Under the pieces are notes generated by a model. It searched no databases and had not been told where the DNA came from. It saw only the letters and a program-made list of their open reading frames with translations. From Camelus ferus (Eukaryota), in the NCBI RefSeq assembly GCF_009834535.1, contig NC_045699.1, forward strand, positions 68,572,001-68,636,000: 64,000 nucleotides of DNA, given 5' to 3'. The translations under genes and the position numbers were made by a program. Positions 1-64,000 of this stretch are shown piece by piece. Within the stretch, counting starts at the first letter, position 1; every line of letters starts with the position of its first letter.

Positions 1-332
1 TGGTAGCAGATTAAAAATGCTGTTCTGCACCTTCACAGCCCAAACACCTAGCACTTGGGCCAGGGCCCACAGCCAGTTAAGGGCAAGGCTGGCACTCAGG
101 CTCGGGACTCTGCATCCAGTGCTCACGCTAGACAGTAGCCCCCTCGCCCCCTAACTAGCCCACAGCAACCAACTCAGGTCCAGCTTGGTTCTAACAACCA
201 CACAACTTGAAAGCACTGAGAAATGGCCAGTGCTGCTCTCTAAGTATCTTCCCTTCCATCCCGTAGAAAGGACCTTTAGGCTCCCTCCCGCTCTACCGCA
301 CCTCCAGGGGATGGGCGGGCTGCTGGGCTCAC

Positions 333-439
333 CCTGTCGGCCTGCTTTTGCTGCGCGGAGATGGCAGAGAGCGTCCGCTCCAGCTCTCCCACGCGCTGCC
401 TGGAAGACTGCAGGCGGTTAGCGAGATCCTCCGACTCTC
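333..439 (-). CDS. GOLGA2: GOLGA2 coding exon 12
   Basis: tttcag|GAGAGT...GACAGG|gtgagc; (G)[35 protein letters not shown]. Confidence 0.95.
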
Positions 440-3400
440 CTGAAACAACGGTTAGAAGTGAAGCCCAAAGAAGGAATCCCACTGAAGGCCTGCCAGCACG
501 CCTGGCTGAAGGGTGAGAGGATTCCCACCTGCTTTTTGTCTGGCTGCCTGTTGGGTGTGAGCCAGAGCTGACTGTAATTCTGACTTCTCAGACACTAGAA
601 TCCCAATAGTTTGAATGTGGACCTTTGGGAGAAAGGCCAAACAAGTGGTGAAAAAAGCAGAAAAGCAATGTTTCCTAGGGGACGTGAGGGAACCTGGTAC
701 AGTCCACGAACCTGCAGCTGTTCTCTTAGAGCCCCTTGTTCCTTCGCAAGCTTTTGCTCAAATCCCTTCTTCTCCTGCAGGAAGAGAGAAGAAACAGCTC
801 TTACTGGGAGGAGGGAGAGATGGAACAGCAAAGGACATGCCCCCAGAATGCCACCACTGGCCCAGGACAGGCCCACCAATGAGAACAGGTAATTAGCTGC
901 CCAGGTAGTTGGGGTTGGGGATGGAGCAGGGAGTAAGCCCTCTATTTCTCCAGACTGCAAGCAGACAAGAGGAGAATGGGCCTCTACATCTGAATCCTCC
1001 CCCAAACTCATCAGCCACGTGATGATCAGACGAAGAAATCACGTTACCTTTTCAAGTTGATCCAAAGCCTCTTGGTTCTCTTGTTTCTGTGGAGAGAGGC
1101 AAACGAAGGTGACTAAGGTTGTCCCCCTCTCCCACGATCCTCAGACCAAGGAGAGGGGATGACCAGGGACCAGGAATGGGTTTAAAAGGGAGAGTTCATA
1201 GGGACATGAACAGATGAACTCTTCTCAAGCCAAGAGACTTTGGGTCTTAGGGGGCGTTTGCTCACAGCTACAGAAATGAGTCTGAATCCAATGCCCTTGA
1301 AAAGACAATGACATAAACCCCTAGAAATGAAGTCTGAGATGGGAAAGCCCACCCTCCGCCAGCTCACGATCTGGAAGGGTGCATATGCTCAATGGATGTT
1401 TACTGAGCACACACCGCAGGCCAGGTTCTGTTCTTAACAGCAGGGATACCGGAATGAAAAGGATCTTTAAATCTTTGATTTTTTGAGCTAAAAGGGACCT
1501 TGGACACCCTCAAATTCTATTTCCTCGGGAAACTAAAGCCCAGGGAGGAGAGGTGACCTGTCCAAGGTCAAAGTCGGAGCAAATCAAGGGCTGAGTCAGG
1601 CCTGGAACATACCAGTCAACTAGTGCTTCCCCTAGAGGTGAGAGACCCGGGGCGAGTACAGAGAGGATTCAAGCAGGGGTGTCTGGAGAACAGAGCAGGC
1701 AAAGAGAGCAGCCACAGAGAGAGCCATGCTGCGTGCCCCGTGCTCCGGGGTCCCTCCAGCTGAGACCTAGGCCCCCCGGCACCCCATTCTCCCTTGGCAT
1801 CAGGGGCCCCCAGCCCCTTTCTTTAGAGCCCCAAGGTGAAACTAGAGCCCCAGATTGGCAGCGTGGAATCAGAGGACAACACTGGACTCTTACCAATTCC
1901 TCTATCTTGCTACTGAGTTGTTTGTTTTTTAGATTGCTGGAGTCCAAGGCTACTGATAGTTCTTGGTACCGGCTCTGAGGCGCATGCAGAGAGGAGGAGG
2001 AGGAGTTGGAAGAGGGATGGGGGAAGAGGTAGAGAGAGCAATCATTAGGGTTGGGGGGTGTCTGGGCTGTCTCAGCTGGCAGTGGGGCACCCAGCCCCCA
2101 CTGTGGGAGGAGGTGGGGTGAGGGCGGTGACTGGCCTGCAGGGTCACTGGGCCACGGTCCAGGCCCACTTACCTCCAGTTCCTTTATATTATGAGATGAT
2201 AGGCCCTCCCCATTGATGTAAGATGTAGACTAGGAGAGATGAAAGGGCTCACATGGAGACATTCTCTGTCCCCCTCAAGGCCTAAACCCTCCAACATCGT
2301 CCGCATCAACTGGCAACACTTTCCTTTCTGCCTAACTTGGCCCCCTCCTCCCCCCTTAACCCCTTTGTGCCAGCTTCTCCTGGTTCTTAACTCCCCCTTG
2401 TCCCTCCCCTCCCAAGCAGTTCTCATCAGCAGGATAAAATGATGGAACCAATCTCGTGGTCCAACCTCTTCATATGTACAGCTTCAGCAAGGAGACTCCA
2501 AGAAGTAATGACTAGCTAAACATTATCCAGCCAAGCTGTCCAGTCCCAGGATCTTCCCTCCCTCTTGGGAATCTCTGCCTCAGTTTCTTTCTGTCCTATT
2601 TTCCTTCCGTCTCTAGCCCCATCTGGGCTTCATTTTTGGGGTACCTCAGATACAAGCCCGTTGAGCTGCTGAGATAGTTGTCGCAGGCTCTCGGTGGATG
2701 AGAAAGATCTGGAGATGAACACAGGAGTCAAAAAAAAAAAAAAAAAAAAAAGAACACAGGAGTCAGGGGTGCAGTAGGCTCAATGGGAAAGAGGGGGTTC
2801 ATGGGCAGTGGCCGAGGGATTGCTGCCCCCCACGGGAGATACTCACGTGCTTTCATCCATGGTAAGAGGACCATTTTCAACATCATGGTTCTGTTCAGGA
2901 AGAAATGTATGAGGCAGTCATTCAATTTCTGGTAAGAACCATTCAAGGGCAGGGCGAGCCAAGCTCATTCCAACAACCTTCCATCTCCTTGAACCTTAAG
3001 GAACACCTGGTGTTGACCTCCCCCATCCCAGTCCTCGGGAAGGCACCAAGGCTCTAGGCACAAGCTGCCTGAAGAAAGGGGAATGGATCCACAGGAGGTA
3101 CAATCCTCCGGGAAGGAGGAGGGCTGAAAACATGGTGGGGCAGTGGGCACAGGGGGAAGAGGCACAAACCTGAGTTGATGCCATGCTAGTGACACGGGGG
3201 GGACTAGCACTGGGGGAAGTGACACCGCCAGGTGACATGGTGTCATCAGCAGATGGTGAAACAGGAGCAGCGTGGTCTTTGGGCGCCTGTCACAGAACAG
3301 AGCAGGGGGTTAGGGGGACATGCAGGAAAAAAGGCACCTTGCTGCCATGAATGCAGGGGTACAGAGCGGGTAGGACAAGTGTCGCTGCAGTTGGAGTGAC

Positions 3401-6400
3401 AGTCACACATGCTGAGAGCCACTCTGGGGTGTGGCTATGGCTCGCCCAGACAGCGGGCCACTCTGCAGCCTTCTGGATGGTCTTTGTGAACACAAACAGC
3501 CTCGTTCACCCTGGAGCTCAGCAAAAGACAGGAACAGGCTACCCTGCGGCAGCCACAGCAGGTAGAAGGAAGGTGTGCCAAGTCGGAGAAGGAAGGCACT
3601 GCTCTTCCAGAAAGCCAGCCTGTGCCTCACAGTGACCCTCACCCTGAGCCCCTGCCGGGCAGAAGGCGGCAGTGATGAAGGAGGAGAGCTACCTGCCTGT
3701 TCCCTCTTTCCCCTCTTGCTCTCCATCCCTTCCTTCCTCCAACCACTGGCTGTGTTTCCCCAACTGATTCAGGTCCTTTCTGGGAAAGAAGCTGTCCACC
3801 AAGAAGCCTCTCCCTGCTCCTGGAGGTAAAAAGAAAACCATGGCCACTGCCCCACCCTAACCTCCTAGCTCCAAACACCCACCCAACCAAGAAACAAGCT
3901 GAGAAACCAGACATAAGATGTCTACCCTCTGACTCTCAGCAGCCTGGGAAACAATCATGGGATTGAGGACCAGGAGCCGTGGAGACACTCCCTCTTCCCT
4001 GAATGGACCCACTTGCTGGCCAGAGCCCCACTCAGCTTCTCTCCAGGCTCAGGCCTGACACTCAGTCCTAGCCTCCGGCTCTAGAGATTTAATGTTCAAC
4101 AGGACAGATGGGAAAAGAAATGGGGAAGAGGGTTGATAAGCTAAAGACTGACGAGGGAAGAGCGCTAGGGAGCCAAGGCCTGGCCAGCAAAGCTAGGTCC
4201 AGAAGAAGAGGCTGCACCTCTCCTGCGGGAAAGAGCTGCCTGCTCTCTGGACCCCTCAAACCTGGCCTCTGGAAACCCAAATCCACTGCCCTCTTTAGAG
4301 CAACTGTTATGGAACCTGGAGGAGCTGAAGATAAATCAAGCTGTTTGTGTGGTTACTGTCCATGCTGTGACCTTTGACCCTGGAACCTGGTGTTGCCTTG
4401 CCAACCTGTACCACTGAACCTAACCAGCTGGCTAGGCATGAGACTTCGGGGGAGTGGAGCACACTCTTAGCCATGGGCCCTGGCCAGATGCCTGGGTCCC
4501 TCCTGGCATCTTGGGTGCCCACTGATCCCTAGCATTAGAAACAAGAAAGCTCAGAAGGGGAAAAAAGTATTTTTCTGAGGACTTAAATATACATAACATG
4601 CCTATTCTGTGAGCAACCAACTTATTTCATAATTTTGAGTCATAAAGCTAAGTATGGAATTTTAAAAATCACTGTCCATTCCCCTCAAATGTCTCATTCC
4701 ATTAAAAAAAATTTTTTTTGCCATTTTTTAGTCCTCATTTCTAGAAATACCATCAGCTCTGCCCAGGATACTGCCATCACAGGCCTGCAAAACTAGAGTG
4801 GAAAACTTCAGTGGGAAATAGTTATTGATGTAGAGAGAATTTTAAAACAAGAAGGGAGTATGGGACTCTGGGTCTTCATTTCCAGGAAAGCAGAAGGATG
4901 TGGACCCAGAACCTTAGAACATGAGTGCAGACTCAGGGCTTCAGGACTCCTGCTGGCCTGTGCTCCCCTCCTGGTGCCACTCACAGCGTCTCCTCTGAGC
5001 AGACAAGGTGAGTCATAGCACCTGGACAGACCCGACCGACTGGGCGTGAGCAGTCCTGATGACTGAAAGACTGTAACACCAGCCAACAGTGCCCCATCCC
5101 AGCCCCTCTTCCCCTGCCCATCTCCAACAGGACCTAGCCCCATTCCAGCCCCACTCCTGTGGCCTGGAAGGTGTCCCCTGAGGAAGTTAATTAAAGGAGG
5201 AAGTGCCAACGTCATGTCCAGAGAAGGTCATCTCCTAGTCCAGTGCACCCCAGGCTCCTCGCCTTTCTGGGAAGTACTCTGTGAGCTCATAACCCTGGCA
5301 TTACCTGTATTACACCCTCTGCCTGGGACTCCCATTTCCCCTACCCTCAATATGGATGATTGTTACCCACCTCTATGACTAACCAGCCTCAAATGCCACC
5401 CCCTCCAGCCTCAAGTCCGTTTAGAACCAACCTCTGCCTCAGTTGAGCATTTGAAATGTTGCCACATTCTACCTTGCTTCCTTCACCTGTTTTCTCCAGC
5501 ACCTAGCAACGAATGTGCCTCTGCTCTCAAGAGCCCACTGAATATGTTTAAGTGTCCAGTTGATTTTTAAAAGAGAGTAAGGGCAGAATGTCCTGATCAC
5601 TCATGTGTTTGGTTAATCTCACATCCTTTACAGTTAGTTCCACTAAAAAAAAAACAACCCTCAGTCCTTGTAACTATAATGCAAACTCTTAACCCTACAT
5701 TCCCTACTCCCAAACCAAAGTGAACTGATCAACTCAAAAAAGATCACACACTGCTATGTGGTCTACTGGTGTTTTGGGGACAGATGCCCAGGGGGCAAGA
5801 CCTGAAGGTTTGGTTTTATTTAACCTCTCCTAGTGTGATAGCACCATGGAGCACTCAAACCTGAGGCTCAAAAAGCCCAAATCTCATACACCTGCTCTGG
5901 AAGCTATTCCCAAATTACCTTTAACCTCCAAGGAGCATCTCACCTTCTCCAAGATGATAAAAGATATGGGGGTGGGAGGGAGAAAAAAAACCCAACCAAC
6001 CAAGCAGGTGAAAAAGCAGACATGAACAAGCCAAGGGTTAATGAAAGCAACATAAAATAAGCCAGAGGCAAAGTATCCCCCAAACCAGAGAAGCCTCAGG
6101 GCATGCAGAGCTGGGAGGGAGCAAGCCAGAGAGGGGGGTCTCGGCACTGCCTCACCTTCCATTTGTCCAATGGGGGGATCGCTACCCCATTGGAGCGGTT
6201 AAGGTCGGACACCAGCACCTTCAGAATGTCCTGAATCTACAGGAGGCGAAAAGGGGAAAATAAGGGCAAGGGGAGAAAGAGAAAAGTGGCTTAGAGAGAG
6301 GCAAGAAAGTCAGGGAAGGAAGAAGAGGTGGGTTCAGGGCAATGGAATGCTGGAGAAGACAGAAAGGGATCAATACCACGGCCTGTGCCAGCTTTTCAAA

Positions 6401-8850
6401 CAGCCACTTGTTGCCTTGCCAGAGGCAGAAATCCATGTAAACAAACAGAAGGGGAAAAGTCCCCTGAACAATGCAGTCACATAGCTCCTTAGATAAACAA
6501 TGCAGCTCTTACTAGCTCCTTAGACCTTCAGGTCCGAATTATTTAAACCAGATTTCAGAATAAGGGTCTGCTTGAACAAAAGGGACTATAGCTAAAAAAT
6601 AAGTTTGAAAGACAATGATCTGATCCAACAGTATCATCTTACAGATGAAACTGGGGCTCAGGGGAGGAAGCGATTTTCCTGAGGCCACCCAGCAAGCTGG
6701 TGGCAGAGATGACCTTGAAACTCAGATGGTCTCCTAATTCAAGGGGCGGGGGCTCTCCTCACCACACCCTGTGGCTCTGCTGGTGCTTCTAATGGAGAGA
6801 CTGAAGGCAAGTGGCTGCCCCTTGAGGCTGGGGGTGAGGGAGATCACCTGAGCAGTAAGTCAAACAGCAACCACTCCTTACTGAATGTTTACTCTGCACC
6901 AGGCCCTGTATTAAGGGATTAGTATAAAAACAAAAATCTCATTTAAACTTCATAAGTGTAAACTTCATAACAGTATTACCCCAATTTTACCAATGTGGAA
7001 ACAGAGACCCAAAGAGCTTAAGTAATTTGCCCAAAACCACATCTCCAGCAGAGGCAGAAGGTAGTATTCAAATCCAGAATTCTTAACCAATACCTGATAT
7101 TTCTTTCACAATCTTAACCACTACCCTCTGCCGTCCCCTGAGTACCCCATCCCCGGAAACTGGCTAGCCAAGACTTACATCCTTAGGCGAGGGACAACCA
7201 CCAGAAGTGGTTGCCTCAGGGCTACTGCCATTCTTAATCTTTCTTTTTTTCTTAGCTCCTGCAGGAACACCAGGGCTGTTCTTCTGCTGATATTCTCTTA
7301 ACTGCAAAAAGGAGAAGTAAGTCTCATGAGAACTATAAGCCCCCAGGTATTCACATCCTACTTTACAGTTTACAAATTCCTCTTCTAATTGCCATCTGAT
7401 TTAATGCCACAACAACCCTACAAGGTGTTGTAATTCTCAACGACTTAAGAAATGAATTGGTAACATGGCTAGAGAAGGAGAAAAGCAATAATGGACAATA
7501 GGTAATTTAAACTTATTCTTCTGACTCTGAGTTCTGGGGTTATGACATCAATCAGCAGTTGCCAGGGGGCAAAACCAGAGGCAGAGGTGGAAAAGTAAAC
7601 ATTTAATCAGACATCAGGGGTCCCTCTCACACATCTGTTAGAGCTGCACACCAGTACTTCTGAAACTTTTACATCAATGTATCCTAATGGCAGAAGGCAG
7701 TGAAGACACACCCCTAGCGAATGTGGGAATGTTAACAGAAAGAGGACAATCCAAACGCCATTTCAGAGAGAAGTCTATTATAATCTTACAAATCTATCCA
7801 AATGTCATCCCTAAGTACATTAATATAAAAGGCCTTTTCTCTTATAATAGAACCGAGCAAAACGGATGCTTCAGGCCCATATTTATCCTGTGGCACTCAG
7901 GGCACCCCATGTTGAGACGATGATTTGGGAAAGATTCCCAGCTGTGAAGTTCAATTTCCCAGGATCTGTTCCACAGAACTCCAAAGAGCACTGAATGAGG
8001 GGCACTCTGGTCTCAGAATCATAGGGAATTAGACTGTAAGGTAGAAAATTCTTATTTAAAATGTGAAAGTCTCTCTGGACAGAAACCTGGGAGAAAAACA
8101 AACTAAACAAAGCATATTCTCCCCATTGCCACCCAGAGATATTGTCAATGTTTTGAGATCATTGGTGAAGTGTAGGCTTTTTTACACTATCGACATCTAA
8201 TGATGGGGTACAGTCTACAGAGTAAGGGAGCCTGAAACCTAGATCCAACCTAGGTCCCACAGTCGCGAGGCCCCTTCCACCTAAATTTGTGCCGCGACTA
8301 GAGAAACTGGAAAAGGTGTGAAAACACTAGGGGACTGGGTCGTAAGATCAAACACGGGGCTCGTGGCGGTAATGACAGTTCCAAGGCGGATAATGACGTA
8401 ACTACATTCCACTCCTCCCTACTGACGCCCGAGTCGCCGCTCCGCGGTGGGGGAAGGGAGCGCAAGGCCAGGACCGAGGTCCTTGGAGACCGGGAGCACA
8501 GGGAGCCCAGGGAGCCCAGGGAGCCCAGGAGATCCGGTTCTGGGCGGCAGGAGGCGAGGGCCGAGCCTGGAGCGGGGAGTCCCGGGGGTCACCTGCCCAA
8601 AGTCGCCCGAGGGTGACAAGTAAAAGCGGGGGCTGGGTTGCGGGGGGGCGGGACTAGCTGAGAATACTTTTGAGGGAGGGGCGCCAAAGGGCGCCGAGGG
8701 GCTCGCCCCGTGTGCCTCAGAGGCAGCACGGACTCTGGCCATGGCCCGGCCGTCGGAGGGGTCTCGGGCTGGGTCAGGGAGCCGCGACCCCGCACATTTT
8801 ACCTTTTTCTTGGCCGCAGCCAATTTGCTCTGTCGGGTTTCTTCCGACAT
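333..8850 (-). CDS. GOLGA2: Golgin subfamily A member 2 (GM130), multi-exon CDS span, 3'-partial
   Basis: Twelve GT-AG coding exons join in frame (8850-8803, 7301-7179, 6236-6156, 3286-3170, 2890-2847, 2708-2645, 2229-2173, 1974-1894, 1086-1048, 774-712, 622-529, 439-333). Product [37 protein letters not shown]...[13 protein letters not shown]...[11 protein letters not shown] is the GM130 N-terminus. Confidence 0.97.
529..622 (-). CDS. GOLGA2: GOLGA2 coding exon 11
   Basis: ccaaag|GTCCAC...AAGCAG|gtggga; [31 protein letters not shown]. Confidence 0.95.
712..774 (-). CDS. GOLGA2: GOLGA2 coding exon 10
   Basis: ctgcag|GAGAAG...CTGCAG|gttcgt; [21 protein letters not shown]. Confidence 0.93.
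1048..1086 (-). CDS. GOLGA2: GOLGA2 coding exon 9
   Basis: ccacag|AAACAA...GAAAAG|gtaacg; 39 nt, [13 protein letters not shown]. Confidence 0.9.
1894..1974 (-). CDS. GOLGA2: GOLGA2 coding exon 8
   Basis: cctcag|AGCCGG...GAATTG|gtaaga; [27 protein letters not shown]. Confidence 0.93.
2173..2229 (-). CDS. GOLGA2: GOLGA2 coding exon 7
   Basis: tcctag|TCTACA...CTGGAG|gtaagt; [19 protein letters not shown]. Confidence 0.92.
2645..2708 (-). CDS. GOLGA2: GOLGA2 coding exon 6
   Basis: ctccag|ATCTTT...TCTGAG|gtaccc; [21 protein letters not shown]. Confidence 0.94.
2717..2764 (+). mobile_element. Solo poly(A) insertion (A22) with a 13-bp target-site duplication
   Basis: GAACACAGGAGTC-A22-GAACACAGGAGTC. 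Confidence 0.75.
2847..2890 (-). CDS. GOLGA2: GOLGA2 coding exon 5
   Basis: gaacag|AACCAT...AAGCAC|gtgagt; [14 protein letters not shown](T). Confidence 0.9.
3170..3286 (-). CDS. GOLGA2: GOLGA2 coding exon 4
   Basis: tgacag|GCGCCC...ACTCAG|gtttgt; [39 protein letters not shown]. Confidence 0.88.
6156..6236 (-). CDS. GOLGA2: GOLGA2 81-nt cassette exon 3
   Basis: ctgtag|ATTCAG...TGGAAG|gtgagg; phase 0/0, [27 protein letters not shown], matches the alternative GM130 segment as recalled. Confidence 0.88.
6630..7090. mobile_element. MIR SINE fragments
   Basis: Core-like text ttacagatgaaactggggctcag and cccaattttaccaatgtggaaacagagacccaaagagcttaagtaatttgccc; boundaries approximate. Confidence 0.6.
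7179..7301 (-). CDS. GOLGA2: GOLGA2 coding exon 2
   Basis: ttgcag|TTAAGA...AAGGAT|gtaagt; [41 protein letters not shown]. Confidence 0.96.
8803..8850 (-). CDS. GOLGA2: GOLGA2 coding exon 1
   Basis: ATG at 8850-8848; [16 protein letters not shown]|gtaaaa. Confidence 0.95.
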
Positions 8851-9266
8851 CCCGGGACGGGGAGGGGGAAGGGGAGGGCCACATCAGCACGATCCCGGCA
8901 ACCACTGCGGAGCTGCTTCCGGCAGCCACCGCGCCGCTGTGCGACTGAGCCAGAAAAGGAGGGACCAGGGCAGTTCTAGGCAGCAGCGGTGTGGTGTGGG
9001 CGTGGCCTAAATTCTACAACCCCATTGGTCGATGGGAAAGATGAAAGGGAAAGGGGACGTGGTCAGAACGCCGCGAGCCTGGAGGAACAAGTGGAGCCAT
9101 AATAAAAGCTGCGCGCGCAGCCTTTGTCCCCGCCCACCTCGGCGGGGAGGGGCGGGGCCCGATCTCAGGGTGCGCGCGCAGCTAGCTGTGTGACCGGTTG
9201 TTCATGGTCTCCATTACGGGATTCTGAATACCTGGCGGACCCGAGAGGCCGCTTTCCATCCCCGCC

Positions 9267-9328
9267 CTGGACCCTTCTGCGCTGCAGACACCCCCGAGAC
9301 GGGGGCCCTGGACCCCAGGGCTCAAGAG
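9267..9328 (+). CDS. SWI5: SWI5 coding exon 1 (CUG start inferred)
   Basis: gccCTGg context; phase-2 donor AAGAG|gtgggc matches the phase-2 acceptor at 9659; in-frame TGA upstream at 9225-9227. Confidence 0.65.
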
Positions 9329-12300
9329 GTGGGCGAGGAGCAGACAGCAGGGGGAAAGCACATCTTTTCCCAGTCCCTTTCCCCACTTCCCATAGCTGTG
9401 CCCCAGACTTTTTCTTCTCAGGGATCACTTCCAGAGACCCCCAACCACTCCTCCCACACTCCTCCCTGTCAGAATCTCCCCTTCCTTGAGGATCCCTAAC
9501 CTGATCCTGGGAGTATTATCTGCCCCCTTCCCAACCGAATCCAGTCCCGTTCACTCCTACTTCACATCTGTTCCTCCTCTCACACCCCCACACTACCCCT
9601 TTCCTCCCAAAGCGGACTCTAGGTCCAATCAGCCTTTTTCGCTCGGATTCCTCTCCAGGACTCAACCAGGACTTTCCAAAAGTTGCCGCGGGGCCTTCCG
9701 ATCCCCTGTGAGTATGCCTGTGCGTCCCTCGACCCCCTCTCCCCGCCCCGTAAGCCACTGCTGCTCCTGGCCCACCCTCTTCTCCATCCCCAACGGCAGC
9801 TGACCCACCCCCAGCCCTCTTCAAGTTCTTCCCCTAGCTGACCTTATTCTGCTAAGAAACTCCAGGTCATTTCTCAGTCCTTCCCTTCCTATTCCTCCAG
9901 CCCCCAAGCTTCAAAGAAGAAGCAGTGCCCTGTCCTTTTCAGTGGTACCCCAGGCTTTCCAAATGGGCTGTGTCTCTCCTCCTTCCTGACAGCACCGCAG
10001 GTGGTTGGTTTTGTTTTTTTCACACCACAGTCCCTCCCTCACCCAATCCACCCACATGGAAACCACTCTCATTCCCTCAAACACCTGTGTTCTCTGCTGC
10101 CTTTGGGCATTTGGATACACTGTCCCCTGTCTGGAATACTTTCCTTTCAGCTTTTTGCCAAACTGATGCCTACTCATCCTTTAAAGTTGAGCTTCCTCAG
10201 AAAAGTCTCACCTCCACTTCTGGCACCGGCCTGTTGCTCTGTTTGATACTCTCTTAGCCCACTGTACTTCAACATCAAAGCACTTTCAGACTGGTAGTTA
10301 GTTGCTTGGTTATTTGTCATTCACTCATTCATCTGACAAATTCATTTGAAATAGTGCCTACTCTGTGCCATGTACTGTTGTAGACACAGGGCAGTTAGCA
10401 GTGAATAAGACAAAGTCTCTCCCTCATGGTAATTACACTCCAGTGGTACAAGGCCAACAATGGGAATAGTATTATTAGTGAAATGTGCAATATGTCAGGT
10501 GTGATAGATACTACAAAACATCAGGCCAAGAGGATAGTGCGTGAGTGAGGAGTGGCATTTTAAATGGAGCTGTCAGGGAAGGCCTTTCTGATGAAGTGGT
10601 GTGACCTGTGAGCAGAGTTTTAAGTGGAAGTATCTGGAGGAAGAGCGTAATTGTGGGATGTTTTATGTTTGGGACCAGGCTATACGTTCCATGACGGCAG
10701 GAGGCCAGACTTGACAACCCCCATTGCTGAACCCCTGGAGGCTTTGCCAGTGCCTGGCAGCTAGTGCTTACTCATGATTTGTTGAGTAACTGGTTAAAAG
10801 CCCCTGTTCGAAGAATAGGAACCACGTCTTCCTCCATCTCTTGTACCACAGTTGATACAACACACATTTCCTGTAGATTAGCAGTGTACCAGGCACTGGC
10901 CTGCACAGCTTTTAGACACAGAAAGGACAAAGATGAACTGTAGCCCCAGGGAAGGGTTTTGCTACCCAATGAGATTATAAACCCAGTGACATCCTAAACT
11001 TGAGAGGTGAATCCAAGAATTAGACCTGAGGTGGATTCTCTGGGGTCAGATTGGGGACCAGGATGGGCCCTTTAGTTACAGTTGGGTTTGGCTGGGAGTA
11101 AAAGAAAACCCCAAATAATGGTGGCTTAAACAATCATCAGGGACCCATGTCTGTATCTTGTTCTAGCACATCTTCAGTGTGGCTTCTCCCTTATTATCCA
11201 AGATACCATTCAACTCCAGCATCCCTCCAACCCAGCAGGAAGAAGGAAGGCCAGACAAAGGCATGCCCTCTCCCTGGCAGGATGATTCCCAGATATTGCG
11301 TAGACCATTTCTGATTAAGTTCCACTATAACTTAGTTATGGCACCACATCTAATTCCAAGGGAAGCTGGGAAATGTAGTCTTATTCTGGGGTAGAGGATG
11401 TCTATTACCAACCAGAAGCAGGGAGTGGATACAAGGGGACAACTTACAGTTTCTGAATTGCGGATAGTTGGTCAGTCCAGCTAATGACTTTTTGTGCCTC
11501 TCAGCGGCCATCTCCCAAGTCTGGCCAGGCTGATGGGGCCAGTGAGGATTCTCTGCACCTTGACATTCAGAAGCTGAAGGAGAAGAGGGACATGCTAGAC
11601 AAGGAGATCTCCCAACTAACATCTGAGTAAGTCTCATTGGATTCCTCAGTGTGCTTGAGATAACTTTTAACTTTTAACTAGTTACTGTCACTGATACCTA
11701 GCTTAGCATAAAAACAGGACTGTGACGTTGGAGTCTGGGTATCTCAGCAACCGTCTCAGATAGGGTGCGGTCAGGCTCAGGAGGACCAGGAACCAGGAAC
11801 TGGATAGCTGTGGCTTTCCCAGTCTCTTTGTGTGGCTCGCCTTCTCTGCCTGTGCTTCTCTCTGCCCACAGGCTCCGTCCTCTCCCTGCAGGTGGAGTTT
11901 TCAGTGCCCCAGGGAAGCTAACTCTTCTGCAGCTCCTGGGTTTTCCCATGCCCCTCGCTCCAGCCACATGGCACAGACTGAGCAGCACTTGAATATACAT
12001 TTCACACTTGAGGGGACCTGACTAGCCACTTGTGTGCTGATCTGTGAGTCATTCGGCTGTGACCAGGGTTACATAGTGCCAGTGTGGCAGGGACCCCTCC
12101 TGAGGGTATAGGGAGCATTTAGTAGTGAGGGAGTGGGCAGATCCCCGGCCCTTCCTTAAGTGCATGAGGGCAGGGTCTGTCGTGGCATCACTGTATCCCC
12201 AGTGCTAAGCGCCTAGTAGGCCCTGAGTGAACATTGGTTAAATAGATGCTTCATTACTGCTGAACGTTGGAGCCTCACCAGCTTTCTTAACGATTCTCTC

Positions 12301-13925
12301 TCTCCATCTCTTACCCTAGAGGCTACAGTGTGGATGAACTGGAGGACCACATCTCCCAGCTCCACGAGTATAATGACATCAAGGACGTAGGCCAGATGCT
12401 GCTGGGCAAACTGGGTGAGCAGCAGGACTCCTGAGGAGCGCCCAGGGCCTGCAGGGAGGCCCCACATCCCAGGAGTGGTTGGATTTTGCTCCTGGGCCTT
12501 GTAATTTGCCAACTCCCCTACTGTTCCCAGCTGCCACGCTCCCTGAATGCCCCTGCCTTCTCTGGCCACCTAGCAAAGCAGCTGCACAGCTCTTCCCTGG
12601 GTCCCTTAGGTTGTATTCCCTTGAGTATAGAGCCTGCTTTGGGGCCACAGGCTGTTTTGAGCCTGGGCTCGCCTGCCTGCCTGAGGACAAGGGAGCGCAG
12701 TCTTCTGGGGCCTCCTTAGACCAACGGAGGCCCCACCCTTGCCTCAAGTGGCCAATGTGCTGCAGAGGCAGAAAGCACAAGGGTGACTCTGTGACTTAAA
12801 GGAGTATTTTGTTCCTCCTTGACACAGTCTCGCTATCCAGAGGGCTGAGCCAAGGCACAGACACACTGACCATTTGGGACAGTGCTCAGAGCTGGGCTGT
12901 CTGCCTGAGTTGTAGTACTTGCTGTAGAATTGCCCATCAGCATCCAGGATGCCACAGCAGGAAAGGCTTCTCCCTGTTTCCATGGGGAGTGGGTCCCAAA
13001 GGAGGGAAGGGAGAAAGCAGAAGGAGGGAAACAGAGGTGAAGACAGGAGGAGGATCAGGGCCCAAGGAGAAAGGAATGTGAGGGGACTTTGAGGTTAAGA
13101 GAAATAAGCTCCTATTAGACAGAACCCAGCTCGAGACCTGTCCTTCCAGGTTGTAGGACCCAGAGCAGGCGGCCCATCGTCTTTCATTCACCCAGTGACT
13201 ATTTCCTACTCTGTGCTGCTTTACAGGGCATGGGGACACTTTGGTGAACCAGACACTTACAGGTCTCTGTTCTCCTGCGACTTATGTTTTGGTGTTGGGG
13301 TGGGGGAGGGGAATGGTCAAGAAGGGTAAAGAAACACAAATGAATGAATTATAAAATGTGTTAAGTGTCGTAAAGGATACAAAGGACAGAAATGGAAAAT
13401 ATTGAGGCCTGAACAGGGTGGCAGGTGGGGATGAGAGAAGGGGATCAGGGAACGCCTCTGAGGAGAGCCCTTCCCGCGGGAGGAAAGCAGAGTCTTGGAG
13501 GAAGCAGGAGGGATGGCTTCACCTAGCGGCAGGGCGCCCCTGCACCAGGGTTTGCAGCTGGCTGCGGATACTACATAAATGTAAATTTATATTTTCAGCA
13601 CATGACTCATGCCGCTCTGTGTGAAGAAAGGACTCTAGGGGAGCTTTGTTTGCCTCCTCTGCAAAGTGGGTGAAGTTTAAGTGAGTCTCATGGACCGGGC
13701 CCCCAGTGAAGGGACCTGGAACAAGTAGCAGCAGGATTTTCTTGGCCAACTAGGGCAGCAAGAAGAAGGGGCCGGGTGGGTCCCAGGAGGGCCGGGGCTT
13801 TGGCCATTCTCCCTCCTACTTCTCCCATGGGACATTTATCCTTCCTTCCTTCCTTTTCAGCCATGATCCGAGGTGTCACCACCAAAGAGTTGTATCCAGA
13901 ATTTGGCCTGGACGTGAATGACTGA
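9267..13925 (+). CDS. SWI5: SWI5 homologous recombination repair protein, multi-exon CDS (130 aa, probable CUG start)
   Basis: Exons 9267-9328, 9659-9707, 11505-11626, 12320-12414 and 13861-13925 total 393 nt in frame. C-terminal Swi5 domain DIQKLKEK...LHEYNDIKDVGQMLLGKLAMIRGVTTKELYPEFGLDVND*. Confidence 0.9.
9659..9707 (+). CDS. SWI5: SWI5 coding exon 2
   Basis: ctccag|GACTCA...TCCCCT|gtgagt; TQPGLSKSCRGAFRSP. Confidence 0.85.
10050..10680. mobile_element. L2 LINE 3' fragments
   Basis: tcattcactcattcatctgacaaat...cagtgaataagacaaagtc...gtcagggaaggcctttctga; boundaries approximate. Confidence 0.6.
11075..11400. mobile_element. Old MaLR (MLT1-type) LTR fragment
   Basis: aaaccccaaataatggtggcttaaacaa...aagggaagctgggaaatgtagtctt resembles MLT1J/K ends as recalled. 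Confidence 0.5.
11505..11626 (+). CDS. SWI5: SWI5 coding exon 3
   Basis: tctcag|CGGCCA...TCTGA|gtaagt; RPSPKSGQADGASEDSLHLDIQKLKEKRDMLDKEISQLTSE. Confidence 0.95.
12320..12414 (+). CDS. SWI5: SWI5 coding exon 4
   Basis: ccctag|AGGCTA...AACTGG|gtgagc; GYSVDELEDHISQLHEYNDIKDVGQMLLGKL. Confidence 0.95.
13861..13925 (+). CDS. SWI5: SWI5 coding exon 5 (stop)
   Basis: tttcag|CCATGATC...GACTGA; (A)MIRGVTTKELYPEFGLDVND*. Confidence 0.95.
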
Positions 13926-14010
13926 GCAGAGGCTCACAGCCCCTTGTCCATGGCCCACAGCTCCGAGGTTCCTGAAATGTCCCGGTGATGCCTGTGTATG
14001 TGTATGTGTA

Positions 14011-14016
14011 AATAAA
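14011..14016 (+). promoter_or_regulatory. SWI5 polyadenylation signal AATAAA
   Basis: Canonical hexamer 85 nt after the SWI5 stop codon. Confidence 0.75.
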
Positions 14017-14026
14017 CATGAGTGAT

Positions 14027-15601
<1,575 letters not shown>

Positions 15602-15699
15602 TATGAGTGATCTTGGTGTAAATCTGTACACTGATTCTCCTCTGATAGCCCCCTGATCCCATCCTGGAAAGAGAGCCCACCTTGGAAAACAGCAAGCTG

Positions 15700-15890
15700 C
15701 CATGTGCCAGGCACTGTGCTAAGTGCCTTAAACCCATGATCTCTACTACTTAAACCCCATCCTAGGAGGACTTAGTATAACTATCCCCATTTTATAGATG
15801 AGGAAACTGGGGCTCAGAGAGGCACAGTGACTTGCCCAAGATCACACAGCCAGTAAGTGGCAGAGCAGGGATTTGAGCCCAAGTCTTTAT
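15700..15890. mobile_element. MIR SINE
   Basis: ccccatttatagatgaggaaactggggctcagagaggcacagtgacttgcccaagatcacacagccagtaagtggcagag. Confidence 0.75.
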
Positions 15891-17665
15891 CTGAAGCTTA
15901 TGGTGTGCAAAACTGCCTTTATGGCCTGGGGAACAAGTGGCTAAGAGCTGAGAGTGAAACAGCAATTTTGGGAGGAATTCTTCTCTTGTAAATTGATCTC
16001 CAGGGTCAAGGTTCCAGTCCCCAGTTGTAATCCTCTGCCAGGCACAGGTGAGCTGTTGTCATTTCTTCACTGCACATTGCTCCTCATGAACAGCTATAGC
16101 TGGCAGACATGCAACCTGCGTGTTGCAACAGCTCAGTGCAATCCAGAATAGCAGGAATTACCCAGCCCTGCTAAGTATCCTGACCATGCCAGCGTCCCTC
16201 TGCCCTGTCCCTGCTGGACATTCTCATAAGATTTCAGATGTGATAGCAGTGTTTGGGGACAGGCTGTTATAAGTATAGTTTCTAAAAAACCAGCCATGCG
16301 AGTTAGGTCTGGGTTTGAGTTCCAGCTCGGCCCACTTACAAGCTGTGTGACCATGGGCAGCCGGCTTAGCCTCTCTGTAAATAGGAATGACAGTAGTACT
16401 GTGTGTATTGGGACAATTTACGTTAGCTGCCTCAGCGACTCCCAAACCTCCATGGCTGAACACGATAAAGGTGTCTCTGTCTTATAGTCTGATGAGGGTC
16501 TGGAAGCCCTCATACGTTTTGGAGATTAATTGCTGGAACCCTCAGTGGAGGAAGGGAAGAGATGGAGAAGATATATCAACTCTGAACTGACTCTCCCCAA
16601 ATGGGCAGACGTCACTTCCACTCACAGACAACTGTCCATTATTAGTCATGTGGCCCAAACTGACTGATAGCAGCTGGGAAATAAGGGTGAGCTCCTGGGT
16701 ATTTGATGGGGACGAGCTGCTGTCTCAACCATGAGTACCTAGCTCTAAAGAGTGCTTCAAGGATTTGGTGAGCATTCACCTAGGACCCAATGCCTGGGAA
16801 CGTTAGTCCCGCTGGACAGCAACTCATAGTCCTCAGTGGATGGCAGGACCCTGGCCCACACTCCAGTCCTGTTCCAGACTGCAGACTGTTGGTTCCTCTT
16901 GCCTCCCACCACACAGAATGGAGCTGGGAGCCATGGTCTCTGGGGCTCTGCTACACAGTGCTTCTCTGTCAGCAGGAAGACGGGGAACTAAGAAGTGATG
17001 ACCACGCAGTATGATAAAAGGCTGTCGTGGGGTTATAGGAGCACCTTTGAGTAGCATCCAATTCGGGACACTAGGGAAATTTGCCGGAAGAAGAGACATC
17101 GATGTCTGTACAATAAAAGGAGTCAGCCAGACAAGAATGGGGAAGTAATATTCCAGGGGGAAACAGCATTTGCAAAGGCCCCGAGGCCGAGAACTCAGTG
17201 GGCCCAGGACACTAAGAGTAGTTAGGAATGGAGAGTCTTCCAACTCTGCATTTTGGGCCAATCTTTCATTTTTGCCCCCGGGGGGATGGGTACAGTTTTA
17301 TTTTCTACAACTCACACATTTTATGATTTAACTCTTATGATTCAAACAAATCAAAGACATTAAAAGCAGACATATAGGGAAAAAATAACAAAGGGAAATG
17401 CACCAAAATAATACTCATGCTTATTCAAGATGGTAGGATTATTGGTGGTTTTCCCCACTTTCCTATGTAGTGTGCAATGTATCATACTGCTGTCCATGCA
17501 GCAATTGTAGGACCTCGTCTCCACACCTCCACCGCCTCAACTCAGTTCTCAGTCTAGCTAGTTAATGTTGACCTTCCTGTAGTTAATCATTTCTTTCTTT
17601 TATTTTCTTTATCTCTCCCACCCTGTTTTGGTATCTAATTTCAAACCCTTTGAAAAGAAAACCTT

Positions 17666-17784
17666 AGGAGGGGAAGTAATCAAGTTTATTCATTTACTTA
17701 TGTTTAGAGGAGGTAGTGGGGACTTGAACCCAGGACCTCATGCATGTTTAGTATGTGCTCTATCACTTGAGCTATACCCTCCCC
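17666..17784 (-). mobile_element. Camelid tRNA-derived SINE (older, diverged copy)
   Basis: Reverse complement of ggggagggtatagctcaagtgatagagcacatact...gggttcaagtcccc with the family tail. Confidence 0.85.
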
Positions 17785-20700
17785 TCTTCTAAGTTCAAAT
17801 CTTATAGCAAGATACCCTTCCCTCTTTTCTTTAATGCTGTACTAGTAATTTTGCTTAACTCTAACCTTATCCTCAACCCTAATTCCAAATGTTGCTAGAA
17901 AGCAAGCACACTTCTCACTTGTTCCTTAAAAGCCTCTTTACAAATTACAGACCTCTTGTAACCATATGCTTGTATTCTGACGGTCGCCCTGAGATGTATT
18001 TCTTCTGGAAGGTAACAAAAGGAGCTAAGGTAGATTCCAGGTTCTTAAGTTGAGAATGAATACACTGCCTGTGCTCGAAAGACTTTTGCATTTTGGGCCA
18101 ATTTTAGGGTACCCCAGGAGGATGTTGGGAAAACATCACCTGGGTCCGTTTCCCTCTCTGTGAGGTCTGCTCTCCCAGGTGTCATGATGGGAGGATGCCA
18201 TGCGGGGGCAGTGTCTGCTCAGAGATGCACCCAATTGCCAGGGATGCTGATCCTGGGAGAGCCTTGCTGGGAAGGTCCTGGTCTGCCAAGCCACTGGCCA
18301 AAGACAAGATCCTCCGAGTGCCCCACATAGAAGAGGGGGCTCTTTCTGGCAGCACCCCTCCAGGAGTCTGAAGTGACCCCCCCCCCAGGCAGTAAGGAGC
18401 CAACAGGTTGTGAGATGTGGACAGTGGCGTGTCATTGCTCAGGGTGTGCCCCGATGGTGCTGGAAAGCAGGTTGCCAAGGGCAACTGACACTGTGAGTAC
18501 AGGAGCATTGTGTCATCACATCCGGTGTAAACCTTGCTTGGAAATATTTATCATCTGGCACATACTGGAGTTCAAAACTAACGAAATACAACCTATATTC
18601 TCATCCCTGAGAGCTAAAAGAGGTCATTTCTAGGCAGCCTGACCTCACCAAGGCAGTGTCACCAAATAGCATCCCACTTCAGCTTTGCTCTGAAGAGGAA
18701 ACTTTGGGGAAGGAGGGAGGGGAGAAAGGGGTCCTCTGTAATGGGGGAAGTGTGCTCACAGGGCCCCCAGCCCTGATACCTGGAGGCATTGTGATGAAAC
18801 TGCCAGTTACTATAAGGCAGGCAGGGAACCAGGTGAAAGGTGACAATCACCACCCCAACCAGTCACAAGCCAAAGGTTTTCCCAGAGAAGGGTTGATGGC
18901 AGTAATAACTAACATTTATGAAACCCTGTGGGTCAGCAGGGAGAAGAGCGCTTCGCGTACAGTACCTCCCTGACACCTGCCAGTCACAGTGTGGGTAGGT
19001 GGAGGAGCCTCATTTCCAAACTGAGGCTCAGAAGGGAGGAGTGACCTGCTCAACATCACAGTTTCAATAAACAGTTGAGCTGTCTGACTCCAGAGCCTGG
19101 CTGAAGGTGTGCTGTCCTCCGCCGCCAAGGCTCAGCCCTCTCGAGTCTCTCACCGAAGGTCATGCATTAATAAAAGGAGTCAGAACTTGAACCCAGAACT
19201 CTCTAAGCCTTTAAGCCTAAGGTCTTAGGCACAAATCTCTGATGTACCTCTTAGAAGATGTACCTACCCAAGGCCCTGACAGAGGGGCCAGGCTAGTGGC
19301 CAGAAATGAAAGCTTTGGCCTTGAGTTTGGCCTTGGCCCCTTTCTCCTAATTCCTCTGAGCAGGAGGCTTTGCTCCCTTTCCAGGGAGCCTTTCATTCTC
19401 AAGATCAGGAACTCTGAACAGGAGCAGATCCTCTCCGGGCCTTTAGCTCCCTGAGCCTCTCGTGTTCATCCCAGAATCCCAGAGGATCTCAGCGGCAATG
19501 ATAACCATATCAGCAAACACTGGGAGCACAAGCCCTGTGCCAGCCCCTACCCTAGTGCTCAGCATGTGTTCCTAATGGCGGCCCCAAAAGGTATGTGCTT
19601 ATCCCCATTTTCCAGATGAGGCAAGTGAAGCTCAGAGACATCAAGCCACTTCCCCAAGGAAACAAAGCTAGGTTGCAGACTCAGAGGTTGAAGATTCCAC
19701 AATTATGCTCTTGAAAGGCCAGGTAATAATTTCCAAACCTCTAAGTATATCACAATTACTGGAGAAGGTTTTTAAAAATAAAGGTTTGAGGCTCTAACTT
19801 CTTCCTAGGGATTCTGATTTGGCAGACCTGAGGGAGGCCTGTATTTTTTTAACAAGCTCCCCAGGTGATCTTGATATCTGGCCTCTCCAGTGAGTGTTCC
19901 TGGATAGTTGACAAACCACTTCTAACCGCCAGTAATAACGTCCAGTTGAATTCTCCCTCCAAACAGCTATCTTCAAATCCATCTGCAGAGCCACTGGACC
20001 CTAAGAGCCAGCTCTGGGTCAGACCCAGGTGGGATTTTTATCTGGCTTCTGCCCAGAGCCCTCTCTCAGGTCCAGGCATTTGTTAGCTCTGCCCCTGAAC
20101 TGGACCTGCTGCTCCACCCTCCACCTGGCACCAGCAGACCTGCCCAGCTGGTTTGCCAGGGAGGAGCTCAGCCTGTTTTGCCATCTTAGGGCTCTTCTCG
20201 CTTCTGATTTACTAGGGGCACAGAAGTACCTGCAAGACTTGGAGGAAGTGGGACCACATGGAGAAGAATGTTGGGAAGGGAGTCACTTTGACTGAAAGCT
20301 GCTTTGCAGACCACAAGGGGGCTGAAAGGCCCCAGGACAGCCCACCACCCCATCCATCACACCCAGCCACCCACCTGATGTTTGTTTCTCTTAGTCAACC
20401 ACCCCCAGAAGCACCCGGATCCAAGTCTCACTCAGACAGGAACTACTCTTGAGTGACTAATGTCAGTCCCTCCTGTTACCCAGCCTACCCGCAGATGAGT
20501 TCCCCGTCTGACTGGGATATTGCAGAGGAAATCAGATGATGATACAGTGGTGGGAATGGGTTTTTGTTTTTCATTCTGTGGCCAATCAGAGCTAAAGCTC
20601 AGCTGGCCATGCTGTGTATAAACAGATGCAGGAGGCTGGGCTGGTGGCTGGACCATCCCAGACCTCAGTTTTTTCCATGTCTATAAAGTAAGTACAATGA

Positions 20701-21039
20701 TACCTGCTGTGGTCACTTCACATGCGATCACAGATATAAAAGCTGGTTTAATGACTGTGATGAAGTAGGCCAATGTCAGGTCATTGTTATGATGATACAT
20801 TTGTGTGTTTTAAGCATATTCCTGGCTCCCTGGGAATGCAGGGTCCTTATGGCTTAGGTGGGGCCTTACTGAGCTAACATTCTTGGCGCAATAGGATGGG
20901 GGAGGGGTGCAGAGAGGAGGGCTGGGACAGAGTAAGAAAGCGAGGAGTCCAGGGAAGGAGGGTGGGCTGCGGAATCTAAGAAAACTCTTACCTTGAAAGC
21001 TGCGGTTATCTGGACATTGATTTTCATTCACTGATTCAT

Positions 21040-22480
21040 TCAACAAGTATTCAGCCACTGTCCTAACCCCTGGGGATGCAATAGTAAAGAGAATAGACAA
21101 ATATCCCTTCTAAGGTAGGGGAGACAGACAATAAAGCAAATTAAAATAAATCATTCTTTAGATGGTGATAAGTGCCGGGAAAAGGGAAGGGAACCAAAGC
21201 TTATAAAATTTGGGCCTCTCTTCCCTGCCCATCAAATATATATTGACTGAATTCAAACTTAGGTCCTGGGCCTAGGAAGGGGCTCACTCTGGAGCAGTTT
21301 TAAATAGGGTGGGAAGCTGTCAGAAGAGGGGAGACCACTGCGGGGCTGGGGGGGTGGGACCCGCAGCAGAGAGGCCCTGAGGCAGGAGTGTTTGAGAAAA
21401 AGTGTAGAAGACAATGTGGACTCAGAGGGGCCATCAAGGAAGAGAGCAGAATGAGATGGGAAAATAGAAGAAATGGGGAGCAGTTTATGAGGGCCCTCTA
21501 AGCCATAGTAAGGACTTTGGTTTCTATTCTAGGTGAAATGGGATGGGTTTTGAGCATAAAAGTGACAAGAGCTGACTTGCAGTTTTTAAAAATGCCTCTA
21601 TCCACTGGGTGGAGTGGAGGGGCAAGGGTGGACACAGGTGAATGGTGAGAAGTGGTCAGATTCTGAAAAGAACAGTATTGTGAAGGTAGAACAAACAGAA
21701 TTTGCTGATGGGTTAGATATGAGGTGTAGGGAAATGGGGCCTGTAGAATTTTGGCCTGAGTGACTGGAAGGGTAGAGTTGTGATTTACTGGACTGGGAAC
21801 GTCTGGGAAAAAACAGGTATAGAGGAAGATAAGGAGTCAGGCTGGGGATCTGTTAGGTTGGAGACGCCAGCTCAAAGCAGAAGAAGAAATGTCAAAGGAC
21901 AGATATTTGGGGACGGAATTCATGGGCAAGGTCAAGGTGAGAGGGGGTATGAACATGGGCTCCAGCAGTGTGACAGGTTGTTTTGGTTTGGTTTTTTTTT
22001 TACATTTTTTTATTGAGTTATAGTCATTTTACAATGTTGTATCGAAGGCAGTGTGACAGGTTGATGGTATTCAAGTCCTGTGATTTTAGACTGACATCCC
22101 CAAGGAGTGGGTAGGGACAGAGAGAAGAGCTGGCTGGAGCTTGTGGACGCCAAGGAGGAAAGCTGGGGAGGAGGGACTCCAGCAAGGAGGCTGAGAAGGA
22201 GCCAGGGAGGGAGGAGGAGACAGTTCCAGGAGGAGGCGGGACCGGCTGTGTCAGATGCTGCTAAGAAGGAGCCGCTGGATTTAAAGAGGAGGAGGTCATC
22301 ACTGACCTGGGCAAGAGCGGCTCCTGGAGAGCTGTGTAGCGTGAATGTCTGATTAGGGAGGGCTCCAGGGCGCATGCGCTGAGAACTGGGGGCAGCGACT
22401 AGAGACAGGCTTCCCAGGAGTTCTGCTCTTAAAGGAGGCTGAGAAATGCAGGAACTAGAGAGAGATGGGAGGTTGAGAAA
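21040..22480. mobile_element. Long degraded L2 LINE
   Basis: gccatagtaaggactttggtttctattct..., ggttagatatgagg..., gtgtagcgtgaatgtctgatt; boundaries approximate. Confidence 0.6.
21965..22063 (-). mobile_element. Extremely 5'-truncated L1 (about 67 bp) with a 16-bp TSD
   Basis: GCAGTGTGACAGGTTG at 21965-21980 and 22048-22063 flanks a T-tail plus tattgagttatagtcattttacaatgttgt (L1 3'-end-like). Confidence 0.75.
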
Positions 22481-22534
22481 GAGTTTGTATTCCTGTTTGG
22501 GGCTTTTGGAGGGTAAAAGACATATACAATTTAA

Positions 22535-22625
22535 AAATTTTTTTAATACATAATATATACACTATATATAATTTATATTTATTATATATGTTTATATATA
22601 CAATTTACATTATGTATGAAATATA
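22535..22625. repeat. AT-rich low-complexity (TA)n-like tract
   Basis: ttttaatacataatatatacactatatataatttatatttattatatatg; probably a decayed L1 tail. Confidence 0.7.
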
Positions 22626-23195
22626 CTTTTACCATTTTAACCATCATTAAGTGTACAGTTTAGTGACATTAAGTACGTTGTTGTGCGACTATCACCACCA
22701 TCCATCTCTCTAGCTCCNNNNNNNNNNNNNNNNNNNNNNNNNNNNNNNNNNNNNNNNNNNNNNNNNNNNNNNNNNNNNNNNNNNNNNNNNNNNNNNNNNN
22801 NNNNNNNNNNNNNNNNNNNNNNNNNNNNNNNNNNNNNNNNNNNNNNNNNNNNNNNNNNNNCTTCTTGTGAAAGGCTTGCTTCGCTGAGCATAATATCTTT
22901 AAGGTTCATCCATGTTGCAGCAGGTGTCAGCAACTCCCTCCTTTTTAATGCTTGAATAATATTCTATTGTGTGGATAGGCTATATTTTGCTTATCCATGC
23001 ATCTGTCGATAGACATTTGGATTTTTTCCCCCACCTTTTAGCTACGTGAATAATGTTGCTCTGAACATGGTTACACAAGTATCTGTTTGAAACTGCTTTC
23101 AGTTACCTTGGGTATATATCCAGAAGTGGAGTTGCTGGTGATTCTATGTGGTAATTCTATGTTTAATGTTTTGAGGACCTGCCGTACTGTTTTCT
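22620..23195 (-). mobile_element. L1M-type LINE 3' region (contains N gap 22718-22860)
   Basis: ttaagtgtacagtttagtgacattaagtac...ttcatccatgttgcag...gaagtggagttgctgg. Confidence 0.8.
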
Positions 23196-23519
23196 GTTTG
23201 TTTGCTTTCAAGATAGGGGATATAGTGGTGTGTTTGTACACTGATGAAATGATCAAATAAAACGGAAGAAACTGATGAAGCAAAAGAGAGGAGAGAATTG
23301 CCCCAGTAATGACATTGGGTCAGGAGAGAAGGTAGGATCTTGTGCACAACTGGAGGAAGCTTGGCTGTAGGCAGCAGCCCTGAATTTATCCTTAGTTACA
23401 GATTTTATGGATCTGGATGCAAGAAATGGGGATACACACAGTAGAGGGAGCTTATCCAAGTCTTCCGATTGCTTTAATTTTCTCAGTGAAATAGGAGGCA
23501 ACAATATATGTCAAAGAAA

Positions 23520-23905
23520 AAAAGAACTATCCAGCTTTATTCATAATCACTAAAAACCACCGAGAAGTCCTTCCGTGAGTGAAAGGATTGACAAATGGTG
23601 GTACATCCACACAGTAGAACGCTCCACAGGGACCAAAAAGAATGAACTATTGATGTATCCAACGTGGATAAGTCACAGAAGCACGAGGCTGAAAGAAGCC
23701 AGTCTCAAAAGTCTACATACTGTCTCATTCCATTCAGATGACATTCTGGAAGAGACAAAATTATAGGAAGAACAAACAGCCCTGGAGTTGCCAGGAGGTG
23801 GAGGAAGGAGTCGACTGCAAGGGGCAGCATGAGGGACTTTTGGGGGTGATGGACCTGACTGTATCCTGATTGTGGCAGTGGTTAGGCAACTACATGCACT
23901 TGTCT
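23520..23905 (+). mobile_element. L1MC/ME-type LINE 3' region
   Basis: gctttattcataatcactaaaaac...acaaatggtggtacatccacaca...aaagaatgaactattgat. Confidence 0.75.
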
Positions 23906-25464
23906 AGAACTGGGTGCCAAAAACAGTGAACTTGAAAGTGATGTTCAAAAAAAGAGAGAATAGAGATTGGTGCTTAAACAAAAAGCACACTCTGCTTTCA
24001 TTTCTTTGACACTTACTACCACATATGTTACCAGACTCCAGGTCAGCTGCTTGCTGCTCGAAAGCCAGTACTCTTTGGAGCCCCACGGCCTCACAGAGCA
24101 TCTGCCTTGCCCCATTCTCCATCCTTAGCCTTCTCCCCTTTTCCTTTTGCCTACATAGGGCTTACTATTTGTGTTCCTCTGTCTAGAACACTCTGCCCTG
24201 AGATGTCTGTAGGGGCTGCTCCTTTGGCGTCCAGGTCCCAGCTTATATGTCACCGCCTCAGAGAGGCCCTCCTGGATGCCCAGTCTAAAGTAGCTTCCTG
24301 TCTCTGCTTTAGTCACCCTGCTTGACTTCCTTCCAAAGGATCAACTCTCCCATTATTTTCTTGCCTCTTCCTCCTACAATGTACTCTCCATGAGACCAAG
24401 GACATCATCTGTCCTCCACACCAAGTCCCCCATGCCAGAGCTGTGGCTGGGCCATAGAAGGATGTGCTTAATCCCTGGGGGAGAGCTGAACTGAAGCATG
24501 ATAAAATGGGTGTCATTTTAATTCCCATTTTACAGACAGGTGAACTGGTTTCAGAGACGTCAAATCACCCAGTCAGTAAACAGGGCAAATTGCGGTTGAC
24601 ACTCAGGCCCTTCTACCACCAAAGCCTGGGGCTGCACCCCTCTTTCCCAGTGCACCCCAGTGCTCATGTCACCCTGGCAGGGGACCAGCCAGCATGGAGG
24701 CCAGCGGCTTTGTCAGTGAAGTTGGTGTTCTTGAGAGCCTGCTCTGTGCACAGTAAGGACTATTTTGCACTTTCTTTGTCTTCAAAAACGGTCTGTTTCT
24801 TGAAATAATAAACTCAATACTTTAACTTAAATTTTAAAGCTCAATTTCCAAATCTCATGCTGCTTATACATTTGGAACAATTTAATAATCACTGGTAAGA
24901 ACTCCTCTTGTTAGGATTAAAGACATCCACTATGTGAGGACAACAAGCCATTTGGGGTGGTTTTCCTGACAGACCGAGGCTGCATATTGACTGAATATTT
25001 TGGCCATGACTCAGGGTTCCCTCTCCCCCAGGAAATCTCGAGCTCTTCACAGACCACACTGAGTCCTCTTTCATAAATCTCTTTGTCAATCAGGACTCCA
25101 AATAGGGTGGTATGTACCAATGTACCAACTCCAATTACCAAATTTTTCAAACTAACTGAGATTTACAAAAACCTTCTGCCCCACCCAGGTTTCTTCACCC
25201 TTGAGGTGGATCCAGCTGATCCATGTATTGCTTGATTATATCCTGCACTTTCTACTTATAAACATACATATTTCCATAAGCTTCCTATCTAACAAGGTCA
25301 CACCTCTTAGACAGGATTGAATCATGCATAGCTCCTCTGTTCCCGAGGTTTCAATAGGAAAATCACCCTGGGGACACACCAAAGGCAGAGTTGGGGTGGG
25401 CCTAAATTGGGCCAAGGTCAAGATAGAGAGGCCAAGGTTAAAAAGATTAAGAGCAGGAGCTCTG

Positions 25465-26370
25465 GATGAGTCTGGCTAAAGGTTTATCAGTCTTCTTGAT
25501 CTTTTCAAAGAACCAGCTTTTAGTTTCATTGATCTTTTCTTTCCTTTTTTTTTTTAATCTCTATTTCTGCTCTGATCTTTATGATTTCTTGCCTTCTACT
25601 AATTTTAGGTTTTGTTTGTTCTTTTTCTAGTTGCTTTAGGAGTAAGATTAGGTTGTTTGAGATTTTTCTTGTTTCCTATAAGCTTGTATCTCTATAAACT
25701 TCCCTCTTAGAATTACCTTTTCTTCATCCCATAGGTTTTGGATCATTGTGTTTTTGTTTTCATTTGTCTCCAGGTATTTTTTAAATTTCCTCTTTGATTT
25801 CTTCAGTGATCCACAGATTGTGTAATAGCATATTGTTTCGCCTCCATGTGTTTGTGTCTTTTGCAGTTTTTTTCTTGTAGTTGATTTCTAGTCTTACGCG
25901 TTGTGGTTCAAAAAGATGCTTGATATGATTTCAATTTTATTAAATTTACCGAGGCTTATCTGGTGGCCTGGCCTGTGATCTATCCTGGAGAATGTTCCAC
26001 ATGCACTTGAAAAGACTATAAATTCTGGGAGTAGGGTAATAGCTCAGTGGAAGAGTGTGTGCTTAGCATGCACAAGGTCCTGGGTTCAATCCTTAGTCCT
26101 CTGTTTAAAAAAGAAGTGTATATTCTGGATGATCTGTCCATTGATGTGAAGTCCCCTATAATTATTGTGTCACTGTCAATTTCTCCTTTTATGTCTGTTA
26201 ATATCTGCCTTATAAACTGAGGTGCTCCTGTGTTGGGTGCATATGTATTTACGTGGTTATATCTTCTTCTTGGATTGATCCCTTGAGCATTATGTAGCAT
26301 CCTTCTTTGTCTCTTGTAATAGTCTTTATTTTAAAGTCATTTTGTATAATGTAAGTATTGCTATTCGGCT
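25465..26370 (-). mobile_element. L1 ORF2 endonuclease-region fragment, interrupted by a SINE
   Basis: Translation YAPNTGAPQFIRQILTDIKGEIDSDTIIIGDF matches the L1 APE domain; degenerate. Confidence 0.9.
26027..26112 (+). mobile_element. Short camelid SINE nested in L1
   Basis: gggagtagggtaatagctcagtggaagagtgtgtgcttagcatgcacaaggtcctgggttcaatcc plus A tail. Confidence 0.85.
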
Positions 26371-27139
26371 TTTTTTTTTTTTTTTTTTTTTTTTGAGTCT
26401 GAGGTGATTCTAATACAAAGGGTCTAAAGCCCCACTTTCTGAGAATGTGGGACACTTGCCTCAGGTATGAAGGCATGAGGGACTTGAGTTGATTCTCATC
26501 CACAGGCAATCAGGCTCATCACTGGGCCCTGCACCCTCACCTGGGTGTTCCCTGATAACTCAGATACCTTTTGAACTGTACTGACTGTTCCCTTGGCCTT
26601 GAAGGCTTCTTCCTTGAGATAATTTCCCAGCTCTGTGCCTCACCTCCTTCAGCTGTTTATTTGAGTGACTCCTTTGCAGGCAGCCCTACTCAACATTGCC
26701 AAACTCCCTTTCCCCACATGGTATTTGGACTGTCTTGTTTACTGATGTATTCCTGGTGCCTCCAACAGAATCTGGCAAATAGTAGGCACTAAATGAGTAT
26801 TTGTTGAGTAAATATTGAATAAACTGGCTGGAATCCAGAACTTTGAGAAAGCTGCCCCATCCTGGCAGCATCATTTACACAATGGGAAGGAAGGGGCCAA
26901 GGGGGGAGGAGGTCAGGACCTTCCTCAGCCAGAGCCCTGTCTCTGGCCACGCCCACAGGGTCTGGAGGAAGGGACAACCATACCTGATGGACAGACAGGG
27001 AGAAATGGCCACACTCTACTGTTATATGGAAGAAGCCAGTTGTGATACACTGTGTGTATTATGATTCCACTTCATTAAAAAATTAACCATTTAGGTTATT
27101 TATTCAGTGAACATGTATATACTGAACACATCTACACGT

Positions 27140-27916
27140 AAAAACAAAACAAAACAACTCCTGTTTCCTTTCCATACACAATACTTCTGACACCACATAT
27201 GTGGAGTTTTCCACACCAAGCAATTCTCCAATTCCTTGTGGAGAGGACGGAGCGTCCTACAATTTAACTCAATTCTGACACTCACTGCCTGGAGTTAAAC
27301 TCACACCACACAGGTGAAGGGCTCAGTCCCACAACACTGTCCCCATTTCAGACGCTTACCACAAGTCCCAGGTTGGCACGTACACTGCTGACCGATTGGC
27401 TATAAATTGGCAGTTCTCATGACCCCCAAGTTTGATCATTTGCCCAAACGGCTCACAGAACTCAGAGAAACATGTACTTATGTTCACTAGGTTTATTATA
27501 AAGGACACAGCTCAGGAACAGCTAAATGGAGGAGGTGCACAGGGCAAGGTACGTGGGAAGGGGCAGGAGCTTCCACGCCCTCTCCGGGTGCAGCCCCCAC
27601 CCCAGCACCTAGATGTGTTTGCTAACCCCAAATGCTCTCCAAACCCCATCCTACAGGGTTTTTGTTTTTTTGGGTTTTTTTGGAGCTTCTATTAAGTAGG
27701 CAGGTGTGGTTGAAAGGGGCTTGTCATGAATAACAAAAGACACTCACTGCTTTTACCTCCTGGCGCCCTTTCAGGAACTGGGGACAAAACATAAAATAAA
27801 AGATGCTCTTTTCACCTTTATCACTTAGGAAATTAATTACAAGGGGTTTAGGAGCTCTGGCCAGAACTGGGGAGGAGGACAAAAAACTCTATTTCTTATT
27901 ACATCCCATTATCACA
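27140..27916. mobile_element. MER21-like ERVL LTR
   Basis: ttctgacaccacatatgtg...aactcaattctgacact...ggctcacagaactcagagaaac...gtttattataaagga as recalled for MER21; boundaries approximate. Confidence 0.65.
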
Positions 27917-28489
27917 ATTCCTTACAATATTCAATTCCTTACATAAATATTTATTAAGCATCTACTATGTGCCAGGCCTGGGACCACCACCACGAAAGCA
28001 GCAATAGCACCAGCAGAGGGGCAAGATGGAGTCGTGGTTGGGAGCACTGACTCGGGACAGCACAGATGTGATCCCTGGTTCTGGACCCCCTTGTTGGGTG
28101 TCCTTTGGCTTGTCATTTGCCCTCTTCATGCCTCAGTTTATAGGCATAGTGCCTAAACCCTAGGCCCATTAGAGTATTGAATGAGATCAGTGTGTTAAGT
28201 GCTCTTAGCCCAGGGCCTGGCACAGGAAAAGCTTTTACCTTGTGACCTTGGGTTTGTCTGATCTCTGTGGGAGACAGAGACTGTTGGCCATCACTTCCAT
28301 CTGACAGGTGAGAAACCAAGACTCAAGTGACAAGAGACCAACATGAAGTCACTTGTTCAGTTCACATCCTAAGGAAAGGACAGGGCTGGGATTCAAACCC
28401 AGAGGTCAGTCCCACAGCCCCTCTCGGGTCTTTTCAATCTGCACAGGGAGCACATATCATGCTCTTAAATGAAAAAGACAGATACATTC

Positions 28490-28901
28490 TGTGGGGACTA
28501 AGTTTATGTGTCAAGTAGGCTGGACCACAGTTGTCACATGGACACTTGGTCAAACACCAGTCTAGATGTGGCCATGAAGGAATTTTCAAGATGAGATTAG
28601 CATTTCAATCAGTAGATTTACCAGATTACCCTCCACAGTGTGGGTGGGCCTCATCCAATCAGTTGAAGGACTTAGGGAAAAAATCCTGAGGTCTCAGGAG
28701 GAAGAGGGAAAGCTGTCTCAAGACTGTTTTGGGACTTCAAGCTGCAACATCACCTCTTCCCTGAGTCTTCAGCTGGCTGCCCTACCCTGCAGATTTTGGA
28801 CCTGCCAATCTTCACAATCACATAAGCCAATTCTTTAAAATAAATCTCTGTATATACATATCCTATTGTTTCTGTTTCTCCGAAGAACACTGACTGATAC
28901 A
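28490..28901 (+). mobile_element. MLT2-type ERVL solo LTR
   Basis: TG...CA ends; tttatgtgtcaa...gtgggtgggcctcatccaatcagttgaagg...aataaatctc. Confidence 0.8.
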
Positions 28902-29411
28902 CATCTGCCCTAGAAACCCATGGCAGGGCTCAGGTGAGTGAAGTAGACGAAGCCTATCTCTCAACAGACTCCTGAGAGAAACTTTTAGCTTTAGAATCTA
29001 AGACCAACTACCCACACTTTGTAAATTCTAGAATATGATCCAGATATACCTCTTATATACAGTGTAGTCAAATAAAAAGTTTGAATTCTTATTTGTATAA
29101 TGAAAGAGGAGCTTCTTGGAGAAGCCCTTGAGGGGACAGCTTCACAGTTTGACCCTGGGTTGCCACCCTCTAGACCCACTGAGGCCCTGCGCCCTCCCCC
29201 TTCCCCCAGCCCTCCCATCAAAGAGTTCCTAGGGAAGCGTTTATTAACCACAGCATCACAGGTGCCCTAGTCAACTTGTAGCAGGTGTGAAGGGGCTGCG
29301 GCTCCAGTGGCAGGAGGAAGGGGCCTGCCCTGACCTCGGGGGGAGCTTTTGGGCACAGGTCAGTAGTGCACTTTGGAGCACTAGACCAGTCCAGGTGACT
29401 GTCTAACCATC

Positions 29412-29846
29412 TGTTATGGGTTGAATCGTGTCCCTGCAAAATCCTCATGGTGAAGTCCTAATGCATAGTACCACAGAATGATGTGACTTCATTTGGATGG
29501 ATTTAGAGTCACTGCAGATGTAATTAGTTAATACTAATTAACACTGAGTAGGGTGGGTCCCTAATCTGACTCCTGTCTTTATAAAAGGGGAAAATTTGGA
29601 CACAAGCATGCACTCAGGGAGAACGCCATGTGAACATGAAGGCAGAGGCTGCGGTGATGCTTCTACAAGTCAAGAATGCCAGAGACTGCCGGCAAACCAC
29701 CAGAGAAGCTAGGAGAGGCATGGGACGGTTTTCCCTGCAGCTCTCAGAAGGAATCAACACTGCTCAGACTTCCAGCCTCCAGAACTGTCAGTCAGTAAAT
29801 TTCCATTGTTTAGGTCACTCAGTTTGAGGCACTTTGTTAGGGCATG
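29412..29846 (+). mobile_element. MLT1B/C-type MaLR solo LTR
   Basis: tgttatgggttgaatcgtgtccc...cagaagctaggagaggcatgg...cagcctccagaactgt. Confidence 0.8.
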
Positions 29847-29969
29847 CCCCACCACCCATGGCTGTTGGCTACTCTTCTTAAATGGTCTCTCAAATAGCCA
29901 TCAGTGATGTCCTGAAGACCAGAAGGGAAAGACAACACATAACTGGCCTCCGAAGGGCCCTGTGGTGTT

Positions 29970-30090
29970 TTTAAATTTTTGTTTTGTTTTTTTTTTGGGG
30001 GGGTAATTAGGTTTATTTATTTATTTTTAATGGAGGTACTAAGGATTGAACACAGGTATGCACTCTACCACTGAGCTATACCCTCCCTGC
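29970..30090 (-). mobile_element. Camelid SINE with an internal deletion
   Basis: gggtaattaggtttattt...ggaggtactaaggattgaacacagg|tatgcactctaccactgagctataccctccc. Confidence 0.8.
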
Positions 30091-30117
30091 CCCTCGGAGG
30101 GCCCAGTTTTTTAAAGC

Positions 30118-30235
30118 CCTGGTTTCAGATACCTTGGGAACTTGCTAAAATGCAGACTTTGGGCCCCAAACCTACTAAGTCAGAATCTGAGGGCTGGGGC
30201 TATAACCTGGATTCTCAAAGATCTCGCCAGGTGAT
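30118..30235. mobile_element. MER5A-like hAT DNA transposon fragment
   Basis: ttgctaaaatgcagactttgggcccc...cctactaagtcagaatctg. Confidence 0.6.
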
Positions 30236-30254
30236 CCCTTTTTTTTCCTCAATA

Positions 30255-30790
30255 GACTGTCTTTTTAGAATAGTTTGCAGAAAAATTGAGACAATACTAC
30301 AGAGAATTCCCATATACTCAGTACCAAGTTTCCCATATTTGTGTATTAACATCTTAGATTAGTATGATACACATTTGTTACCATTAATGAACCACTACTG
30401 ACACAGTATTATTAACTTTTATCCACAGATTGTTTAGATTTCCTTTGTTTTCACCTACAGTCCTTTGTTTCTGTTCCAGGACTCCATATTACATTTAGTT
30501 GTCACGTCTCCTTAGGTTCCTCTTGGCTATGTCAGTTTCTCAGACTTCACTGCTTTTGATGACGTTGACAGGGAACTGGTCAGGTGTTTTGTAGAAGCCC
30601 ACACCCCTATTACTGGAATTTGCCTGATGTTCTCCTCATGATTAGAGACCGGAAGATATGGGGTATTGGGAGGAAGAGCATAGAGGCGAAGGGCCATTTT
30701 TATCACACAATATCAAGAGTACATACTTGCAACATGACATGACTGTTGATGTTGACCTTAGTCACCTGGCTAAGGTAGTGTTGATCCAGC
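30255..30790 (-). mobile_element. L1MB-type LINE 3' region
   Basis: tttgcagaaaaattgag...attaacatcttagattagtatgatac...ttagtcacctggctaaggtagtg. Confidence 0.65.
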
Positions 30791-31287
30791 TCCCAACTGA
30801 TTTTGATGCCAGAGAAACAAGAGGGGATGGAGAGAAGAACTTTGGCCCTACAGGTGACCACCCTTTTGGGTCACTGTTCAGGAGAAAGTAGCCACAGCAA
30901 GCGGACAGCCCCCACAAAGAGAGCAGTTCTTACGTGCCAGGCACCATGCCAGCACCTGACTGTCCACAACTTCATCTGTCCCCAAGAGGTGGGTGAAATT
31001 ATTCTTCTGTTCTGGATGAGGGAGCTGAGCTCTCCAGGCCTCACGGCCAGGAACCCACAGGCCACGCTGGCTCAGCACTGCTCCCAGACGCTGGGTGTTC
31101 CAGAATGAAGGTAAGGGAGCCATGGAGGCTGTGGCCCCCTTTCCCAGGGTGACAGCAGGGACAAGAAACACGTAGCGCCTCCACTCGGCCCACATTTGAG
31201 CCCTGGCCAGAGGCCAACTTGCTGCTCCTAGCCCAAGTGTTCTGAGTGGGAGATACCCACATGGAGAGAGGTTAAGACAACCAAGCT

Positions 31288-31410
31288 GGGGGGAGGGTAT
31301 AGCTCAGGGGTAGAATGCGTGCCTAGCAAGCACGAGGTCCTGAGTTCTAATCCCCAGTACCTCCATTAAAATAAATAAATACAATCTAAATACTGCCCCC
31401 CCATAAAAAA
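31288..31410 (+). mobile_element. Camelid tRNA-derived SINE
   Basis: ggggggagggtatagctcaggggtagaatgcg...ccccagtacctccattaaaataaataaat. Confidence 0.88.
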
Positions 31411-32348
31411 GTATACAGTGCTGTATGTCCATTGTATATATCTCAATAAAACTGTAAGGCAAAAATTAAAAAAAAAAAGACAACCACACCAAAACAAAAC
31501 AAAACAAAAACAGGAAAAAAGTACATATGAGGCCAAGGTGTTCAAAGTCAAAAGAAATAACAATGGCAGAAAAAAATGGGGGGGCAGTAATTTCCTCGAG
31601 GGTGTTAGAATAGAGCCTTTTGACCCTGCACATGATGTATTTACTTAACCAGGCCCTTGTCGATGGAGGGTAATCACAGTTCCTGTTTGTTCCTATTATG
31701 ATGCAGCTGTGAACATCTAGGTACCTAGAACTTTCTGCAACTTCGACTTCGCTGGAAGACAGATCCTGAAACTGAACCTGCCGAGTCACAGGACAGGAGT
31801 AATGTTGATACAACTTCCAAATTACTCCTAAAAGGTTACACAGCTGTATATTCCCACCAAGTGTAGGCTGCCCATCTTCTCACAGCCTCCCTAACGCTGG
31901 TGCTGTCTTTTTCTTAAGTTTTTTTAAAAGGCAAGGTAAGTCATTTCATTTTCATCTGTATGTCTTTCATGATTAGAGAGGCTGAGCATCATTTCAGGTT
32001 TACTGACCATTTGGATTTTTCTATCTAAACACACAATTCACATCATTTTAGCCTAATTTTGTCATCTTTTTCTTAATGTTTTAAAAACTGTTTTTATATT
32101 ACAGATATTAGTTTGTAAATATAAATATTTTTATCAGTCTGTCATTTGTTTAGCGTCTTTTCCTCCATAGAGAAGTTTTTCTTTTTGAATTGAGCCAAGT
32201 CTGTTGACCTTTTTTTTTCTTACAGCTTCCGAGTTTTCTGTCACATGTGAAAAAGCTCCCCCTAGTCTCACATTCTGCCCTAGTCATCAGTTCCGGCTCA
32301 CGAACAATTCTCTTTATACACCCACTGCCCCACCAGCTGCCCGGCTTT

Positions 32349-32674
32349 TCAGTGCCTCACCTGGCCCTCCTGCCCCAAGGCAGAGTTTGGCTCCTCAGAG
32401 TCCCAGGGCCGGCCTGGACCAGGGAGCAGCTGGGTGCCCGGCCCTGGCCTCAAGCTCTTCTCCAGCTCTGCTGCCACCCGGGGAGCTGCGGCCTGGATGG
32501 CACCCTGGATGCTGGGTAGGTCCCACTGGGTCCTCAGAAGGGCATCGTCCAGGGTGAAGAAGCCATCACGCGTGCGCCGCACTTGGGAGCAGACAGCAGT
32601 GCTCTTCAGTTCCAGGCCGATTTCATGCACCAGCCTTCGCAGCTGCTTCTGCGTCTCATGCATGCACTGCACCT
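32349..32674 (-). CDS. TRUB2: TRUB2 exon 8 (stop)
   Basis: tggcag|AGGTGCAG...CACTGA; EVQCMHETQKQLRRLVHEIGLEL... Confidence 0.95.
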
Positions 32675-35600
32675 CTGCCAGGGGCACACAGTGACAAGTG
32701 CGTGGTCAGGAGCACGGCCTCTGGTGTCCGCTGATCTAGATCCACACCCCTTGAGACCTGGCTGTGTAACAGCCTTAGCAAGACACCTTAGTTCTCTAGG
32801 GCTTTGCTGATGTAGCCCAGGGCCGACCCTGAGTTTGTTAGACATGCAGAATCTCAGGACCCACCTGACCTGATGAGTCAGAATTTGCCTTTTAAAAAAA
32901 AACCCCAGGTGAGTCGCAGGGAGATTAAAGTTCCAGAAGTGTTGCTCTAAGACTTGGTTTGCTCATTGGTAAAATGAGGGGTTGTGAGGAATCCAAGAGA
33001 TAATTTCTACAAGGTGCTTAGCCTCCGGTACAGACTCCTGGTTAGTACTGCAGAAAAGGAGCCCTTGTTAATAATTATCAAGAGAGAAGAAAGAAGTGGC
33101 GTGGGAGGGTGGGGGTGCTGAGCTGGGTGGGATCAGGCAGGGGAGAGTGGTTATCTGATGACCCACAACGACTTGAAACACTGGGTGGCTCTGGAAATGA
33201 GCCACTAAATATAAACTTTCCTTGTTAAGGTCTGGCTTCAAAGCGGGACTCGGCAGGAGACAGGACGGGGCATTTGTTCTGTGCGCTGTGTGATCGGCCA
33301 AGTCCCGCCCAAGGCCAGGAAGGAAGTCGGCCCCTGGTGCCTCGGGCACAGAGATCAGGGCTCACGGGTGCTGGCCTCTGCAAAGGCATTCCACAGTGAC
33401 TCCCCAAGCCCAGGGGCCCTTTGGCACTGCTCCAACTTCTTAGTGCCTCTTACCTAAGAGGAATTCCGGGGGTGCAAACTGGAGGCATCGGATGCCGGTT
33501 ATCAGCATCGGGGACTTGTTCATGGGCCGGATCAAGCCGCTTACGGCCATCTCATAGGCCTCCTGAGTCTGCAGGTCGAGGTTGGAGTACCTGGGGATTA
33601 GAAGGGGCCCGAGTGGGCAGCTGGTATGGGCAGTGGGGGAGCCGGGCTGACTGCCGACACCTGGCCCTGCCCTACTCATTCCTCTCCTGAAGCTCATCTT
33701 TCTCTTTCCATCTTATCCCTGCTCCTCCAGCCACCTCTGCAGCAGCCTTTTTCTGTCCCCTCCAATCTCTAACTGCAGGGTCTGCCCACCTCTGCACACT
33801 CTCTCTGACTTTAACTGTCAACCATGCGCTGACCGCCTGCACCCTGGCTCTGTGCTGTGATGGTGTGGACCTCTGGCTTCTCCATAGATCATATACTCCC
33901 TAGGAGGCCTGTTCCCCTTGGTCGTGGCACAAAGAAACACTTCTGTGTGCGGTGAAGGAAATGGGTGCTTCGTGTCAGGCTCTGAAAGGTGGATATGTGA
34001 AATCTGTCCCAGGGTGGGCGGAGCTGACAGGGAGCCCTTTGGGCATTTGTCCTTCCAGCACTTCCTCAAGGGCCCCCTTTCAGGGAGGTGTGGGTCGGGC
34101 CTCACTTACATCACCAGGGCCTTCTGATGGGAACCTTGGATCAGGGCCAGGATTCGGTCCAGCTTCTCCCTTGTCACGTGGTCTGCAAAAGCCATGGGCT
34201 GGTCAGCACACAGGTGCCAACTGAGGAGGGGAGTCAACAAACCGGCAAGCTCCCTCCCCTCAAAGCAGCCCTGTCCTTGGAACTAGAGGGGGGCCCAGAG
34301 CATCCTCTGGTCCCAGGGTTCCCATTTAGGGGGTTGAGAGTGCTTTGAGAATCTTAAACGCTCTGGACCTTCTCAGAAAGATACTCATGAACTCAACATA
34401 TTGAGGACAATTTCAAGGGGCTCACACACTCCAGGTTAAGAACACGTTCTACTAGAAATGAGGCTCAAAGATGTAATATGACTTGCCTGATACTCTAAAC
34501 CAGGTCCCCTGAGCCCCAGTCCAGGGTTTTTCATGCTGGGGACCCTAGGAGGGAGGATGCCACCTGGTCAAATGCAGAAACAGGTGGCAAGAAGTGGGAG
34601 TGGCTCTGTCTGCTGGTCCCAGTAAGTGACTGCGGGGCAGGCAGCAGCAAAACCTGGGGTTGCTCACAAACTCTGCGGGGAGGCCAATCCTACAGCTCCC
34701 TCAGGAAGCTCAGGTGCCAACTGCTGACTGCACAGGCCAGAGTCCTGTGAGCAGGTGTGGGGACTAAAGTCTGGCCAGCTCAGAAGGGCCTGGGCCTCTG
34801 ATCCTTTCTGTCTGGCTCATTATGCTGTTGTCTTACCTGGAATGCACAAGCTGCTGCCTCCTCCCCACTTATTTAAAGCTCAAGTGCTGCCTCCTCCAGG
34901 AAGCCTCTCTTGGAGCACACCTCTTCTTCCTGGCTCCTGTCACTCTGTACCTGGGTCACTTTCCCAGTATTTAATTTTCTTTGGTGTTTACATTATTTTT
35001 CAATTATATAATTGATATATACATCTTCTGTAAGCAATTTAGATCAACACCAACAAACATCTCTCCTCCAAATTCTGGCTTCCCCCCTCCCAGAAATGCC
35101 AACTTGGTAGTTGTCTTTAGACTCTTTTTGGATGTTGACACACACCTACAAGTACAAATAGATAGCGCTGCTTTGCCATATGTTCCAGAAGATGTAGAAG
35201 TGTATGTCTGCTCTCCTTGATAGACTGTGAAGTCACTGAGATTGGGGATCCCATCTGATCCATCACATGTCCCCCCTAGTGCCTGGCACATGGCTGGTGC
35301 TCAAAAAAACATCTGTCAAATCAGCAAATGCAACAGATCCTACAGGAAGTCTTAGAACATGGGGAGAGTGAGAAATGAAGAATGAGCCATCTATCCACCC
35401 ACTCACCCATCCAGCTACCCACCCATCTGCCCATCCATCCATCATCCACCCACCCATCCATCCATCATTCCAGCACCCACCATGTCCCAGCCCCTGTGCT
35501 GTGTGTGACCATAGGAGTAGAACTACCCAGTCTCTGCTCTCGTGGGTGACATTCTGGTAGGGAGACAGGTATTAAATAATCACTAATCACTACTTGATTA

Positions 35601-64000: not shown

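What the first reader, a model, noticed from the sequence alone, without database searches (positions are those of the whole stretch)
9264..9330. SWI5 appears to initiate at a CUG codon in perfect Kozak context
Seen: the exon-2 acceptor (9659) needs a phase-2 donor, and AAGAG|GTGGGC at 9328/9329 fits. That frame has no ATG after the in-frame TGA at 9225-9227, but gccCTGg at 9267 gives exactly 62 coding nt and a 130-aa protein, the length I recall for the human reference isoform. A GC-rich stem (GGGCCCTGG-acc-CCAGGGCTC, 9303-9323) follows. The next in-frame ATG (11592) would remove part of the Swi5 domain helix. Inference: non-AUG initiation limits or tunes SWI5 and hence SWI5-SFR1/RAD51 activity.
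Basis: partly seen in the sequence, partly recalled or inferred. Interest (0 to 1): 0.7.

Follow-up and report, generated by a model that had tools for sequence, protein, structure and literature searches.

The report
Camel SWI5 starts at conserved CUG
The camel DNA-repair gene SWI5 has no usable AUG in its first coding exon and almost certainly starts translation at a CUG codon kept in every mammal examined, which matches published evidence for human SWI5 and so is real but not new.

Summary
CTG 9267-9269 lies in CGCC-CTG-G. An in-frame TGA lies at 9225-9227, and there is no in-frame ATG before the donor at 9328/9329. Splicing 9267-9328, 9659-9707, 11505-11626, 12320-12414 and 13861-13925 gives a 130-aa SWI5.

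I fetched exon 1 from 10 other placental orders. CCTGGAC is invariant in all 11 species, and -3 is always a purine. CTG to donor is always 62 nt with no indels.
- Downstream of the CTG, pN/pS is 0.34 in the CTG frame and above 1 in the other two frames.
- In the 48 nt upstream, pN/pS is 1.06, with frame-shifting indels.
- Five of the 11 species have an in-frame stop and no ATG upstream.
- The next in-frame ATG (11592, Met67) is missing in six of the 11 species. Five of these have no in-frame ATG anywhere in exon 3.

A published supplementary table lists a human N-terminal peptide, MDPLAPLNPLIR, assigned to a CTG in SWI5. Ensembl-derived models in several species already begin with M at this codon. 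Mouse work in 2010 suspected a non-AUG start.

So the CUG initiation reading is strongly supported, but it is already known. The "tuning of RAD51 activity" idea is untested.

The parts
9204..9227 (+). Short upstream ORF (ATG, 7 codons, TGA). Its stop at 9225-9227 is the in-frame stop that closes the SWI5 frame upstream of the CTG.
   Evidence: The ATG is not conserved: it reads CTG, CCG or ACG in most other species.
9263..9270 (+). Initiation site CGCC-CTG-G, with the CUG start codon at 9267-9269.
   Evidence: CCTGGAC is invariant in 11/11 mammals. Position -3 is a purine in 11/11 and -4 is C in 9/11. The motif CGCCCUGG was individually tested as an efficient CUG site in PMC5778536, and a G at +4 gives about 10x for CUG.
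9267..9328 (+). Coding part of SWI5 exon 1: 62 nt, 20 codons plus 2 nt, with the donor AG|GTGGGC.
   Evidence: There are no indels in 11 species. pN/pS is 0.34 in this frame (0.13 for the RGPRTPGLR block) against 1.36 and 3.23 in the other frames. Changes by codon position are 14/8/24.
9291..9305 (+). Small CCCCC-N5-GGGGG hairpin starting 24 nt after the CUG. It is present in the consensus fold of 11 species.
   Evidence: It shows almost no covariation (term 0.07), and its bases are also constrained as the Pro-Pro-x-Arg-Gly codons.
9303..9323 (+).
   Evidence: It folds at -15.7 kcal/mol in camel but at -1.6 to -11.4 in the other 10 species. It is not in the consensus structure.
9659..9707 (+). 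SWI5 exon 2 (49 nt, encoding (R)TQPGLSKSCRGAFRSP).
   Evidence: The acceptor and donor are conserved, with no indels in 11 species.
11505..11626 (+). SWI5 exon 3 (122 nt).
11533..11535 (+). First ATG downstream of the CUG. It is out of frame and opens a 14-codon ORF.
   Evidence: It is present in 10 of 11 species.
11592..11594 (+). Next in-frame ATG (Met67), inside the Swi5 domain.
   Evidence: It is replaced by GTG, CTG, ACA or ACG in 6 of 11 species.
12320..12414 (+). SWI5 exon 4 (95 nt), the core of the Swi5 domain.
   Evidence: This piece alone hits Pfam PF07061 at E = 1.2e-11.
13861..13925 (+). SWI5 exon 5 with stop TGA. The AATAAA signal follows at 14011-14016.
8447..8554 (+). Alternative upstream first exon used in some species' models ([14 protein letters not shown]...GGRR). 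It lies antisense within the 5' end of GOLGA2.
   Evidence: tblastn and sequence. In camel it has no in-frame ATG (GTG sits where primates have ATG), an in-frame stop upstream, and GC instead of GT at the donor.

Best explanation
This is the 5' end of camel SWI5, the small partner of SFR1 that stimulates RAD51. The main ORF of the exon-1 transcript is initiated at the CUG at 9267-9269, read as Met by initiator tRNA. The product is a 130-aa protein with a roughly 50-residue N-terminal tail, which contains the conserved RGPRTPGLRR and FRSP motifs, ahead of the Swi5 domain.

Scanning 40S subunits meet no in-frame AUG. The strong context (C at -4, G at -3, G at +4) makes the CUG a usable start. 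Ribosomes that scan past it first meet an out-of-frame AUG at 11533 and then, in camel, an in-frame AUG at 11592 that would give a truncated domain.

Shown here:
- the gene structure;
- the absence of an AUG;
- the invariance of the codon and its context;
- the boundary of the coding signature at the codon.

Taken from the literature: a human N-terminal peptide that starts at the orthologous CTG.

Inferred:
- that camel ribosomes use this codon;
- that initiation efficiency is sub-maximal;
- any regulatory purpose.
For: - Camel frame: the in-frame TGA is 42 nt upstream, with no in-frame ATG before the donor.
- Conservation: across 11 placental orders CCTGGAC is invariant, -3 is always a purine, and CTG to donor is always 62 nt.
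- Other species without an AUG: rhinoceros, sloth (TAA only 24 nt upstream), badger and oryx, like camel, have an in-frame stop upstream and no in-frame ATG.
- Coding signature: pN/pS is 0.34 in the CTG frame, and 0.28 in the 7 gap-free species with codon-position changes of 7/6/19. The 48 nt upstream give 1.06 with changes of 17/19/14 and twice the substitution density. The upstream flank carries 1-, 2- and 28-nt indels.
- Downstream Met: Met67 is absent in 6 of 11 species, and 5 of them have no in-frame ATG in exons 1-3 at all.
- Protein models: about 65 mammalian models read L at this position whenever they read through it, and M only when they start there. The Microcebus Ensembl-derived model P0100 starts MDPPAPLN, where that species' DNA reads CTG GAC CCT.
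- Colinear 130-aa proteins: wombat P0132, hare P0112, cattle P0071 and lion P0051.
- Mouse: both AUG-initiated cDNA products (89 and 121 aa) run faster than endogenous Swi5, and the authors raise a non-AUG initiation codon as one possible explanation (PMC2954829).
- Context: CGCCCUGG is an efficient CUG context (PMC5778536).
Against: - There are no camel transcript, Ribo-seq or peptide data, so the TSS and real exon usage are unknown.
- If the TSS lies upstream of 9204, a 7-codon uORF precedes the CUG.
- Six of 11 species do have an open in-frame ATG further upstream, so longer AUG-initiated forms cannot be excluded in those species.
- The provenance label of the human peptide table is ambiguous. 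The sheet is named after Yeom et al., while its header cites 'Lee, 2012, PMC4014282'. I could not open that paper, and the peptide was not in the held supplements of Yeom et al..
- A single Leu codon staying CTG in 11 species is only modest evidence on its own, since about 20% of third positions in this stretch are invariant.
Confidence: 0.85

Rival explanations
1. Exon 1 is only 5' UTR. The real protein comes from another, AUG-containing first exon, such as the upstream exon 1a that gives the MGEG... isoform in primates.
For: Models in several species use an alternative first exon, and it exists in the camel window at 8447-8554. Mouse cDNAs have alternative first exons.
Against: In camel that exon has GTG instead of ATG, an in-frame stop upstream, no other in-frame ATG, and a GC donor. 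Exon 1 downstream of the CTG shows clear protein-coding selection in the CTG frame, which a UTR would not. In mouse the AUG forms are smaller than the endogenous protein.
Confidence: 0.05
2. Translation starts only at the first in-frame AUG (11592, Met67) and gives a 64-aa protein.
For: It is the first in-frame AUG of the camel mRNA, and its -3 position is G.
Against: It is preceded by an out-of-frame AUG. It removes about 13 residues of the Swi5 domain. It is absent in 6 of 11 species. Exons 1-2 and the start of exon 3 are under purifying selection as protein.
Confidence: 0.03
3. Initiation is at a different near-cognate codon in the same frame. Candidates are the second CTG at 9282 or the AUA, AGG or AUC codons between 9228 and 9260.
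For: These codons exist in frame in camel. The CTG at 9282 has G at -3.
Against: The CTG at 9282 has C at +4, and a non-G at +4 strongly lowers CUG use. That codon is CTA in sloth and badger, CCA in mouse lemur and TTG in pika. The upstream candidates lie in a stretch with pN/pS of about 1 and frame-shifting indels. The sloth's stop, 24 nt upstream, leaves no other near-cognate codon before the CTG. The human peptide starts at the first CTG.
Confidence: 0.05
4. The NCBI dromedary model is right. In that model an ATG near 9033 starts a 208-aa protein that reads exon 1 in the +1 frame and regains the SWI5 frame through an extended exon 2.
For: Protein P0004 from Camelus dromedarius matches the window's frame-1 translation.
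Against: That frame has pN/pS of 1.36-2.0 across mammals. The model needs a roughly 46-nt intron, by my reading of the coordinates. Models of this kind use different frames and ATGs in each species, which is the pattern expected when a pipeline must find an ATG.
Confidence: 0.02

Closest known systems
Human SWI5 CUG-initiated proteoform (N-terminal peptide MDPLAPLNPLIR; NM_001040011)
   Same: It uses the orthologous codon. Primate read-through models show ...PALDPLAPLNPLIRGPRTPGLRR, with L where the peptide has M. The exon structure and the 130-aa product of the short form are the same.
   Different: In the table the human CTG lies 196 nt downstream of an annotated upstream start and is classed as an N-terminal truncation. 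Camel has a stop 42 nt upstream and no such ATG, so here the CUG is the only possible start in this exon.
Mouse Swi5 (Akamatsu and Jasin 2010, PMC2954829)
   Same: The AUG-initiated cDNA products are smaller than the endogenous protein, and the authors raise a non-AUG initiation codon as one possible reason.
   Different: Muroid N-termini have diverged (mouse MGSRGG..., hamster P0146), and the LDP...RGPRTPGLRR motif is not recognisable there. The start was never mapped.
Conserved non-AUG-initiated mammalian genes listed in Supplementary Data 3 of PMC9789052 (e.g. EIF4G2, TEAD1/3/4, GTF3A, R3HCC1, KCTD11)
   Same: A near-cognate start in a strong context, a coding signature with no conserved AUG upstream, and conservation across mammals (for the list).
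   Different: Most listed cases are N-terminal extensions of an AUG-initiated protein. In camel SWI5 the CUG starts the only form that contains a complete Swi5 domain.
Fission yeast Swi5 (PDB 3viq chain B) / Pfam PF07061
   Same: Residues 53-127 of the 130-aa mammalian protein align to the yeast protein (E = 6.8e-6). The Pfam Swi5 match has E of about 1e-25.
   Different: The 85-aa yeast chain in PDB 3viq aligns only with residues 53-127. The roughly 50-residue N-terminal tail that the CUG adds has no counterpart in it.

Membership tests
Conserved non-AUG (CUG) initiated main ORF | No in-frame AUG between the nearest upstream in-frame stop and the conserved coding sequence. | tested here: met
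   Met in camel and in 4 further species.
Conserved non-AUG (CUG) initiated main ORF | The near-cognate codon itself is conserved across species. | tested here: met
   CTG in 11/11 species at the DNA level. About 65 protein models read L there whenever they read through it.
Conserved non-AUG (CUG) initiated main ORF | Favourable initiation context (purine at -3, G at +4). | tested here: met
   Purine at -3 in 11/11, G at +4 in 11/11 and C at -4 in 9/11. The effect sizes come from PMC5778536.
Conserved non-AUG (CUG) initiated main ORF | The protein-coding substitution pattern begins at the codon and is absent upstream. | tested here: met
   pN/pS is 0.28-0.34 downstream and 1.06 upstream. Codon periodicity appears only downstream, and indels only upstream.
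Conserved non-AUG (CUG) initiated main ORF | Direct evidence of initiation, such as an initiation-profiling peak or an N-terminal peptide with Met. | not testable with these tools
   There are no camel data. For the human orthologue a published table lists the peptide MDPLAPLNPLIR at the CTG, but the primary paper could not be opened.
Conserved non-AUG (CUG) initiated main ORF | A downstream hairpin at the spacing reported to aid weak start codons (about 14 nt, from my own knowledge of Kozak 1990). | tested here: not met
A small conserved hairpin starts 24 nt downstream and shows no covariation. This is an accessory feature, not a defining one.
Swi5 family (Pfam PF07061) | A significant match to the Swi5 domain model. 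| tested here: met
   The camel exon 4 translation matches at E = 1.2e-11, 45 bits against a cut-off of 22.1. The near-identical camel model P0004 and cattle P0071 match at E = 2.2e-25.
Swi5 family (Pfam PF07061) | Conserved genomic neighbourhood (head-to-head with GOLGA2) that identifies the orthologue. | tested here: met
   GOLGA2 is the divergent neighbour in all 10 fetched loci. The GOLGA2 start codon is readable on the minus strand at 8850-8848.

The most novel reading that the evidence does not exclude
The CUG start of SWI5 may be an ancient, actively maintained feature of all mammals. Platypus, echidna and brushtail possum models also read Leu at this position. Several lineages have independently changed it: wombat and hare models start with Met at the codon, and tenrecs and elephant shrews have a Met a few codons downstream. 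This would imply selection for a particular, probably sub-maximal or condition-dependent, rate of SWI5 synthesis that sets the level of the SWI5-SFR1 RAD51 cofactor. The nearly invariant out-of-frame AUG in exon 3 could act as a trap that prevents synthesis of a truncated Swi5 domain by ribosomes that skip the CUG.
Probability: 0.2. Interest if true: 0.55.

Novelty: already known. Interest (0 to 1): 0.33.

Why it matters
SWI5-SFR1 is a conserved cofactor of RAD51. Its true N-terminus decides which protein people express, tag, knock out and quantify.

Automatic annotation gets this gene wrong in most mammals. The models I retrieved use different ATGs, wrong frames and implausible small introns, and this includes the dromedary model. 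The practical value is therefore a corrected camel gene model and a clear comparative argument for the CUG start.

Biologically, it adds one more well-supported case of a gene whose full-domain protein depends on a non-AUG codon. However, the start site in the human orthologue is already on record, and the reason for using CUG remains unknown.

Tried and rejected
1. I tested whether the stem is a conserved structure. It is perfect only in camel, is weak in Myotis, Talpa and Ochotona (-1.6 to -3.8 kcal/mol), and is not in the consensus fold. Rejected as a conserved feature.
2. Either/or pattern of ATGs. In the 11 species with DNA, an open upstream in-frame ATG and an in-frame ATG in exon 3 looked almost mutually exclusive (10 of 11; one-tailed Fisher about 0.013 by hand). 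The wider protein set breaks this. Lynx, dog, Rhinolophus, Hipposideros and naked mole-rat models lack both. Rejected as chance.
3. ATG-to-CTG change in the placental ancestor. I first read wombat's Met as showing this. Brushtail possum, platypus and echidna models read Leu there, so Leu is more likely ancestral for mammals. The codons themselves could not be checked, because wombat DNA was not retrievable.
4. Literature searches. Searches for SWI5 with near-cognate, non-ATG, CUG or translation initiation gave nothing relevant. The primary N-terminomics paper was not held, and the peptide was not in the held supplements of Yeom et al..
5. Rfam scan of 8300-9900. Only a chance-level miRNA hit (E = 0.84).
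6. Tenrec look-up. No gene was on record.
Full report
**What is in the window**

In agreement, a Camelus dromedarius SWI5 model (P0004) is nearly identical to translations of the window.

SWI5 lies on the + strand, head to head with GOLGA2. The GOLGA2 start codon is readable on the minus strand at 8850-8848.

I rebuilt the gene from the sequence. The exon 1 coding part ends at 9328 (AG|GTGGGC). The remaining exons are:
- exon 2, 9659-9707;
- exon 3, 11505-11626;
- exon 4, 12320-12414;
- exon 5, 13861-13925, ending in TGA, with AATAAA at 14011-14016.

Exon 3 opens in phase 0, which fixes the frame of exon 2.

**Checking the observation**

In that frame the nearest upstream stop is TGA at 9225-9227. 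No ATG lies between it and the donor.

The CTG at 9267-9269 sits in cccgccCTGg, and CTG to donor is 62 nt. The spliced ORF from the CTG is 393 nt, giving 130 aa.

The next in-frame ATG is at 11592 (Met67). The Pfam Swi5 domain covers residues 54/55-129 of the colinear 130-aa orthologues.

The stem at 9303-9323 is real in camel: 9 bp, -15.7 kcal/mol.

A purine-NN-CTG-G motif would turn up in about 34 codon slots with an expectation of roughly 0.2. The camel sequence alone therefore proves little.

**Comparative test**

A protein search anchored on exon 2 and two follow-up searches returned about 130 mammalian SWI5 models.

Wherever a model reads through the position of the camel CTG, it has Leu (...A-L-D-P-x-A-L-Q...R-G-P-R-T-P-G-L-R-R). 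It has Met only when the model begins there. Upstream of that Leu the models disagree wildly. They use different ATGs, different frames of exon 1, small introns and extended acceptors. This is what a pipeline that must find an ATG would produce.

I then fetched the genomic loci of ten species from ten other placental orders: elephant, sloth, porcupine, pika, mouse lemur, mole, Myotis, badger, rhinoceros and oryx. I aligned exon 1. The results were:
- **Codon and context.** CCTGGAC (-1, CTG, GAC) is invariant in 11/11. Position -3 is always G or A, and -4 is C in 9/11.
- **Length.** CTG to donor is 62 nt in all species, and exon 2 is 49 nt in all, without indels.
- **No AUG in five species.** Camel, rhinoceros, sloth, badger and oryx have an in-frame stop upstream and no in-frame ATG. 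In the sloth the stop is only 24 nt upstream, and no other near-cognate codon lies between it and the CTG.
- **Coding signal downstream.** pN/pS is 0.34 in the CTG frame (0.13 over RGPRTPGLR), against 1.36 and 3.23 in the other frames. Minimum changes by codon position are 14/8/24 (chi-square p = 0.014).
- **No coding signal upstream.** In the seven species alignable without gaps, the 48 nt upstream give pN/pS of 1.06, no periodicity (17/19/14) and twice the substitution density. The other four species carry 1-, 2- or 28-nt indels there.

The coding signal therefore switches on at the CTG.

**The downstream Met is not a fallback**

Met67 is present only in camel, rhinoceros, mouse lemur, sloth and oryx. 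Myotis and elephant have GTG, pika and badger have CTG, and mole and porcupine have ACA or ACG.

Five species have no in-frame ATG anywhere in exon 1 (from the CTG), exon 2 or exon 3.

**The alternative first exon does not help in camel**

The exon that gives MGEG...-type N-termini in primates lies at 8447-8554. In camel it has GTG at the primate ATG position, an in-frame stop just upstream, no other in-frame ATG, and GC instead of GT at the donor.

**Published evidence**

Akamatsu and Jasin cloned mouse Swi5 cDNAs encoding 89 and 121 aa. [quoted passage not shown]

Supplementary Data 3 of Fedorova et al. (PMC9789052) reproduces a table of N-terminal peptides. [quoted passage not shown] The primate read-through models show ...PALDPLAPLNPLIRGPRTPGLRR, so this peptide is the orthologue of the camel start with Met in place of Leu.

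The table's provenance label is ambiguous. The sheet is named after Yeom et al., while its header cites 'Lee, 2012, PMC4014282'. I could not open that paper, and the peptide was not in Yeom's held supplements.

Ensembl-derived UniProt entries already begin with M at this codon. They include cattle and lion (130 aa) and longer models in dingo, goat, night monkey, sifaka and mouse lemur. For mouse lemur I verified that the DNA reads CTG GAC CCT where the model reads M-D-P.

Diaz de Arce et al. tested CGCCCUGG individually, which is exactly the camel -4 to +4 motif. They report that G at +4 raises CUG use about tenfold and that C at -4 and a purine at -3 help (PMC5778536).

**Structure**

In the other species it has an internal mismatch or is very weak, and it is not part of the RNAalifold consensus.

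The consensus has two elements: a small CCCCC/GGGGG hairpin at 9291-9305, and a pairing of CCUGG (including the start codon) with CCAGG at 9315-9319. The paired columns are almost all invariant, so covariation is nil (0.07). These bases are also constrained as codons.

The exon-1 segment folds only modestly better than shuffles (z = -1.74). Rfam finds nothing.

I conclude there is no evidence for a conserved initiation-enhancing structure.

**Deeper history**

A search with the wombat protein, followed by cluster look-ups, showed that platypus, echidna and brushtail possum models also read A-L-D/E at this position. NCBI marks all three models as partial.

Wombat and hare models, both 130 aa, start with Met at the codon. 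Tenrecs and elephant shrews start with Met a few codons downstream. Leu, presumably CUG, is thus probably ancestral for mammals, with scattered later gains of AUG. The codons in these species could not be checked, because wombat DNA was not retrievable.

Gecko and shark proteins have longer AUG-initiated N-termini. They still contain RRTP-x-G and F-K/R-S-P, so the tail encoded by exons 1-2 is old.

**Verdict**

It is the orthologue of a start site already recorded for human SWI5 and already used in Ensembl-derived models, so I class it as already known.

- a clean comparative demonstration that the coding signal begins at the CUG;
- the finding that the downstream Met is dispensable in evolution;
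- evidence that the NCBI dromedary model's N-terminus is an artefact;
- rejection of the hairpin as a conserved element.

The functional claim, that the CUG start tunes SWI5-SFR1/RAD51 activity, remains untested speculation.

Noticed in passing
window 8447-8554 (+): An alternative SWI5 first exon lies antisense inside the 5' end of GOLGA2. In camel it has GTG where primates have ATG, an in-frame stop upstream, and a GC rather than GT donor, so it cannot supply an AUG start here.
   Followed up: partly
window 9033-9328 (+), protein P0004: The NCBI dromedary SWI5 model (208 aa) starts at an ATG near 9033. It reads exon 1 in the +1 frame, which shows no coding selection, and appears to need an intron of about 46 nt. 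Its N-terminus is probably an annotation artefact.
   Followed up: partly
window 11533-11535 (+): An out-of-frame ATG in exon 3 (GAT-GG or AAT-GG) is present in 10 of 11 species. It is the first AUG met by ribosomes that skip the CUG. It might intercept them before the in-frame Met67, or it might simply follow from the conserved Asp-Gly codons.
   Followed up: no
window 11592-11594 (+): The in-frame Met67 is replaced by Val, Leu or Thr in 6 of 11 species, so it is not a conserved alternative start.
   Followed up: yes
window 9614-9658 (+): The 45 nt upstream of the exon 2 acceptor are unusually conserved. In some species' models they serve as an in-frame exon extension that adds 15 residues (...ADSRSNQPFSLGFLS...), which suggests an alternative 3' splice site.
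   Followed up: no
window 9100-9190 (+): Conserved promoter-like elements sit between GOLGA2 and SWI5: ACAATGAAAG followed by CTGCGCGCGCAG, a GGGGCGGGGC box, and TGCGCGCGCAG. The ATG in the first element is the 'MKA...' start chosen in several species' models. Camel has ATA there.
   Followed up: no
window 9204-9227 (+): A 7-codon upstream ORF (MVSITGF-stop) ends 39 nt before the CUG. Its ATG is shared only with mouse lemur and pika, and it matters only if the TSS lies upstream of it.
   Followed up: partly
window 14302-15472 (+): An alpha-tubulin-like open reading stretch, interrupted by masked N runs (14121-14301, 14902-15033), lies directly after the SWI5 poly(A) signal. It looks like a retrocopy and was already noted by the scan.
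   Followed up: no
proteins P0132, P0112, P0077, P0083, P0108, P0126: Wombat and hare models start with Met exactly at the CUG position. Tenrec and elephant-shrew models start with Met a few codons downstream (MLPTPP..., MLQTP...). These look like independent gains of an AUG, but the codons are unverified.
   Followed up: partly
window 9309-9311 (+): Camel has TGG (Trp) where all 10 other species have CGG or GGG (Arg or Gly) in the conserved RGPRTPGLRR motif, and AAG (Lys) at 9324-9326 where the other 10 have an Arg codon (AGG or CGG). The first change creates the perfect camel stem.
   Followed up: yes
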